Positions 1 through 64,000 of a stretch of DNA of 64,000 nucleotides are shown here, piece after piece. Every line of letters starts with the position of its first letter. Within the stretch, counting starts at the first letter, position 1. The stretch comes from an uncultured Gammaproteobacteria bacterium (GTDB taxonomy: Bacteria; Patescibacteriota; Microgenomatia; PFEM01; JAPLYW01). The stretch lies in contig OZ246397.1 in NCBI GenBank assembly GCA_965230945.1, positions 4,692 to 68,691 of the forward strand, in the 5' to 3' direction. Under the pieces are notes generated by a model. That model was not told the origin of the DNA and ran no database searches. It saw only the letters and a program-made list of their open reading frames with translations. Made by a program: the position numbers and the translations under genes.

Positions 1-795
1 GTCACGGCCGTAATTTTAACTATTGGTTTGGCCGTTGCTTCTTATTCGATTACCAATATTAAAATTTCTCGCTATGAGGAGGAATCAGCAAGAGTTTTTT
101 CTGCCGCCGAAGCTGGTATTGAGGAAGCCCTAAAATTAGGGACTGCTCCAGAAAGCGGCATGGTGACTATTGGTGATATTACCGCAGAAGTAACGGAAAC
201 GGTACAAGGTGGAGGGAGTGATTTTGATTTTGCCGGGGGTAAATTTGAATCAGAAGAACTGGCTAATGTTTGGCTGGTTGGTCATACTGATGAGGGTACT
301 TTGGATCCGAGTACTTATTTTCCAGCCAATGGCATTATTGATGTTTGTTGGGGTGATGAAACGACAATTAATGATAATACGCCGGCGATCGAAGTAGCCC
401 TTCTTTATAAAGATGGGGGTGATTTTAAGGTAGCTAGAGGAGCTTTTGACCCAAAGACTGACCGCGGCAATGGTTTTGATGCAGCTGATGAAAGTAGTGG
501 TGGTAATTGTGGTGATTTGGCTTTTTCAGAAGAGATAGATTTATCCTCAGATTTTGGTCTTCCAGGGGGAACAGTTCCTTATAGTTTACGCTTGAGACTT
601 TTTTATAATCCTGATTTACAGCCAATAGCTGTTTCAGCAAATAGTAATTTACCCTTGCAAGGAAAATGCTATGAATCCAAAGCGGTGATTGTTGATTCTG
701 GAGTAAGTCGTAAGGTTCGTCAGTGTCAATTTTATGAATCGCCACCAGGTATTTTTGATTATGTTCTCTTTTCTACAGGAGATTTAGTAAAATAG
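1..795 (+). CDS. pilin-like / minor-pilin-like secreted protein, 5' end truncated by the window edge
   Basis: Frame 1 is open from base 1. It opens inside a hydrophobic helix (VTAVILTIGLAVA) typical of a type IV pilin N-terminus, followed by a Gly/Asp/Thr-rich exported domain. Sits directly upstream of pilMNO. Confidence 0.4.
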   Translation, partial: VTAVILTIGLAVASYSITNIKISRYEEESARVFSAAEAGIEEALKLGTAPESGMVTIGDITAEVTETVQGGGSDFDFAGGKFESEELANVWLVGHTDEGTLDPSTYFPANGIIDVCWGDETTINDNTPAIEVALLYKDGGDFKVARGAFDPKTDRGNGFDAADESSGGNCGDLAFSEEIDLSSDFGLPGGTVPYSLRLRLFYNPDLQPIAVSANSNLPLQGKCYESKAVIVDSGVSRKVRQCQFYESPPGIFDYVLFSTGDLVK

Positions 796-812
796 TAAAA
801 AAGACTGCCCAA

Positions 813-1832
813 ATGGATTTTTTTGGTTTAGACATTGGTTCCCATAAAGTCAAAATCGCTCAGGTTCAGAAAACAGGTGAGAATTATCGCCTCACGGCTT
901 TGGGAATTGCTCCTTCTACCCCGAAAGGAGTTTTGTCAGATGCAGAAAGTGATCTTACTCAATTATCAACAGTAATCAAAAAGCTTTATCAGGAAACAAA
1001 GATTAAGACGAAGAATGTAGTTTCTGCCTTGCCTCAAGATCAAGTTTTTACTCAAGTCATCACCTTACCTAAATTATCCGAGGATGAGCTAAATTCAGCT
1101 TTAAAATGGGAGGCAGAACAATACATTCCTATTCCCCTTGCCGAAGTAACCATTTCTCACCAGATAATTGGCAGGGTGAAAGAAAACGCCAAGGAAAAAA
1201 TTGAGGTTTTACTGGCGGCGGCTCCCAATCGCTTGATTGATAAAGTTATAAGAGTTTTAAAAACAGCCGGACTTAATCCTCTCAGCTTAGAAATAGAAAT
1301 TATGGCGGTAGCAAGAAGTTTGATTCTTTCAAGCCCAGAAACAGTTATGGTAGTTGATTTTGGGGCCAAGGCTACTGATATTGCTGTAGTGGAAGACAGG
1401 CAAGTGGTTTTTGTTCGCTCTATGGCCACTGGTGGCGAGGCCTTAACGAGAGCCGTAGCTGCTAATTTAGGCTTAACAGTTGCTCAGGCGGAAGCTTATA
1501 AAAAAGCTTATGGAGCTGATCCAGAAAAGCTTGAAGGAAAGATGCTGGAAGCGATTGTTCCTGTGATTGAGGTAGTTATCAAGGAAATAGAAAAGATACT
1601 TCATTTTTATCAGACAGAAAAGAAAAAGACAATCACACGGGTTATTTTGGCTGGTGGCACTGCTAGCTTGCCTGAGATTTCTTCTTTGCTGGTAAAAAAG
1701 CTAAATTTAGAAATTCAGATTGGCAATCCTTTCTCTCAGATGGCTAAAGAGACTTTACCTAAAAAACTTTCTGCCACTGAAATTCCCTTATATGCTATTG
1801 CTGTTGGGCTAGCCATGAAGGAGATGACATGA
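813..1832 (+). CDS. pilM: type IV pilus assembly protein PilM (actin-like ATPase fold)
   Basis: N-terminus MDFFGLDIGSHKVKIAQV and overall length are typical of PilM. Next gene overlaps it (ATGA). Confidence 0.8.
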   Translation: MDFFGLDIGSHKVKIAQVQKTGENYRLTALGIAPSTPKGVLSDAESDLTQLSTVIKKLYQETKIKTKNVVSALPQDQVFTQVITLPKLSEDELNSALKWEAEQYIPIPLAEVTISHQIIGRVKENAKEKIEVLLAAAPNRLIDKVIRVLKTAGLNPLSLEIEIMAVARSLILSSPETVMVVDFGAKATDIAVVEDRQVVFVRSMATGGEALTRAVAANLGLTVAQAEAYKKAYGADPEKLEGKMLEAIVPVIEVVIKEIEKILHFYQTEKKKTITRVILAGGTASLPEISSLLVKKLNLEIQIGNPFSQMAKETLPKKLSATEIPLYAIAVGLAMKEMT

Positions 1833-2374
1833 AACAGGAAATAAACTTTCTTAGTGGTCAGCGAGCCGATATTGATAAAAAGGCAAAGCTTTCTAGGTTG
1901 ATTAAGGTTGGTAGTTTTATTATTCTCATTGCCTATTGTTTAATTATAGGGGCAGTTTTTTCCTATTGGTTTTATTTAGACAATGGAGTTAAAAAGACTG
2001 ATGAGCAGGTTATTATAAAGAAAAATAGGGTTGAGGAATTAAAAGAGGTGGAATCACTTCAGGTCCTTTTAAAACAAAGGCTTTCCTCTTTAAATAAATT
2101 TTTTTCGAGCGATAAAGAATTGGATTTTGTTGCTTTGCTTTCCTATTTTGAAGATCTTCCTGATGGGGTTAAAATAAAAGGGTTTTCACTATCAAGTATT
2201 GGAGGGTTAACAGTTTCTGCTGAATCTGCCAATGTGCTGGTTTTAGGAGAATTTCTAGATAAATTTAAGGGCGATGAAGCAAAATCCTTATTTTCAATGA
2301 TCACCCTTTCTTCTTTAGATAGACAAAAAGACGGCACTTATTTTTTTGTGATTTCTTTAGAACCAAAAGGATAA
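1829..2374 (+). CDS. pilN: type IV pilus assembly protein PilN
   Basis: Single N-terminal TM then a periplasmic domain. Position after pilM. Confidence 0.65.
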   Translation: MKQEINFLSGQRADIDKKAKLSRLIKVGSFIILIAYCLIIGAVFSYWFYLDNGVKKTDEQVIIKKNRVEELKEVESLQVLLKQRLSSLNKFFSSDKELDFVALLSYFEDLPDGVKIKGFSLSSIGGLTVSAESANVLVLGEFLDKFKGDEAKSLFSMITLSSLDRQKDGTYFFVISLEPKG

Positions 2375-3091
2375 ATGTTTAATTTAAATTTAAAAGAAAA
2401 CAAAGTTTTTTTATGGCCAGCTTTAATATTGTTTTTGATTGTTGTGGCTAGCGTTTTCATTTTAAAACCAAAAGTCAGCGGGATTGCCAAGTCTCGAAGA
2501 GAGCTTCTCGCCGGCAAAAAAACATTGGCTAGTCTGACTCAAAAAGTGGCCGCCTTAGAGGGCTTAGCTGAGGTTGAACTTTCTGAAAAAGTTAACTCTG
2601 TTTTGAAAGTTCTTCCAGTGGAAAAAGATATCCCCAGGAATTTATTTGTTCTAAAAAGATTAGCCTTAGATGCTGGCTTGATTTTTGAGGGAATGACTCT
2701 AGCTGATGTTGGCGAAATATCTACGGCAGCAGCTGAGCCAAAATTAAAAAAGGGAGAAATTTTACCATCTTTGTCTTTTGATATCCTTGTTGTTGGTGAA
2801 AGAGATAAAGTAAAGAATTTTTTAAGTAGTCTAAAGACGACGGCTCCCCTGATGGAAGTTAAAGAATTAGTTATTAGTCAAAAGAAGGAGAATTTGCCAA
2901 AGATAACGATCCTTATTAATTCTTTTTATTTTCCTCTTCCAAAGACTATTGGTAAGCCAGAGAAACCGATTGTGTCAATTATTAGGGCTGAGGAAGAAGT
3001 TTTACTAAAAATTTCAGAATTTAAATCTTTTAAGGATGAAGGTGAGTTTTATTTTGCTACTGGTTTAAAGGATAACCCCTTTGCTTTTTAA
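2375..3091 (+). CDS. PilO-like type IV pilus inner-membrane component
   Basis: N-terminal TM plus coiled-coil. Third gene of the pilMNO operon. Confidence 0.5.
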   Translation: MFNLNLKENKVFLWPALILFLIVVASVFILKPKVSGIAKSRRELLAGKKTLASLTQKVAALEGLAEVELSEKVNSVLKVLPVEKDIPRNLFVLKRLALDAGLIFEGMTLADVGEISTAAAEPKLKKGEILPSLSFDILVVGERDKVKNFLSSLKTTAPLMEVKELVISQKKENLPKITILINSFYFPLPKTIGKPEKPIVSIIRAEEEVLLKISEFKSFKDEGEFYFATGLKDNPFAF

Positions 3092-3315
3092 GAAACGTCG
3101 ACTCTGACTTTAATTTTTTCCTTAATGGCCCTTATTTTTATTAGTTCTCTTATAGCTTTGATAGTTTTTCCTTCCTTGCCGATGACAACTTTGATATCAT
3201 CAGGGTGAACTTTAAGATTAAAATTGAGCTCATCTCCTTCTTGTTTTTCTTCAATACTGACATCTTTAGGAGAGCTAACAATGGATTTAGTTAGAAATTC
3301 AAGAAGCGCTTTCAT
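3088..3315 (-). CDS. khpA: KH-domain RNA-binding protein (KhpA/YlqC-like)
   Basis: 75 aa with VIGKEGKTIKAIREL KH motif. Immediately downstream of rpsP, a conserved arrangement. Confidence 0.7.
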   Translation of the reverse strand: MKALLEFLTKSIVSSPKDVSIEEKQEGDELNFNLKVHPDDIKVVIGKEGKTIKAIRELIKIRAIKEKIKVRVDVS

Positions 3316-3539
3316 TTTTTAAGTAATTTTTTTACTGCCGGGGTTAATTGGGCCCCTTTCTCGACCCATTTATCAAGCCGCTTTTGGTCAATTTTAACCG
3401 TAGGAGGTCTGGTTTTAGGATCATAAAAACCAATGATATCTAGTGTTTTTCCATTTCTTTTATTTTGTGATTCAATGGCCACAATTCTGTAAGAGGGCCT
3501 TTTTTTAGCGCCAGTTTTATAAAGTCTGATTTTAACCAT
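3312..3539 (-). CDS. rpsP: 30S ribosomal protein S16
   Basis: MVKIRLYKTGAKKRPSYRIVA is a canonical bS16 N-terminus. Confidence 0.9.
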   Translation of the reverse strand: MVKIRLYKTGAKKRPSYRIVAIESQNKRNGKTLDIIGFYDPKTRPPTVKIDQKRLDKWVEKGAQLTPAVKKLLKK

Positions 3540-3549
3540 ATTGGATATT

Positions 3550-4245
3550 CTACTTTTTTAGGCTTAATTTTTCAAGAGCTAGTTTGGCAGCATCCTGCTC
3601 GGCTTTTTGCTTGCTTTTGCCTTTACCAGAGGCTAAGAGTTCTCCCTTTTGGGAATAGACATTTAAGGTAAAGATTTTATTATGCTCCAGACCCTCCTCT
3701 TTAATGGTTTTGTAGATTGGCGATTTGCTCTTCTGAGCCTGAAGCTTTTCTTGCAAGAGACTTTTATAGTCTTTAAAATTTCCTAAAGTTATAAATTCCT
3801 TTAAAAGAGGCTTAAAATTTCTTTTAATGAAATTTTCAACTGCCTCAATCCCTTGGTCAATAAAAATAGCTCCAATAATAGCTTCTAAGGCATTAGCCAA
3901 TAAGGTTGGTTTTTGCTGGCCTTTTGATTCTCGCTCGCCCCTGCTTAAGAAAAGATATTCCCCTATGTTAAGATTTTTGGCTACTTTAGCTAAAGTGCCT
4001 GTTTTAACTAGCTTAGAACGGAGATTGGTCATTCTTCCTTCGAGGTAATTGGGAAACTGTTTAAAAATCCAGTCAGAGACCACAAAAGACAAGATGGCAT
4101 CTCCGAAAAATTCAAGTCTTTCATTAGAGGTTATTTGTTTATCTTTAATTTCGTTTAAAAAAGAACGGTGGGTTAAAGCTCTTTTTAAGATTTGTGGGTT
4201 TTTAAATTTAACCTTTAATTTTCTTTCAATATCTTGCAAGTTCAT
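3550..4245 (-). CDS. rnc: ribonuclease III
   Basis: ERLEFFGDA RNase III signature plus C-terminal dsRBD. Confidence 0.9.
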   Translation of the reverse strand: MNLQDIERKLKVKFKNPQILKRALTHRSFLNEIKDKQITSNERLEFFGDAILSFVVSDWIFKQFPNYLEGRMTNLRSKLVKTGTLAKVAKNLNIGEYLFLSRGERESKGQQKPTLLANALEAIIGAIFIDQGIEAVENFIKRNFKPLLKEFITLGNFKDYKSLLQEKLQAQKSKSPIYKTIKEEGLEHNKIFTLNVYSQKGELLASGKGKSKQKAEQDAAKLALEKLSLKK

Positions 4246-4610
4246 TTTTTCTTTTTGAGTTTTTTAAAAACGGTTCCCAAAACACCATTGACAAAAGATG
4301 AGGTTTTTTCACTACCATAACTTTTGGAAAGTTCTACAGCCTCGTCAATGATAACTTTTGGTGGCTCTTTACCTTGTATCACTAATTCCCAAATAGCCAG
4401 CCTTAAGATAGCCAAATCAACCTTATTTATTTGTTCAATAGGCCATTCAGGAGCTGCTTCAACGATTATCTTATCGATTTTTTCAAGACAATTAAGAGTT
4501 TTTTTAGCTAGTTTACTTTTGGGTTTATTCCTCTTTTGAAAAGAAAAGGCAAAAAGTTCTTTAATTGCCTTTTCTCTTTTTTTATGTCGTGGATCAAGGG
4601 GCGTCTTCAT
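4242..4610 (-). CDS. nusB: transcription antitermination factor NusB
   Basis: NusB-like helical protein of 122 aa (LAILRLAIWEL motif). Confidence 0.75.
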   Translation of the reverse strand: MKTPLDPRHKKREKAIKELFAFSFQKRNKPKSKLAKKTLNCLEKIDKIIVEAAPEWPIEQINKVDLAILRLAIWELVIQGKEPPKVIIDEAVELSKSYGSEKTSSFVNGVLGTVFKKLKKKK

Positions 4611-4614
4611 TTCT

Positions 4615-4743
4615 TTAATCAGCTTTTTGTTTTAAAAATTCACTTTTCTTTTTATTGATCCTGCGAAGGAACTTTTGCCTGATAGCTGCCCGTCTTTTCC
4701 CTTTTCTTGAGGTGGAATGTTTTCTTTTTGGTTGTGCTGCCAT
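4615..4743 (-). CDS. rpmF: 50S ribosomal protein L32 (not in the ORF track, under 60 aa)
   Basis: Hand translation of the minus strand gives MAAQPKRKHSTSRKGKRRAAIRQKFLRRINKKKSEFLKQKAD. It matches the bL32 N-terminal MAVPKRKTSKSRRDKRR pattern. ATG at 4743-4741, stop at 4617-4615, between recG and nusB. Confidence 0.7.
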   Translation of the reverse strand: MAAQPKRKHSTSRKGKRRAAIRQKFLRRINKKKSEFLKQKAD

Positions 4744-4744
4744 G

Positions 4745-6784
4745 TTAATTTGGTTTGATGTCTTTAATTGTATCTTTTTTAAGCTTAGCTTTCAAGAGAG
4801 AATACTGATTAATTTTAGGGAAAATGGCGTTGGCTGCGCTTTTAGTTTTTTTAATAAGATTAGTATCAGAGAAAGAGGCTACCTTAAGGTCAAAAAAACC
4901 ATGTTGTGTAACTCCGTAAATTTCTCCAGGTCCTCTTAATTTTAAATCAAGTTCAGCTAGTTCGATACCAATACCTGTTTTCTCTAAAGCCTTTATTCTT
5001 TGCAGTGGTTTACCTCTCATAATTTCGCTAAAAAGCAGGCAATAAGATTCTTTATTGCTTCTGCCAACGCGACCTCTCAGTTGATGGAGTTGCGATAAGC
5101 CAAATCTATCAGCGCCTTCAATAACCATAATAGTTGCCTGGGGGATGTCAATGCCGACTTCTACTACTGGTGTAGAAACTAAGATATCTAATTTACCCTC
5201 TTTAAATTTTTTAATAACAGTATCTTTTTCCTTATTTTTCATTCGGCCATGTAAAAGTCCCAATTTGAGATCAGGGAAAATATCTTTACTAAGTTTTTCG
5301 TATTCTACCTTGGCAGCTTTTACTGCCCGTAGACTTTCTGAAATTTCAATTAAAGGGCAGACAATAAAACACTCTTCCTTAGTTTTTTTGACCTTTTTTC
5401 TCATCCAGTTATAGGCGTCGCTTCTTTTTTGGGGAGGAACGACAAAAGTTTTTATCTTTTTTCTTCCAGGAGGCATTTCATCAATAACCGATAAATTTAG
5501 GTCACCATATAAAGTTAAGGCAATAGTTCTCGGGATAGGGGTGGCCGTCATGGTTAAGATATGGGGTGAGGAGCCTTCTTTTAGATTTTTTTTGATTAAT
5601 TTGGCTCTTTGTTCTACACCAAAGCGATGTTGCTCATCAATAATTACTAAGCCTAAGTTTTCAAATTTTGCTTTTTGATATAAAAGAGCATGGGTTCCTA
5701 CAAAGACATTAACTTTTTGTAAGTTTTTTTTACTCTTTTTTTGGTAACCGCCGGTAACTAATTTAATTTTAACTCCAAAAGGATTAAGGAGTTCTTTTAG
5801 AGTTTGATGGTGTTGCTTGGCTAGGATTTCTGTGGGGGCCATCAAGGCAGATTGAGTTTTATTGAGATCGGCAATATAGATAGCTAGAGCTGCCACTGCC
5901 GTTTTACCACTGCCGACATCTCCTTCCAAGAGCCGATTCATGGGTTTGTTCTTTTTGAGGTCGTTAATAATTTCTTGAGAAGATCGTTCTTGAGCCTTAG
6001 TTAGTTTAAAAGGGAGTCTTTTTATAAATTCACTAATCCCCTTTTTACTAACTGAAAATTTAAAAGCTAGTTTTTCTTTTTGCCATGAATCTTTTCGTTG
6101 AAGAGTTTGCAGATGTAAAAGGAAAAGTTCTTCGAAGGCAAAGCGGTTTTTGGCTTCCTGTGCTTCCTTTAATGTTTTGGGAAAGTGGATTTTTTTTAAA
6201 GCCTGGCTAAATTCTAAGAGCTTATTTTCTTTTCTTACTTTTGGAGGTAAAAAATCTTTAAATTGATCACCAAAATTTTTAACTAACCAGGCAATTCTTG
6301 AGCGAAGCCATCTGGAAGTTAGCTTAGAGGTTTCGTGATAGATGGGAATCAATCTTCCTGTATGAACACTTTCTTGTTGGCTCATAAACCTTTCATATTG
6401 AGGAGAGGTCATTACTAATTGACGGCCAAACCAGTCAGCCTTTCCGGAAAAACGATATTCTTCCCCTGCTTTGATGGTTCTTATTAAAAAGGGTTGATTA
6501 AACCAAATAATCTGGATTTTACCGGTGCCATCATCTATCTGAGCTCTTTGGATTTTTCTACCTCCGCGTAAGTATTGGTTTTTGATGGAGATAACTCTTC
6601 CTTTAATGGTGACTATCTCTCCTGCTTGGATTTTGTTAATTGAGGAGATAAGAGAATAATCAGTGTAGCGAAAAGGAAAATGATATAAAAGATCTTCTAC
6701 TCTTTTGATATCTAGCCTTGCCAACCGTTGAGCATAGGCTCCACCGACCATAAAAAGGTTTTTAACAGGCGTTTTAAGTCTCAT
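4745..6784 (-). CDS. recG: ATP-dependent DNA helicase RecG
   Basis: Walker A GDVGSGKT, DEQH box, helicase motifs and N-terminal wedge domain. 679 aa. Confidence 0.9.
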   Translation of the reverse strand: MRLKTPVKNLFMVGGAYAQRLARLDIKRVEDLLYHFPFRYTDYSLISSINKIQAGEIVTIKGRVISIKNQYLRGGRKIQRAQIDDGTGKIQIIWFNQPFLIRTIKAGEEYRFSGKADWFGRQLVMTSPQYERFMSQQESVHTGRLIPIYHETSKLTSRWLRSRIAWLVKNFGDQFKDFLPPKVRKENKLLEFSQALKKIHFPKTLKEAQEAKNRFAFEELFLLHLQTLQRKDSWQKEKLAFKFSVSKKGISEFIKRLPFKLTKAQERSSQEIINDLKKNKPMNRLLEGDVGSGKTAVAALAIYIADLNKTQSALMAPTEILAKQHHQTLKELLNPFGVKIKLVTGGYQKKSKKNLQKVNVFVGTHALLYQKAKFENLGLVIIDEQHRFGVEQRAKLIKKNLKEGSSPHILTMTATPIPRTIALTLYGDLNLSVIDEMPPGRKKIKTFVVPPQKRSDAYNWMRKKVKKTKEECFIVCPLIEISESLRAVKAAKVEYEKLSKDIFPDLKLGLLHGRMKNKEKDTVIKKFKEGKLDILVSTPVVEVGIDIPQATIMVIEGADRFGLSQLHQLRGRVGRSNKESYCLLFSEIMRGKPLQRIKALEKTGIGIELAELDLKLRGPGEIYGVTQHGFFDLKVASFSDTNLIKKTKSAANAIFPKINQYSLLKAKLKKDTIKDIKPN

Positions 6785-6790
6785 TTTTAG

Positions 6791-6898
6791 CTAGAACAAA
6801 GAATAAATAAAGGGAAGCATCGAAGTAAGAATAAGTGCTCCCCCGGCAATTATTACTAGAACAAGCCAGAATTTTTTTTGTTTTTTGGTTAAAATCAT
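6791..6898 (-). CDS. possible small membrane protein (35 aa, MILTKKQKKFWLVLVIIAGGALILTSMLPFIYSLF)
   Basis: Hand-translated minus-strand ORF filling the recG-tyrS gap. One clear TM helix. No SD seen. Confidence 0.25.
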   Translation of the reverse strand: MILTKKQKKFWLVLVIIAGGALILTSMLPFIYSLF

Positions 6899-6901
6899 TT
6901 T

Positions 6902-8104
6902 TTAAATTTTTGCTTTACAAATTTTTCCTTTTGAAATTTTTCCGTATTTTATTATTTCTCCACCCTCGATGTTAATTTCTTCTTGGGGATCAGTATATTT
7001 CTTACCGTCAATTACTACGGTTCCACCTAATATTAATCTTTTTATTTCAGAGGCGGTGTAGTCGCCAACCATGGCCGAAACTAAAAAGTTTTTGACAGTG
7101 TATTTCCCGGGGGGTGTTTTCCCTGGAGCATAGGGAATATTTGAAGGCATCTTTTTTTCTTGACTAACTTTTCTGAATTCTTTTTCTGCCTTTTTAGCTT
7201 TTTTTTCTCCATGATAGGTTTTAGTAATTTCAAAGGCGAGTTTCTTTTTTAATGTCATGGGGTCTCTTTTAAGCTCTTTTTCATATTCCTTGATTGTTTT
7301 TAAAGGAACATCTGTACAAAGTTCAAGGTATTCAATAATTAGATCATCTGGGACAGACATAACTTTTCCATACATATTATTGGCTTCTTCTGTTAAAGAA
7401 ATGTAATTTCCTAGACTTTTGCCCATTTTTTGCCCATCAGCTCCCATTAATAAGGGTACGGTTAAAACAAATTTCTCTTTATCTAACTTGGCTTTTACCA
7501 GATCACGACCGATTAACATGTTGAACGTTTGGTCATTGCCGCCTACTTCCATGTCAATCTTCAATACCACCCCGTCATAGGCTTGCATCAAAGGATAAAG
7601 AAATTCACTTAAGGCAATGGGTTTACCTCTTTTCATTCTTTCCTGGTACATATCGCGTTCAATAAATTGTTGAACAGTAAAATGATAGGCTAGGTCGATA
7701 AGTTCAGTAAAAGTAAGTTTATCTAGCCATTGACTGTTAAATTTAATCTGGACAGGATTTTTACCAGAAAAACGTAGAATTTTATTTGCCTGTTCTTTGT
7801 ATGTTTTGGCGTTTTTAATTACTTGCTTTTGAGTTAGTTTTTTCCTTATGTTTAACTTTCCGGCTGGGTCGCCAATGCGGCCGGTAAAATCACCGATAAG
7901 GAGAATGACTTCGTGACCTAGATCTTGAAATTCACGGATTTTTCTTAAAACAAGGGTATGGCCAAGGTGAAGTTTGGGGTCAGAGGGGTCAATACCTAAG
8001 TAAAGTTTTATCTTTTTACCTGATCTTAAGAGTTTTTCTAAGGCTTTTTTAGAGGGATAAATCTTTTCAACTCTTCTGGTTAAAATTTCGTCAATTTTAT
8101 CCAT
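6902..8104 (-). CDS. tyrS: tyrosine--tRNA ligase
   Basis: HLGH and KMGKS class I signatures. C-terminal S4-like domain. Confidence 0.9.
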   Translation of the reverse strand: MDKIDEILTRRVEKIYPSKKALEKLLRSGKKIKLYLGIDPSDPKLHLGHTLVLRKIREFQDLGHEVILLIGDFTGRIGDPAGKLNIRKKLTQKQVIKNAKTYKEQANKILRFSGKNPVQIKFNSQWLDKLTFTELIDLAYHFTVQQFIERDMYQERMKRGKPIALSEFLYPLMQAYDGVVLKIDMEVGGNDQTFNMLIGRDLVKAKLDKEKFVLTVPLLMGADGQKMGKSLGNYISLTEEANNMYGKVMSVPDDLIIEYLELCTDVPLKTIKEYEKELKRDPMTLKKKLAFEITKTYHGEKKAKKAEKEFRKVSQEKKMPSNIPYAPGKTPPGKYTVKNFLVSAMVGDYTASEIKRLILGGTVVIDGKKYTDPQEEINIEGGEIIKYGKISKGKICKAKI

Positions 8105-8117
8105 GATTTAACTTTAA

Positions 8118-8146
8118 ATTATAGATTTTTCTATGTTATAATGCAA
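8118..8146 (+). promoter_or_regulatory. putative sigma70 promoter with extended -10 (TATGTTATAAT) for the PBP gene
   Basis: TGTTATAAT extended -10 about 10 bp upstream of the ATG at 8149. -35 is weak. Confidence 0.4.
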
Positions 8147-8148
8147 GG

Positions 8149-10761
8149 ATGAGCCGTTGGCAGCAGATTTGGCACAGACGCAGTTCTAGAAGAGATTATT
8201 ATTCTCGTCGAAAAAGTAAAACCAAGTCTAAATTAGTAGCTAGATTAGCTATCATTGCTTTCATTGGACTTTTGGGTTTGACTATTTTTAGTGCCGGTTT
8301 GTTTGCCTTTTATGCCAAAGATTTACCCCATCCTGACAAGGTAGTTCGTAGAGAAGGTTTTTCTACCAAAATTTATGATCGCAACGGTGAACTTTTGTAT
8401 GATATTTTTTCTGATCAAAGAAGGACGCCAGTTAAATTAGATGAGGTCCCCCAGCATTTAAAGAACGCGACTATTGCCATTGAAGATAAAAATTTCTATA
8501 GACATGGTGGCTTTGATCCAACAGGTATTTTTCGAGCTTTAACTAATATTGTCATTCGTGGTCGTCTTCAGGGAGGTTCCACCTTGACTCAGCAGTTAGT
8601 AAAAAATGTTTTACTTACCCCTCAAAGAACAGTCACTCGTAAATTAAAAGAATTTATTTTATCTATTCAAATTGAAAATCGTTATTCCAAAGACCAGATT
8701 TTGCAGATGTATCTCAACGAGGTCCCCTTTGGTGGAACGGCTTGGGGTGTTCAAGCAGCTTCGGAAACTTACTTTGATAAAAAAGTTTCCGAGTTAAACT
8801 TAATAGAATCAGCCATTCTAGCCGGTTTGCCTCAAAGACCAAGTGTTTACTCCCCTTTTAATGATGATGAAGCTTATATTGGACGAACGACCCAAGTTTT
8901 AAAAAGAATGAGAGAAGATGGTTATATTACCGCAGAGCAGGAAAAAGAGGTTTTAAATCAGCTTAAGAAGGTAGAATTTGCTTCAGAGGGGATTGGCTTT
9001 AAAGCCCCTCATTTCGTGATGTATGTTAAGCAGCAACTAGAAGAACGTTACGGACAGAGTTTAGTTGAGGGAGGCGGGTTGAAAGTAACGACAACTTTAG
9101 ATTTAGAACTCCAAGAGCAAGCCCAAGAGGCAGTCACAGAAGAAATCAAAAAAGTAGAGTATCTTCATATTACTAATGGGGCAGCTTTGGTAATTGATCC
9201 CAGTAATGGCGAAATTTTAGCGATGGTGGGATCTAAAAACTATAGTGATCCTGATTATGATGGCAAAGTTAATGTAACTTTATCTTTGCGTCAGCCGGGA
9301 TCAGCTATAAAACCTGTTACCTATGTGACGGCTCTGAAAAAGGGTTATAATGCCGCTTCTTTAATTATGGATACGGCGACGGTTTTTCCTGGTGGGACTG
9401 GTCTTCCCGACTACAAGCCAGTTAACTATGATGGTAATTTTAATGGTCCCCTGCAGGTTCGTTTTGCTTTGGGTAATTCGATTAATATGGCAGCCGTTAA
9501 AATGTTGGCCAAAGTAGGAGTTAAAGAAATGCTTAATACAGCCTATCAAATGGGTATTTCTAGTCTTAAACCTACCAATGAAAATTTGAAGCGTTTCGGT
9601 TTGTCAGTAACTTTAGGTGGGGGTGAGGTTAGGCTGTTGGAATTAACTTCTGCTTATTCGGCTTTTGCCAATGGTGGTTTAAAAGTTGAACCGATTTCCA
9701 TTTTGAAGGTTACCGATAAGGATGGTAAGGTTTTAGATGAATACAAACCGGTTACTGGTAAAAAGGTTTTAACTCGAGAAGAGGCCTTTTTAATTTCTCA
9801 TATTCTTTCTGATAACAATGCCCGCTTAATTACTTTTGGTGAACGTAGTGCTTTGGTGATTAGTAACAGAACTGTGGCTGTAAAGACAGGAACAACTAAT
9901 GATAAGCGTGATAATTGGACTATTGGTTGGACACCACAAGTAGTCGTCGCTGTTTGGGTAGGTAATAATGACAATAGCCCTATGAAACAGGTTTCTTCTG
10001 GGGTATCTGGAGCAGCTCCTATTTGGCGTAGAATTATAGAGGCGGCCCTAAAAGGTAAATCTAATATTGGTTTTATTGTTCCCGAGGGAATTGTAACAGC
10101 TGAAGTTGATCAAGTTTCAGGGTATAGAGCCCATGATGGCTTTCCTTCCCGGGTTGAGTATTTTATAAAAGGGACAGAGCCGCAAGGAGAAGATCCAATC
10201 CATACCGAACTTAAGCTTTGTCGAGGTCAAGAAAAGCTGGCTACTTTAGCTCAAATCGCTCGGGGTGAATACGAAGAAAAAGAATACTTTGTTTTTAAGG
10301 AAGAAGATCCTATATCGACTGATGGTGTTAATCGTTGGCAACAAGGCATTGATGAATGGTTATCTACCCAAGGTGATTCTCGTTATCATTCTCCGACAGA
10401 ATACTGCGGTTCAATAGATGAAATTGAGGTAAGAATTGATGAGCCAGCTCATGAAAGCCAAATTGATAACAATGAAGTGAGAGTTAAAGGTAAAATTATT
10501 GCTACTAATAATATTACCAAGATAGAGATTCTGATTGACGGAGAGGTGAAAGAGATAATTGAGAACAGTAGGAAGTTCGACAAAATCTTTAATCTTACTG
10601 ACGGTACTTATTTTGTTGAAGTTAAAGCTTATGATGATCAGGGTAACCAAGGGGAAAGAGGTGCCAGAATTGGCGTTAATGTCCCTTGGAATTGGGAGGA
10701 ACCAACTCCAACACCCTCCCCCACTCTCACTCTAACTCCTACACCTAACATAACACCGTAG
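8149..10761 (+). CDS. class A penicillin-binding protein (glycosyltransferase + transpeptidase) with extra C-terminal domain and Pro/Thr tail
   Basis: GT51 motifs (EDKNFYRHGG, RKLKE) and transpeptidase motifs (SAIKP, SLN-like, KTGTT). Ends in PTPTPSPTLTLTPTPNITP. Confidence 0.85.
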   Translation: MSRWQQIWHRRSSRRDYYSRRKSKTKSKLVARLAIIAFIGLLGLTIFSAGLFAFYAKDLPHPDKVVRREGFSTKIYDRNGELLYDIFSDQRRTPVKLDEVPQHLKNATIAIEDKNFYRHGGFDPTGIFRALTNIVIRGRLQGGSTLTQQLVKNVLLTPQRTVTRKLKEFILSIQIENRYSKDQILQMYLNEVPFGGTAWGVQAASETYFDKKVSELNLIESAILAGLPQRPSVYSPFNDDEAYIGRTTQVLKRMREDGYITAEQEKEVLNQLKKVEFASEGIGFKAPHFVMYVKQQLEERYGQSLVEGGGLKVTTTLDLELQEQAQEAVTEEIKKVEYLHITNGAALVIDPSNGEILAMVGSKNYSDPDYDGKVNVTLSLRQPGSAIKPVTYVTALKKGYNAASLIMDTATVFPGGTGLPDYKPVNYDGNFNGPLQVRFALGNSINMAAVKMLAKVGVKEMLNTAYQMGISSLKPTNENLKRFGLSVTLGGGEVRLLELTSAYSAFANGGLKVEPISILKVTDKDGKVLDEYKPVTGKKVLTREEAFLISHILSDNNARLITFGERSALVISNRTVAVKTGTTNDKRDNWTIGWTPQVVVAVWVGNNDNSPMKQVSSGVSGAAPIWRRIIEAALKGKSNIGFIVPEGIVTAEVDQVSGYRAHDGFPSRVEYFIKGTEPQGEDPIHTELKLCRGQEKLATLAQIARGEYEEKEYFVFKEEDPISTDGVNRWQQGIDEWLSTQGDSRYHSPTEYCGSIDEIEVRIDEPAHESQIDNNEVRVKGKIIATNNITKIEILIDGEVKEIIENSRKFDKIFNLTDGTYFVEVKAYDDQGNQGERGARIGVNVPWNWEEPTPTPSPTLTLTPTPNITP

Positions 10762-10888
10762 AGTTTACTAAAATGTTAATAGGACCCAAAAATAGAAGTG
10801 TTAGAAAAATTTTTCTATATAAATAAACTCTTTTTGAATAAAAAACATAGAAGAAGTATAGGCGGGCGGGGCAAATGAAGTATTATGG

Positions 10889-12916
10889 TTAACTTTTCAG
10901 TTTTATTTCGAATTTATCTTTAAAAGTTTTTATTATTTTATTTCTTACCTTTTTGACTTCTTTATCTGTAAGGGTTTTTTTGTCGTCTTGATAAGTAATT
11001 CTAAAAGTGTAATTGTCCTTAAAAGAATCTACTAACTCTACGGTTTTAATAATTAAACTACTCGATTTAATTAATTCAATTAAATCATTTATAAAAACTT
11101 TTTTGTCTACAATAAAAGTTAAATCTTCAATAATGGCTGGATATTTAGGAATAGCCTTATATTCTTTAATAGAATTGGCATATTTTAGAAGTTGATTAAA
11201 TTCAATGTCTAAAATGATTATTTTTCTTTTGATATTGAATTTAGAGATAATATCTTGATTTACTTCCCCGATTATTCCCAATGGTTCTTTATTAATTATA
11301 ACTTCAGCCAATTTGTTGTGTTTAAAGATTTTTCCATAAGCTGTTTTTTCAAGTTCATAAGGTTTGAATTTATAGTTTTTAATATTTAATTCGCTTAAAA
11401 GAACTTCAAGAATTCCCTTGAGTGAGTAAAAGTCATCTTGATTGCTAGCTATAGTTAAGGTTAGGTCCTCTTTTGGAAGCCTATCCTTACTAATAGGAAG
11501 ATAGACATTGGCTAATTCAAAAACTTTAATATTTTCTTGATATTTCTGATTTTTACTAATTACCTCGAGAATTGCGGGAATTAAGGAAGGGCGCATAAGA
11601 GCCTCTTCACTTAATGGATTGGCAATTTGAATATAATCGCTACTTTCTATTTTGGTTTTTTCTAAAAGTTTTTGACTAATCATGGAATAATTATATGTTT
11701 CGTTAAAACCTAAATCTTTGAGTAAATTTTTAACTTTATCTTGCCAAACAAAAGTTTCTTTTTCTTCTTCTTGAGATATATTGCCAATAAAAAGATTATT
11801 AGGGAAGTTGTTGTAGCCATAAATACGGGCAATTTCTTCAATTAGATCTTCGGGAATATTGATATCATCATTACGCCAATGAGGTACAATAACCTCTATT
11901 TGGTTTTGTTTAATTATAGTTTTAAAGTTAAGGTCGTTAAGGATCTTTTGGCTTTCGTTAATGTCGATTTTAATACCAGTAATTTCTTGTAATTTGTTTT
12001 GTGAAAGGGTTACTTTTTTAATTTTTGGTTTGTTGGGATAAATATCAATAAGATTGCTGGCGACAGAAGCATGGCAGTTTTCTTTAAACAAATTAATAGC
12101 TCTTCTCATAGCGGGAAGGACTCCTTCAGGATCAATCCCCTTTTCGAAACGAGAAGCAGCTTCAGTTCTAAAAGAAAGTTTCTGACAGGTCTGGCGGATT
12201 TTAGCTGGATCATAGGTTTGGATGAATAACAAAACTCTTTTTGTATTTTCGTCCACCTCTGAATTAGCCCCGCCCAAAATGCCGCAAAGGTCAATAATTC
12301 TTTTGTCCCCGTCTTCAATAACAATAGTGCCTTGAGGTAGGGATCTTTTTTTACCATCAATGGTGACGATTTGTTCTTCTGATTTAGATTCTCTAAGAAT
12401 AATTTTGCTTTTTTTGATTTTATCGTAATCAAAGGTGTGCATTGGCTGTCCGAGTTCAATCATAAGGTAATTGGAAATATCAATGACATTATTCAAAGCT
12501 CTAATGCCAACTTTTTCTAGTCTTTCTTGAATAACTTTAGGTGATGGTTTGATTTTGATATTATCAAAGATAAGAGCGGTAAATCTCGGGCAAAGGGTAG
12601 CTTTAGAGATAATTACTTTTAAGGGTAGTGTTTTTTTAATACTCTTTAGATTTTCCTTATCTTCCTCTGGTTTTTTAAGTTCTGCCTTAATATTGAATCT
12701 GGGGAGAACGGCCTTTAATTCTCTGGCAATACCAAAAACGGAAAGACAATCAGGGCGATTGCTAGTTATCTCTATCTCGTAAATAGAATCTCTCCCTGAA
12801 GGAATGATTTTTTCTACTGACTGGCTACATAAAGAAAGATACTCAGCAATTTGCTTAACGGTTGCCTTGGTTTTTAAAAAGTCTCTTAGCCAGGAATCAG
12901 GAATTAAAATATTCAT
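10889..12916 (-). CDS. pheT: phenylalanine--tRNA ligase beta subunit (short form)
   Basis: B3/B4 and B5 domains. Immediately downstream of pheS. Confidence 0.8.
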   Translation of the reverse strand: MNILIPDSWLRDFLKTKATVKQIAEYLSLCSQSVEKIIPSGRDSIYEIEITSNRPDCLSVFGIARELKAVLPRFNIKAELKKPEEDKENLKSIKKTLPLKVIISKATLCPRFTALIFDNIKIKPSPKVIQERLEKVGIRALNNVIDISNYLMIELGQPMHTFDYDKIKKSKIILRESKSEEQIVTIDGKKRSLPQGTIVIEDGDKRIIDLCGILGGANSEVDENTKRVLLFIQTYDPAKIRQTCQKLSFRTEAASRFEKGIDPEGVLPAMRRAINLFKENCHASVASNLIDIYPNKPKIKKVTLSQNKLQEITGIKIDINESQKILNDLNFKTIIKQNQIEVIVPHWRNDDINIPEDLIEEIARIYGYNNFPNNLFIGNISQEEEKETFVWQDKVKNLLKDLGFNETYNYSMISQKLLEKTKIESSDYIQIANPLSEEALMRPSLIPAILEVISKNQKYQENIKVFELANVYLPISKDRLPKEDLTLTIASNQDDFYSLKGILEVLLSELNIKNYKFKPYELEKTAYGKIFKHNKLAEVIINKEPLGIIGEVNQDIISKFNIKRKIIILDIEFNQLLKYANSIKEYKAIPKYPAIIEDLTFIVDKKVFINDLIELIKSSSLIIKTVELVDSFKDNYTFRITYQDDKKTLTDKEVKKVRNKIIKTFKDKFEIKLKS

Positions 12917-13948
12917 CTAGAATTGATTTAAAAAGCGAAAATCACTATTAAATAATAATCTAATATCATTAATGCCGTACTTCATCATTAAAACCCGTTC
13001 TAGGCCAAAACCTGAGGCAAAACCAGTATATTTTTTAGGATCTAGCCCCCCATTTTTCAAAACCTGAGGATGAACCATACCAGCTCCCCCAATTTCCATC
13101 CAACCTTCTTTGCAGACTTTACATCCTTTACCACCACAAACCAAACAGGTAATATCAACTTCAAAGGAAGGCTCGGTAAACTGAAAGTGAAAAGGTCTAA
13201 TTCTTGTCTTCCTATTTTGACCAAAATATTGTTTAACAAAGTAATCTAAGGTTCCTTTAAGATGAGTAATGTTAATACCCTTATCGACAACTAAAGTTTC
13301 GAATTGATAAAACATAGGTGTATGGGAGGCGTCAATCTGACGACGATAACACTTAGCGATATTAAACATTCGTATTGGCGGTTTATGCTTTTCCAATTCT
13401 CTTAGCTGTCCTGAAGAAGTATGAGGAGTTAGAACGGCACCATCATATTTTTTATTGTTTAGGTCCTTAATGAAAAAAGTTTCCCATTCATCTCTGGCGG
13501 GATGATTTTTGGGCATATTAAGGCCTTTAAAGGCGTACCAGTCCCATTCAACTTCTGGATAGGAAACCTGTTTAAAGCCAATCTTCTTAAAGATGTTTAC
13601 AATTTCTTGAGTGGCGAGAGTAATTAAATGAAGATGGCCAAGGGATGGTTTTTTACCAGGAAGAGTAATATCAAACCATTGATCTTCTTTTTTGGTTTTT
13701 TGTTCTCTTAAAATAGAAATTCGTTGCTTAATACTATCTTCAACAATTTTTTTAGCATCGTTAATAAGGATACCGATCTCTTTACGTTGTTCAGCTTCTA
13801 ATTTAGGTAATTCTTTGATCAAATCGGTAAGCTCCCCTTTACGTCCTAGATAATTAATTCTTATCTGTTCCAGCTCTTCTTTTGATTTGGCTTCAATGAT
13901 ACTTGAAAGGGCTTGGTTTTTAAGATTTTGAATTTTGCTAAGGTTCAT
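12917..13948 (-). CDS. pheS: phenylalanine--tRNA ligase alpha subunit
   Basis: Class II motifs (FNIAKCYRRQ-like, GGAGMVHPQVL, GFGLERV). Confidence 0.9.
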   Translation of the reverse strand: MNLSKIQNLKNQALSSIIEAKSKEELEQIRINYLGRKGELTDLIKELPKLEAEQRKEIGILINDAKKIVEDSIKQRISILREQKTKKEDQWFDITLPGKKPSLGHLHLITLATQEIVNIFKKIGFKQVSYPEVEWDWYAFKGLNMPKNHPARDEWETFFIKDLNNKKYDGAVLTPHTSSGQLRELEKHKPPIRMFNIAKCYRRQIDASHTPMFYQFETLVVDKGINITHLKGTLDYFVKQYFGQNRKTRIRPFHFQFTEPSFEVDITCLVCGGKGCKVCKEGWMEIGGAGMVHPQVLKNGGLDPKKYTGFASGFGLERVLMMKYGINDIRLLFNSDFRFLNQF

Positions 13949-13995
13949 AGTTTAATCTTCGCATAAAACTAGCTGATAAACAATATTAATTTAGA

Positions 13996-14031
13996 TTTAA
14001 AAAAGCCTCCCTACGGAGGCTCATTTTTTTC
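13996..14031. terminator. bidirectional intrinsic terminator (GCCTCC-CTAC-GGAGGC flanked by A- and T-runs)
   Basis: Perfect 6-bp GC stem at 14005-14020. AAAAAA upstream and TTTTTTT downstream. Terminates the minus-strand infC-rpmI-rplT transcript before pheST. Confidence 0.6.
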
Positions 14032-14159
14032 TATCTTTAAAAACGCAAAATCCAACCTCCCTACAAACAGCTTTAGGTGAAAAACAACCCATTTCTTGCT
14101 GTCCAGGTAATGGTTGGAACTTGCATTGGGAGTATTATAAAGGAATTATAAAATTATTG

Positions 14160-14510
14160 TCAAGAGGTTTTTCTTATTTTGCTGACGATCGTCTCAAAGG
14201 TTTTAGGATCCGAGGTGATTATTTCAGAAAGAATTTTACGGTTGAGCTCTATTTTAGCCTCTTTAAGAGCGTTGATAAATTTAGAATAAGAAAAGCTTTT
14301 TTTTGCTAAAGCAGCATTAATTCTGGTAATCCAAAGTTTTCTGAAGTCTCTTTTCTTTAGTTTTCTACCCACATAGGCATATTGACCGGCATGAAGATCA
14401 GCCTCTTTAGAAACTTTATAGAGTCTGCCTTTAGTCATTCTAAAGCCTTTGGTTCTTTTGAGAACCTTTTTATGTCTTTTAGATCTTGTGGTACCTGTTT
14501 TGATACGCAT
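14160..14510 (-). CDS. rplT: 50S ribosomal protein L20
   Basis: MRIKTGTTRSKRHKKVLKRTKGF is a canonical bL20. Confidence 0.9.
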   Translation of the reverse strand: MRIKTGTTRSKRHKKVLKRTKGFRMTKGRLYKVSKEADLHAGQYAYVGRKLKKRDFRKLWITRINAALAKKSFSYSKFINALKEAKIELNRKILSEIITSDPKTFETIVSKIRKTS

Positions 14511-14512
14511 TT

Positions 14513-14713
14513 TTACTTTCCTAATAGTTTTTTAACTTTTCTTTTCCACTTGCCGCTCATTTCTTTAGGAATTTTTTGGGCCCTTACCTGACCTTTTTTC
14601 TTTTTACGGCGAAGATGTTTGACATGTGAGCCTCGAAATAAAACCTTACCAGTTTTAGTTACTTTAAACCTTCTTGAAATTGATTTTTTAATTTTTAGTT
14701 TGTTCTTTTTCAT
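14513..14713 (-). CDS. rpmI: 50S ribosomal protein L35
   Basis: Lys/Arg-rich 66 aa between infC and rplT. Confidence 0.85.
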   Translation of the reverse strand: MKKNKLKIKKSISRRFKVTKTGKVLFRGSHVKHLRRKKKKGQVRAQKIPKEMSGKWKRKVKKLLGK

Positions 14714-15242
14714 TTTTATTACCTTTTTCTGGTACTAAGGTTGTTTCTAACCTTCTGCCAATAATTTTAGGTTCAGTTTCAACTCTAGAAAAGGGACTGA
14801 TTTTTTCAATAACTTTTTTAAGGAGACTGTAGCCAATTTCTTTTTTGGTAATCTGCCTGCCTTTAAACCTAAGATTAATTTTTACTTTATGTCCTTCTTT
14901 TAAAAATTTTTCAATCTTCTTTATTCTAAAATTAAGATCATTTTCAGCTATAAATAAAGTTAGCCTGACTTCTTTTAACTCTGTTTTTCTGCATTTTTTC
15001 TTCTCTTCTTGTTTCTTTTTAGCCTGTAAATATTTAAATTTTTTAAAATCAATAATTTTACAAACCGGTGGCTTTGCTTTAGGAGCAACCTCAACTAAAT
15101 CAAGCTTTGCTTCTTGGGCTTTAGCTAAAGCCTGTCTGGAATCCAAAATTCCAATTTGTTTTCCTTTTTCATCAATAACCCGAACTTTTTCGGCGTTAAT
15201 ATATTGGTTTGTGCGATAGAATCTATTGGATTTCTTGAACAA
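14688..15242 (-). CDS. infC: translation initiation factor IF-3, probably starting at a non-AUG codon (TTG 15242-15240 or ATT 15200-15198)
   Basis: C-terminal region aligns with IF3 (PPVCKIIDFKKFKY, LKEVRL). The ORF-track start at 15314 overlaps thrS by 50 nt. An IF3-like N-terminus begins about 13 aa before YINAEKVRV. A non-AUG start is the known autoregulatory feature of infC. Confidence 0.7.
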   Translation of the reverse strand: MFKKSNRFYRTNQYINAEKVRVIDEKGKQIGILDSRQALAKAQEAKLDLVEVAPKAKPPVCKIIDFKKFKYLQAKKKQEEKKKCRKTELKEVRLTLFIAENDLNFRIKKIEKFLKEGHKVKINLRFKGRQITKKEIGYSLLKKVIEKISPFSRVETEPKIIGRRLETTLVPEKGNKNEKEQTKN

Positions 15243-15264
15243 GGTTTGGTTTAGTTTATCAAAT

Positions 15265-17010
15265 TTACTTCTTTTTATCAATATTTTCTTTAAGAAGGCT
15301 AATGAATTTATCAACTTTCATATTTCCCATAACTTTACCACCCCTCGTTCTAATATTAATATTTTTCCCATTAACTTCTTTTTCACCGAGGATAACCATA
15401 TAAGGTATTTTTTGAATCTCAGCTTCTCTAATCTTTAGGCTGGTCGTTTGGTTACGATCGTCTAATTTAACACGAATTTTCTCTTCTTGGAGTTGATTAG
15501 TTATTTTTTGGGCATAATCTTTCTGTTTATCGGTGATGGGAATAACGATAACTTGTACAGGTGACAGCCAAAGAGGAAAAGCTCCAGCAAAATACTCAAT
15601 TAAAAGGGCTAATAGGCGTTCATACGATCCTAAGACCGATCTGTGAACCATTACTGGCGGTGTCTTTTTCCCATTTTGGTCAACGTAAACCAAACCAAAT
15701 CGTTTAGGCGTGGCAAAATCTAGTTGAACAGTAGGAATTTGAATCTCATTTCCCAAGGCATCTTTGAACATAAAATCCAGCTTAGGACCATATAGAGCTG
15801 CCTCTCCTTCACGTAGTTTAGCATCCAGCTTCATCTCATTGGCTACCTCTTTCAACATCTTCTCACACTTATCCCAATCCTTAGGTTCACCTATATATTT
15901 CTCCGGATGTTCATAATCTCTGACAGAAAGAGAAACCCAATGATGCCCCCAAAGACCAAGAGCGCTGTAAAAATCCTTGATAATATTAACCATATTGATT
16001 ATTTCGTCCTTTACCTGATCGATTCGGCAAAATGAATGGCCATCCTCAACTGTAATTGCATAAACTCGATTTAACCCCCCTACTTCACCGGTTTTCTCTG
16101 CCCGGTATTGCTTCCCCGATTCCATGTACCTTAGAGGTAGGTCACGATAAGATCTTGGCTTTGAAGCATAAATTTGAGTTTGGTGAGGACATAGAACAGG
16201 CCTCATCACAAAATCATGACCCCTTAGAGAAGAAACACGAAATAGTTCTTTTCCGAATTTGTCTGCATGGCCAGATAGCTTAAAGAGCTTTATTTTTGCT
16301 AAATGGGGAGTTATTACTTTTTCAAAACCATAACCCTGACAGACTTCTTCAATATATTTTTGCAATTCCTCTCTGATGACGGTCCCCTTTGGTGTATAGA
16401 GAGGTAAACCTGTCCCTACTAAATCAGAAAAACAAAAAAGGTCTAATTCCTTACCGATTTTTCTATGATCTCTTTTCTTAGCTTCTTCAAGCATCTTTAG
16501 GTGTTTATCTAGGTCTTTTTTATTTTCAAAACAGGCACCATAGATACGGGTTAGCATCTTATTCTTTTCGCTTCCCTTCCAATAAGCCCCGGCTAAAGAG
16601 AAGAGTTTAAAGGAGCCTATCTTTGAAGTATCACTAATATGGGGTCCTTTACAAAGGTCAATAAAATTTCCGCTTTTATAAAGAGAGACTTTTTTATTTC
16701 CTTCTTTTTTAAGATCCTCTATTAACTCTAGTTTATAAGGTTGCTTTTTAAAGAGATCCTGGGCTTTTTTAAAAGAAATTTCTTCTTTTTCAAATTTAAG
16801 AGTCTTTTTTTGAAGCTTTTTCATTTCTTTTTCTATTTTTTCAAGGTCTTTTTCGGTAATTGGCTTTTCAAATTCAAAATCATAATAGAAGCCATCTTTA
16901 ATAGCAGGACCAATGCCTAGTTTGGTTTTAGGAAAGAGTTTTAAAATGACCGCAGCCAGAAGATGGCTGCAGCTATGTCTTAATTTTTCCAATTGATTGT
17001 TCTTTTCCAT
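15265..17010 (-). CDS. thrS: threonine--tRNA ligase (lacks the N-terminal TGS domain)
   Basis: HSCSHLLAAAV editing-domain motif. Class II core and anticodon-binding domain. 581 aa. Confidence 0.9.
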   Translation of the reverse strand: MEKNNQLEKLRHSCSHLLAAVILKLFPKTKLGIGPAIKDGFYYDFEFEKPITEKDLEKIEKEMKKLQKKTLKFEKEEISFKKAQDLFKKQPYKLELIEDLKKEGNKKVSLYKSGNFIDLCKGPHISDTSKIGSFKLFSLAGAYWKGSEKNKMLTRIYGACFENKKDLDKHLKMLEEAKKRDHRKIGKELDLFCFSDLVGTGLPLYTPKGTVIREELQKYIEEVCQGYGFEKVITPHLAKIKLFKLSGHADKFGKELFRVSSLRGHDFVMRPVLCPHQTQIYASKPRSYRDLPLRYMESGKQYRAEKTGEVGGLNRVYAITVEDGHSFCRIDQVKDEIINMVNIIKDFYSALGLWGHHWVSLSVRDYEHPEKYIGEPKDWDKCEKMLKEVANEMKLDAKLREGEAALYGPKLDFMFKDALGNEIQIPTVQLDFATPKRFGLVYVDQNGKKTPPVMVHRSVLGSYERLLALLIEYFAGAFPLWLSPVQVIVIPITDKQKDYAQKITNQLQEEKIRVKLDDRNQTTSLKIREAEIQKIPYMVILGEKEVNGKNINIRTRGGKVMGNMKVDKFISLLKENIDKKK

Positions 17011-17011
17011 C

Positions 17012-17230
17012 TTAATTTGGTAAAACGTTCTTTCTGATTTCTAAAGCTTTGTTGGTGACTTCAATCAGATGAGCAAAGAAATTACCAATGATAGGTAATC
17101 CCCCTAGCCAATTAAGGATTATCCCCAAGATGGTAAAAAAGAGAGCAAAGCCGAGAGTGGCACCAATAGCCCAAAATAGCCCAGCAGAGAAATATTTTAG
17201 AAAATGCTTGCCAGATCTTTTTACTTTCAT
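17012..17230 (-). CDS. small membrane protein (about 72 aa). The ORF-track start at 17272 overlaps tRNA-Val, so the first Met at 17230 was used
   Basis: Two predicted TM helices. Its stop abuts the thrS start. Confidence 0.4.
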   Translation of the reverse strand: MKVKRSGKHFLKYFSAGLFWAIGATLGFALFFTILGIILNWLGGLPIIGNFFAHLIEVTNKALEIRKNVLPN

Positions 17231-17238
17231 AAAATCAG

Positions 17239-17312
17239 TGGGTGGTACAGGATTCGAACCTGTGGCCTTCACGATGTCGACGTGACGCTCTAACCAACTG
17301 AGCTAACCACCC
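17239..17312 (-). tRNA. tRNA-Val (anticodon GAC)
   Basis: Cloverleaf read by hand: acceptor GGGTGGT/ACCACCC, D-arm TAGCTCAGTTGGTTAGAGC, anticodon loop TCGACAT, T-arm GGTTCGAATCC. CCA not encoded. Confidence 0.85.
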
Positions 17313-17352
17313 GCTTTAATTATTGTACTAAAAAGGCAAAAGTTAAGCAAGA

Positions 17353-17859
17353 TTAACCTACAGAGGTGGCCACATATCTCTCTCCAGACATGGACCATTG
17401 GGTACCTGTTTTCTTGAATTGTGCCCAGTAATTCTTTTTCTTAGTATTTCTTTTATTAAAAATTTCCAGCCAGGTAGCTGCTTCTTCAACTTGTTTTTTT
17501 ATTAAAAGGATACCTTCTTTGAGTTTTTCAAAGAAGGTAAGGTGATAGATACCTGGTTCAACCGGAGTTTGTTCAACAGCTTTTTCTACTTCTTTGTCCA
17601 GGTTTTTAACGCTTTTGCTAAGCTCTTTTATCTCTTCTAAAATACTTTTTATCTTTTCCTCTTCTTTTTGGTGTTTTTGAACAAAGATTAGTCTATCTTG
17701 ATTTTGGATGAATTGGAATTGTTCAAGCTGTTTTTGAAGATCTTCTTTTTTTAAGCCCTTTTCTTCTGAAGGATCAAAACGGCTATCACCCTCGCGAATG
17801 ATCTCAGGGATACTTTGGTTAGGTACTCCCCCACTCTTTTTATTAGATTTACTAATCAT
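17353..17859 (-). CDS. hypothetical protein, coiled-coil rich (168 aa)
   Basis: ORF only. No recognisable family. Confidence 0.4.
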   Translation of the reverse strand: MISKSNKKSGGVPNQSIPEIIREGDSRFDPSEEKGLKKEDLQKQLEQFQFIQNQDRLIFVQKHQKEEEKIKSILEEIKELSKSVKNLDKEVEKAVEQTPVEPGIYHLTFFEKLKEGILLIKKQVEEAATWLEIFNKRNTKKKNYWAQFKKTGTQWSMSGERYVATSVG

Positions 17860-17888
17860 TTCTAGAAGGCAGGTTAGCTGTTAATATA

Positions 17889-18743
17889 TTATAATTTAGC
17901 TAAATTGTCAATTACCTGTCGCTTTCTTAGAAGTTGACGGATATAAGCTTTTTGAGCCTGATTTTTAAATGATTCTTGGCTTTCTTTTTCAGGAATAGCT
18001 TGGATCATTTTTTCCACTTGGGCTTCAGAAACCTTAATCTTTTCCTCATCAGCGATTTTAGAAAGAATGAGTTCTAATTTGATAGTTTGTTCGGCTTGTT
18101 TTTGATATTCTCCCTTGATTTGCTCGGCTGTCTTACCTGTAGAAGCAAGGTATTGTTCAACAGTAAGGCCTAGCTGTTTAGTCTGATCAAGCAAGCGAGA
18201 GAGCATTTTATTAACTTCGTCTTGAACTAAAATTTCAGGAAGAAAGAATTTAATTTCTTCGAGAAGTGCTTTGAAGATTTGTTCTAACTTTTTACTTTCA
18301 CCTTCTTGTTTTTTTTGTTCTTTATCTTTGCCCGGCACCCAAATTTTATCTGAAGCCAATGATTTTTTTACTGCTTCCCTGTAATTGCCAAGTTTTATTT
18401 CTGGTAATTCGCAGGTAACGGCTTTGATTTGCCAATCTTTCTTTTCTTGTAAGGAGAGTACGCTTACCTGGGGATTGGCAATCGGTTTAATTTTATGTTC
18501 CTTGACAGCCTCTACATAAAGATCGGGAATAACTTCTTTTAGGATTTCCTGGTAAGCAGCTGTTTTATCAAGCTGTTTTTCGACTAAATTAAGAGGAGCT
18601 TTGCCTTTCCTGAAACCCTTGACAGTAATTGCTTTAGTAAGTTCTTCGAGTTTTTTTTGATAAGCCTGGCTAACCCTTTTCCAAGGAATATTAATGGTGA
18701 GTTCGATTGTTCCGTCAGGAAGCTTGTTTAAAGCTGATGTCAT
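17889..18743 (-). CDS. tig: trigger factor (short form, 284 aa)
   Basis: N-terminal ribosome-binding motif GFRKGKAP plus the trigger-factor C-terminal domain. No FKBP insert. Confidence 0.75.
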   Translation of the reverse strand: MTSALNKLPDGTIELTINIPWKRVSQAYQKKLEELTKAITVKGFRKGKAPLNLVEKQLDKTAAYQEILKEVIPDLYVEAVKEHKIKPIANPQVSVLSLQEKKDWQIKAVTCELPEIKLGNYREAVKKSLASDKIWVPGKDKEQKKQEGESKKLEQIFKALLEEIKFFLPEILVQDEVNKMLSRLLDQTKQLGLTVEQYLASTGKTAEQIKGEYQKQAEQTIKLELILSKIADEEKIKVSEAQVEKMIQAIPEKESQESFKNQAQKAYIRQLLRKRQVIDNLAKL

Positions 18744-18921
18744 CGATGACCTCCCAGACTTCTTACACGGGGGGATGAAGCAGGATTTTTAAAAGAGAGA
18801 TTTTGACGCTCCTTTTTCAAATTTTTAAAAATATCCTTTTTAGGTTTTGGTAAATTACCAGATTTTTTATTCATAAACTTCTTTAATTATAGCATGAAGA
18901 TAGGTTTGTGGAAAGAGAGGA

Positions 18922-19317
18922 TTATGATTTTATCTTGACTACTATTTGGCGGGTGCGCGGTCCATCAAGTTCTACTAAAAAGATCTGTTGCCACCTTCCT
19001 CTAATAATTTTTCCATTTTCAATAATTAAAGTTTTATCTGTCCCTAAAAGTCCACTTAAAAGATGAGCTTTGGCATTGATGTCAATTTGATTATGGGCAA
19101 ATTTTTGATCTTTTATGAGTTGTTTTAAAAAGGAAAGCCAGTCTTTTCTAAGTCGGTTTTCGTTTTCAGTTAGGATAATGGCCGCTGTTGAATGAGGGGT
19201 AAAAATTAAACATAGACCATCAGAAACATGACTCTCTTCTATTAACTTCTCTACTTCCTTAGTGACATCAAGGAGTTGGTATTTTTCGGTAGTATTAAAA
19301 GAAAGTTTTTTAATCAA
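18922..19317 (-). CDS. yjbQ: YjbQ/UPF0047 family protein (secondary thiamine-phosphate synthase-like)
   Basis: 131 aa. ITHLLTG-like core (CLIFTPHSTAAIILTENE). Confidence 0.7.
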   Translation of the reverse strand: MIKKLSFNTTEKYQLLDVTKEVEKLIEESHVSDGLCLIFTPHSTAAIILTENENRLRKDWLSFLKQLIKDQKFAHNQIDINAKAHLLSGLLGTDKTLIIENGKIIRGRWQQIFLVELDGPRTRQIVVKIKS

Positions 19318-19319
19318 GG

Positions 19320-19562
19320 CTATTTTTTCTTAGGAGCTCTAAGGAAAAGTTTTCTCCAAAGCTTTTCTTTTTTTTGAAAGAAAAGTAGATAAACTATTTC
19401 TAGAATACCGAAAAGATTAACGATTAAAATGGCGATGAACCAAGCTTTTTGTTTGTCTTGTGCAGCTCGCCATAGAGCTAGTCCCTTCCAAATTAAGCCC
19501 CAGATTAAAAGAAAAATAAAACGGGGATCATTGATGTTTAAAAATTGATTTATATTTTCCAT
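19320..19562 (-). CDS. small membrane protein (80 aa, 2 TM)
   Basis: ORF with two hydrophobic helices. Translationally coupled to neighbours. Confidence 0.4.
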   Translation of the reverse strand: MENINQFLNINDPRFIFLLIWGLIWKGLALWRAAQDKQKAWFIAILIVNLFGILEIVYLLFFQKKEKLWRKLFLRAPKKK

Positions 19563-19565
19563 TTT

Positions 19566-19904
19566 TTATTCCCCTTCTAGCTCGCTGTCGATTTCATCTA
19601 ATTCTTTATCAATATCGGTAAAATCGGTAGTTTGCAGATCATATTCAATCTTTCCAATTTCATCACTTTCTTGTTGTTGTTCTAGTTTTTCAGTAGCCTC
19701 ATCAAATTCTTCCTGTTCTTCAATAATGCCCCCTTCTTGCATCTCCATCTGTTCTGTTTCTTCTTGTGGTTTTTGTGTTTCTGTTTTTAACTTAAGGATG
19801 TTTTGATTGTTCATCCACAGGAAACCTACACCTCCCAAACAGATGACGGCGATGATAATAAAGAGATACCAGAATTTTTCTAAAAAGCTTTGTTTTTCTT
19901 CCAT
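19566..19904 (-). CDS. membrane-anchored highly acidic protein (112 aa)
   Basis: N-terminal TM, then a Glu/Asp/Gln-rich tail. Confidence 0.4.
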   Translation of the reverse strand: MEEKQSFLEKFWYLFIIIAVICLGGVGFLWMNNQNILKLKTETQKPQEETEQMEMQEGGIIEEQEEFDEATEKLEQQQESDEIGKIEYDLQTTDFTDIDKELDEIDSELEGE

Positions 19905-19908
19905 TTTA

Positions 19909-20499
19909 TCATTCTTCAGTTTCTACTGAAGCCTTGATGCTTCTGATAGTATCTACTAATAATTGGTGAATTTCAATAATTTCTTGCTTTGTTTCCTTGA
20001 TTAGCTCTTTCACTTCTGAAAATATTTCTTTTGGATCTTCTCCCTCAACTACTTCTTCGAATTTTTCTCTAGCCTGCGGGATTAAGTTATAACCTGTTTC
20101 GTCAATTTTTTGCTTAACTGTTTCTATTTTTGTCTTAGCATCGTCAAGCTCCATGTTTTTATTTTTTTCTTCTAATTTTTCTATTCGCGATTCAATTCTG
20201 CTAGTAATTCTTTCTAGCCTGACTAGGGCTGCGCTCAATCTTCTCATCATTTTTCTGAAGCGGCTATTGACAATATTTCTTTTTACTTCGCTTAAACGGC
20301 TGGCTCTGGTAGCAATTTTTTCCTGAATTTGATTTTTAATTACTTCTCTTCGATTCTGTCCTTCTTGAGTGCTTATAGCTTCTACTTCGCTAGCTTCTTC
20401 TACAGCAGCTGGACCAACCTGCTCTGCCTGAACTATAGCCGAAGAGGCGAAAGTAAAAAACAAAAGAAAGATAAGGGTTGCTTTAAAAATGCTTTTCAT
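19909..20499 (-). CDS. secreted coiled-coil protein (196 aa)
   Basis: Signal peptide MKSIFKATLIFLLFFTFASSAIVQA, then heptad-like repeats. Confidence 0.45.
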   Translation of the reverse strand: MKSIFKATLIFLLFFTFASSAIVQAEQVGPAAVEEASEVEAISTQEGQNRREVIKNQIQEKIATRASRLSEVKRNIVNSRFRKMMRRLSAALVRLERITSRIESRIEKLEEKNKNMELDDAKTKIETVKQKIDETGYNLIPQAREKFEEVVEGEDPKEIFSEVKELIKETKQEIIEIHQLLVDTIRSIKASVETEE

Positions 20500-20546
20500 A
20501 ACTTAGTTCATAGTAGAATACTTTTGAAAATCTTGTCAAGGTCTAG

Positions 20547-20942
20547 TTAATCTTCGATTTTAAATTCAATATCCATATCTAGTAGAGGCGGGTTTAGACT
20601 GGCTTCTTTGAGATCTGTTTCTTGAAGTTGTTTATCAATTTCTTTTAAGTCCTGCTCAATTTCCAAAATAGCAGAGTCAGTTGCATAGGATGAAGGGTTG
20701 CTTATTTCTTGAGTAACTTCCTGCCTGGGTGTTGGGGTAATATTTTTTTCTTTTTCTAATAGTTTAATTAGTTTAATTTGAGGCTGTTTAAAACCGAGAA
20801 TAATGGCGATGGTGAGTAAAATAACTAAAGTGCTAGCAAAGACACTAGAGAAAAGGATCAAGAACTTTTTGCTTACTTTAGTCTTTTCTCTTAGTGAGGT
20901 AATATTTTCAAAATTTTGCTTAATGGGTTTTTCAGTCGGCAC
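20547..20942 (-). CDS. membrane-anchored protein (131 aa)
   Basis: One TM near the N-terminus. Overlaps the upstream gene by 11 nt. Confidence 0.4.
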   Translation of the reverse strand: MPTEKPIKQNFENITSLREKTKVSKKFLILFSSVFASTLVILLTIAIILGFKQPQIKLIKLLEKEKNITPTPRQEVTQEISNPSSYATDSAILEIEQDLKEIDKQLQETDLKEASLNPPLLDMDIEFKIED

Positions 20943-21732
20943 TTTTGATCTCCTTGATAACTTCTTGAAGCTGGCTACTGGCTTCCTTTAGGTATTGATG
21001 GGATTCTTCTAATAAAAAGCGAGCTTGATTATAAGTTTTGTTTTTATTTCTGTCTTTAGATTTCATTTTAACTAAAATTTGCTGGGCTTCGAATTCTTTT
21101 TCTTGACTTTTGGTAAGACGCTTTTCAGCCTCGAGCATCCAGCGTTCGGCCTTAGTTGTTTGTTTATCTCCTTTTTGCCTAATGCCCCCTATTTTTTCCT
21201 TAAGAAGATTTATCTGTTCATTTAGCTGATGGCGGTAAGTAGTTTGTTTACCTGCCAAAATAGTTCCCAATGTTTGGTAGCTTAGAACTTCAGTTGTTTT
21301 GTATTGTTCTTTGCTTTTGCCAGCCAGATTAACCAGATCTTCTAAGGTAGCTGCTGTTTTCAAGCTGTTTTTGTGGTCTTGGTACCAACTAACTTCGTGG
21401 TCTAGTTTTAGATAGACAATATTTTGTTCATAGTTAGAGATACCGGTGATATCTGCCAATTTTAATCTTAGGGCTGTTAAATAAGTACTGATAACTATAT
21501 CCTCATCTTGAAGCATCTTTAAAGTTTTTTCTCGAGCATCGTCTTTGCTGGTTAGGGTTTTATAACTAAGATAGGCTTCTTTGGCCGCTACATATTGGCT
21601 ATGTGATTGACGATATTGGTTAAAGTTGAAAAGATAGTCGTCAAAGGCGCGTTGGGAGTCAAACTCTTGAGCATAGATAAAGTTGGTCGTTAAAAAGAGG
21701 AAAATAACAAAAAAAAGAGGCAGGGTTCTCAT
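20932..21732 (-). CDS. secreted protein (266 aa) with coiled-coil C-terminus
   Basis: Signal peptide MRTLPLFFVIFLFLTTNFIYAQ. Confidence 0.45.
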   Translation of the reverse strand: MRTLPLFFVIFLFLTTNFIYAQEFDSQRAFDDYLFNFNQYRQSHSQYVAAKEAYLSYKTLTSKDDAREKTLKMLQDEDIVISTYLTALRLKLADITGISNYEQNIVYLKLDHEVSWYQDHKNSLKTAATLEDLVNLAGKSKEQYKTTEVLSYQTLGTILAGKQTTYRHQLNEQINLLKEKIGGIRQKGDKQTTKAERWMLEAEKRLTKSQEKEFEAQQILVKMKSKDRNKNKTYNQARFLLEESHQYLKEASSQLQEVIKEIKSAD

Positions 21733-21768
21733 ACATTTATTTTACATATTAGAATTTAGTTTGTCTAC

Positions 21769-22983
21769 TTATTCGTATCTTAAGGCTTGGATAGGATTGA
21801 GTTTAGCCGCTTTCCCAGCCGGGACGACGCCAAAAATAATGCCGATAATAACAGAGACAAAGAAAGCCAGCAAGATAGACCAGAAGGTTATGACGGCAGG
21901 GAAGAATTGATTAATTAAAGCCGCGCCAAGAACTCCGATAATAATTCCTGTTATTCCTCCCCCTACTGAAAGGACGACTGATTCAACTAGAAATTGGATG
22001 AGGATTATTTTAGGGGTTGCCCCAATTGCCTTTCTTAAACCGATTTCTTTCGTTCTTTCGGTAATCGAAACTAACATAATATTCATAATACCAATGCCGC
22101 CAACAATTAAAGAGATAGCGGCAATGCCAGCTAAGGCGACCGTTAAAGCACCCAGAACTTGAGCAACGACAGATAAGAGGCTCTCAGTATCAACTACAGA
22201 AAAATCATTATCGTCAAGAGTCCTTAACATAATTTCTTCAGCTTCGATTTTCGCTTGTTCGATAGATTCTTGATCTTTGGCTTGAAGCCAGAAAGCGATG
22301 ATATTTTCCATATCAAAAGTAGTTAAGGCAGTCGTTACAGGAATAAAAATTTGGTTATCAGTATCAACCCCTCCAAGTGTTCCTTGAGGGCCTAGAACTC
22401 CTAAAACGGTAAATTTATTTTCAGAAATGGTAACTTTTTTCCCTAGGGGATCATTTTCGCCAAAAAGTTTTTCGGCTACCGTTTTTCCCAAGATGACAAC
22501 TTTTTTGGCCGCTTCTTGCTGGGAGAGAGTAAAAAAACTGCCACTTTCGGGATATTGATCTCTAATTTTTGTATATTCATAAGTAACCCCCGCAGCTTGA
22601 GTGGTCTGACTTTTTCCTTTATAAGAAACGGTGGCATTGTTTTCCGTATAGGGCATGACCGCTTTAATAGCAGTACTTCTTTGAACTAAATCTCTTCCTT
22701 GCTCGATGGTTAATTTTGACGCCGCCATCCCTGCTCCTTGTATACCGCCTCCTTCTTCGCCTGAACCAAGTTCAAATTCGCCTGGCATAATATATAAAAT
22801 GTTAGCGCCGATACTTTCAAATTGAGCAGTAATATATATTTTCAAACCTGAACCGATAGAGATCAGGAGAATAACCGAGGTTACGCCAATGATTACCCCC
22901 AGCATCGTTAATAAAGAACGCATCTTGTTTGACTTAAGGGTAATGAAAGCTAGCTTAAAGGTCTCAAGCAATTTCTCCATCAT
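21769..22983 (-). CDS. ABC transporter permease, MacB/FtsX family (4 TM with large periplasmic domain)
   Basis: N-terminal TM, about 220 aa periplasmic domain, C-terminal FtsX 3-TM bundle. Confidence 0.8.
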   Translation of the reverse strand: MMEKLLETFKLAFITLKSNKMRSLLTMLGVIIGVTSVILLISIGSGLKIYITAQFESIGANILYIMPGEFELGSGEEGGGIQGAGMAASKLTIEQGRDLVQRSTAIKAVMPYTENNATVSYKGKSQTTQAAGVTYEYTKIRDQYPESGSFFTLSQQEAAKKVVILGKTVAEKLFGENDPLGKKVTISENKFTVLGVLGPQGTLGGVDTDNQIFIPVTTALTTFDMENIIAFWLQAKDQESIEQAKIEAEEIMLRTLDDNDFSVVDTESLLSVVAQVLGALTVALAGIAAISLIVGGIGIMNIMLVSITERTKEIGLRKAIGATPKIILIQFLVESVVLSVGGGITGIIIGVLGAALINQFFPAVITFWSILLAFFVSVIIGIIFGVVPAGKAAKLNPIQALRYE

Positions 22984-23629
22984 AGATCTTAATTATTTTT
23001 TTAGCGTTTTTGGCAATTTGTTCATCATGAGTAACTAGAATAACAGTATTCCCCTCTTTGTTTAATTTTTTAAAGATGTCAATTATTTCTTTGCCTGTTT
23101 TAGAATCTACGTTCCCTGTTGGCTCATCAGCTAAAATAATACTGGGTTTATTAATTAGAGCTCGAGCAATAGCCGTTCTTTGTTGTTCTCCTCCGGAAAG
23201 CTGATTTGGAAAATGAGAGGCTCTTTCTTTGAGGCCTAATTGCCCAAGAGTTTCCATGGCCCTTGTTTTTCTTTTTTCCGAGTCGATGCCAGCATAAATG
23301 AGAGGAAGTTGAACATTATCTAAAGTTGTTGTTCTGGGGATAAGATTAAAAGTTTGGAAAACAAAACCAATTTTTTTGTTTCTAATTTGAGCCAGTTCTG
23401 CTTCAGACAGTTTAGAAACATCTTTATTCTCAAAGATGACTTTTCCAGAAGTAGGGACATCCAGACAACCGGCAATATGCATGAGGGTCGATTTTCCACT
23501 TCCCGAAGGCCCCATAATGGCAATAAAATCGCCCTTTTCTATCTCCAGATTAATTTTTTTTAAGACATGAAGTGGTTGAGAGCCAGTATCGTATGTTTTT
23601 GAAACATTACTTAGCTGAAGAATTTTCAT
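22964..23629 (-). CDS. ABC transporter ATP-binding protein (MacB/LolD type)
   Basis: Walker [10 protein letters not shown], signature LSGGEQQR, Walker [12 protein letters not shown]. Confidence 0.9.
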
Positions 23630-23631
23630 TT

Positions 23632-24693
23632 TTAATCTTTTTTTGTTTTTTTACGGAGAATGATTATTTGCCCCTCTTCAATTCCTTTTATAATTTCAGT
23701 TTTGGTATCTGTTTCAATGCCTGTTTCTACTTCAATATCTTTGATTTCTTTACCTTCAATAATCTGGACATAACTTTTGTCATTTTTCTCTTTAACGGCT
23801 TCGATAGGAACAGCTAAAATATCCTCTTTACTATCAATAATTATTTCTACATCACCATTCATGCCGACTTTAAATTTAAAATTCTCATTCTGAGGGAGAG
23901 ATATCTCTACCGGATAAGCGGTTCCCCCGCCAGTAGTTCTCACAGAGGAGAAAGAAATTTTATCGATTTTTCCTTCGATTGTTTCTTCAGGATAAGTATC
24001 TAAGATGACATTCGCCTTTTGCCCTAACCTAACCTTACCGATATCGACTTCATCAACATTGGTGGCACACTTCATCTGGTTCGGATCGGCAATCGTAAAA
24101 ACAGCTGTAGCCGGGGTAATATTGACACCGGCAATGGGAGTATCAATACTAGTAACAATGCCTTCTATGGGGGAAGTGAGAGTGGCTAATTTCACTGTCA
24201 GATTGGCGATTTCGTAATCTAAGACAATAGAATCAAGGTCAAATTGGGCTTTCTCTAAAATTCTTTTTATTTCATCAGTGACAAGATGGCTTTCTTTAGT
24301 TTCTTTATAGTCATCGTGGATTTGTTCAAAGTCCCAACGTTCATTCATATAATCTAGCATCTCTTTTTCAAGGGTTTTTTGAAGCTTTCTTTTATCCAAA
24401 GAGGCAATAGCTTGCCACTTTTTAACATAGTCCCCTTCTTTGACGCCTACCCAAGATAAAAGGCCAGAAGTTTGAAATTTTAGATCAACTTGATTTTCGG
24501 ATCTGATAACTCCTGAAGCCATAATAATTTCCGTCAGATCTACTTTCTTAACTTTGGAAGTCTCATAAATAGATTGAGGTTTATAAAAAACAGTCTTTTT
24601 TAAGGAGATAAAACTGACAATGACGACAATAATTGCCAAAAAGACAATGCTTATTTTTTTGTATCTCTTGAAGAAGCTAAAGATTTTTTTCAT
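23632..24693 (-). CDS. HlyD/MacA-family periplasmic adaptor
   Basis: N-terminal TM, coiled-coil hairpin, lipoyl/beta-barrel layout. First gene of the exporter operon. Confidence 0.75.
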   Translation of the reverse strand: MKKIFSFFKRYKKISIVFLAIIVVIVSFISLKKTVFYKPQSIYETSKVKKVDLTEIIMASGVIRSENQVDLKFQTSGLLSWVGVKEGDYVKKWQAIASLDKRKLQKTLEKEMLDYMNERWDFEQIHDDYKETKESHLVTDEIKRILEKAQFDLDSIVLDYEIANLTVKLATLTSPIEGIVTSIDTPIAGVNITPATAVFTIADPNQMKCATNVDEVDIGKVRLGQKANVILDTYPEETIEGKIDKISFSSVRTTGGGTAYPVEISLPQNENFKFKVGMNGDVEIIIDSKEDILAVPIEAVKEKNDKSYVQIIEGKEIKDIEVETGIETDTKTEIIKGIEEGQIIILRKKTKKD

Positions 24694-24805
24694 AGATCGG
24701 TCAAATTATAGCAATAGTAGGACAAAAAAGAAAGACTATTTTTTCTTTTTAAGATAATACCAGGTGAAGCCAATGATGATAATGGCTAGGAAAAAGATGG
24801 CGACA

Positions 24806-25924
24806 TTATTCATACTTGTCCTTTCTTGTAATAGGTTTTTTAATAAAACTAATAGTGGCTAAAAAAGTAGTGATAGGAACTGCTAAAATTAAACCAATAC
24901 TGCCGGTTAAAGCCCTAACTATTTCTTCGCTGATTATTTCATAATTAATAACCTCCTTAAATGGCTGGGGGTTATCAATAAAAAGAAGCAATAGTGGTAA
25001 GGCAGCTCCGGTGTAAACTAAAATTAAGGTATTGATCATTGAGGCGATATGGTCTTTACCGACATTCATGGAGCGGGTGAAGAGTTCTTTTTTGCTGATT
25101 TTAGGGTTGCTTTCTTTTAGTTGTTGGACGATAGCTGATTGAGAAACAGTAACATCATCTAAGATCCCCAAGGTACCAATAATAATTCCTGCCAGTAAAA
25201 TTCCTTTTATATTGAAAAATCCATGTTTGGCGACTTGCAGAAAACCGGCTTCTTCTGAAGCATAGCCAGTTAAATGGGTGAGCTCGACAGCAAACTTGGC
25301 CAGCAAGCCAGTAATTAACAGGGCAATAAAAGTAGAGATGAGAGCAATATTGGTCTTTTTATTTAAACCATGAGAAAGGTAGAAATTAATAGGGAGAATA
25401 ATGAAAGAGGCAAGAATAACGATTAAAACCGGATCTTTGCCAAGATAGATTTGGGGTAAGATAAATTTAAAGATGATAAGAAAAGAAACAGCCAAGCCAA
25501 TTAAGGAAGTTACTCCTCGCCATTTACCAACAGCCGCAGCTAAAATGACAAAAGCGATGAAAAGCCATAGTAGTGCCTTTCTGCGGATAACATCAGCGAT
25601 TAAAAATATTTCATTGCCTTCAAAATCAAAACTTTTGTTAATTAAAAGATTATCCCCTATTTTGTATTTTGTTTGTCCAGCTAAAGGTAAACTACCAGCC
25701 TTAAGAGTTATTAATTGGTCTTTTAAAGATCCTTTGGTGATTAATATTTGTAAGTCCTGAATAAGATTTTGCTGATTATCGACAATTTTAATGTCTTCAC
25801 GGAGGATTTTAGTAATTTTTCCTTCCAGAACTTCTATCTGGCTTGGGTTTTGGGCAAAAACCTTTGCAGGAAGGAGAAAAAGGATTAAAGCCGTTACTAT
25901 TAAAAAGAGTAGTTTTTTAATCAT
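24806..25924 (-). CDS. YibE/F-family membrane protein
   Basis: Signal/TM, soluble N-domain, then about 8 TM helices in the YibE/F pattern (GILDDVTVSQ region). Confidence 0.55.
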   Translation of the reverse strand: MIKKLLFLIVTALILFLLPAKVFAQNPSQIEVLEGKITKILREDIKIVDNQQNLIQDLQILITKGSLKDQLITLKAGSLPLAGQTKYKIGDNLLINKSFDFEGNEIFLIADVIRRKALLWLFIAFVILAAAVGKWRGVTSLIGLAVSFLIIFKFILPQIYLGKDPVLIVILASFIILPINFYLSHGLNKKTNIALISTFIALLITGLLAKFAVELTHLTGYASEEAGFLQVAKHGFFNIKGILLAGIIIGTLGILDDVTVSQSAIVQQLKESNPKISKKELFTRSMNVGKDHIASMINTLILVYTGAALPLLLLFIDNPQPFKEVINYEIISEEIVRALTGSIGLILAVPITTFLATISFIKKPITRKDKYE

Positions 25925-25932
25925 TGTTTCAG

Positions 25933-27381
25933 TTAAAGCCAGCCTAAAAGCATGGCCAATCCCAGTAAGAAGATAATGATTCCAGAGACCAGATGAAGGT
26001 ATCTTATATTTTTATCCTTCCAGCCGGAAACATTTTCCACGGTTGTAAAGCCAATATAACAGATAATGGTTATGGCGATCATGGGGAGAATAAAGATTAG
26101 ATTATAGAGTAAAAGCCAGGGAATGGTTTTAATTAAGGCCAAAGAGGATAAAATACCCCCGCAGATAACATAGGGACCAATGGTGCAAGGAAGTAGAAAG
26201 ATGGTTACTAGAGCACCTATTAAAAAGGCGCTTTTAGGCGAAGTTACCTTAAAGAGGAAATTTTGCATCTTTGGTCGTAAAGACAAAGGCATTTCAGTTA
26301 GGAAACCGCCTGGTTTATAATGGATGAAGTCTTTTAAATTTAAAAGACCCAGGATAATGGCTCCTATTCCTAAAACCTTGTAAAGCCAAAGGCGGATATT
26401 AGTTAAGGCCTGTATTAATTGGAATGATTTAATAATTACCAAGCCATAGATAAGATACATAATGAAGACAGCAGCACTAAAAGCAAGCCCTGCCAGAAGA
26501 ACATTACGTTTTCTCTTTGGAGAGAAGGTTAAAATGGCTAAAAGGATTAATGTTAAGACAGCTAAGGCGCAAGGGTTAATGGCGTCAACAGCAGCTAAGG
26601 AGAGAATTTTAGTCAGTGTAAAACTCTGACAAGCCTCCTTATCTTGTAGATTTTTTTGTACCGGAATTATGGGTGCTTTTTGATCCTCTTTTAGGAAAGG
26701 TTGGCCGTTCCATTGAAAAAGCCAGTCATTAATCTTAATGGCATTTTCAAAGGAAATTTTTTTTCCAGATAGAGGAACTTTTTTTGGTTTAGTAATTTCA
26801 AAATTAATATCTTTAAGTAGCTCTGAAAGGTCATCTGTTAGAAGATTTTTAAGTAATCTATCATCTACATTTCCAGAAGAGCTTATTAAGACTCTTTGCT
26901 TTGTCCAAATGGTTGGCTTTCCTGGTAAAGATGAAAACTTAAGATCTTCAAAACTAATTAATTCCCCATTTGCGGAAGGAAATTTATTAGTTCCTTTTTT
27001 TTCAATAACTTTCTCAATATTTTTAATAATAGGCAAATCTCCTTTTAAAGAATCATCTTTACCAAAGATGATTAAGGGTATACCTAAGCCAGAGTTGTAT
27101 TGTTCGTTATATTGATAAAGCAAGGGGGCATTTTCTTGTTTTTGATAGATTTCGTATTCAAAGACGATAAGATGAGGATACTTTTGAGTCAATTGCTCTA
27201 AAACTATTGGGTCAGCTGTGGCGCAGTGAGGACAACCAATGCCGGTGAAATAAACAGCAGAAAAAGGTTCTTTCTCGCTAGCCGTAGCCTTAGGAATTAA
27301 AAGAAGGCTAATCAAAAAAAGAAAAAAGAACAATAATTTTTTCATTCTTTTTAGGATAAAATATTCTTTGTTTATTTGCAA
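25933..27381 (-). CDS. thioredoxin-fold domain fused to CcdA/DsbD-type transmembrane thiol-disulfide electron transporter
   Basis: N-terminal CPHC redox motif (GIGCPHCATADP). Membrane domain has paired Cys motifs INPCAL and LLPCTIGPY characteristic of CcdA. Confidence 0.6.
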   Translation of the reverse strand: MQINKEYFILKRMKKLLFFFLFLISLLLIPKATASEKEPFSAVYFTGIGCPHCATADPIVLEQLTQKYPHLIVFEYEIYQKQENAPLLYQYNEQYNSGLGIPLIIFGKDDSLKGDLPIIKNIEKVIEKKGTNKFPSANGELISFEDLKFSSLPGKPTIWTKQRVLISSSGNVDDRLLKNLLTDDLSELLKDINFEITKPKKVPLSGKKISFENAIKINDWLFQWNGQPFLKEDQKAPIIPVQKNLQDKEACQSFTLTKILSLAAVDAINPCALAVLTLILLAILTFSPKRKRNVLLAGLAFSAAVFIMYLIYGLVIIKSFQLIQALTNIRLWLYKVLGIGAIILGLLNLKDFIHYKPGGFLTEMPLSLRPKMQNFLFKVTSPKSAFLIGALVTIFLLPCTIGPYVICGGILSSLALIKTIPWLLLYNLIFILPMIAITIICYIGFTTVENVSGWKDKNIRYLHLVSGIIIFLLGLAMLLGWL

Positions 27382-27388
27382 CTAACTT

Positions 27389-27859
27389 TTATTTCTTTTT
27401 GTATCCCCAAGGTTGTCGTCCAAAACCATGTCCCTCATAGTCAATTCGATGAACATTGCCTGATTTACATTTTGGACAAGCCATTTCTACGCCTCGACGT
27501 CCGGTACCAAAAGGAATTTCCCAGGTATACTTACAATCTTCACATTTGAATTTTCTGTTTCTAGTTTGTACCATTTGGTAATCACCCCCTTCGATTCTTA
27601 AGGCTTTACCTTTAATTAAGGCCCTGGTAATTTTTTGAAAAGCGGAAGTTAAAATTCGCTGAAAAGTGCTTTGTGAAACTTTCATTTTTTCAGCCGCTTG
27701 AGTTTGATCTAAATTTTGATCATATCTTAATCTTAAAGCCTCTATTTCATCCATAGCCAATATTTCCTCTTCCAAAATAGATAAAGGAATTCCTCGGGGT
27801 TTAAAATAGATTACCTCTGGATTGAAATCGACAAATCTAGGTTTTTTTGGTCTAGACAT
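27389..27859 (-). CDS. DUF134 (UPF0251) predicted DNA-binding protein fused to a C-terminal zinc ribbon
   Basis: MSRPKKPRFVDFNPEVIYFKPRGIP...LEALRL matches the DUF134 pattern. C-terminal CEDCKYTWE...CPKCKSGN forms a zinc ribbon. Confidence 0.65.
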   Translation of the reverse strand: MSRPKKPRFVDFNPEVIYFKPRGIPLSILEEEILAMDEIEALRLRYDQNLDQTQAAEKMKVSQSTFQRILTSAFQKITRALIKGKALRIEGGDYQMVQTRNRKFKCEDCKYTWEIPFGTGRRGVEMACPKCKSGNVHRIDYEGHGFGRQPWGYKKK

Positions 27860-27915
27860 ACTTTAATACCATGATCTAAGACCACCTAGCTAAAAAGCAA
27901 GGTGGTCTTAGTCTT

Positions 27916-28167
27916 TTATTTTTTGATTTCCTCAAGGCGCTCTTTAATAGCTGTCAGCTCTTCTTCTAGGGCTTTTGTTTCGTCTTCTAGCATTTGGGTT
28001 TCTGATTGGCTATCCATTCTTTGATAAGGTACTCCCCAAGAGCGTTGGCCCCAAAAAAGACCAAATCGAGGCCTTCCTCCCCAAGCTCTACCGACTCCAC
28101 AAGGACCTAATCCTCGACCGGTTAAGGGACCTTGGCCTAAAGGACCTGTTCTGTCAAATCTTGGCAT
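27916..28167 (-). CDS. DUF5320 family protein (Gly/Pro-rich N-terminus, coiled-coil C-terminus)
   Basis: MPRFDRTGPLGQGPLTGRGLGPCG matches the DUF5320 pattern. The second Met is taken as the start. Confidence 0.55.
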   Translation of the reverse strand: MPRFDRTGPLGQGPLTGRGLGPCGVGRAWGGRPRFGLFWGQRSWGVPYQRMDSQSETQMLEDETKALEEELTAIKERLEEIKK

Positions 28168-28261
28168 TTTTTTCACCTCCTTTCTTAATTATATTTTGAA
28201 TATATATTCATTATATGGTTAGGAAAAAGCTTGTCAAGGGGTAATTAAAAATCAAAAGTTT

Positions 28262-28290
28262 TTGTAAATTTGTCATTTTTTTGCTATATT
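28262..28290 (+). promoter_or_regulatory. sigma70-like promoter TTGTAA-N17-TATATT for the permease/NifX-like operon
   Basis: Read directly. 17-bp spacer. About 20 bp upstream of the ATG at 28311. Divergent from the DUF5320/DUF134 genes. Confidence 0.5.
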
Positions 28291-28310
28291 GAGATGAAAT
28301 TTATTTTTCT

Positions 28311-28730
28311 ATGGAAAGAGTAAAATCGGCAATTTTTAAATCGGCGAAATCTCTTTGGAAGGTTTCCCCTTTAATTTTAGGAACTATTTTATTAGTAAGC
28401 CTGATTTCTGTAGTAATTCCTAGATCCTTTTATATGGCCATATTTAGCAAAAATCCAATACTGGATTCTTTTATCGGTGGTTTAATCGGAAGTATCTCTG
28501 CTGGCAACCCTATAACTAGCTATATTTTCGGAGGAGAATTGCTAAAGCAAGGTATTGGTTTAATAGCCGTGACTGCTTTTTTAGTTTCTTGGGTTACTGT
28601 TGGAGTCATCCAACTACCAGCAGAATCAGCGATTTTAGGTAAAAAGTTTGCCTTCTTAAGGAACCTCACCTCCTTTATCTTTTCTATATTAGTAGCAGTG
28701 ATAACGGTATTAATTTTGAAGGTAATATGA
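28311..28730 (+). CDS. predicted permease (ArsP/DUF318-like), N-terminal half
   Basis: 4 TM helices. Stop overlaps the next start (ATGA). Confidence 0.5.
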   Translation: MERVKSAIFKSAKSLWKVSPLILGTILLVSLISVVIPRSFYMAIFSKNPILDSFIGGLIGSISAGNPITSYIFGGELLKQGIGLIAVTAFLVSWVTVGVIQLPAESAILGKKFAFLRNLTSFIFSILVAVITVLILKVI

Positions 28731-29254
28731 AAACTAAATTAAAACAAATCTCCGGTCCCTGGTATTTTTTAATAACGGTAGTTGTAGTTTATTGCCTCTT
28801 GTTTATTTTTAAACAAGATTTATTTTTTTTAAGCTTAAGCTTTTTCGGCAAAATAATTTACAAGATAATCCCTGTTTTTATTTTGGTTTTTGTCTTAATG
28901 GCTTTAACTAATTATTTTATAACCCCAGAATTAGTATTAAGGTATTTTAAAGGAAAGGGAATTAAAAAATGGTTTTTTGTTATTATCGGCGGTATTTTGT
29001 CTGCAGGGCCTATTTATATGTGGTATCCCCTTCTAGCAGAGCTTAAAGAGAAGGGTTTAAATGATGGCCTTATTGCTTGCTTTTTGTATAACAGAGCCAT
29101 AAAGATTCCTCTTCTACCTGTTTTTGTTCTTTATTTTGGTGTAAAATATATCTTAGTTCTGAGTTTGATAATGATATTTACATCTATGATGCAAGGTTTA
29201 ATAATAAATAAATTAATGGAGGTAAAATATGATAATTGCCATCGCTTCAGATAA
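28727..29254 (+). CDS. predicted permease (ArsP/DUF318-like), C-terminal half
   Basis: 4-5 TM helices. Together with the preceding ORF it equals one full-length permease. Confidence 0.5.
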   Translation: MKTKLKQISGPWYFLITVVVVYCLLFIFKQDLFFLSLSFFGKIIYKIIPVFILVFVLMALTNYFITPELVLRYFKGKGIKKWFFVIIGGILSAGPIYMWYPLLAELKEKGLNDGLIACFLYNRAIKIPLLPVFVLYFGVKYILVLSLIMIFTSMMQGLIINKLMEVKYDNCHRFR

Positions 29255-29528
29255 TAAGGATATTAATTCAGAAATAAGCCCAAGAGGAGGAAGGGCTCCT
29301 TACTACTTGCTTTTTGAGGGTAAAAAACTAGTAGAGACAATTAAAAATCCTTTTGCTGTTGGCAGTGGAGGTGCCGGATGGTCCGTTGCTTATATGTTAG
29401 CCAAAAAGAAAGTTGATTTGGTTTTAGCAGGCAGAATTGGCCCCAATATGGAATTTGCTTTAAAAGAAAAAGGGATTAAATTTGAAGCAAAAACTGGGAA
29501 AGTAAAAGAGATTATTGAAAAGTTATAA
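29229..29528 (+). CDS. NifB/NifX-like dinitrogenase FeMo-cofactor-binding domain protein
   Basis: MIIAIASDNKD...SPRGGRAPYYLLFE...VDLVLAGRIGPN matches the Nitro_FeMo-Co fold pattern. 99 aa. Confidence 0.65.
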   Translation: MIIAIASDNKDINSEISPRGGRAPYYLLFEGKKLVETIKNPFAVGSGGAGWSVAYMLAKKKVDLVLAGRIGPNMEFALKEKGIKFEAKTGKVKEIIEKL

Positions 29529-29605
29529 TCTTTTAGTTATTCACTTCAAACTGGCTTCATAATATAAAGATTTTTCCTAATATAGTATGTGAATAGTAAA
29601 AGGGG

Positions 29606-29693
29606 TGGTGCCGCGGGAGAGACTCGAACTCTCACAGGTATTACCCCACAGGATCCTAAATCCTGCGCGTCTACCAATTCCGCCACCGCGGCC
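29606..29693 (-). tRNA. tRNA-Leu (anticodon TAG), CCA encoded
   Basis: Acceptor GGCCGCG pairs with CGCGGC + discriminator A. Anticodon loop TTTAGGA. Long variable arm. 3' CCA present. Confidence 0.85.
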
Positions 29694-29733
29694 TGTTTCT
29701 ATTTTATCAAATTTTGTCTTAGAAGTGGAGTTT

Positions 29734-31434
29734 TTAGTGAAGTTCGGCTTTCTTTTCTTTTAAGAAAGAGCTCCAATTTTCGATGAAATTGATAAAGCCT
29801 AAAAACGGCATATCGATTAAGGCGGTAATAAAGACACTCACAATATTATATTTTTTCCATTTAGAAGAAAGCCACTGCCCTATTTTGGCTACCGGAATGA
29901 ATAAGATATCAAGTAAAAATTCCCAAAAAGTTACCTTTTCGTCAACGGTAATTTCTTTAGCTCTTTGCCTGATGACTAAGCCAGAGAAAATGACAATAGC
30001 CACAATCATGGTATTAATGAAAATAGAAGTTGGCGGTAGTTTAAAGAAATGCAAAGTCCAAATAATGGCTCCTAAAGAAGTAACCCCGGCGATAAGATAC
30101 AATAAGCCGATAAAGAAACTAAAGATTATGTTTCTCCCTTTGGAAACTTTTATTTCATAGACATCTTTTTCGTCTTTCCGGTAAACGATTTTACCAATTT
30201 CATTGGTAATTACCTCAAGATTATTTTTAGGTGGTTTTTTAGTGGTGATGGTTAAAAACAACATTAGAATTGTAGGGGCAAGGATGTCGGCAATCATAGC
30301 GTTGGGGTTAAAACGGCCATACAACCATCTGGCTAAAGGTACCTCTACCACAAATAAAGAAAAACCATTGGCAATAAAGATGGATAGGGTGGAATAAATG
30401 GCCATTTTTAGCAAGCGGCGTCTTAGTGTTTTAAATCTTTTTTCATAAGCTTCCCTAATGAGATTTTTTAGAGTCTTTGTTTCAGCAAATTTTTCTGAGA
30501 TGTTGATCGGTTTTTCAATAAGATTATCCAGAATATCACCCAGAAGGAGCCATAAGGTATTGTATCTTTCACAGAGCTTAAAAAATTTACCTGAAAGCGG
30601 GTGGAAAAGATCTTTCTCAATATTCTGGCGGATGGAAACAATGTTTTGAGCAATTTCGCTAATAGCTTCTGGTGAGGTATTATTCCAGTTAGGATATCTA
30701 TATTTTAAAAGTCGGTAGCTGATAATAGGAGCATCAAGATGGAATAAGGTCCTATGGACGGCAATATAAATTTGAATCCTCTTCTCTTCTTCGCTAATAG
30801 CTTCGGATGGATTTATTTGAATTCTTTTTTCCATTAAACTAGCCATGGAAGAGATTAAGGCGTTTTCTTTGATAGGAGGGGCTAGTGTTTCTTCTATTTC
30901 ACAGGCAGCAATTTCCAAAACCCAGTTATAAAATTGAATTTTGTTTTTACGATCTTTTAAAGAAAGATTCTTTTCGAGAATATAGATATACTTTTCTAAA
31001 ATTCGTTGCACTTCGCCGATTTTGTTTTGAGGGATTTTATCGTTGGGTAAATGCCCACCTCTAATTGATTCTAAAACTAAAGCTTCGGCAATTCTTTCTG
31101 GTTTTAGGTTCTTGACTAACTTAATACCTGAGATTTCAGAAATCAATCTACGTTTAAGTTTCCTTTCAATGGCCGTCCTTCTGACTAACTGCTCTTCTTT
31201 CCAATTAATAACCCGGATAATATTTTCATAAACAGCGGCTACTTTAGAAGCAATTTCATCAACATGAATGACAGGGATTTTCTCCTTTGGTTCTAAGCTG
31301 TCTTTGTATTCCTGATATCCTTTAATTAATCTTTGGATACCTTCAGACAACTCTTCTCTATAGGCAGTTTCCGAAGTGGTTGAGAAATGACTCGTTTCTT
31401 TGGAGAAAATAGTTTTATCTTCTTTATCTTCCAT
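29734..31434 (-). CDS. large membrane protein of unknown function (about 340 aa soluble N-domain, 5-6 C-terminal TM)
   Basis: ORF. No confident family. Confidence 0.45.
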   Translation of the reverse strand: MEDKEDKTIFSKETSHFSTTSETAYREELSEGIQRLIKGYQEYKDSLEPKEKIPVIHVDEIASKVAAVYENIIRVINWKEEQLVRRTAIERKLKRRLISEISGIKLVKNLKPERIAEALVLESIRGGHLPNDKIPQNKIGEVQRILEKYIYILEKNLSLKDRKNKIQFYNWVLEIAACEIEETLAPPIKENALISSMASLMEKRIQINPSEAISEEEKRIQIYIAVHRTLFHLDAPIISYRLLKYRYPNWNNTSPEAISEIAQNIVSIRQNIEKDLFHPLSGKFFKLCERYNTLWLLLGDILDNLIEKPINISEKFAETKTLKNLIREAYEKRFKTLRRRLLKMAIYSTLSIFIANGFSLFVVEVPLARWLYGRFNPNAMIADILAPTILMLFLTITTKKPPKNNLEVITNEIGKIVYRKDEKDVYEIKVSKGRNIIFSFFIGLLYLIAGVTSLGAIIWTLHFFKLPPTSIFINTMIVAIVIFSGLVIRQRAKEITVDEKVTFWEFLLDILFIPVAKIGQWLSSKWKKYNIVSVFITALIDMPFLGFINFIENWSSFLKEKKAELH

Positions 31435-31471
31435 GAGATTATTATATTACAACTAGTATAAAAGGAAAAAC

Positions 31472-32026
31472 TTAGATAGTCAAAGTTAGTGTCTTAAGAC
31501 ACTCGTAGGATTTAAAGCTGTCAATTTTATTTATAAAGTAACACACTTTACTTGCCCAGGAAGGTGAAGGAGGGGCATAAACAGGCCCTATTTTTTCAGG
31601 GGTATCCAAGCCACGATCAATATATTTTTCTTTTAGAGTTTTAGCTACTTGCTTAATAGACTCATCCCAAGAGTTAAAGCTATAGTTGCCATTGACCCAA
31701 CCATAGGCGTTGAAAGAATTATAGGGAATTTTTTTACCAAAGGTAGATTCGACTCCAGTAATGGCGGGAATTAATCGCCAATCCAAGCCGTATTCATCAG
31801 CAATCTTAATAAAGTTTTCTGTTTCAGAAACTAAAGGAGAATTGTAGAAATCTAAAAATTTCTTTAGTTGTTCTACGCGACAGTCCTTGTTTTTAATAAA
31901 TAATTCGTTTCTTAGGACAGCAGAAGTACCAGCCAAAAGGATTTTGTTATCATAAGCCTTAACTGGTCTGACCAGGAAAATTACTGCACAGAGGGCAGTA
32001 AGGAAACCGAAAAGCAGTTTTTTCAT
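31472..32026 (-). CDS. secreted GH73/glucosaminidase-like peptidoglycan hydrolase domain protein (paralog A)
   Basis: Signal peptide. AITGVESTFGKK and ...YAPPSPSWASKV resemble the FlgJ/LytD glucosaminidase ESGWG ... YATDPNY motifs. Confidence 0.45.
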   Translation of the reverse strand: MKKLLFGFLTALCAVIFLVRPVKAYDNKILLAGTSAVLRNELFIKNKDCRVEQLKKFLDFYNSPLVSETENFIKIADEYGLDWRLIPAITGVESTFGKKIPYNSFNAYGWVNGNYSFNSWDESIKQVAKTLKEKYIDRGLDTPEKIGPVYAPPSPSWASKVCYFINKIDSFKSYECLKTLTLTI

Positions 32027-32098
32027 AAGCTGGGCTTATTTGCCCATTAAAAAATCCTAAAGTATCGGAATTAACCTATACCTTAGGATCTGGTTTAA

Positions 32099-32127
32099 AT
32101 TTTAGCAAAATTATAGTGATTTGTCAA
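32099..32127 (-). promoter_or_regulatory. sigma70-like promoter TTGACA-N17-TAAAAT on the minus strand for 31472..32026
   Basis: Read on the reverse complement. Confidence 0.45.
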
Positions 32128-32178
32128 GTTTTTTATAGGATAGATGTTTTGGGGATAAAGAGTTTGCTTATTAGCCAG

Positions 32179-32850
32179 TTAGAACTGGATGAAGTAGTTA
32201 ATTTTAGCGTTTTGTTTTAATTCCTCTAACCAAGGTTGAAATCTAATACTAAATTCTTGTTGGAGAAGAATCTTTTTAATTACTTCTTTATTGTCCTTAA
32301 GATTGCTGTCTTTGGGGAAGGACTCCTTATTTTCCTCGAAGTATTCAGCTATTTGTTCATCAGTGATTTCAATATCCTTACTAATAAGTTTCTCTATGAG
32401 GATTTGGTTTTTTAATTCTGTTTCTAGGTCCTTTCTAGTCTGGCCTTGGGTGGCTAGAATATTATCCAGGTTTTGTCCTTGGGAATCTAGTTGCTCTTCA
32501 ATCTCCTTAATCTTCTCGTCAATGGCTGCTTTGCTAATGGTAATCTTTTGTCTTTTACCTTCCTGCTGGATTAACATTTCGTTGATCTTCATATCTAAAA
32601 TTTCTTTACCCAGTTGTTTTTCCAGAGCTCTGTCTAAAGTGAAACGGGTAATGGGTTTATAGTTAACGGTGGCGACAATAAACCAGTTTTTTAAAAAAAA
32701 GAAACCTGCTAAAAAAACTAAAATAGAGATGATAAGTAAAAGATTTGTACCCTTTAAGGAATTTTTACAATAAGCAACAAGATTAATTTTGAATTTCTTT
32801 TTAGAAGAAAAGATTTTTTTAAAGATATTCTCGCTTTTTTTCTTAGACAT
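32179..32850 (-). CDS. SurA N-terminal-domain-like periplasmic chaperone (no PPIase domain)
   Basis: N-terminal TM anchor and helical SurA_N-like region. 223 aa. Confidence 0.5.
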   Translation of the reverse strand: MSKKKSENIFKKIFSSKKKFKINLVAYCKNSLKGTNLLLIISILVFLAGFFFLKNWFIVATVNYKPITRFTLDRALEKQLGKEILDMKINEMLIQQEGKRQKITISKAAIDEKIKEIEEQLDSQGQNLDNILATQGQTRKDLETELKNQILIEKLISKDIEITDEQIAEYFEENKESFPKDSNLKDNKEVIKKILLQQEFSIRFQPWLEELKQNAKINYFIQF

Positions 32851-32969
32851 TTTGATGAGTTTATCATAAAAAAAGTTAATTGCAAATAGTATATTTTGAT
32901 GAAGAACAAATAATTTAGAATATTTCTTCCTACCCTCTGCTCTGTTTTATTTAATGATATTACAAAAAA

Positions 32970-33740
32970 CTACTTGTTCTTTTTAGCTAAGATAAAGATG
33001 GACGGAGCTAAGTAAGTGTTCAGGGTTGCGCTTATTTCTTGATATCTTTTTTCTAACAAAAGAAGGATTTTAAAAGGAATGAGTTTTTTAAAAAAGGAAT
33101 GGCGTAGATTGGAAACGGAAAGATGGCTGACAATTTTAAAACCATTACTTAAAAGAAGAGTTTTTATTTGATTGGGATGGTAGTTTAAAAAAGGAGGTGT
33201 TTTTCTTTTTTGGGTAATGTCTTTTGGCTTATGCTCCATAAGAAATTTCAAATTCATGCAAGACAAGGCCTTAAGGCGATTTTTTAAGTGAGCTTTGTTG
33301 GCGAATTCTAAGATAAGGAAACCTTTTGGCCTTAAGATGCGATTGATTTCCTTTATTATTACTTCCGGATCTTTTAGATGATGTAAAACTCTGATTAACA
33401 AGGCTACATCAAAACTTTGGTTGCTAATAGGTAGTTTTTCTATGGAAGTTTTTTTGACGGTGAAGTTTTTGTATTTTTCTTGAAGTTTTTGGGTTTCTTG
33501 AAGGAGTTTCTCAGAAGGTTCGACAAGAAGAGACTTTTTAAACGAGGGGGCGTATTCAGGCGTTAGACGGCCAAATCCTCCAGCGATATCAACGATCTTT
33601 TTGCTTTTCTTACTTGGAATTAAGCTAAGAAGCTTTTTTAAAGCGATTTTTTCTGATTGGTTTTCGTAAGCTCTACTTTCCCAATACTTTTGGTAGTTAA
33701 AAAAAGGATAGTCGTAACAAGGGGTTGTTTTTTTAGACAT
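32970..33740 (-). CDS. class I SAM-dependent methyltransferase
   Basis: Motif I VDIAGGFGRLT. Post-I acidic residue. LLIRVLHH motif. Confidence 0.7.
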   Translation of the reverse strand: MSKKTTPCYDYPFFNYQKYWESRAYENQSEKIALKKLLSLIPSKKSKKIVDIAGGFGRLTPEYAPSFKKSLLVEPSEKLLQETQKLQEKYKNFTVKKTSIEKLPISNQSFDVALLIRVLHHLKDPEVIIKEINRILRPKGFLILEFANKAHLKNRLKALSCMNLKFLMEHKPKDITQKRKTPPFLNYHPNQIKTLLLSNGFKIVSHLSVSNLRHSFFKKLIPFKILLLLEKRYQEISATLNTYLAPSIFILAKKNK

Positions 33741-33762
33741 AGGTTTACTCTATCACGAAGAA

Positions 33763-34392
33763 TTAAAAATCACCGTATTCAAGTTCTTCCATGAACTGAC
33801 TGACACACTTTGCCCAGGGACCACCTTTTGCAACTGAGGGAGGGGCATATTTAGGCATGATTTCTTCGGGGGTGGTTAAGCCTTGGTCAAGATAACGTTC
33901 CCTTAAAGTTTTGGCCACTTGATTAAAAGCTTGTTCCCACGATAAGAACTTTGTCTTGCCGTTTTCAAAACCCCAACAGTTATAGGAATCCGGGGGTGAT
34001 TTTTTGCAGAGATTTGATTCACACTGGGCAATGGCCACAATCAAGCGGTAATCAACATCATATCTTTCCGCTGCTTCAAGGAGCTTATCGGCATAGGGAA
34101 AAAGAGGAGAGTTATGTTTTCGGAGGTAATTTTCGATAATGATCGGGCGGGCATCAGCACTATTTATCTCCCCTAAGACTTCACCTGTGTCTTGAGGTAG
34201 GGCGGCATAGAATTGTCCTGAAGGGACGGTTGACTTAGCCAACACTTCTTTCTCAGAATTAGTTATTTGATTGAGGGAGAAAAAAGCTACCACTAAGGTT
34301 AAAGGGGTAAAAAGGATAAAAACTAAGCACAAAAATATCTTTCTCATCGGACAGACCTGATTTATCCTGACATCTTTTGATATGTTTGTCAA
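33763..34392 (-). CDS. secreted GH73/glucosaminidase-like domain protein (paralog B)
   Basis: IAQCESNLCKK ... NCWGFENG ... KYAPPSVAKG aligns with 31472..32026. Confidence 0.45.
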   Translation of the reverse strand: MTNISKDVRINQVCPMRKIFLCLVFILFTPLTLVVAFFSLNQITNSEKEVLAKSTVPSGQFYAALPQDTGEVLGEINSADARPIIIENYLRKHNSPLFPYADKLLEAAERYDVDYRLIVAIAQCESNLCKKSPPDSYNCWGFENGKTKFLSWEQAFNQVAKTLRERYLDQGLTTPEEIMPKYAPPSVAKGGPWAKCVSQFMEELEYGDF

Positions 34393-34410
34393 GAGAAAGT
34401 AAAAAAATAG

Positions 34411-34482
34411 TGAGCCGTGCAGGATTCGAACCTGCGACCAACTGCTTAAGAGGCAGCTGCTCTACCACTGAGCTAACGGCCC
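34411..34482 (-). tRNA. tRNA-Lys (anticodon CTT)
   Basis: GGGCCGT acceptor. D-arm TAGCTCAGTGGTAGAGC. Anticodon loop CTCTTAA. T-arm GGTTCGAATCC. Confidence 0.85.
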
Positions 34483-34486
34483 AATG

Positions 34487-34560
34487 CGCGCCTGGAGGGA
34501 TTCGAACCCCCAACCTCATGGTCCGAAGCCACGCGCTCTAATCCGTTGAGCTACAGGCGC
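34487..34560 (-). tRNA. tRNA-Arg (anticodon TCG)
   Basis: GCGCCTG acceptor. Anticodon loop CTTCGGA. T-arm GGTTCGAATCC. Confidence 0.85.
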
Positions 34561-34570
34561 AGAGTAACTT

Positions 34571-34599
34571 ATTATAACATTTAAGAAGGATTTTGTTAA
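34571..34599 (-). promoter_or_regulatory. sigma70 promoter TTAACA-N17-TATAAT on the minus strand for the tRNA-Arg/tRNA-Lys operon
   Basis: -10 ends about 10 nt before the tRNA-Arg 5' end. Confidence 0.6.
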
Positions 34600-34600
34600 T

Positions 34601-34842
34601 TAATCCTATAACTTGATTGCTCTCCTCTATTTGAATATAATTCGGGCTATCTGCTGATGTTCTTTAATAATTGAATATAAATTTAAGAGAAAGGAAAGGG
34701 AAATGAGAGAGTATCCTTTAAGGTTAATTTTGCTTGGGTCGCTGATGTCATAATTATTGTTTAAGAAACAAAAACTTCCAATAGCTGGAAGATAATAAAT
34801 TCTTTAACCTGGTGACTCAGTCCTATTTTTTTGCCTAAACCT
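34601..34842 (+). repeat. repeat element copy 1: plus-strand promoter (TTGATT-N17-TATAAT at 34613-34641), about 190-nt transcribed region, hairpin CTTCCAATAGCTGGAAG and T7 tract
   Basis: About 100 bp 5' module and about 95 bp 3' module nearly identical to 38175-38293 and 38770-38870. Confidence 0.7.
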
Positions 34843-34862
34843 AAATTTGACTGAAGTGTAGC

Positions 34863-35615
34863 CTACTTCTTCTTTTTCAAAAATCCTTCAATTGCCCTTA
34901 GAACTTCAAGAGGGGTAACAAATACGATCGTATTATTCTTATCAGATGAAACTTCGTTTAGGGTTTGTAAGGTTCGAAGATGTAGTCCACCTGTTGATTT
35001 ACTTAATCTTTCAGCTGCTTGAGCCATGTTTCCAGCTGCTGCTTTTTCTCCTGCTGCCTTAATAATGATTGCCCTTCTTTCTCTTTCTGCTTCGGCCTGT
35101 TTGGCAATCACCCTCTTCATTTCTTTAGGCAAGACAATATCTTTTAACTCAACTGACTCAACCTTAATTCCCCATGGGTCAGTCGCTTTGTCAATGATTG
35201 ATTGAATTCGGTCAGCGACCTGATTTCTTTTAGAGAGAAGATCATCTAAGGCTGTTTCACCAACTACATTTCGCATTGTTGTTTGAGCAAGTTGGGAAAC
35301 AGCAAAAAAGAAATTTTCAACCACAATGATCGCTTTTTTAGCATCGCTTACTCGGTAATATATAACTGCATTGACCCTGGCGGAAACGTTATCTAAAGTG
35401 ATTGCTTCTTGATCAGGAACATCAACAGCTTTGACACGAATATCAACACGTTGCCAACTATTGATAATTGGCCAAACGAACCTCCAGCCAGGATCCATAA
35501 CATTTTGGAATTTGCCAAAAAGAAACCTGACGCCTTTCTCGTATTGATTAACTTGACGAATTGAAATAATAACGATGAAGATTAGGATTAGTATCAAAAT
35601 CTCAAAAAACCCCAT
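34863..35615 (-). CDS. SPFH/band-7 (stomatin-like) membrane protein
   Basis: N-terminal TM, SPFH core, coiled-coil AEAERERRA. 250 aa. Confidence 0.8.
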   Translation of the reverse strand: MGFFEILILILIFIVIISIRQVNQYEKGVRFLFGKFQNVMDPGWRFVWPIINSWQRVDIRVKAVDVPDQEAITLDNVSARVNAVIYYRVSDAKKAIIVVENFFFAVSQLAQTTMRNVVGETALDDLLSKRNQVADRIQSIIDKATDPWGIKVESVELKDIVLPKEMKRVIAKQAEAERERRAIIIKAAGEKAAAGNMAQAAERLSKSTGGLHLRTLQTLNEVSSDKNNTIVFVTPLEVLRAIEGFLKKKK

Positions 35616-35871
35616 TGCTCATGGATTATATCACAGTATTTTAAAAAAGACAAATGTTATTTTAAACAAAAAGTTTTGCATTCAAAACAAGGGAGTATGT
35701 AACGAAATTTACAACATAGCTATGACTATCATAAAGAACCATGGTAGGAGAGGTAATGGAAAGGCTATTGGAACAAATCTATTCAATAGAACAGAAAAAG
35801 AAAAACTTTGTTATTATTGGACAACTGATAGGATTGAATTAAAAGATGAGAATGGGGAAATATACGTGTTT

Positions 35872-36408
35872 TTACTTGTTTTTCTTTTTGTAATCTTCAA
35901 TTGCCTTTTTAATAATTTCGTAGGCTTTTTCTTTCCCACTCCATCCCTCTATTTTTATTTTTTTCTCTGGTTGTAATTCAACATAATTTTCCCAGAAGTT
36001 TTTAATTACTTTTTTGGTGTGGTTTGAAAGATCATCAAGGTCATTAATTTCCTCAAATCTTGGATCATCAGTAGGAACGGCTATTATTTTATAATCCTCT
36101 TCCTTAGAATCAATCATTCGAAGTACACCAATTGGCTTACAGGAAATAAGGCATCCAGGAAAGGTAGGAAAAGTAGATAGAACCATAATATCTAATGCAT
36201 CACCATCTTCTTTGTTATAGGTATGAGGAATAAAGCCATATTCGGCAGGATAATAAACAGCTTCGTATAAGACTCGATCTAGTCTAAAGACATGATTTTT
36301 CTTATCGTATTCATATTTATTAGTACAACCTTTGGGGATTTCAACAAAGCAGTTAACTTCAGAAGGCGGATTATTTCCTAGTGGTAGTTGGCGGACAGGG
36401 TTATCCAT
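35872..36408 (-). CDS. ppa: inorganic pyrophosphatase (family I)
   Basis: DGDALDIMVL and YNKEDGD match family I PPase signature regions. Confidence 0.85.
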   Translation of the reverse strand: MDNPVRQLPLGNNPPSEVNCFVEIPKGCTNKYEYDKKNHVFRLDRVLYEAVYYPAEYGFIPHTYNKEDGDALDIMVLSTFPTFPGCLISCKPIGVLRMIDSKEEDYKIIAVPTDDPRFEEINDLDDLSNHTKKVIKNFWENYVELQPEKKIKIEGWSGKEKAYEIIKKAIEDYKKKNK

Positions 36409-36491
36409 AACAGATTTATTTTAGACAATTTTGTTTCCTAAATGCAAGTTTTAAGTTGATTTTTAAGAGATATTTAAATAAAATTAATTAA

Positions 36492-36941
36492 ATGATGTCT
36501 TCTAATAAGAAAAAAGGCTTTCTGTGTTCTCATTGTCATCAATTTATTTCTATAGATAGTTTTATTGGTACTCAGTTTCGTAATCACTGCCCTTTCTGTC
36601 TATGGTCAAGGCATGTTGATTTTAGAAAATTAGGTGACAGGCAATCACAGTGTCAAGGAGAAATGGGACCAATAGGGCTAACTTTTAAGCATGAAGGTTA
36701 TGATAAGTATGGCAAGCCGAAACAAGGAGAATTGATGGTTGTTCATCAATGTCTTGCCTGTGGTAGTTTTTCTATTAACAGAATTGCCGCTGATGATGAT
36801 CCAGAAGTAATTTTAAAACTCTTTAATGAATCTTGTAATATTACAGATGAATTAAAGAACAGATTAGAAGAAGAAGGAATAGATCTTCTTGCAGAGAAAG
36901 ATAAAAAGGAAATAGAAACTCAACTTTTTGGCAAAAGATAA
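36492..36941 (+). CDS. RNHCP-domain zinc-ribbon protein
   Basis: Contains the literal FRNHCPFC motif and CxxC pairs (CSHC, CLAC). Confidence 0.6.
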   Translation: MMSSNKKKGFLCSHCHQFISIDSFIGTQFRNHCPFCLWSRHVDFRKLGDRQSQCQGEMGPIGLTFKHEGYDKYGKPKQGELMVVHQCLACGSFSINRIAADDDPEVILKLFNESCNITDELKNRLEEEGIDLLAEKDKKEIETQLFGKR

Positions 36942-37065
36942 TTAAACTACAGTTTCTTATCCTATAATTTGACTTCCCAGTACTGTTTTGTTAAGATTTA
37001 TCTTAAGAAAAATAATTGGCACTTTAAAATAAAATTTTTAATAAATTTAATTAAAGGAGAAGAAG

Positions 37066-37320
37066 ATGTTTGATATTGATGGTAAAAATGAAGAGGAGGT
37101 TAAAGAAGGGGTTAAAGAGCATGCTAAGGTAGCTTATTTTTCCTTGGGAATATTTGGCTGTGTTTTTTTAAGTGCTTGTGCTTGGTCATTTCACAAGGCA
37201 TTTATTGATTTTAGTCTTTTTTTTCTCTTTGCAGCTTTGTTCTTCCTTGTAATGGGGTTTTTATGTATTGGTCTTTTGATTTCCTTCATTAAAAAAGGAA
37301 AGAAATTTAATAAGAAATAA
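37066..37320 (+). CDS. small membrane protein (84 aa, 2 TM)
   Basis: ORF with SD-like AAAGGAGAAGA upstream. Terminator hairpin ATACAA..TTGTAT + T-run follows. Confidence 0.45.
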   Translation: MFDIDGKNEEEVKEGVKEHAKVAYFSLGIFGCVFLSACAWSFHKAFIDFSLFFLFAALFFLVMGFLCIGLLISFIKKGKKFNKK

Positions 37321-37520
37321 AAAGGCGGTGGTAAATTTATCTAGAAAAGTATTTATTTTTTGGTCGATTCTTGGTTTAATTTCACCGTTTGAGAAAGAAA
37401 TACAAATTTAGCTTGTATTTTTCTTATTTTCTTATAAAAAATACCGATTCAGTATAAGTGCTCTGTTAAGGTTTCTTAATAAAAAACTTTAACGGAGTGC
37501 TTATTTTTTGCCTACTAGGA

Positions 37521-38126
37521 TTAGGATATTCCAAGTTTAGACATCACTATCGTAAAGTCGGAAGAATGATAATCGTTTTTTAATAAAACTTTTCCACTTA
37601 AGGTTTTACAGTAATTAAATATTTCTTCTGAATCTGCAAACCAAACATTGCTGTGTTGGACCGTTTTAGGTTTCGGATGTCTTCCTGCCATATTGAAGAC
37701 AAGACATTTCTTAGCATGCTGAAACATAGTTTTGATTGCTTTTTTCCGAAAACCTAAGTTATCATTATAGTTTCTATTAAGTGTTCCACAGCAAATAATA
37801 ATATCAAACTTTTCTTTCAGTGGTTGTTTAAAGTAATCACCAACTATAAATTTGTGTTTTGGATGTATTTTTTTTGCCTCCCTGATAAATTCAGGGACGA
37901 TATCTATTCCTGTATAATTGAAAACATCTGCTTTGTCTGTAATATATGGAATGATATCCCCAAATCCACAACCTACGTCGAGAATACTTTGTCTATAAAA
38001 ATTAATGTCCATGACGATTTGCTCATACCTCTGTCTTGCAGCTTTCTCCGAACACCACTTTAAAGCTCTTGGGCTAACCCCATATTTTTTATAACTATTC
38101 TGATAGCTTTTCTTTATTTTTTTCAT
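37521..38126 (-). CDS. class I SAM-dependent methyltransferase
   Basis: LDVGCGFGDI motif I. 201 aa. Confidence 0.65.
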   Translation of the reverse strand: MKKIKKSYQNSYKKYGVSPRALKWCSEKAARQRYEQIVMDINFYRQSILDVGCGFGDIIPYITDKADVFNYTGIDIVPEFIREAKKIHPKHKFIVGDYFKQPLKEKFDIIICCGTLNRNYNDNLGFRKKAIKTMFQHAKKCLVFNMAGRHPKPKTVQHSNVWFADSEEIFNYCKTLSGKVLLKNDYHSSDFTIVMSKLGIS

Positions 38127-38174
38127 CTTCAGTAATAGTATAATATATTTTTATTAATTATTAATAGTCCTGAC

Positions 38175-38870
38175 TAATCCTATAACTTGACTTCCCTACT
38201 CTGTTTGAATATAATTCGGGCTATCTGTTGTAGTTCTTTAATAATTGAATATAAATTTTTAAGTAATTTGAGAGAAAGGAAGAGGGATAGAATTGTGATA
38301 TTTCTTGTAGTTTTTTTGTTTTTAAATTAAATAGTAGGAGATAAGAAAGGATAGGTCAGGAAAAATGAGTAAAGAGAGAGAAAATTATTTTCGTGCATGG
38401 TTTGAGTAGGTAATGTTTATCTTGAGTTTAAAGATAATAGTAAAACGGGCCGTGCGAAAACACTACAACTACTGAGATTATTCGGAGGAAAATCAATATT
38501 AATTAGTGTTGATAGAAAAGAGAATGGACAGTGGCAAATAAATGTTTAAAGATTTAAGAAAGGGTAGGTGAAGGAATGCCGTTTGAGCAATTTCTTTCTA
38601 GTTGCGTTTTCGTGATCGTATTATTGATTATTGCTGGAGGTTGTTTTTTAGTCGGTTATCTTTTTCACTGTAGTCTTACAGATAACTGTAGTCTTACAGA
38701 TAAAAGAATGATAAACAAGAAAGGATAACGTGAGAGAAAGAAGCAAGAAAGATATAGAAAAGAGGACTGATGTCACACTTGTTGTTTAAGAAACAAAAAA
38801 CTTCCAATAGCTGGAAGACAATAAATTTCTTAACCTGACGACATCAGTCTCTTTTTTTGCCTATTTATCA
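38175..38870 (+). repeat. repeat element copy 2: promoter TTGACT-N17-TATAAT at 38187-38215, about 480-bp insertion, 3' hairpins and tandem U-tract terminators (38843-38885)
   Basis: 5' and 3' modules match copy 1. The 3' module is closed by ACTGATGTC...GACATCAGT and holds TTGTTTAAGAAACAA and CTTCCAATAGCTGGAAG hairpins. Confidence 0.7.
38576..38728 (+). CDS. candidate 50-aa hydrophobic peptide inside repeat copy 2 (MPFEQFLSSCVFVIVLLIIAGGCFLVGYLFHCSLTDNCSLTDKRMINKKG)
   Basis: Codons read by hand. SD-like AGGTGAAGGA before the ATG. Perfect 18-bp tandem duplication (38668-38703) encodes CSLTDN/CSLTDK. Confidence 0.3.
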   Translation: MPFEQFLSSCVFVIVLLIIAGGCFLVGYLFHCSLTDNCSLTDKRMINKKG

Positions 38871-38888
38871 GGCTTTTTTGAATCTAAG

Positions 38889-38961
38889 GGTGACTGACCG
38901 GATTCGAACCGGCAACATCCTACTCCACAGGTAGGCGCTCTACCATTGAGCTACAGCCACC
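38889..38961 (-). tRNA. tRNA-His (anticodon GTG) with genomically encoded G-1
   Basis: Acceptor GTGGCTG/CAGTCAC. Extra 5' G opposite discriminator C. Anticodon loop CTGTGGA. Confidence 0.85.
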
Positions 38962-38977
38962 ATATGTGCCCATTCTA

Positions 38978-41941
38978 TCAAAAAAAAGCTAAATAAACAA
39001 TTAAAAGCAGGATTAGGAAATAACCTAAATATTGAAGAATTTGAGGTAAAAAGATAAATATTATCTTACCTTCTGTATTTTGGTTATTTTCCCATCCATT
39101 TGCCCATCCTTTATATAAAAATGGTTTTCCTAAAGATTTAATTTTAAAATTATCTTTTATACTAAAAGCTCTCCAGTTTTTTTCAAAAGATTGATTATTA
39201 GTAATTATTTTTTCTTGAGAGAGTTTTTCTTCCTTAATAAATTGATATTCTAAAGGTGCTATTTTAATAGATTTTAATTTATTAATTGTTTTTAATGGAC
39301 CAATACCATAATTGCTTATATTGATATCATATCCTTGTCCTTCTTTGCCTATTTTAGGTATAAAAAACACATTTTGTCCATTATTTAAATCAGAATATAA
39401 GTCACAGTGTTTGGTATGATAATTAGTTAGACAGACTCTTAAAGGAAGTCCTGAGATATTTTCTGCTTCCATTATTAAGGTATAGCTTCTTTGATGAGAT
39501 AACTCAGGGAAACTAAAGGAGTCTCTTGTTTCTGCTTTTTGGGTACTATATTCTTTAGATATCTCTATATTATCAACAATCTCTGGAGCGAGTTTTTTTA
39601 AAGCTCTATAAGTGGTTGCCTTTATATCTTTTATCAAAGTTTCTTTTTCTTGATCTTGAGCATCTAAAAGAAAGCGTAATTCGTAATTTTCTATTTCTCT
39701 GTTTTTAGGGAATTGAAAAAGGTAGCTATTTTCTTCTTTTTTCCCTAAAAGACAATCATCACTCCCCCATTTTGCTAGACAAAAAGATAGTTTTTCTTCT
39801 TCATATAGAAATTCTATTTTTAGAAGAAAATTCGTAAAAGGTTTTGTTTTTAAGATGGCTTTTAGGGGTATTTTAGAACAGGCAATAGCGTTTTTTCCAA
39901 AGAGTATAAAACTATCTTTTTGAACTTCTTTAAGAGCGAAAATTTGTTTTTCTTGAGGCTGACTACAAAGACTTAACTGTGGATCAAGTCTTTCTATATC
40001 TAAGAAATATTCTCTTTTTATATTTAAATTAAAATCTTCTTTATTTATTTTTCCTATTTCTGAAGCTTTTTCTAATGCTTGTTTCTTAAGTTCTTCAGGT
40101 GGATTTTCAAAATCAATTAAGATAGGATAGTTTTGCTGATTTTCTTTAAAATTTACTTGATAAATTTTTAAATTCCCAAATTCTTTAGTTAATTTAATAT
40201 TTTCTGACAAAGATAAAAGTTTTTCTGTTTGATTAAAAAATAAGACTTTTTCGTCTTCTTTAGGAGCAATGATGTTTTTATCTAATAAAAGCCAATGAAT
40301 GTTATATTTTTGTAAAAGATTTTCTAAAAGTTCATTGTTCTGGCTATAAATAGCATATGATATTTCTTGATAAGCTTTTTCATTTTTTGGATTCCATCGA
40401 TCAAAATCTCTTACCAATAAAGATTGCTCAAGGCCAAACCAGCTAAAACCGGCTCCCTGAAAGCCCCATTTATAGTATTCCCAACCCCAAAAGGTGTGAA
40501 GTGGTAATTGGACGATTCTCCCCTTATCTTCTTGTTTATTAAGCCAGTCAGTCATTTCGAAATAAGATTGAGGAATTTTAATCCTTAAGCGAGGATTAAT
40601 AAGTTGCCCTTTAAGGGCAGGTAAAGTAAATAAAATAAGAATGATAGTAGTGATAATTGTTATTAAATAAATAATATACTTTTTCTTTAGAAAGAATTTC
40701 TTAAATCGATTAAAGATAAAACTTAATCCAAAAGCGAAAAAAACAGCATAGCTAAACATCAATATGATAGAAAACTTAGTGAAGGGAAATCTTAAAGCTT
40801 CTTTAAAAAGAGGTATTTTTTCTCTTAAAAATAAAAAAATTTGTTTAAAAGGAGTTGTAGCACTGATTAAAAAGACAAAAGCAATAAAGAATATTGGTAA
40901 TAAGGGGATAAGTTTTTTGTTTCTTTTGATTAAAGAACCAACAATTCCTAAAGTAATAATTAAAAAGCTTAAATAACCAATGGATAATATAAAAGGATTT
41001 CTTAGATGTTCAATCCAGCTTTTTAAAAGATAATCAAAGTTTTGAGTGTTGAAATTATATTGCGTCCAGCTAAATAAATGATTTTTCAAAAGAACAGTAT
41101 TTTTAATATTTCCATATTCGTAGTTATGCAAAAATGCTTCTTCTGAAAATAATCTATTTATTTTAGCTTGGATAATTTCCCCACTCTGGTGGGTAATAAA
41201 GTAAAGATTAGGTAAAAGCCAAAAAGAGTTAATTACTAATAGGATGATTATTAGAAGAAATATTCTTTTTAGATATAATAGGCGCTTTTTTTGTAAAAAA
41301 AGATAAGTTAGAAGGTAAATTAAAAAACAGCCGAAAAAGGTATACCATAAGGTAGCTGCATAAGCTTGAGGAGTACTTAAAAAAGAAATTAAAGCAAAAT
41401 AAATTAAAAGTCTTTTTTTGTTTTCTTTTAAAAATAAAGTAGAGATAAGAAAAAACCATCCTAAGGCTGCATACTGAGTGGCAAACATCTCAAAAGGAAC
41501 ATAAAAGTGCTGTATGGTTCCTAAATTAAGTAAATAAAATAATCCTCCTAAGAAAGCAAGATTCTTCTTAAATAAATAAGGTAATTTATTGAATACAATT
41601 TTTTCTAAGAAGAAATAAATTCCTAAAGGGCCTAAGACAAGGCAAATAAGAAAGTAAAAGTAACGCAGGAAATTTAAAGGAAATATAAAAGAGAACGGCC
41701 ATAAGAACAGAATTCTAGGTAAATCAGCCATATGAGAATGTCCGGCTACGGCTCCTAAACCCTGTTCATAACGCCAAACACCATTAAAAATTCTTTGTAT
41801 ATTTAAGGAAAAATTAAATTCTGGGTGAAGTGTATCCCAACCACTTAGCCAGGTATTCGGGTTGAAATTCAAAAAAAATAGTAATAAAGAAAAAGAAATT
41901 AATATTAAAGGAAAAAGATTTTTTTTAAAAAAGGAAAGCAT
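38978..41941 (-). CDS. large polytopic membrane protein, GT-C-fold glycosyltransferase-like (YfhO/ArnT-like) with about 500-aa extracytoplasmic domain and C-terminal TM
   Basis: 987 aa. More than 12 N-terminal TM helices with an Asp/Glu loop near TM1 (WDTLHPEF). Family assignment is by architecture only. Confidence 0.45.
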   Translation of the reverse strand: MLSFFKKNLFPLILISFSLLLFFLNFNPNTWLSGWDTLHPEFNFSLNIQRIFNGVWRYEQGLGAVAGHSHMADLPRILFLWPFSFIFPLNFLRYFYFLICLVLGPLGIYFFLEKIVFNKLPYLFKKNLAFLGGLFYLLNLGTIQHFYVPFEMFATQYAALGWFFLISTLFLKENKKRLLIYFALISFLSTPQAYAATLWYTFFGCFLIYLLTYLFLQKKRLLYLKRIFLLIIILLVINSFWLLPNLYFITHQSGEIIQAKINRLFSEEAFLHNYEYGNIKNTVLLKNHLFSWTQYNFNTQNFDYLLKSWIEHLRNPFILSIGYLSFLIITLGIVGSLIKRNKKLIPLLPIFFIAFVFLISATTPFKQIFLFLREKIPLFKEALRFPFTKFSIILMFSYAVFFAFGLSFIFNRFKKFFLKKKYIIYLITIITTIILILFTLPALKGQLINPRLRIKIPQSYFEMTDWLNKQEDKGRIVQLPLHTFWGWEYYKWGFQGAGFSWFGLEQSLLVRDFDRWNPKNEKAYQEISYAIYSQNNELLENLLQKYNIHWLLLDKNIIAPKEDEKVLFFNQTEKLLSLSENIKLTKEFGNLKIYQVNFKENQQNYPILIDFENPPEELKKQALEKASEIGKINKEDFNLNIKREYFLDIERLDPQLSLCSQPQEKQIFALKEVQKDSFILFGKNAIACSKIPLKAILKTKPFTNFLLKIEFLYEEEKLSFCLAKWGSDDCLLGKKEENSYLFQFPKNREIENYELRFLLDAQDQEKETLIKDIKATTYRALKKLAPEIVDNIEISKEYSTQKAETRDSFSFPELSHQRSYTLIMEAENISGLPLRVCLTNYHTKHCDLYSDLNNGQNVFFIPKIGKEGQGYDINISNYGIGPLKTINKLKSIKIAPLEYQFIKEEKLSQEKIITNNQSFEKNWRAFSIKDNFKIKSLGKPFLYKGWANGWENNQNTEGKIIFIFLPQILQYLGYFLILLLIVYLAFF

Positions 41942-42043
41942 TTGATTATATTTTATCAGAAAAAAAGAGAAGGAGGTGAAGATTGCTAGATAAAAGAATA
42001 TCTAATAAAGGTCTTCACCTCCTGTTTAGGCATATTTTTGCCT

Positions 42044-42964
42044 TTAGGAGTTTCTTATCCATTGTCCAGAATCGACTAAGCGGAAAGAACCATCATACCA
42101 TCTTAAAACAGCAACCCATGTAATTGTTTCGCATTGTTCAGCGCAACCACATTGGCCACGAAATTCAGGATTTGGTTCATCGCTTCCTAATTGATTAAGG
42201 TAGTGATTACGTAAAATAGCTAAAGTTTCTAGGGTATACTCTCCATATTCTGGATCAGTATAGTCTTCATTGTCAGCCATATCTGACATGTCCCAAACTT
42301 CACCTACTCCCCAAAAACCATGAAGTAAATAAGCGTTTAGAAATTCACCAGGGATTTCCCAAACATTTATTAAAGCTACTAAGATAGCTCCACCATCAGG
42401 GTCTTTAACACTACCAATTCCAGGTAACCAAGTTTCTTCCCCAGTAAAAACAAGCCATTTCCAGGTTGGAATTTGAACATTGGCTCGACGCGAAACATCT
42501 CTGAAAGCATCATTATAACCAAAGTTATATCCTGCTCTTGGTTTTCCCCAAACACTTTCTACATCAGGAAAGATGCGATAAGATGTTAGGTCTTGAGGAA
42601 TTTCTGGAAAATTGACTTCATCACTTATATCAATTAAATCAGGATCTGGACTAAAACCAGGTTCAATAACAGGAACTTCAAAAATAATCTTCTCTTGTTC
42701 ATTTGTTGAATTTTGATCTTCTATTTCTTTAGCCTTTTCAGTAGCTAAAGCAGAATTAGCAAAACCTTCATCGACACTAGTTTTTATTTTTCCTAAACCT
42801 TCTTCGGCTGTTTTTTCAAGATTATTGATAGATTCAATAATCTTTTCAATGTCTTCAGCCTCAATTGGTCTACAAGAATTAAAAACAACGAGGGAAAACA
42901 AAATTATTAAAAGAACAGCGAATGATTTTAGAAAAATATGTGTCTTTATTTTCATCTCCATCAC
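42044..42964 (-). CDS. secreted protein of unknown function with C-terminal Cys cluster (CGCAEQC)
   Basis: N-terminal signal/TM. 306 aa. No family recognised. Confidence 0.45.
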   Translation of the reverse strand: MMEMKIKTHIFLKSFAVLLIILFSLVVFNSCRPIEAEDIEKIIESINNLEKTAEEGLGKIKTSVDEGFANSALATEKAKEIEDQNSTNEQEKIIFEVPVIEPGFSPDPDLIDISDEVNFPEIPQDLTSYRIFPDVESVWGKPRAGYNFGYNDAFRDVSRRANVQIPTWKWLVFTGEETWLPGIGSVKDPDGGAILVALINVWEIPGEFLNAYLLHGFWGVGEVWDMSDMADNEDYTDPEYGEYTLETLAILRNHYLNQLGSDEPNPEFRGQCGCAEQCETITWVAVLRWYDGSFRLVDSGQWIRNS

Positions 42965-42990
42965 TTCCTTATTTAATCTTGATCAATTTT

Positions 42991-43104
42991 TTTATATTTG
43001 TTTGGTAAACCGTATGTAATCATCCAAAGAAGTAAAGATAACATCGGAAGAATCAAAAAAAAGATTACGGTTCCAATCCACCTCCCATCAAACTTTCGTT
43101 TCAT
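42991..43104 (-). CDS. candidate 37-aa protein with perfect Shine-Dalgarno (AGGAGG-N5-ATG)
   Basis: Hand translation gives MKRKFDGRVDWNRNLFFDSSDVIFTSLDDYIRFTKQI. Lies in the 200-bp gap between the sortase substrate and the secreted protein. Confidence 0.35.
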
Positions 43105-43165
43105 ATCAACCTCCTAAAGTTAAATATGCCTATTTTAAAGAGCAAATCTTAAATCCAAACGCTTT

Positions 43166-43876
43166 TTATTTAGATCTAAGATGTTCCTTTCGAAGTTTAA
43201 AGACTCCGAAAATTAAAGCAGAAATTAATAAAATAATAGTCCAAATAAGATTATTGCCTGTTTTAGGAATAGTGGTAATACCTAAAATCTTTTTACTAAT
43301 ACAAAGTTGAGAAGTATCTCCAGCGCTTTTATCGTCTTTTTTAGCTTCCCCACTGTTGGTAACACAGTAAATTCCGTCACCTTCAGGAAGATCATTTTCT
43401 GAAACAACTTTGGCTTTTATTTCGTAAGTTTTTGATTCTCCGGGATTAAGATGATCAATTTTCCAAGTAGCTGTTTTATCATCCCAACCATCAGGAGTAG
43501 AAGTAAAATATAAATAATCAGGTAAAAAGTCTTTAACTTCAATATCATTTAGATCTTCTTCACCTGTATTTTTAATGGTTAATTTAAAGATAACTTCTTG
43601 ATACGGGGTGTAAGTAGAATCATCAGCATAAAGATTATCGACATATTTATCTTCTTCAGGATGTCTGACGACTTTATCTAAAGAAATTTCTCCTTCATAG
43701 CAGATTTCTCCGCCGCCGTATTGTTCAACACAGCGACCAGCGACGACCTTAGGAAAGATTAAAAGCCCTAAGATGCTCCCGATGATTAAACCTTTAATTA
43801 ATAGATTGATTTTTTTCATACAAAAAACCTGCTTTAGCAAGGGCAGGCTATGATAGATGATAAAACTATATACCAT
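43166..43876 (-). CDS. cell-surface protein with DUF11-like beta-sandwich domain and C-terminal sortase sorting signal (IPKTG + TM + RKEHLRSK)
   Basis: Signal/TM at the N-terminus. TIPKTGNN followed by a hydrophobic helix and basic tail is the classic LPXTG-type tripartite signal. Confidence 0.7.
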   Translation of the reverse strand: MVYSFIIYHSLPLLKQVFCMKKINLLIKGLIIGSILGLLIFPKVVAGRCVEQYGGGEICYEGEISLDKVVRHPEEDKYVDNLYADDSTYTPYQEVIFKLTIKNTGEEDLNDIEVKDFLPDYLYFTSTPDGWDDKTATWKIDHLNPGESKTYEIKAKVVSENDLPEGDGIYCVTNSGEAKKDDKSAGDTSQLCISKKILGITTIPKTGNNLIWTIILLISALIFGVFKLRKEHLRSK

Positions 43877-43889
43877 ATAATTCTCCTTG

Positions 43890-44594
43890 TCAAGTTATAG
43901 GGTAGGTAATAACTAAAAGTCTTTTCCAGGCTGTTCCCGGAGGCCAGCAAGTTTGTAGAATAAGCTCCTTTTCTTTTAAATTAAGATTTTCTATTTCAGA
44001 TACATCATTAGGATTGATGATTTTTTGATTATCAACCTGATAAGAGTAGACCTTGCCCTTGTAGACCAAGACGACACGATCTCCTTTATCTAATTTTTTT
44101 AAAGAATAAAAAACGGGATTAAAGAAGTTAAGATTAAAAATAGAGTTGGTTGAATGACCAAAGACATAGATAGCTCCATCTTCATCAGGTAGACTAGAAC
44201 CTACAGCGTGAGCAGCTTTATCTTTTAAGACTTCATTGTATTCTTTCTCATTGGTGGCGTTGACGTTAGTTAAAACTTGGGTTCTAACCCCAATTTTGGG
44301 GATAATAAGCTCGAATTCGTAATCATTAGGAGATAGAACATATCTAAATTTACTTTCTATCTCGACACTGTTTTTATCTTTGTTTAATAGGTAATTCAAT
44401 TCTCCTACCATAAAAGGTAGAAAAACAAAAAATAGTCCTATTAATGGAAGAACAACAAAACTTAATTTTAGTTTATTAAAAGATTTTTTTTCAGGAGAAT
44501 AAAGATCAAAAGAACTTGCAGAATCCCCTGATTTATAAATAATTATTCCTTCATTCATAGTATAAAGTATGCCCTGTACAGTAGGACTTTTCAA
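43890..44594 (-). CDS. sortase-family transpeptidase
   Basis: N-terminal TM. Catalytic His (YVFGHS), TLxTC-type Cys motif (LILQTCWPP) and a downstream Arg. Confidence 0.7.
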   Translation of the reverse strand: MKSPTVQGILYTMNEGIIIYKSGDSASSFDLYSPEKKSFNKLKLSFVVLPLIGLFFVFLPFMVGELNYLLNKDKNSVEIESKFRYVLSPNDYEFELIIPKIGVRTQVLTNVNATNEKEYNEVLKDKAAHAVGSSLPDEDGAIYVFGHSTNSIFNLNFFNPVFYSLKKLDKGDRVVLVYKGKVYSYQVDNQKIINPNDVSEIENLNLKEKELILQTCWPPGTAWKRLLVITYPIT

Positions 44595-44616
44595 GTTTGG
44601 AGCAGGAGAAGCTTAG

Positions 44617-44690
44617 TACTCCCAGCAGGACTCGAACCTGCAACCTACTCCTTAGAAGGGAGTCGCTCTATCCGATTGAGCTATGGGAGC
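44617..44690 (-). tRNA. tRNA-Arg (anticodon TCT)
   Basis: Acceptor GCTCCCA. Anticodon loop CTTCTAA. T-arm GGTTCGAGTCC. Confidence 0.85.
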
Positions 44691-44696
44691 TTATTG

Positions 44697-44769
44697 AGCG
44701 GGGGACGAGATTCGAACTCGCGACCTTCTCCTTGGAAGGGAGACGCTCTACCAACTGGGCTACCCCCGC
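44697..44769 (-). tRNA. tRNA-Gly (anticodon TCC)
   Basis: Acceptor GCGGGGG. Anticodon loop CTTCCAA. T-loop TTCGAAT. Confidence 0.85.
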
Positions 44770-44794
44770 AAGTTAACTTAAAAGCCAAGTTTTG

Positions 44795-44869
44795 TCGGGG
44801 AGCCGGGACTCGAACCCGGGACCTCACGCTCCCAAAGCGCGCACTCTAAGCCAACTGAGCTACTCCCCG
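44795..44869 (-). tRNA. tRNA-Pro (anticodon TGG)
   Basis: C1-G72 acceptor typical of bacterial tRNA-Pro. Anticodon loop TTTGGGA. Confidence 0.8.
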
Positions 44870-44874
44870 TTTTG

Positions 44875-44960
44875 TGCCGAAGGCGGGATTCGAACCCGCA
44901 TGGTGGAATACCACCAAGAGATTTTAAGTCTCTCGCGTCTTCCAGTTCCGCCACCTCGGC
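44875..44960 (-). tRNA. tRNA-Leu (anticodon TAA)
   Basis: Long variable arm. Anticodon loop CTTAAAA. T-arm GGTTCGAATCC. Confidence 0.85.
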
Positions 44961-45085
44961 AGATGTAACTATTATATCAAAAAAAGCAATAAAAGAGGAG
45001 TGGGGAAAGAAAAATATGGAATTAAAAAAAACCACCAGATGGTCTAAAAATAAACTTAAGGGGAGGGAGAAGAAAATATAACCTT

Positions 45086-45364
45086 TCACTGCCTTTTAAA
45101 TAATTTTCTAAGGTCAGTTCTAGCTTGCTCAAGAATTTTTTTTCTTTCCATCCCGAGGTTTTTACCAGCTCGGTTGATATAAAAGTTAAGCATACTCATA
45201 GCAGATTGATAAGGAGTCCCCTTACGCCTTAAAGAATCCTCAGCCGAACGTTTAAGTGAAGCTGCAATCTTCTTCGAATTTTTCCAAGTAAATACCCCTT
45301 CTTCCAAATCAAGAGCAATGCTTTTTTTCGTTACCTCAGCCGACCAATATTTCTTTCCAGCCAT
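45086..45364 (-). CDS. DUF3175 family protein
   Basis: KKYWSAEVTKKSIALDLEEGVF...SLKRSAEDSLRRKGTPYQSAMSMLNFYINRAGKNL matches the DUF3175 pattern. Confidence 0.6.
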   Translation of the reverse strand: MAGKKYWSAEVTKKSIALDLEEGVFTWKNSKKIAASLKRSAEDSLRRKGTPYQSAMSMLNFYINRAGKNLGMERKKILEQARTDLRKLFKRQ

Positions 45365-45417
45365 ATATTTCTATTATACCTATTTTGACAACCAAGATGC
45401 GAGATTAGTCTTGTTTT

Positions 45418-45488
45418 GCTTGGGAGCCAGGATTCGAACCTGGATTAATGGGTCCAAGGCCCATTGTCCTACCATTAGACGACCCCCA
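45418..45488 (-). tRNA. tRNA-Gln (anticodon TTG)
   Basis: U1-A72 acceptor as in bacterial tRNA-Gln. 3-bp D-stem GTC/GAC. Anticodon loop CCTTGGA. Confidence 0.8.
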
Positions 45489-45557
45489 ATTATATTTTCT
45501 TAACCTATCTAAGAATCTTTTTATTTAGAAAGGAGCGTTGTTATTTTAGAATATGGG

Positions 45558-45628
45558 AGCGGGTAACGGGAATTGAACCCGTCTCTCATCCTTGGCAAGG
45601 ATGTGTAATACCGCTATACGATACCCGC
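45558..45628 (-). tRNA. tRNA-Gly (anticodon GCC)
   Basis: Acceptor GCGGGTA. Anticodon loop TTGCCAA. Discriminator U. Confidence 0.85.
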
Positions 45629-45634
45629 ATTGGG

Positions 45635-45707
45635 TGCCGAGGGGCGGAGTCGAACCGTCATCTCAGCTTTTTCAGAGCCGCGCCGTGACCACCTTGGCTA
45701 CCTCGGC
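45635..45707 (-). tRNA. tRNA-Phe (anticodon GAA)
   Basis: Acceptor GCCGAGG. Anticodon loop CTGAAAA. Confidence 0.8.
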
Positions 45708-45733
45708 AGATTTTTCTTATTCTACCATATCTG

Positions 45734-45807
45734 TGGACGAGAGAGGACTCGAACCTCTGACCTTCTCTGTGTAAGAGAGACGCTCTAACCAGCTGAGCTA
45801 CTCGTCC
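45734..45807 (-). tRNA. tRNA-Val (anticodon TAC)
   Basis: Acceptor GGACGAG. Anticodon loop CTTACAC. Confidence 0.85.
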
Positions 45808-45808
45808 T

Positions 45809-45897
45809 TGGTGCCGGGAACAGGACTCGAACCTGCACACCTATTTAAAGGTACTGCCTCCTCAAGGCAGCCTGTCTACCAATTCCAGCATCCCGGC
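45809..45897 (-). tRNA. tRNA-Leu (anticodon GAG), CCA encoded
   Basis: Long variable arm. Anticodon loop TTGAGGA. 3' ACCA present. Confidence 0.85.
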
Positions 45898-45908
45898 AGG
45901 TTTTAATG

Positions 45909-45992
45909 TGCCCTGAGAGAGAGTCGAACTCTCACGTCCTTAAGGACACTAGCTTCTGAAGCTAGCCTGTCTACCAATTCCAGCATCAGGGC
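45909..45992 (-). tRNA. tRNA-Leu (anticodon CAG)
   Basis: Long variable arm. Anticodon loop TTCAGAA. Confidence 0.85.
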
Positions 45993-46041
45993 TAAATTGC
46001 TAGGAAACTGATTAAATTATAACAAAAAATCAGCTTCATTG

Positions 46042-47397
46042 CTAATCTTTAGAGATGGTGTAAACGGTGGGATGGAAGAGAAAAACAGCCGGTGTTTCCT
46101 CAACAATTGATTTTTGGAAATCAAGATAAATTTCTTTTCTCTTGCTTTTATCTAAAGTTTTCCTGCCGTCTTCTAAGAGCTTGTCAATTTTAGGGCTTTT
46201 ATACCTACTAATATTGCTGCTTTGGGTTGAATGCCAGAAAAGATACTGATCAGGATCAGAAGGAATTTCTTGGGTGGCTAAAAGAGCTTGAAACTCCTCA
46301 TTGGGATTGTTAATGACTCTAATTTTGGTTTTAATACCTAGATCTTCCCAGTCCTTTTTAATCTGTTCTGCTATCGGAAGTAGAGAAGATAAAGTAGCCA
46401 GTTCAATTTCAGTGAAAGTAGTTTTTTCTTCCTCCTCTGCTTCTTCATTATTGCCATTACCATTTTCTAAAAGTTTTTTAGCTTTTTGCAAGTCAAAATT
46501 GTAGGGTTTGAGTTTATTATTGTAAGCCCAAGAAGAAAGGCTAATAGGGCTTAGCGCTCTTTCTTCCCAATCTTTCTTAATAGCATAGGCTAAGGCCTGG
46601 CGGGTTGATTTATTTCCTAAATGGGGATCGTTGGTGTTAAAAAAGATAGCCACAAAGCGATTGTATTTGACTTCTGGCGTGATTTTAATCCGCTCCCAAT
46701 TATTTAAATCCCCTAATCTTACGATTTCTCTTAAGCTAGAAACTTCCCCTAGTTTAAAACCAGTTCGAGCAGCTTTTTCGGTAGGATAAAACTTAAAAAT
46801 TAATTGAGGCTTGTTTTTACCTTTAACAGGCGTTAAGACAAGTCTTTCAATAATTTCCCCATTTTTTTTAATCTTTCTAGCTTCATAATCACCTGTTCCT
46901 AAGAGGCCTTTTCTAAAAATAGGCCTGCTCATGACCGTAAGAAAGGGAGAAAAAGGTTCTTTAAGTAAAAATTTTATTTTTTTATCATCAATAATGGTTT
47001 TAGTAACGTCGCTGAATTTTAGGTTAATATCAGCGGTGACTAATGGTTCTTTATCTTGCCAAAAAAGGTTATCTTTAAGAGTGAAAATGTATTCTCTCCC
47101 CTCTTTTTCAATCTCCCAAGAAGTAGCCAGATTAGGTTCTATAGAACCGTCATCAGATGTCTTGGTTAAGCCATCACTTATTAAGCATTGAATTTCTAAT
47201 GGTAGTTCTTTAATTGTGTATCTGCCGACAAGACCAATTTTTTCAATCTTTTGGTTGGAAGAATCGGAGATCTTGTAGATAAAAAAGAAACAGATAATAC
47301 CAAGTAAAAAACCAAGAATGAAAATTTTCTTCCTTTTTCGCCAAAAAGCACGTCCTAAATTACGATAAAATCTAACTTTTCTAAAAATTCTTCTCAT
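46042..47397 (-). CDS. membrane-anchored ABC-type solute-binding protein, family 5 (peptide/nickel type), orphan
   Basis: N-terminal TM anchor, then SBP_bac_5-like fold. 451 aa, shorter than typical OppA. No permease or ATPase genes adjacent. Confidence 0.55.
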   Translation of the reverse strand: MRRIFRKVRFYRNLGRAFWRKRKKIFILGFLLGIICFFFIYKISDSSNQKIEKIGLVGRYTIKELPLEIQCLISDGLTKTSDDGSIEPNLATSWEIEKEGREYIFTLKDNLFWQDKEPLVTADINLKFSDVTKTIIDDKKIKFLLKEPFSPFLTVMSRPIFRKGLLGTGDYEARKIKKNGEIIERLVLTPVKGKNKPQLIFKFYPTEKAARTGFKLGEVSSLREIVRLGDLNNWERIKITPEVKYNRFVAIFFNTNDPHLGNKSTRQALAYAIKKDWEERALSPISLSSWAYNNKLKPYNFDLQKAKKLLENGNGNNEEAEEEEKTTFTEIELATLSSLLPIAEQIKKDWEDLGIKTKIRVINNPNEEFQALLATQEIPSDPDQYLFWHSTQSSNISRYKSPKIDKLLEDGRKTLDKSKRKEIYLDFQKSIVEETPAVFLFHPTVYTISKD

Positions 47398-47401
47398 TGT
47401 T

Positions 47402-47620
47402 CTAGTTCAATAGGAGGTTAACCATTGAAGTAAGAAGAAAAAGTATCACCAAAACAATAGTAATGTTGAAAAGAAGTTTTTCGGTTCCCCTTCTGGTATT
47501 AAAGGTTTCACTGCTTCCTCCCCAGGCGGCCCCCAAACCAGTGCCTTTTGATTGAGCTAAAATAGAAACAATCAAAAGGACGGAGATAAAAATTTGAACA
47601 AAGATAATTAAGGTTTTCAT
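47402..47620 (-). CDS. secG: preprotein translocase subunit SecG
   Basis: 72 aa, two TM helices around a Gly-rich loop (GTGLGAAWGGSSE), typical of SecG. Confidence 0.7.
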   Translation of the reverse strand: MKTLIIFVQIFISVLLIVSILAQSKGTGLGAAWGGSSETFNTRRGTEKLLFNITIVLVILFLLTSMVNLLLN

Positions 47621-47642
47621 TTCTCTAATTATAACACAGTCC

Positions 47643-48056
47643 TTATTTTTTAATTAACCAGAGAGTGAGGGTGGTAACGATACTGATGACCAAAGAAGCT
47701 AAAACAAAAGCCCAAAAGGTAGCCATATAAAAAGAAGGCATGATAAAGCCCTTATAGCTAAAGCCTTCAAAAAGAAAACCAGCAATCTTAAATTGAGGGA
47801 CAATAATGGTTGCCAACCAAAGAGTGATAACGTTTATCAACCAGCGAAAAGTACCCAAAGTAAGGAGGTTAATAGGCAGAAACAGAACTTTAATTAGGGG
47901 TTTAATTAAGGTTCCCAATAAGGCTAAAACTAAAGCTGCTAAGGCAAGGGTTTGCCAGCCACCAGTAAAACTAACTCCTGTAAATAGAAAAGCTACCAAC
48001 CATAAAGCAAAAAGATTAATTAAAAAGAAACGGAGATACTTTTTAATAAATGACAT
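47643..48056 (-). CDS. YvlD/phage-holin-4-like family membrane protein
   Basis: 137 aa, 4 TM helices, YvlD-like pattern. Confidence 0.5.
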   Translation of the reverse strand: MSFIKKYLRFFLINLFALWLVAFLFTGVSFTGGWQTLALAALVLALLGTLIKPLIKVLFLPINLLTLGTFRWLINVITLWLATIIVPQFKIAGFLFEGFSYKGFIMPSFYMATFWAFVLASLVISIVTTLTLWLIKK

Positions 48057-48088
48057 CTCTTATTTTTAACACAAACTTTAAATCTCTG

Positions 48089-49903
48089 TCAAAATTTCTT
48101 TTTTAAAAGGATAAATAAGGTAGCTAGAGTAAGTGCTCCTCCCAACGAGGGGATGATAATTTGCCAAATAAAAGATCCTATTTCTATTTCCTTCTCAAAA
48201 TCCTGATCATTAACAGAAATTTTAATTAAACCGTCTCCCTTGGCGAAGGCATTTTCAGGGGTGATGATAAGAGAAATTTCCCTATAAGAAAAAGGCGGTA
48301 AGACAGGTATTTCTTGTTGATGGGGTGATGATAGAACTACTCCTTGGGCATTAATTTTAACCTTCAGGTTATAGAAAGCAGTTTGACCTTCGTTTTTAAT
48401 AATAAGCTTGCCTTTTTTAGTTTCCTTCCAAAAAATTTGGGCAGGTAGGCTAAAATCAACCTGTAACTTAGGAGGTTTTTCTGGCTCGTATTCACCAAAG
48501 GCTACTTGAACGGTTTTTTCCATAGAATCTGGTGATTTATAAGAACCGGCAGGATACGGTTCTTCACTATTTTGGCCATGGATAGCAAAAACAAAGTGAT
48601 TTAAGTCGCTTTTATAGAAATAATCAATACCTTCTGTAGTTTTTTCCCAAGTAGGGTCAATTGGTACCCATAATTGTTTTTTTTCATCATAGTATTCCGG
48701 CCAGGAATGTAAGACATCGGTAACTAAGTTCAAAGGACGGAGTCTTATATCATCGGTATAAGCAAAGCCGTTAATTTCTCTGGCCGGAATGCCTGAAGCT
48801 CGGGCAAGGGTAATAAATAAATCAGTAAATTCCATACAGATAGCCTGACTGGGGTTTTCTAGAGCCTTGACTGCTCCTAATCTCTCAACTCCCTCAGCAA
48901 CCCGATCAAAATTATATTCTAAAGTGTTAATAACGAAATTATAAATAACTTTAGGTGTTTTTAAATTCTTAGATAATTTGATAATTTGCGGATGATTAAC
49001 CTCCCAATATAATGATGCGGAAAGGTTGTCATCCAAAATTTCTTTATTTGGCTGGGGAAAATCTTTTTGGGGTTGGGCTAAAATTTTAACTCTACCACTG
49101 GCGATAACTTTTAACTGCTGGCGAGGCTTTAATTTATATTTAGCTAGCCAGTTACCATCTTGATCAACCCTGATATTTAAAGGTCTTGGATCAAGATTTT
49201 TAAAAGAAAGTTGTTGAAAGGCAGTGTCAGGAGGTAAGGCGATTTCTGTTTCAGCCATACTATAGTGAGAGTTATCTAGGTAATAAAACAAAGTAAAATT
49301 AAAGATTTGAAAGGGGCCGAAAGTAGCGTTTATACCAGATTCAAAAAGCCTGTTTTGGGTAAAACGATAGGTTTTAAAGCTCTCCGATTCAATAACTTCA
49401 ATGGGTTCAGGTCTTATAAAGGCCGGATTACCAAAGCTTTGGGGAACATTTAAAGAGAGAGAATAGCTGTCAATTTCACTTAAATTAGAAATACGAGGAA
49501 TGTTAATTTCCCAAATTTCTCCTTTTCTTAGAGCGGCATTAAGATTTTCATAGGTAAGATTAAAGGTTAAGGTTTTATCAACACCAACAACTTGTTGGTT
49601 AAATTTAATGATAATAGTTGTTGACTTAGAATCCTTATTAATTTCCATCTGACAGTCTCCATCACTATCAGTTGCCTTAATGTTTTGTATTTGAGTTGAA
49701 GGTAGGGTTAAAGAGTATTGCGTGGCGTAAACCCGAGAAAGTTTATTGGTTAAAGAAATCTGATGATTGACACTAACAATACCGCTTTTATTTACTTGAT
49801 AGCGGATGTTGTACTCAGTTTTAAATTCTTCGGAGGCAAAGAGAGGTTCAGTAAAGAGAAAGAAAAGAAAGATAAAGCTTAGGGCAAGAAAAATACGCTT
49901 CAT
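48089..49903 (-). CDS. transglutaminase-like cysteine protease superfamily protein, secreted with C-terminal TM anchor
   Basis: Signal peptide. Cys-His-Asp core (AICMEFTDLF ... VLHSWPEYYD). C-terminal helix GGALTLATLFILL. Confidence 0.6.
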   Translation of the reverse strand: MKRIFLALSFIFLFFLFTEPLFASEEFKTEYNIRYQVNKSGIVSVNHQISLTNKLSRVYATQYSLTLPSTQIQNIKATDSDGDCQMEINKDSKSTTIIIKFNQQVVGVDKTLTFNLTYENLNAALRKGEIWEINIPRISNLSEIDSYSLSLNVPQSFGNPAFIRPEPIEVIESESFKTYRFTQNRLFESGINATFGPFQIFNFTLFYYLDNSHYSMAETEIALPPDTAFQQLSFKNLDPRPLNIRVDQDGNWLAKYKLKPRQQLKVIASGRVKILAQPQKDFPQPNKEILDDNLSASLYWEVNHPQIIKLSKNLKTPKVIYNFVINTLEYNFDRVAEGVERLGAVKALENPSQAICMEFTDLFITLARASGIPAREINGFAYTDDIRLRPLNLVTDVLHSWPEYYDEKKQLWVPIDPTWEKTTEGIDYFYKSDLNHFVFAIHGQNSEEPYPAGSYKSPDSMEKTVQVAFGEYEPEKPPKLQVDFSLPAQIFWKETKKGKLIIKNEGQTAFYNLKVKINAQGVVLSSPHQQEIPVLPPFSYREISLIITPENAFAKGDGLIKISVNDQDFEKEIEIGSFIWQIIIPSLGGALTLATLFILLKKKF

Positions 49904-49931
49904 ATCTTAATTCTAATTGAAATTTTAACCC

Positions 49932-49961
49932 TTGACAAGGATTTAAAGTTTCGGGTAATAT
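49932..49961 (+). promoter_or_regulatory. sigma70-like promoter TTGACA-N17/18-TAATAT upstream of lexA
   Basis: Read directly. ATG at 49971. Confidence 0.5.
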
Positions 49962-49970
49962 TAGGTAAAT

Positions 49971-50594
49971 ATGCCAGTTACTCTTTATAAACGCCAAAAA
50001 CAAATCCTTGATTTCATTAAACAATACATTCAAAAGAATGGATTAGCTCCAACTTTAACAGAGATTGCCAATGCTTTAGGTGTTTCTTCCCTAGCTACCG
50101 TTCATGAACATCTTAAAGCTATGGAGAAAAAAGGTGTCATTAAACGTTTTGATGGTTCTGTACGTGGGATTGAGATTATTGACAATCAGTCCGTTAATCA
50201 GATTAATGGTGTCCAGTTGCCTATCTTAGGCTTTATTGCTGCTGGAGCTCCTATTGAACCCTATACAGATCCTAATGCTGCTATTGCCGTTGCTCCAGGG
50301 ATGTTGACTGGGAAAAAAAGAGCTTATGTTTTGCAGGTCAAAGGTAGTTCCATGATTGATGAAGGCATTTTGGATGGTGATTATGTAATTATAGAGCAAA
50401 AAGAAGTAGCTAATAATGGCGATATTGTCGTGGCGATCTTAGAAAATGGTTTTGCTACCTTAAAACGTTTTTTTAAAGAAGCTACCAGGATTAGACTAGA
50501 GCCGGCTAATAGCAAAATGGCGCCTATCTTCGCTAAGAATGTCAAAATACAGGGAAAGGTCGTCGGACTGTTAAGAAAATTTAAATCCTCATAA
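49971..50594 (+). CDS. lexA: LexA repressor (wHTH + S24 peptidase)
   Basis: N-terminal wHTH. Cleavage-site AAG-like (IAAGAPIEP). Ser in VKGSSMID and Lys dyad. Confidence 0.85.
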   Translation: MPVTLYKRQKQILDFIKQYIQKNGLAPTLTEIANALGVSSLATVHEHLKAMEKKGVIKRFDGSVRGIEIIDNQSVNQINGVQLPILGFIAAGAPIEPYTDPNAAIAVAPGMLTGKKRAYVLQVKGSSMIDEGILDGDYVIIEQKEVANNGDIVVAILENGFATLKRFFKEATRIRLEPANSKMAPIFAKNVKIQGKVVGLLRKFKSS

Positions 50595-50739
50595 AAATTG
50601 ATAATCTGCCGTAAAAAAATAAAAAGGCGACCTGTTTGACAAACCGATTCTGATTGTATTAAGCATACAATACAAGATTTTTTATTATCTGTTAGCTAAT
50701 TCGTTGAAAGTTTAACAAATTATTTGTCAAACTTTGTCA

Positions 50740-51963
50740 TTAAAGAACAAAGTTGGCAATAATAGCTGAGATCATTATTAAGATTGCCAGCCATCCCAAA
50801 ACATTAAGCCCCCAAGTATTAATATATTTCCCCATTATTCTTTTGCTGCTAGCGATAATCATTATTAATATTAATAGTATAGGTGTAAGAAAGCCATTAA
50901 AGATTTGAGAGTATAAAAGGACTTTAATAGGATTTAATCCTAAAAGAGAGATAGCTAAGGCGATAAAGAAAGTAGCTGATAGGACTGTGTAGAAACCTCT
51001 GGCTGCGTGGATATTTTTTGAAAGCCCTTCCTTCCAGTTAAAAATCTCTGCAACAGCATAGGCCGTAGAAGAAGCTAACACTGGTAAAGCTAAAAGACCA
51101 GCTCCAATAATTCCTATGGCGAAAAGACCAAAGGCATAATTTCCTAAAAAAGGTTTTAAAGCTAAGGCAGCTTCTGTAGCACTAGTAATTTCAATTTTAT
51201 TAATAAATAAAACAGAAGCAGTACAGATAATAATAAAGTAAGCAACAAGACTGGAAAGGATTAAACCAGGAGCATTTTCCCTAACTTCATTCTTAGCGTC
51301 TTTAACAGAAGGTTTGTCTTCTACTTCTTCCGCTGTCTGCCAGAAGAACAGATAGGGAGAAAGGGTTGCCCCTAAAAGACCTACAGCGATCAACCAATAG
51401 TAAGAATTAAAAGAAATCTTTGGCCAAAAAGTGTTTAGGAATATTTCTGACCAGTTAGGTTTCACAGCAAAAGCAGAAAAGATATAGGAAACAAAAACCA
51501 AAGAAAGAATAATTAAGAATTTAGAAATGAAATTATAGCTTTTAAAGATGACAATATACCAGATAAAAAAACTTATTAACGGTAGCACAAGAAAAACTTC
51601 CAGTTTAGGAAAAAGTACCTTAAAAGCCATACCGATAGCAGAAAGATTAGCTCCCATGGTGGCTAAGTTAGCTAAAACAAGAAGAAAGATGGCTAAAAAA
51701 GCAACTTTAGTGCCAAATCTTTCTTTAATAACGGCAGTTAAGCCTTTCTTTTTAATATCACCGATTCTTGCACAAATAGACTGGACGACAATTAAAAAGA
51801 TTGTTGAAATAGGAACTAAAAAAAGCTGACCAAAACCAGTTGTTGCCCCAACAATACTATAAGTAGTAATACCAGCAGGATCGTTACCTGAAGCACCGGT
51901 AATAATACCGTGGTAAATTTTACCAAACTTAGTTTTTTTAAGATTATTATTTTTAGAAAACAC
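50740..51963 (-). CDS. Nramp-family divalent metal transporter (MntH-like)
   Basis: TM1 motif ASGNDPAG resembles the Nramp DPGN metal-binding motif. About 11 TM. Confidence 0.6.
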   Translation of the reverse strand: MFSKNNNLKKTKFGKIYHGIITGASGNDPAGITTYSIVGATTGFGQLFLVPISTIFLIVVQSICARIGDIKKKGLTAVIKERFGTKVAFLAIFLLVLANLATMGANLSAIGMAFKVLFPKLEVFLVLPLISFFIWYIVIFKSYNFISKFLIILSLVFVSYIFSAFAVKPNWSEIFLNTFWPKISFNSYYWLIAVGLLGATLSPYLFFWQTAEEVEDKPSVKDAKNEVRENAPGLILSSLVAYFIIICTASVLFINKIEITSATEAALALKPFLGNYAFGLFAIGIIGAGLLALPVLASSTAYAVAEIFNWKEGLSKNIHAARGFYTVLSATFFIALAISLLGLNPIKVLLYSQIFNGFLTPILLILIMIIASSKRIMGKYINTWGLNVLGWLAILIMISAIIANFVL

Positions 51964-51972
51964 GGACAGCTC

Positions 51973-52221
51973 TTAGGGTTTTTGTTTTTCTACTTTTAAA
52001 GCACAATCTGGACAAATAGATTCACAGATTCCACAAATATTACATTTTTTGAGATCTATTTCAACAGTTGGCGCGTTATAAACTCCAACCTCTTTTTTAG
52101 AAAAAGAAATTGCTTTTTGAGGACATTTCTCGATACAAAGACCGCAGCCTTTACAAAGACCTTTAAAAACATTTATCTTCTTTTGGCTATCTTTTTGTTC
52201 TTTAGGATTAAAGTTTTTCAT
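51973..52221 (-). CDS. 4Fe-4S ferredoxin subunit (delta) of 2-oxoacid:ferredoxin oxidoreductase
   Basis: Two CxxCxxCxxxCP motifs. 82 aa. Confidence 0.8.
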   Translation of the reverse strand: MKNFNPKEQKDSQKKINVFKGLCKGCGLCIEKCPQKAISFSKKEVGVYNAPTVEIDLKKCNICGICESICPDCALKVEKQKP

Positions 52222-52718
52222 AATTCTTTGTTTAAAGCTTTAAGATCCATTTCTTTTACCTTAGGATCTTTATCAAAGTATTTTTTAAATCTTTCTTCCA
52301 TGGTTTTTACTAAACTCTCTTTTGAAACTGCTTTACTAAGATTATTAACTTTACCTAAAACTAAAATATTCCAAGCTTTTACTGGGATGCCATCTTTTTT
52401 AACAGTAATACCTTTATCTACTTTTTGTGTGACAGCGGGTCCTAGAACTATTTGGGTATCTTTATCAATGTAACGTTTGACACGATTAATAGAACGGTCA
52501 GAAAAGATGGCTAAAATATTAGCTTTTTCAAATTTAGGATAGGTAGCACTTTTCCCATCAATAACAACAAAAGCTAATGAAACTCCCCCACGCTGCTCTA
52601 CTCCAAAATTAGGAATATATAAAGATTTTTTACCTTCTAGAAAAGCTGCCTTGGCTAATATTTCGGCAACTACTTGCACTCCTTGACCACCTTCGCCGGC
52701 AAAAAGTATCTTAGTCAT
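52218..52718 (-). CDS. 2-oxoacid:ferredoxin oxidoreductase gamma subunit
   Basis: AGEGGQG motif typical of POR gamma. Confidence 0.8.
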   Translation of the reverse strand: MTKILFAGEGGQGVQVVAEILAKAAFLEGKKSLYIPNFGVEQRGGVSLAFVVIDGKSATYPKFEKANILAIFSDRSINRVKRYIDKDTQIVLGPAVTQKVDKGITVKKDGIPVKAWNILVLGKVNNLSKAVSKESLVKTMEERFKKYFDKDPKVKEMDLKALNKEL

Positions 52719-53431
52719 TTAATTTCTCCTAAAGTAAATATTTTTTCTAGCTCATCAACTCTTTTAAGTGTTTCTTGAGCGTTGGTTTCCCAATTAGTTG
52801 GACAAGCAGAAATAGCTTCCACTAAAGAAAAGTTTCCTTTTATTTGTGTTTCAATTGCTTTTTTAAGATATTGTTTTAAAACTAATGGCTTAAAAGCAGA
52901 ACCTCTAGCCAGGTAAGCTCCTTTACTAGCTATTTTACTTAGCATTTCTGGCCCTTTAAGGGTGGTAAATTCACTTTTACCTGTCGGTGTCGTTGTCGTT
53001 ATCTCATTATCGGTAGTAGTTGGAGCTAATTGTCCTCCCGTCATAGCATATAAAGTATTATTAACCACAATAGTTGTAATAGGATCGTTTCTTAAACAAC
53101 TTGTAACTGTATGTTGTAAGCCAATTGCATAGGCACCACCATCACCGACATAGGCAATAACGATTTTACCTTTGGCAACTGTTTTGAAGCCAACTGCAGT
53201 CGGAACTGTTCGACCATGATGAGTTTGCGTCGTAGGGATATCAAAAAAATCCCAAGCTAATAAAGAGCAGCCTATATCAACCATAAAAACAGTTTTTTTG
53301 GCAATGCCCATTTCATCAATAACCTGCCCTAAGGTTTTCAGAACTAAAGGATGACCACAGCCAGGACAAAATTTATGAGGTTTTGATGATTTTTTAAAAC
53401 ATTCTGGAAAACGTGGTTGATTATTGTTCAT
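52715..53431 (-). CDS. 2-oxoacid:ferredoxin oxidoreductase beta subunit (TPP-binding)
   Basis: CPGCGH motif and GDGG TPP-binding motif. Confidence 0.8.
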   Translation of the reverse strand: MNNNQPRFPECFKKSSKPHKFCPGCGHPLVLKTLGQVIDEMGIAKKTVFMVDIGCSLLAWDFFDIPTTQTHHGRTVPTAVGFKTVAKGKIVIAYVGDGGAYAIGLQHTVTSCLRNDPITTIVVNNTLYAMTGGQLAPTTTDNEITTTTPTGKSEFTTLKGPEMLSKIASKGAYLARGSAFKPLVLKQYLKKAIETQIKGNFSLVEAISACPTNWETNAQETLKRVDELEKIFTLGEIK

Positions 53432-54443
53432 TTATAATATCTGTAATTTCTTTAGGTGTAAAACCAACACCTGGTTTATTAATTTCCACTAAGGGAATAC
53501 TTAAATCATAAAGCTCTTCTTTAAACAAACTGCTTAACTGTCCTAAAGCCGATTCTAAGACAAATATCTTTTCTACTTTATCTAAAGTTTTGGCAGCTTT
53601 ACTTACCGGAAATGGACGTAAAGTGATAGGTCTAAAAAGCCCTATTTTAAGGCCTTTTTCTCTTAACTTATCGACAGCTACCTTGGCAGCTGCACCGACA
53701 ATACCATGAGCTAATAAAGCTATCTTGGCATCTTCAAGTTTATATGTTTCGGCCTCTTCTATATTAAAACGATCTTTTTGATAATCATTTTCATAATTAA
53801 TGATAACTTCGCCTATCTCTTCTTCTAAGTTATAACAATTTCTTAAATTGACTCTTTCTTTTAAAATTGGTGAAAGATTTTCTAAAGAACCGTTTTTTTC
53901 ACCAATTTCTATCTCCCCTTTCATTTTAGCCTGATAGCCGTCAGCTAATATAAAACTTGGCCAACGATATTTCCAAGCAACTTTAAAGGCTTTAAGAGTA
54001 TAATCATAAAGTTCTTGTAAATTAGAAGTGGAATAGACAATTCTAAAACCTTCCCCATTTCCACCAAAACAGGTTAACCTAACTTCTTCTTGAGAATAGA
54101 TAACTGTAGAGGTAGACAATCCCCCTCTTTGCATAATTAAAGCCACTGTTGGGATACGTAAAGCTTCGGCCATCGAAAAAGCATCTTGCATCAAAACATT
54201 ACCAGGACCTGCAGTAGCTGTAAAAGCAGGCACACCGGCTAAACAAGAGCCAATAACACCAAAACCAGCGGCCATCTCATCTTCAGTCTGTAATAAAGAA
54301 AGATTTTTATCTTTTATACATAAAGAAGCCCACGTTTCTAAAACTTCAGAAGAAGGAGTAATTGGATAACCAAACATTGCTTTTGCTCCAGCATTTAAAG
54401 CTGCATAAGCTAGTATTTGATTACCCATCAGAAAATGTTTCAT
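53421..54443 (-). CDS. 2-oxoacid:ferredoxin oxidoreductase alpha subunit
   Basis: Domain I/II pattern of POR/KOR/VOR alpha. Substrate (pyruvate vs other oxoacid) not assignable. Confidence 0.75.
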   Translation of the reverse strand: MKHFLMGNQILAYAALNAGAKAMFGYPITPSSEVLETWASLCIKDKNLSLLQTEDEMAAGFGVIGSCLAGVPAFTATAGPGNVLMQDAFSMAEALRIPTVALIMQRGGLSTSTVIYSQEEVRLTCFGGNGEGFRIVYSTSNLQELYDYTLKAFKVAWKYRWPSFILADGYQAKMKGEIEIGEKNGSLENLSPILKERVNLRNCYNLEEEIGEVIINYENDYQKDRFNIEEAETYKLEDAKIALLAHGIVGAAAKVAVDKLREKGLKIGLFRPITLRPFPVSKAAKTLDKVEKIFVLESALGQLSSLFKEELYDLSIPLVEINKPGVGFTPKEITDIINEQ

Positions 54444-54542
54444 TTATTGTATTGTAGGGGGAAACTCTTAGTTATGTCAATTAAAAAAAGAAAAGGACCA
54501 AAAGGTAAAAAACTATAATGATTAAAACCAGTGCCTTTTTGC

Positions 54543-54571
54543 TTGACAATTAGTTTTTTCTATCCTATAAT
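54543..54571 (+). promoter_or_regulatory. consensus sigma70 promoter TTGACA-N17-TATAAT
   Basis: Perfect hexamers with 17-bp spacer. About 85 nt upstream of the ATG at 54656 with SD GGGAGG. Confidence 0.65.
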
Positions 54572-54655
54572 TCTGCTTATCTTTTAAACTTAGGCGTTTA
54601 AAGAAGATGGCACATTACTAACACAGGAATTAATATTTTTACAGGGAGGTTGAGA

Positions 54656-54931
54656 ATGAAAAAATATGCTTTAGCTTTGGATTCCGGAAGTTTATTCTTA
54701 AAAGCAACGGTTCTATTAAAACCAAACACGGAGATAGTATTAAAAAGAGAAGATGTTTTAAATCAAAAAAGCCAGGTTTTTAAGAAAGTATTTGGGAAAA
54801 AAGGGATGTTTGGAAAACCAAAGGAAGAGGTAGAGATTTCTATTAGGGAATCAACAAGTGGTAGATCTTTTGGAGAGGAAACTTTTGAAGCTTATACTGC
54901 TTTTGTAAAACCATTAAAAAAACTTCCCTAA
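54656..54931 (+). CDS. small hypothetical protein (91 aa)
   Basis: ORF with strong SD GGGAGGTTGAGAATG. No family recognised. Confidence 0.5.
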   Translation: MKKYALALDSGSLFLKATVLLKPNTEIVLKREDVLNQKSQVFKKVFGKKGMFGKPKEEVEISIRESTSGRSFGEETFEAYTAFVKPLKKLP

Positions 54932-54939
54932 AAAAACAA

Positions 54940-55010
54940 AGCGCTGGTAGTAGTTTAAAAACTACTTTGATTTTATAAAAATCACCAGCGCTAATTTTCG
55001 GTTCTTATTT
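54940..55010 (+). terminator. intrinsic terminator: nested hairpins (AGCGCTGGT...ACCAGCGCT enclosing AGTAGTTT-AA-AAACTACT) followed by a T-rich tract
   Basis: 9-bp outer and 8-bp inner perfect stems read directly. Confidence 0.5.
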
Positions 55011-55170
55011 TAAGGAATTTAAGGGATTTCTTGAGACTGTTGAGAAAAAAACCTTTGAACAAAGGACTTATAGCTCTTCTTTTACAGAAGAATTCTTTGA
55101 AGAAGCTAGAAAAAAGATTGAATTAGAAAGGAAAGAAGAAAAACAATAATCCTTTATCTATTTATAGAAA

Positions 55171-55234
55171 CCGAAGTCATAGAGGTCGGGTTCCTACTTT
55201 TCTCTACAACATAACTCTTTTCCTATGACTTCGG
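55171..55234 (+). promoter_or_regulatory. large stem-loop: 12-bp perfect inverted repeat CCGAAGTCATAG / CTATGACTTCGG with 40-nt loop
   Basis: Read directly. Lies just upstream of the extended -10 (TGGTATAAT, 55257-55265) of the next gene. Confidence 0.5.
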
Positions 55235-55271
55235 CCCCCATATTTCTTTAGATCTTTGGTATAATATAAAC

Positions 55272-55718
55272 ATGGAAAAGGAAACTCCAAATATGAGTCG
55301 ATTTGTAATCGTACTTATTGAAACAGCAAAAGTAGAAAATTGGGAGAAAGTAGATAAAAAACTTATTCCCCAATTGAAAGATTTTGATGGAAATCAAATA
55401 AGCAAAGAACTTTTAGACTATGTAAAAGACAAAGATGCCAACGTTAGAGATGTAGTGGCAACTGCCTTATCTCCTCTAAAAATTTCTAATGAACAAATAA
55501 AACATCAGGCGGTAAAAGCAATGATCGAAATGGCGACTGAAGATAACGAAAGGTTTCCCGCTGGCAGGGCCGCAGTTTTTCTTCTTGGGTATAAACAAGA
55601 AGAAAATTTTAAAGAAGAAATAGAAGAAGCGTTAAATTCTTTTAAGGAGAAAACTGAAAACAAAGGATGGAAATCAGAGTTGCTAGAAAATATTTCTTCG
55701 TTAAAAGAAATTTTTTAA
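55272..55718 (+). CDS. HEAT-repeat-like small protein. Transcript probably leaderless or near-leaderless
   Basis: DANVRDVVATAL HEAT-like repeat. -10 element ends 6 nt before the ATG. Confidence 0.5.
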   Translation: MEKETPNMSRFVIVLIETAKVENWEKVDKKLIPQLKDFDGNQISKELLDYVKDKDANVRDVVATALSPLKISNEQIKHQAVKAMIEMATEDNERFPAGRAAVFLLGYKQEENFKEEIEEALNSFKEKTENKGWKSELLENISSLKEIF

Positions 55719-56395
55719 TGGTTAAACTCTATTTAGTATCAACACCTATCGGCAACCTTAAAGATGTCAGTTTACGTGCCTTAGACGTTTTGTCTTCTGT
55801 TAATATTATTGCCTGTGAGGATACCCGTAAAACCGGTTTATTACTAAAAAAGTTAGAAGTTAAGAACAATCCTAAACTGATTTCTTATTATGAAGAAAAC
55901 GAAATAGGACGTATTCCGCAAATTATTTCTTTTCTTAAATCAGGTAAAAAAGTAGCCCTGGTTTCAAATGCCGGCACACCTACAATATCTGATCCTGGTT
56001 TTAAATTAGTCCGAGAATGTATTAAAGAAGACATAAAGATAGAAGCTATTCCTGGAGCTTCGGCAATTTTATCTGCTTTAGTGGTTTCTGGACTGCCTAC
56101 AGATAAATTTCTCTTCTTGGGATTCTTGCCAAAGAAAGCAGGCAAAAGGAAAAAAATATTAGAATCTTTACCTAAAGAGACAACAATTGTTTTATTTATC
56201 TCTCCTTACAGATTAGCCAAAAGACTAGAAGAATTACAATCTTTCTTTGGTGATATAGAAGTCGTTGTTTGCCGGGAACTTACCAAGATACATGAAGAGA
56301 TAAGAAGAGAAAAGATTAGCGATTCAATCAGCTATTTTGAGAAAAACAAGCCTCGAGGAGAATTCACTCTTTGTTTTAATACCTCTCTAAAGTAG
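55718..56395 (+). CDS. rsmI: 16S rRNA (cytidine1402-2'-O)-methyltransferase RsmI (tetrapyrrole-methylase fold)
   Basis: MVKLYLVSTPIGNLKDVSLRAL...IACEDTR is a canonical RsmI N-terminus. Start overlaps the previous stop (TAATG). Confidence 0.85.
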   Translation: MVKLYLVSTPIGNLKDVSLRALDVLSSVNIIACEDTRKTGLLLKKLEVKNNPKLISYYEENEIGRIPQIISFLKSGKKVALVSNAGTPTISDPGFKLVRECIKEDIKIEAIPGASAILSALVVSGLPTDKFLFLGFLPKKAGKRKKILESLPKETTIVLFISPYRLAKRLEELQSFFGDIEVVVCRELTKIHEEIRREKISDSISYFEKNKPRGEFTLCFNTSLK

Positions 56396-58082
56396 AAGTA
56401 TCTCCAATAGGAAGACCCAGCTCTTTTGCTTTAAGAAACCTCCGTACAATCTTACCCGAACTTGTTTTAGGAAGTTTTTTTACAAATTCAATTTCTCGTG
56501 GATAGGCATGGCCAGCAAGGTTCTTCTTGACGTAGGTCTGTAGGGTCTTTTTTAAGGCTTCTGAAGGCTTCACAGAGGCTTCTAAGACCACAAAAGCCTT
56601 AATTATCTCACCCCTAATAGGATCGGGCTTACCAATGACTCCAGATTCAACTACTGCCGCATGTTCCAAAAGACTAGATTCCACTTCAAAGGGGCCCACT
56701 CTCTCCCCGGAGGTTTTAATGACATCATCTGCCCTGCCCACAAACCAAAAGTAGCCGTCCTTATCCTTGTAAGCTAAATCACCGCTGATATACCAACCTT
56801 TTTTAAAATAGCTTTTATATTTTTTATGCCTTCGCCAAATTGCTTTCATCATTGAAGGCCAGGGAGGTTTAATGGCTAAATTTCCTATTTTTTCTGATGA
56901 CAATTTCTCCCCTTTATCATTGACCACTCCAGCGGTAATACCAGGGATCGGTTTTCCCATTGAGCCTGGCTTAATATCCATACAAGGATAATTGGCAATT
57001 AAAATTCCTCCTGTTTCTGTTTGCCACCAATTATCATGAAAGGGTAAACCAAAAGCCTTTAATCCCCACCAAATGGCTTCTGGATTAAGCGGCTCCCCTA
57101 CAGAAGCGAGATGCCGAAGCGAAGAAAGATCATATTTTTTAACCAAATGAGAATTTTTAGCGGCTAACATGCGAATGGCTGTGGGTGCGGTATACCAGAT
57201 ATTAACTTGATAATCCTCAATTAACTGATACCATTTAGCCGGATCAAAGCGTCCTTCATAGACTAGTGTGGAGGCGCCATTACTCCAATTTCCTAAAATA
57301 CCATAGCCAATTCCCGTTACCCACCCCGGATCAGCCGTACACCAAAAAACATCTTCCTCACGCAAATCAAGTACCCATTTGGCCGTCATATGTTCAAGCA
57401 AAATTGCCTGGTGAGTATGAATTACGCCTTTAGGTTTTCCGGTTGTGCCTGAGGTGTAAAGCATGAAGGCAGGATCAGAAGGATCCATTGGAAGGCAACG
57501 TCGCTTTAAAGAAAAACGACTTAACATTTTCGTCAGATTTTCTACCAAAACAATTTTTTTCAAATTTGGTAAATTTTTTTCGATTTTTTGGACGCGAGGA
57601 TATAAATTTTTGTTGGTAATCAAGATTTTTGCTGAAGAATTATTAAGACGGTCCTCAAGCGCTCGTGGTCCAAAGGCGGCAAACAAGGTTCCTGCTATGG
57701 CGCCAATTTTTAATGTTCCCAAAAAACCCCAATAAAGCTCGGGAATTCGAGGTAAAAAGAAAAAAACGCGATCACTCTTTTTAATCCCTAAACTTTTTAG
57801 AAAATTAGCGAATTGGTTGCTAAGAAAACAGAGTTCAAGAAAAGTAAATTTTTTCTCTTCTCCTTTTTCGCCTTCCCAATACAAAGCCACTTTGTTTTTT
57901 CTTGGACCTAAAGCGTGACGGTCAAGGGCATTATAAGCTGCATTTATTTTTTTTCCTGAAAACCAAGAAATTTCTTTCTCCGCCTCTTTCCAATTATATT
58001 TTTGATAAGTTTTTGAGTAATCAACCAGGTTGGGTAGTGTGGATAAAATTTTCTTCTTTTTAATAATTTTTTTCTTGGTCAT
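56376..58082 (-). CDS. acs: acetyl-CoA synthetase-like AMP-forming acyl-CoA ligase
   Basis: YTSGTTGKPKG AMP-binding motif. DNWWQTETGG (Acs-type WWQTETG). C-terminal SGKIVRR lysine motif. Confidence 0.75.
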   Translation of the reverse strand: MTKKKIIKKKKILSTLPNLVDYSKTYQKYNWKEAEKEISWFSGKKINAAYNALDRHALGPRKNKVALYWEGEKGEEKKFTFLELCFLSNQFANFLKSLGIKKSDRVFFFLPRIPELYWGFLGTLKIGAIAGTLFAAFGPRALEDRLNNSSAKILITNKNLYPRVQKIEKNLPNLKKIVLVENLTKMLSRFSLKRRCLPMDPSDPAFMLYTSGTTGKPKGVIHTHQAILLEHMTAKWVLDLREEDVFWCTADPGWVTGIGYGILGNWSNGASTLVYEGRFDPAKWYQLIEDYQVNIWYTAPTAIRMLAAKNSHLVKKYDLSSLRHLASVGEPLNPEAIWWGLKAFGLPFHDNWWQTETGGILIANYPCMDIKPGSMGKPIPGITAGVVNDKGEKLSSEKIGNLAIKPPWPSMMKAIWRRHKKYKSYFKKGWYISGDLAYKDKDGYFWFVGRADDVIKTSGERVGPFEVESSLLEHAAVVESGVIGKPDPIRGEIIKAFVVLEASVKPSEALKKTLQTYVKKNLAGHAYPREIEFVKKLPKTSSGKIVRRFLKAKELGLPIGDTSTLERY

Positions 58083-58086
58083 AAAT

Positions 58087-59703
58087 TTAAAAATTTAGTA
58101 GGTTTCTCCCGGTCATCAAACCAGGCTTGCTTATCCCCATAATTGACAATATAGTGGGGGCAACATCGGCCAAAACACCAGTTTTTAAGATTTGACTCCT
58201 TTGCATAAATTCTTTGCCAACAATAATAAAAGGCACCAGATTGGTTGAGTGTTTAGTGTCAACCTCGCCGGTAACTAAACTAAGCATTTCTTCAACATTG
58301 CCATGATCGGCAACAACAAAACAATTGCCATTTAGGTTTAAAACTACTCTTACAATTTCTCCTAAACATTCATCAACTACCTCACAAGCTTTAATGCCTG
58401 CTTTTAAAACACCGGTATGACCCACCATATCAGGATTAGCAAAATTAATCACCACAAAATCGTAAAGACTTAATTTAATTCTCCTAATTAGCTCCTCCGT
58501 CAGTTGATAAGCCGACATTTCTGGTTTCTTGTCATAGGTAGCTACCTTGGGAGATGGGATTTCTATCCGATCTTCTCCTAAAAAAGGTTTTTCCCTTTGT
58601 CCGTCAAAATAATAAGTCACAAACCTCTCTTTTTCAGTTTCGGCTAAATGAAGCTGTTGCAATCCATTCTCTGATACAACACTTGCTAGGGGCATCTTAA
58701 CAGGTCTTGCCGGACAAGCAATCTCTGTTGCTAAATCTTTTTCATATTCAGTCATAGTAACAAAACAGAGATCTTCTAAGACCTTTTTTCTAATAAAGGG
58801 CTTTTTAACACTTGGGAGCTGGTATTGCCTTAGGCCATATTTTTCCGCATAAGGGTCAAAGGTAGCTCTGGTTAACTTCAACTTCTCAAAATCTTTTAAG
58901 ACGAAAGCCTTAGTCAGTTGTCTGGGTCGGTCAATCCGGAAATTAAAAAAGATGATTCCGTCATGATCTTTAATTAAACCTTGCTTATCTAAAAGTAAAG
59001 GCTCTAAAAATTCATCAGTTTTATCTTGTTTATAGTTTTCCTTTAAGGACTCTTTAATGCTGGTTGAAGTTTTACCTTTTCCTTCTGTAATTAATTCATA
59101 AGCCTTTTGGGTTCTTTCCCAGCGATGATCACGATCCATGGCAAAATAACGGCCACATAGGGTGGCTATTTTACCAATGCCTATTTTTTCAATTTCTTCT
59201 TCAATACGGTTAATATGAATGAGGGCAGAGTTGGGTGGGGAATCACGACCATCAGTAAAAAGATGTAGATAAAGGTTTTCAAGAGTCTCTGTTTTAGCCA
59301 ATTTAAGGAGAGCGAAAAGATGGTTTAAACTGGAATGGACACCACCAAAACCAATAAGGCCTATGAGATGTAAAGCAGAACTTTTTTTCTTGACATGATT
59401 AATTACATTTTTAAAAGCAGGGATTTTAAAAAAACTACCATCGCTGATAGAATTGTTAATACGGGGTAGATCCTGGAAAACAACATTACCCGCTCCGAGG
59501 TTTAAATGACCAGTTTCTGAATTACCGTCTTCACCTTTAGGCGAACCAACGGCTTCCCCAGAAGCTAAAAGTTCAGTATGAGGATAAACAGACCATAACT
59601 TATCAAAATTAGGAGTTTTGGCTAAATCAAGGGCATTACCTGGGTGAGGAAGCGCCAGTCCCCAACCATCAAGGATAATCAAAACAGTAGGTTTTTTCAT
59701 CAC
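58087..59703 (-). CDS. gpmI: 2,3-bisphosphoglycerate-independent phosphoglycerate mutase
   Basis: LDGWG N-terminus. Catalytic-Ser region. iPGM length of 538 aa. Confidence 0.85.
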   Translation of the reverse strand: MMKKPTVLIILDGWGLALPHPGNALDLAKTPNFDKLWSVYPHTELLASGEAVGSPKGEDGNSETGHLNLGAGNVVFQDLPRINNSISDGSFFKIPAFKNVINHVKKKSSALHLIGLIGFGGVHSSLNHLFALLKLAKTETLENLYLHLFTDGRDSPPNSALIHINRIEEEIEKIGIGKIATLCGRYFAMDRDHRWERTQKAYELITEGKGKTSTSIKESLKENYKQDKTDEFLEPLLLDKQGLIKDHDGIIFFNFRIDRPRQLTKAFVLKDFEKLKLTRATFDPYAEKYGLRQYQLPSVKKPFIRKKVLEDLCFVTMTEYEKDLATEIACPARPVKMPLASVVSENGLQQLHLAETEKERFVTYYFDGQREKPFLGEDRIEIPSPKVATYDKKPEMSAYQLTEELIRRIKLSLYDFVVINFANPDMVGHTGVLKAGIKACEVVDECLGEIVRVVLNLNGNCFVVADHGNVEEMLSLVTGEVDTKHSTNLVPFIIVGKEFMQRSQILKTGVLADVAPTILSIMGISKPGLMTGRNLLNF

Positions 59704-60962
59704 TTAATATAATGTTTAATTATTTGTTCTATTTCTAAAAGTCGGTTGTATTTGGCTACTCTTTCCCCTCTGGCTGGAGCGCCAAACTTGGTGTATTCAG
59801 CGCCAATACCCACGGCAAAATCAGCAATGAAATCATCATTGGTTTCTCCACTACGATGAGAGACAATAATTTTCCAGTTAGCCTGTCGGGCAATCTTAAC
59901 GACTTCAATAGTTTCGGCAATGGTGCCAATCTGGTTAGGTTTAACTAAGATAGCCGAACAAGCCTTTAATTTAATTGCTTCCTCTACTCTCTTTTTATTG
60001 GCAGCCAGTAAATCATCGCCAACAATAATTGTCCTGGGTAAAGTTTTAACTAACTTTTGCCAACCCTTCCAATCGTCTTCCTGAAGAGGATCTTCTAAGG
60101 TGGCTAAAGGATATTGTTGGTTTAAATCCTTATAAAACTCAATAAATTCATCTAAACCTAGCGGCATGCTACGATCTCTTATTTGATAGCGATTGTCTTT
60201 AAAGAAGCTGTTAGCGGCCACATCAAGACCCAAAAAAACATCTCTATTAAGTCCATACTTAGTTTCTTTGATAGCTTGAGTCAAAACTTCTAAAGCATCA
60301 AGATTAGTAAAAAGATTAGGAGCAAATCCTCCTTCATCGCCGACCGAATGAATGGCGCCATTACGAATTAAAATTTTTTTTACCGACTGATAAATTTCTT
60401 CTCCCATTTTTAAAGCTTCGTGATATTGTTTTTCTTGGAAAGGGACAATATGAAACTCTTGAAAATCTAGATTACCAGCTCCGTGCTTGCCGCCATTAAT
60501 GAGATTGAAGATGGGGGTAGGCATTTGGAACTCTTCTTTTTTAAGTCCATAAAGATGAGAAATATGTTCAAAGCTTGGAACTCCTTCTGTAGCTGCGGCA
60601 GCTTCGCAAATCCCTTGGGAGACAGACAAAATGCTATTAGCCCCTAATTTCGTTTTATTTTCCGTACCGTCTAGAGTGATTAAAATTTTATCAATCTTAA
60701 GCTGATCACAGGGGTCCATACTAATTATTTTAGGAGCAATGACTTGATTAACATTAGCTACGGCCTTTAAAACACCCATGCCATTAAAACGGTCCTCCTC
60801 TTGGTCGCGTAGTTCTAGAGCTTCATATTTACCTATAGAAGCCCCAGAGGGGACGGCAGCGATACCAAAGGTGCCGTCATCCAAAAAGACTTTAGTTTCT
60901 ATAGTTGGATTGCCTCTGGAATCTAGAATTTCTCTGGCCCTAATTTCTTTAATTTTGGCCAT
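59700..60962 (-). CDS. eno: enolase
   Basis: MAKIKEIRAREILDSRGNPT start. SHRSGETED-like motif (SHRSGETND). Confidence 0.9.
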   Translation of the reverse strand: MAKIKEIRAREILDSRGNPTIETKVFLDDGTFGIAAVPSGASIGKYEALELRDQEEDRFNGMGVLKAVANVNQVIAPKIISMDPCDQLKIDKILITLDGTENKTKLGANSILSVSQGICEAAAATEGVPSFEHISHLYGLKKEEFQMPTPIFNLINGGKHGAGNLDFQEFHIVPFQEKQYHEALKMGEEIYQSVKKILIRNGAIHSVGDEGGFAPNLFTNLDALEVLTQAIKETKYGLNRDVFLGLDVAANSFFKDNRYQIRDRSMPLGLDEFIEFYKDLNQQYPLATLEDPLQEDDWKGWQKLVKTLPRTIIVGDDLLAANKKRVEEAIKLKACSAILVKPNQIGTIAETIEVVKIARQANWKIIVSHRSGETNDDFIADFAVGIGAEYTKFGAPARGERVAKYNRLLEIEQIIKHYIK

Positions 60963-60964
60963 GG

Positions 60965-63244
60965 TTATTTTTTGACCTTTCTTTTCTCGACTTCATAAAC
61001 TAACTCTCTTGTTCTTTCAATGGCATCAGGACTAACAGAAATGCTGGTGATCCCCCATTCGACTAGCTTCTCTACTAGATCCTCATAGAAGGAAGGGGCC
61101 TGACCACAGATGGAACAAGTAATCTTATGTTTCAGACAGGTTTTTATGGTCTTTTCCAAAGCCCATAAAACGGCCTTATCTTGTTCATTAAAAGCTTCAG
61201 CTAAATGGGCGTTATCACGGTCAATTCCTAAGATAAGCATCGTTAAATCATTAGAGCCGATGGAAACCCCATCAATGCCCACCTTAATAAAGTCTTCAAG
61301 GAGAATGACATTGGCGGGAATCTCAACCATCAGCCAAAGCTCAAAACTAGCACTGCGGCTAAGACCATTGCTGACAACAATCTTTTTCACTTCTTTTAAC
61401 TCTTGGGGAGTACGCACAAAAGGAATCATTAAAGAAAGGTTATTATATTTTTCTCTGACTTTTTTAATGGCTTTTAATTCCAATTCAAAAACGTCATCAT
61501 CAGTAATATAGCGAAAGGCTCCCCGATAACCCAAAAGAGGGTTTTCTTCCTCTGGTTCAAAAGCCTTACCCCCTATTAAATTACGGTATTCATTGGTTTT
61601 AAAATCACTGGCTCTATAAACTACTGGTCTCGGGTAAAAAGCCTGGCAAAAGGTAGCCAAGTTGCTGGCTAAATCATCAATAAATTCTTTTTGCTTTTTA
61701 TCTTTTAAAATTTTCCTGGGATGAATTCCAAATTGAGCAATCATGAACTCGGCCCTTAAAAGTCCGACGCCATCAACGTTCCTTTCCGACACTTCTAGCG
61801 CCAAACGAGGTTCGGCTAAGTTAACGTAAATACGGGTGGCTGTCTTAATTACATTTTGACGTTTAAGGTTTAAGAAAGGGGTTTGTTTCTCTCCTATGGT
61901 TAAACTTTTTTGTTTTAGACCACCTTTGTAAATCTCCCCTTTAGTACCGTTAACGGTAATAATTTCATTATCTTTTAATTTTTCTGTTGCTTTTTGAGTA
62001 CCAACTATACAAGGAACACCCAATTCTCTACTAACAATGGCGGCATGGGAAGTCTGACCACCTTTATTGGTTACAATGGCGGCCACTTTTTTCATGGCTG
62101 GTACAAAGTCAGGAGTCGTCATGGTCGTTACTAAGATATCGCCCTTATTGACTTTGTTTATCTTCTTGGCGGATAAAATTTTTCTCACTGGACCGTAAGC
62201 AATGCCAGGACTAGCCGGAGTACCTTTTAAAATAGGTTCTTTTTTAATCTTATCTTCCAGTTGCTTTTCCTCGTCTTTTTTAATGGTTGTTACTGGTCTT
62301 GATTGGACAATAAGAAACTTCTTTTTATAAAAAACCCACTCAATATCTTGAGGATAAAAGTAGTGTTTGTGTATTTTTTTACCTAATTTGGCCAACTCAA
62401 TAATCTGTTTATCAGTTAATTTTCTTTTTAATCTCAATCTTCTGGGAACTTTAGACTCTTTATTTTTATTACCGACCTTGATTAGCTGAATAGTTTGTTT
62501 TTCCACTTTTTTGGAAAGGATTTCAAAATTGCTGCTATTAAGAGTATAAATATCAGGAGTAACAACACCTTGAACGATATATTCGCCTAGGCCATAAACA
62601 GACTCGATAATAATTCTGTTTTTCTGATGAGTAATAGGATTAATGGTAAACATCACTCCTGAAATATGGGCTGGTACCATTTCTTGAACTGGAACAGCAA
62701 TACCCACCTTAAAATGATCAAAACCTTTTTCTTGACGATAAAAGATGGCTCGTGGTTCGAATAAAGAGGCCCAACAATCTTTGACCCTATTGATAACATT
62801 GGCTTCTCCTTTAACATTTAAGAAAGTTTCCTGTTGGCCAGCAAAAGAGGCTGTCGGTAAGTCTTCTGCCGTTGCCGAAGATCGAATGGCTACCCAAGCG
62901 TGAGAAACAATGCTACCTAGTCTTAAATAATTGTTAATTATTTCCCGAGATAAAGCGGCTGATATTTGCCCCTCTTTAATTAACTTTTTGACTTTTTGGG
63001 AAGCTTCATTTATGGTCTGGAGATCATTAACATCAACTCTTTTTAATTCTTGATAGAGTTTACTTTTTAATTTGTTTTCTTTTAAAAAATCAAAATAGGC
63101 TTTGCTGGTGACAATAAACCCGCGGGGAACCGGGATAGCTGCAGCTGTCATTTCACCCAGGTTAGCCCCTTTACCGCCAACTAGATTAATGTCATCTTTA
63201 TCAACTTCACCAAACCACAGGATATTTTTTTCTTCTTTTTTCAT
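60965..63244 (-). CDS. ppsA: phosphoenolpyruvate synthase (pyruvate, water dikinase)
   Basis: GGKGANLGEM ATP-grasp N-terminus. Phospho-His region GGQTSHAAIVSRELGVP. C-terminal PEP-utilising TIM barrel. Confidence 0.85.
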   Translation of the reverse strand: MKKEEKNILWFGEVDKDDINLVGGKGANLGEMTAAAIPVPRGFIVTSKAYFDFLKENKLKSKLYQELKRVDVNDLQTINEASQKVKKLIKEGQISAALSREIINNYLRLGSIVSHAWVAIRSSATAEDLPTASFAGQQETFLNVKGEANVINRVKDCWASLFEPRAIFYRQEKGFDHFKVGIAVPVQEMVPAHISGVMFTINPITHQKNRIIIESVYGLGEYIVQGVVTPDIYTLNSSNFEILSKKVEKQTIQLIKVGNKNKESKVPRRLRLKRKLTDKQIIELAKLGKKIHKHYFYPQDIEWVFYKKKFLIVQSRPVTTIKKDEEKQLEDKIKKEPILKGTPASPGIAYGPVRKILSAKKINKVNKGDILVTTMTTPDFVPAMKKVAAIVTNKGGQTSHAAIVSRELGVPCIVGTQKATEKLKDNEIITVNGTKGEIYKGGLKQKSLTIGEKQTPFLNLKRQNVIKTATRIYVNLAEPRLALEVSERNVDGVGLLRAEFMIAQFGIHPRKILKDKKQKEFIDDLASNLATFCQAFYPRPVVYRASDFKTNEYRNLIGGKAFEPEEENPLLGYRGAFRYITDDDVFELELKAIKKVREKYNNLSLMIPFVRTPQELKEVKKIVVSNGLSRSASFELWLMVEIPANVILLEDFIKVGIDGVSIGSNDLTMLILGIDRDNAHLAEAFNEQDKAVLWALEKTIKTCLKHKITCSICGQAPSFYEDLVEKLVEWGITSISVSPDAIERTRELVYEVEKRKVKK

Positions 63245-63266
63245 GGGCAGTTTATTTAAATTTATT

Positions 63267-63953
63267 CTAAAGGGAAGCTACTAAAAGGTCAAGCTGGAAA
63301 GAAAGATTAAAAGCTGTTTTTCCTGTTTTTTGCTGAGAGTCAATTCTTAAAAGGCTTTTATAAATAGCAAGTAGCTTATCTAAACCAAATCTGTCACCCT
63401 GGTTGATTAATTTATCTTGACGCCAAGCAGGTATATTAGATAAGCCTTTTTTACCCAAATCACTGGCCAAAATTAAAAAACGGAAATGTCTTACCAGCAT
63501 AAAAAAGATCATCTCCGCAGGTAGCTGCTCTAAAGCCTGATGGAGTAAAAGCAAGGCTGTTTTATTATTACCGGGATGTAAAGAATCTAAAAAGTGAAAG
63601 ATTGTTGGTGTTAGATCAAACCTTAGAACTTGTCCTTGGAAAGGAGCTAAAACACGGCCATCAATCTTTTTACTTTCCCAAATAATTAAGTTTTTAGGAT
63701 TTAATTGCTTAAGATAATCAATAATTTTTTGTTTCTCGTTAGTTTTTCTGCCGCTAAAAAGATTTTCAATCACCACCAGTTCTTGTTCCCCTAGTAGGGA
63801 TAATGATTGGAAAGCTTCTTGAGTATTATTTAAAGTAATTTCATTGCCTTCAAAGTGTAGAATAACCCCTTGGGTTTTTTGTTTAAACTCGGTTGCCTTT
63901 TCTTTTAATTTCTGCCTGCTTTGGACAATATTTTCTCCATGTAAAATAATCAT
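63267..63953 (-). CDS. holA: DNA polymerase III delta subunit
   Basis: MIILHGEN N-terminus and helical C-domain typical of HolA. 228 aa. Confidence 0.55.
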   Translation of the reverse strand: MIILHGENIVQSRQKLKEKATEFKQKTQGVILHFEGNEITLNNTQEAFQSLSLLGEQELVVIENLFSGRKTNEKQKIIDYLKQLNPKNLIIWESKKIDGRVLAPFQGQVLRFDLTPTIFHFLDSLHPGNNKTALLLLHQALEQLPAEMIFFMLVRHFRFLILASDLGKKGLSNIPAWRQDKLINQGDRFGLDKLLAIYKSLLRIDSQQKTGKTAFNLSFQLDLLVASL

Positions 63954-64000
63954 AATTTCTTTATTCTTCCATGATGTAATAAACTGCCAGAAAAGTTTTT

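Follow-up and report, generated by a model that had tools for sequence, protein, structure and literature searches.

The 64,000-nucleotide stretch of DNA analysed here (the window) carries a cell-envelope cassette that is conserved among CPR bacteria of the Microgenomates type, and we consider its full explanation, including the mechanism proposed below, moderately probable. CPR bacteria (Patescibacteria) account for a large share of the diversity of bacteria and have a lifestyle of attachment to other cells; to our knowledge, very little is known of their envelope besides type IV pili and Pam pili, the latter described recently. The cassette comprises five minus-strand ORFs and a tRNA, in the order sortase, CLIPPER substrate, 43-aa ORF, gene 3, 987-aa GT-C glycosyltransferase and tRNA-His (Table 1). 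All ORFs listed in an earlier note on this DNA were confirmed in position and strand, and the outer limits of the finding (38978-44594) are those of the longest possible ORFs. The four protein identities given in that note, a sortase, a DUF11 sortase substrate, an exported third protein and a GT-C-like glycosyltransferase, all hold, and its description of a cell-surface display or decoration system is a fair label, since the GT-C fold was found, the sortase triad is invariant and the genes are co-conserved. The evidence establishes what the genes encode, that the catalytic and isopeptide residues are present, that the 987-aa protein has a GT-C fold and that the genes stay linked across relatives. 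Each part of the cassette is individually of a known kind, and we found no description of their combination in the literature.

Table 1. Features of the cassette and its surroundings, in window positions
Feature	Coordinates	Strand	Remarks
Sortase	43890..44558	-	222 aa from ATG 44558; ORF reaches TTG 44594
Promoter-like site TTGACA-17-TATAGT	43865..43893	-	11/12 matches; overlaps sortase stop, upstream of substrate gene
Sortase substrate	43166..43819	-	217-aa precursor; Pfam DUF11/CLIPPER match
IPKTG sorting motif codons	43256..43270	-	aa 184-188; read in the sequence
43-aa ORF	42973..43104	-	one hydrophobic helix; strong AGGAGG Shine-Dalgarno
Gene 3	42044..42964	-	303-306 aa; exported, membrane-tethered
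Long stem-loop with U-run	41971..42023	-	between gene 3 and GT-C
AftD-like GT-C glycosyltransferase	38978..41941	-	987 aa; from fold search
tRNA-His(GTG)	38888..38960	-	17 nt downstream of GT-C

The first gene encodes a sortase, as its HS...LQTC motifs had suggested. The protein matches the Pfam Sortase family (PF04203 / peptidase C60) with 70.8 bits (1.1e-19; cut-off 26.6) and TIGR01076 with a score of 53.3 against 39.35, and its likely start is the ATG, where the homologues also begin. A short N-terminal cytoplasmic segment and a single TM helix precede the extracytoplasmic catalytic domain, which carries the catalytic residues His135, Cys204 (LQTC) and Arg213; the motifs FGHSTNS and LILQTCWPPG are read in the sequence. 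These three residues are invariant in an alignment of 15 relatives and align with the triad of the nearest solved structures, which are class D/C sortases. None of the NCBIfam models for sortase classes A-F reaches its cut-off, and all stay far below it (class C 47.3 vs 160, class D 44.8 vs 165, SrtD 48.4 vs 140, class E 30.3 vs 160, class F 20.4 vs 166). The membrane anchor, the His-Cys-Arg triad, the (L)xTC motif and the adjacency of enzyme and substrate genes are shared with the transpeptidases of Gram-positive housekeeping LPXTG anchoring (C60), whereas an invariant QTCWPPGT and the extra N-terminal cytoplasmic segment set the Microgenomates enzymes apart. Sortase is nearly ubiquitous in Microgenomates (PMC6744442). 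A 10-sequence sortase alignment served as the query in our metagenome scan for such enzymes. We know of no substrate or partner previously identified for the Microgenomates sortase.

The adjacent gene encodes a protein that matches DUF11/CLIPPER (PF01345) with 54.9 bits (1.3e-14; cut-off 24.6), a domain present in 27/27 of its database homologues, and it likely starts, as the homologues do, at the MKK methionine (ATG 43819). Like the Sortase match of the first gene, this match lies well outside what chance would give. An N-terminal hydrophobic segment is present, and the layout comprises a signal peptide, a QYGGG-containing loop (Cys30-x9-Cys40), a single CnaA-like Ig domain of the CLIPPER type and a C-terminal sorting signal. 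The domain carries Lys49/Asp97/Asn155 and Cys152/Cys173, conserved among 93 family members at 100% (K49), 99% (D97), 100% (N155) and 99% (both cysteines). The D97-N155 spacing of 58 is the same as that of D748-N806 in the crystallised CLIPPER domain (PMC12617251). An intramolecular Lys49-Asn155 isopeptide bond, together with disulfides, probably locks the domain; neither the protein nor its family profile matched 9IFR in searches of PDB sequences, so the assignment of the triad rests on conservation and spacing. Compared with the CLIPPER domains of fibrillar adhesins (PF01345; PMC12617251; PDB 9IFR), which have the same Lys/Asp/Asn triad, Asp-Asn spacing and disulfide, the substrate has one domain in 217 aa rather than the tandem repeats of a long stalk, lacks an adhesin head domain, and carries in addition the Cys-QYGGG-Cys loop at its N-terminus and some 15 inserted residues past the Lys strand.

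The C-terminus confirms the earlier reading of a DUF11-like surface protein ending in IPKTG, a TM segment and a basic tail: ...GITTIPKTG is followed by a 19-aa hydrophobic stretch, NNLIWTIILLISALIFGVF, and the tail KLRKEHLRSK. The TIGR01167 sorting-signal HMM scores 11.8, under its cut-off of 15.9. As in LPXTG anchoring, the substrate combines a signal peptide with a motif/hydrophobic/basic-tail signal; it differs in that I, M, T, V, Q and L all occur at position 1 of the motif, and T or A at position 4. The signal is kept in 86/93 relatives, with P and G at 100% and T or A at 83% and 17%, and ranges over LPKTG, LPPTG, MPKTG, TPSTG and LPEAG. IPKTG had been singled out as non-canonical; with nine of the 86 signals, next to 15 LPKTG, 10 LPPTG and eight MPKTG, it is an ordinary variant of the xPx[T/A]G pattern of this family. 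No second C-terminus of this type was found among the ORFs of the window.

Three parts make up the product of gene 3: a signal-anchor or lipoprotein-like signal at the N-terminus (..VVFNSC), about 70 aa of helical spacer, and a conserved domain, rich in β-structure and some 200 aa long (aa 100-306), for which no recognisable fold relative was found. The description of a Cys-cluster secreted protein stands as to export; the cluster (GQCGCAEQC) can be read in the sequence but is missing in most family members. Relatives keep a gene in this position, between CLIPPER and GT-C, with its sequence replaced, which suggests a variable, outward-facing role. BLAST single linkage joins 54 position-3 genes, and hhalign between the three C-domain subgroups gives probabilities <3%. 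Because low-complexity linkers are the probable cause of this joining, we claim no homology for these genes and do not propose a single hyper-divergent family. Many gene-3 proteins, and the C-termini of some CLIPPER proteins, carry mucin-like linkers rich in Thr and Pro.

The earlier note had read the 987-aa protein as GT-C-like with a large extracytoplasmic domain, and both features were recovered. After a polytopic membrane domain (aa 1-447) come an extracytoplasmic α/β domain and β-sandwich modules, two or three in number (aa 448-964); one TM helix (aa 965-986) forms the C-terminus. The question of the fold was decided by the fold search, which returned mycobacterial AftD as the top match of the GT-C fold, at 16% identity, along with CBM-like modules. 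Conserved acidic residues are present as well: D36 and E41 of the GWDTLHPE motif lie in the first outer loop, directly past TM1, and are invariant in 56 sequences. Residues K39/D41 are essential in the first loop of AftD (preprint 10.1101/2019.12.22.885152), to whose D41 the pair D36/E41 would correspond by position alone. At the sequence level, phmmer against the PDB gave no match, a profile search matched AftD weakly (E 0.046, at the C-terminal NGW motif), and Pfam PF11847 (GT-C_AftD) scores 19.6 bits, under 26. Eight GT-C representatives reach sub-threshold Pfam scores only (AftD 23.8-24.4 bits; PTPS_related 25.7 vs 26.4), and YfhO gives no Pfam match. Compared with AftD (PDB 6W98/6WBX), an arabinofuranosyltransferase of about 1400 aa, the protein is shorter and ends in one TM helix instead of a four-helix, ACP-binding bundle, and arabinan production is not known from its host. 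Paralogues occur within the GT-C family, which is large.

The linkage of these genes is conserved whether searched from GT-C or from the sortase. The order sortase-CLIPPER-gene 3-GT-C is kept at 81, 58, 46 and 39% GT-C identity, with differing flanking genes. A CLIPPER gene lies within 8 kb of GT-C in 51/80 species-level loci, and in 28/38 loci from different species when at least 5 kb are available on both sides; our own estimate of the chance expectation, for a gene present once in a genome of 0.6-1 Mb, is about 2-3%. Seen from the sortase, both the CLIPPER gene and GT-C lie downstream in 16 of the 23 loci for which 6 kb or more of downstream sequence is available. The trio is retained in WWE3 in an altered order, GT-C-CLIPPER-sortase, and in L016/L027 the sortase comes after GT-C. 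The co-occurrence that the earlier note proposed to check holds across Microgenomates and WWE3. In the nearest relatives the entire region is syntenic, flanking tRNAs included, so part of the co-occurrence is simple vertical inheritance. No partner at all accompanies GT-C in 17/80 loci, and the more distant sortases are frequently without CLIPPER and GT-C partners.

A single, clean operon is not supported for the cassette, given the promoter-like site ahead of the substrate gene and a conserved, strong hairpin with a U-run that separates gene 3 from GT-C. The former is a consensus match only, and such sites are as many in the region as shuffling predicts. The hairpin (ΔG -24.8 kcal/mol, z -6.6) has counterparts of -27.6 to -30.4 kcal/mol in four relatives (L008, L004, L006 and L092), with different stem sequences, and looks like an intrinsic terminator or an RNA-stabilising hairpin. 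A conserved TAAAAT box lies downstream of it, and the ATG of GT-C has no Shine-Dalgarno sequence.

In the mechanism that we infer, the sortase would cleave IPKT|G of the adjacent secreted substrate and transfer it to an amine on the wall precursor in the manner of LPXTG sortases. The anchored product would be a short surface protein of great stability, attached to the wall, and not a fibre, beside which the gene 3 product would stand as a membrane-tethered β-rich exoprotein, with a variable outward-facing role. The cassette may have a part in host contact. Judging from its fold class, GT-C would most likely take a polyprenyl-phosphate-linked sugar at the outer face of the membrane and, aided by its CBM-like modules, add it either to a glycan of the cell surface or to the proteins encoded beside it. 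In multi-component GT-C systems of the CsbB/GtcA/YfhO type (PMC8035078), the GT-C likewise acts outside the membrane on envelope polymers, and a family-2 glycosyltransferase directly adjoins GT-C in some lineages, though not in the window. This neighbour gives generic soluble GT2 (TuaG/EpsE-like) matches and is not clearly of the GtrB/CsbB type; we therefore rejected it as a polyprenyl-phosphate sugar synthase of that kind.

The assembly of a pilus, with the sortase polymerising CLIPPER subunits into a covalent fibre, appears very improbable. The nearest solved sortases do include pilus-type class C enzymes, and IPxTG-type signals are known in the pilins of Gram-positives. CnaA-like isopeptide domains are also typical of pilins (PMC12617251). 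However, there is one substrate gene with one domain, no YPKN/WxxxVxVYPK-type motif, and a class C score of 47 against a cut-off of 160; the only invariant Lys, K49, is spaced with the invariant D97 and N155 like an intramolecular isopeptide triad. The pilus-like character suggested in the earlier note is unsupported on the same grounds: the single substrate gene, the missing pilin-type lysine motif and the low class C score. Pam, the pilus described for CPR bacteria, is assembled by donor-strand exchange, involves no sortase and is a different system. Distinctly unlikely, in our view, is an absence of functional coupling, in which a general housekeeping sortase would have CLIPPER as one of several substrates, GT-C would be an independent wall-polysaccharide enzyme, and inherited synteny would make them neighbours. 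The tRNA genes conserved in nearer relatives, the seemingly separate transcription signals, the solitary GT-C loci and the partnerless distant sortases all fit such a reading. Against it, the association is kept where the flanks are wholly different and under the rearrangements in WWE3 and L016/L027, it emerges from both GT-C-side and sortase-side searches, and no other sorting-signal protein is encoded in the window.

Unlikely, too, is a third reading, that GT-C is a dedicated protein glycosyltransferase modifying CLIPPER or gene 3 outside the membrane before sortase anchoring, as a GT-C counterpart of the Actinomyces oris GspA-LcpA-SrtA system, in which glycosylation comes before anchoring (PMC6381275). 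There too a sortase-anchored protein is encoded beside an extracytoplasmic glycan-transferring enzyme; the enzyme is an LCP phosphotransferase rather than a GT-C, GspA is unrelated to CLIPPER, and glycosylation is hypothetical in the present case. This precedent, the tight CLIPPER-GT-C linkage that outlasts rearrangement, and the mucin-like linkers speak for a protein acceptor, whereas the AftD match and CBM-like modules point to a glycan. In addition, the CLIPPER protein of the window is nearly without a linker (..KKILGITTIPKTG), its gene-3 spacer is helical and not Thr/Pro-rich, and no conserved sequon was found. An undescribed CPR pathway, in which an AftD-like GT-C would glycosylate the sortase substrate or the tethered protein outside the membrane before anchoring, and the fixed-position, sequence-replaced gene 3 would be a strain-specific surface determinant (e.g. 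for host recognition or phage evasion), is an unlikely possibility. If true, it would define a compact module of the 'glyco-anchor plus variable head' kind, characteristic of Microgenomates and WWE3, and a GT-C that is truly a protein glycosyltransferase coupled to sortase anchoring would represent a new route to wall-anchored glycoproteins.

The analysis names a likely principal substrate of the Microgenomates sortase, a tiny isopeptide-type Ig domain, shows that it travels with a large AftD-like GT-C family lacking a model of its own, and exposes a hypervariable slot between the two genes. Substrate, GT-C partner and slot offer a testable entry to CPR surface biogenesis and possibly host specificity.

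The remaining elements listed in the earlier note seem peripheral. The tRNA-His, counted there as part of the module, follows GT-C in L004, L006 and L092 and not in L008 or L011, and is only a syntenic neighbour; an Rfam search of the window returned tRNAs only. The small ORF does have a perfect AGGAGG, 7 nt ahead of its ATG, and encodes 43 rather than 37 aa. It gave no family match in Pfam/NCBIfam HMM searches, and identical copies occur in same-strain contigs only. In the 81%-identity relative L008 it is disrupted (ATG to ATA, in-frame GGG to TGA), and it is absent from the corresponding gaps of L004 (94 nt) and L006 (59 nt). It is thus probably not a conserved component of the cassette, contrary to its earlier inclusion. 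A role as a sortase partner like SafA (PMC9282373), a small TM protein that is conserved, carries an FPW motif and is encoded in linkage with an actinobacterial sortase gene, was rejected, as the ORF lacks this motif and is not kept in relatives. It fills most of the 201-nt gap at 42965-43165, which is longer than the window median of 37 nt and had been called unusually long, yet 12 of the 73 gaps in the window exceed it.

The sortase gene, the gene for a CLIPPER-domain protein, the gene for a 306-aa protein (gene 3) and the gene for a 987-aa GT-C membrane protein are best interpreted as a conserved envelope cassette. All features between 38888 and 44594 lie on the minus strand, and the coordinates and motifs that the earlier note gave for the cassette were correct.

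Features of the cassette, its surroundings and the equivalent hairpin regions of four related loci
Feature	Position	Strand	Remarks
Ten-tRNA gene block	44616-45992		Directly upstream of the sortase ORF
Sortase ORF	43890-44594	-	Likeliest start ATG 44558 (222 aa), from homologues
DUF11 ORF (substrate)	43166-43876	-	Likeliest start ATG 43819 (217 aa, MKKINLL...), from homologues
Small ORF, 43 aa	42973-43104	-	AGGAGG 5' of the ORF
Gene 3 ORF, 306 aa	42044-42964	-	
Hairpin region between gene 3 and GT-C	41942-42030 (hairpin 41971-42023)	-	Long stem-loop, then U-run
GT-C ORF, 987 aa	38978-41941	-	
tRNA-His	38888-38960	-	
Equivalent hairpin region, L004	6900-6975		
Equivalent hairpin region, L006	6895-6975		
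Equivalent hairpin region, L008	6912-6985		
Equivalent hairpin region, L092	2605-2690		

Judging from its sequence, the product of the first ORF is a real sortase, without class assignment. It scores 70.8 bits with the Pfam Sortase model (cut-off 26.6) and also exceeds the cut-off of the generic NCBIfam sortase model, while remaining far under every cut-off of the class-specific NCBIfam models (A-F). Among solved structures, class D and class C sortases come closest, and the FGH, LQTC and WKR motifs align with their catalytic His, Cys and Arg. A single TM helix lies N-terminal to the catalytic domain. The Pfam score and the three catalytic residues, His135, Cys204 and Arg213, which are invariant across 15 Microgenomates and WWE3 relatives, bear out the identity proposed in the earlier note. 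Sortases had already been described as almost universal in Microgenomates (PMC6744442).

The putative substrate matches DUF11 (now CLIPPER) with 54.9 bits (cut-off 24.6) and has a C-terminus made up of IPKTG, a stretch of 19 hydrophobic residues and the tail KLRKEHLRSK, a combination unique among the ORFs of the 64-kb window. In database entries it is named merely 'DUF11 domain-containing protein'. CLIPPER is a CnaA-like Ig domain, and its crystal structure contains a Lys715-Asn806 isopeptide bond with Asp748 as the catalyst (PMC12617251). In 93 relatives of the substrate, Lys49, Asp97 and Asn155 are conserved at 100%, 99% and 100%, with the same Asp-Asn spacing of 58 as in the crystal structure, and Cys152 and Cys173 are conserved at 99%. 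We thus infer an isopeptide-locked, disulfide-bonded single domain. Outside the Pfam domain, at the N-terminal end of the mature protein, a Cys-x(2)-QYGGG-x(2)-Cys loop (43700-43732, residues 30-40) could serve for recognition or modification; the Cys30-QYGGG-Cys40 loop occurs in about 75% of the 93 relatives, and its conservation reaches 99% for Tyr, 90% for the first Gly and about 75% for Cys.

The sorting motif of the family is xPx[T/A]G, counted as LPKTG (15), LPPTG (10), IPKTG (9) and MPKTG (8), then TPPTG, TPSTG, LPEAG and others, with canonical LPKTG/LPETG in the WWE3 members. IPKTG, singled out earlier as non-canonical, is thus one ordinary variant within this continuum. The suggestion of a pilus-like system fares poorly, since there is a single substrate gene without a second pilin gene, no pilin-type motif and, across the substrate family, no conserved lysine besides Lys49; a covalent pilus is accordingly unlikely.

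Gene 3 matched no Pfam or NCBIfam family; an indexed search yielded 15 homologues, and a set of 1.84 billion proteins contained 59 representatives. A signal-anchor or lipoprotein-like signal and a helical spacer precede a β-rich domain of 200 aa, which is well conserved and contains numerous invariant polar and aromatic residues. LysM or SH3 modules take the place of the anchor in a few homologues; in the family members P0127, P0135 and P0133, it is LysM, SH3 or a lipoprotein signal that replaces the TM anchor, a hint that the protein acts at the cell wall. The earlier note described gene 3 as a Cys-cluster secreted protein; its GQCGCAEQC cluster is missing from most of its own family. The slot that separates the CLIPPER gene from GT-C nearly always holds, in related genomes, a 210-350-aa protein of similar build: after an anchor and, in many cases, a Thr/Pro/Glu-rich linker comes a β domain often ending in ...GC-xxx-V-x-V-V. 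No sequence homology is recognisable between the types of slot protein (hhalign <3%), and a relative with an 87%-identical sortase already carries a different gene 3. The slot is conserved in position and replaced in sequence.

The AlphaFold model of the 987-aa protein is confident (pLDDT 90.7, pTM 0.84), and at the structure level AftD, a mycobacterial GT-C arabinofuranosyltransferase, is its top match, followed by OST/PMT-like proteins. The GT-C-like architecture noted earlier is thereby confirmed at the fold level, as predicted by the model. In an alignment of 56 homologues, the motif GWD36TLHPE41 directly after TM1 is invariant, as are further residues including E151, E381, R384, K389, D514, R515 and W516. 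The essential residues of AftD around the active site are K39, D41, E251, K361 and D474 (10.1101/2019.12.22.885152), and D36/E41 take the corresponding first-loop position as judged by topology, not by superposition. However, AftD and this protein are not orthologues. The two share 16% identity, and the score with Pfam GT-C_AftD (19.6 bits) is under the cut-off of 26. AftD is also about 400 aa longer and carries a C-terminal ACP-binding four-helix bundle where the 987-aa protein has one TM helix. No NCBIfam model was matched and eight relatives are all sub-threshold in Pfam, placing this family, by profile comparison, outside every curated model. It has more than 1,200 homologues; a source name is attached to six of the best 120, mostly Patescibacteria, Microgenomates and Shapirobacteria.

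Co-occurrence across related genomes, proposed earlier as a check, was found from both ends of the cassette. The order sortase-CLIPPER-gene 3-GT-C recurs at 81, 58, 46 and 39% GT-C identity with differing flanking genes, the last in a Shapirobacteria MAG. Using the GT-C alignment against one genome per GTDB species, we annotated 80 loci with profiles built in this analysis. A CLIPPER gene lies at most 8 kb from GT-C in 51 of them (28 of the 38 with full flanks); in genomes of 0.6-1 Mb, by our estimate, a single-copy gene would fall this close by chance in about 2-3% of cases. Of the same 80 loci, 28 contain a sortase, 25 a recognisable gene 3 and 14 a family-2 glycosyltransferase. Starting from the sortase, CLIPPER is next door in 35/57 metagenomic loci with at least 1 kb downstream, and both CLIPPER and GT-C are present in 16/23 with at least 6 kb. 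Flanking tRNAs are conserved too in the nearest relatives, so part of the linkage signal there is plain synteny; rearranged and re-flanked loci argue for selection on linkage. The order is GT-C-CLIPPER-sortase in WWE3 and CLIPPER-gene 3-GT2-GT-C in Levybacteria-type loci, where GT-C has about 1,200 aa. In five loci (L010 6227-6997, L022, L033, L039 and L059), a 250-aa family-2 glycosyltransferase directly precedes this longer GT-C paralogue. Levybacteria-type loci have the CLIPPER signal TPSTGP or PPTGP and no adjacent sortase, and in locus L066 (1056-11006) two GT-C genes flank sortase and CLIPPER.

In the proposed mechanism, the sortase would attach the small and highly stable CLIPPER-domain protein to the wall, next to the variable tethered exoprotein encoded by gene 3, and the AftD-like GT-C with its CBM-like modules would transfer a sugar carried by polyprenyl phosphate onto a surface glycan or onto neighbouring proteins. 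AftD as the top structural match and the CBM-like modules favour a glycan as the acceptor. GT-C may instead glycosylate CLIPPER or the gene 3 protein: it is tightly linked to the sortase substrate, its next-best matches are OST/PMT-like, many gene 3 proteins have mucin-like linkers, and A. oris GspA/LcpA provides a precedent (PMC6381275). A role of the cassette in host attachment would be plausible for an episymbiont. Full-text searches on sortases in the Candidate Phyla Radiation and in Patescibacteria returned no paper with a title or abstract on the cassette; two CPR papers note the presence of a sortase and no more, and another describes a pilus system of a different kind.

A TTGACA-17-TATAGT sequence, as a consensus match only, overlaps the sortase stop codon. 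The hairpin between gene 3 and GT-C has a folding energy of -24.8 kcal/mol (z -6.6), and its equivalents in four relatives reach -27.6 to -30.4 kcal/mol, with stems that differ in sequence yet pair. A conserved TAAAAT box lies 3' of the hairpin, and the GT-C ATG has no Shine-Dalgarno sequence. Owing to these features and the U-run, GT-C is perhaps transcribed separately, as a near-leaderless transcript after a terminator, so that the cassette probably comprises more than one transcription unit.

The gap at 42965-43165 (201 nt) is above the window median of 37 nt, but 12 of the 73 window gaps exceed it, so that it is not unusually long. The small ORF within it, listed earlier as a 37-aa cassette member with a perfect SD, has 43 aa and is identical in same-strain contigs only. 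In L008, the 81%-identity relative (5857-6053), its ATG is ATA and a GGG Gly codon is an in-frame TGA, and the gaps of L004 and L006 are too short for it. The TGA reflects either ORF decay or an odd coincidence; certain other CPR lineages read TGA as Gly, and the L008 frame downstream of it still encodes a similar hydrophobic peptide. On this sequence comparison, we leave the small ORF out of the cassette's components. Nor does it have the FPW motif that marks SafA, a small sortase partner of Actinobacteria (PMC9282373). Since the first ~60 nt of the gap are conserved and L004 has their core, TTTAAAATAGGCATATTTAACTTTAGGAGG, immediately in front of gene 3, this segment is a leader/RBS element.

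In several relatives (L004, L006, L008, L092), the cassette is framed by the same tRNA genes, with Leu-Pro-Gly-Arg immediately before the sortase and His immediately after GT-C; with all on one strand, the cassette may be read with the tRNA operons. Between tRNA-His and a methyltransferase gene, 761 nt (38127-38887) without an ORF of at least 90 aa and without an Rfam match contain a terminator-like hairpin (38801-38817) as well as 18 nt that are perfectly duplicated in tandem (38667-38702). As annotated on the identical contig L001, further envelope-related genes nearby encode a transglutaminase-core protein of 604 aa (48089-49903, minus strand), a Phage_holin_4_2 membrane protein (47643-48056, minus strand), SecG and an SBP_bac_5 protein. 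Finally, many CPR-like GT-C contigs (L015, L019, L021-L023 and others) have public records under the titles 'uncultured Gammaproteobacteria', 'Nevskiaceae', 'Clostridia' or 'Nanoarchaeota' and are probably mislabelled or mis-binned MAGs.
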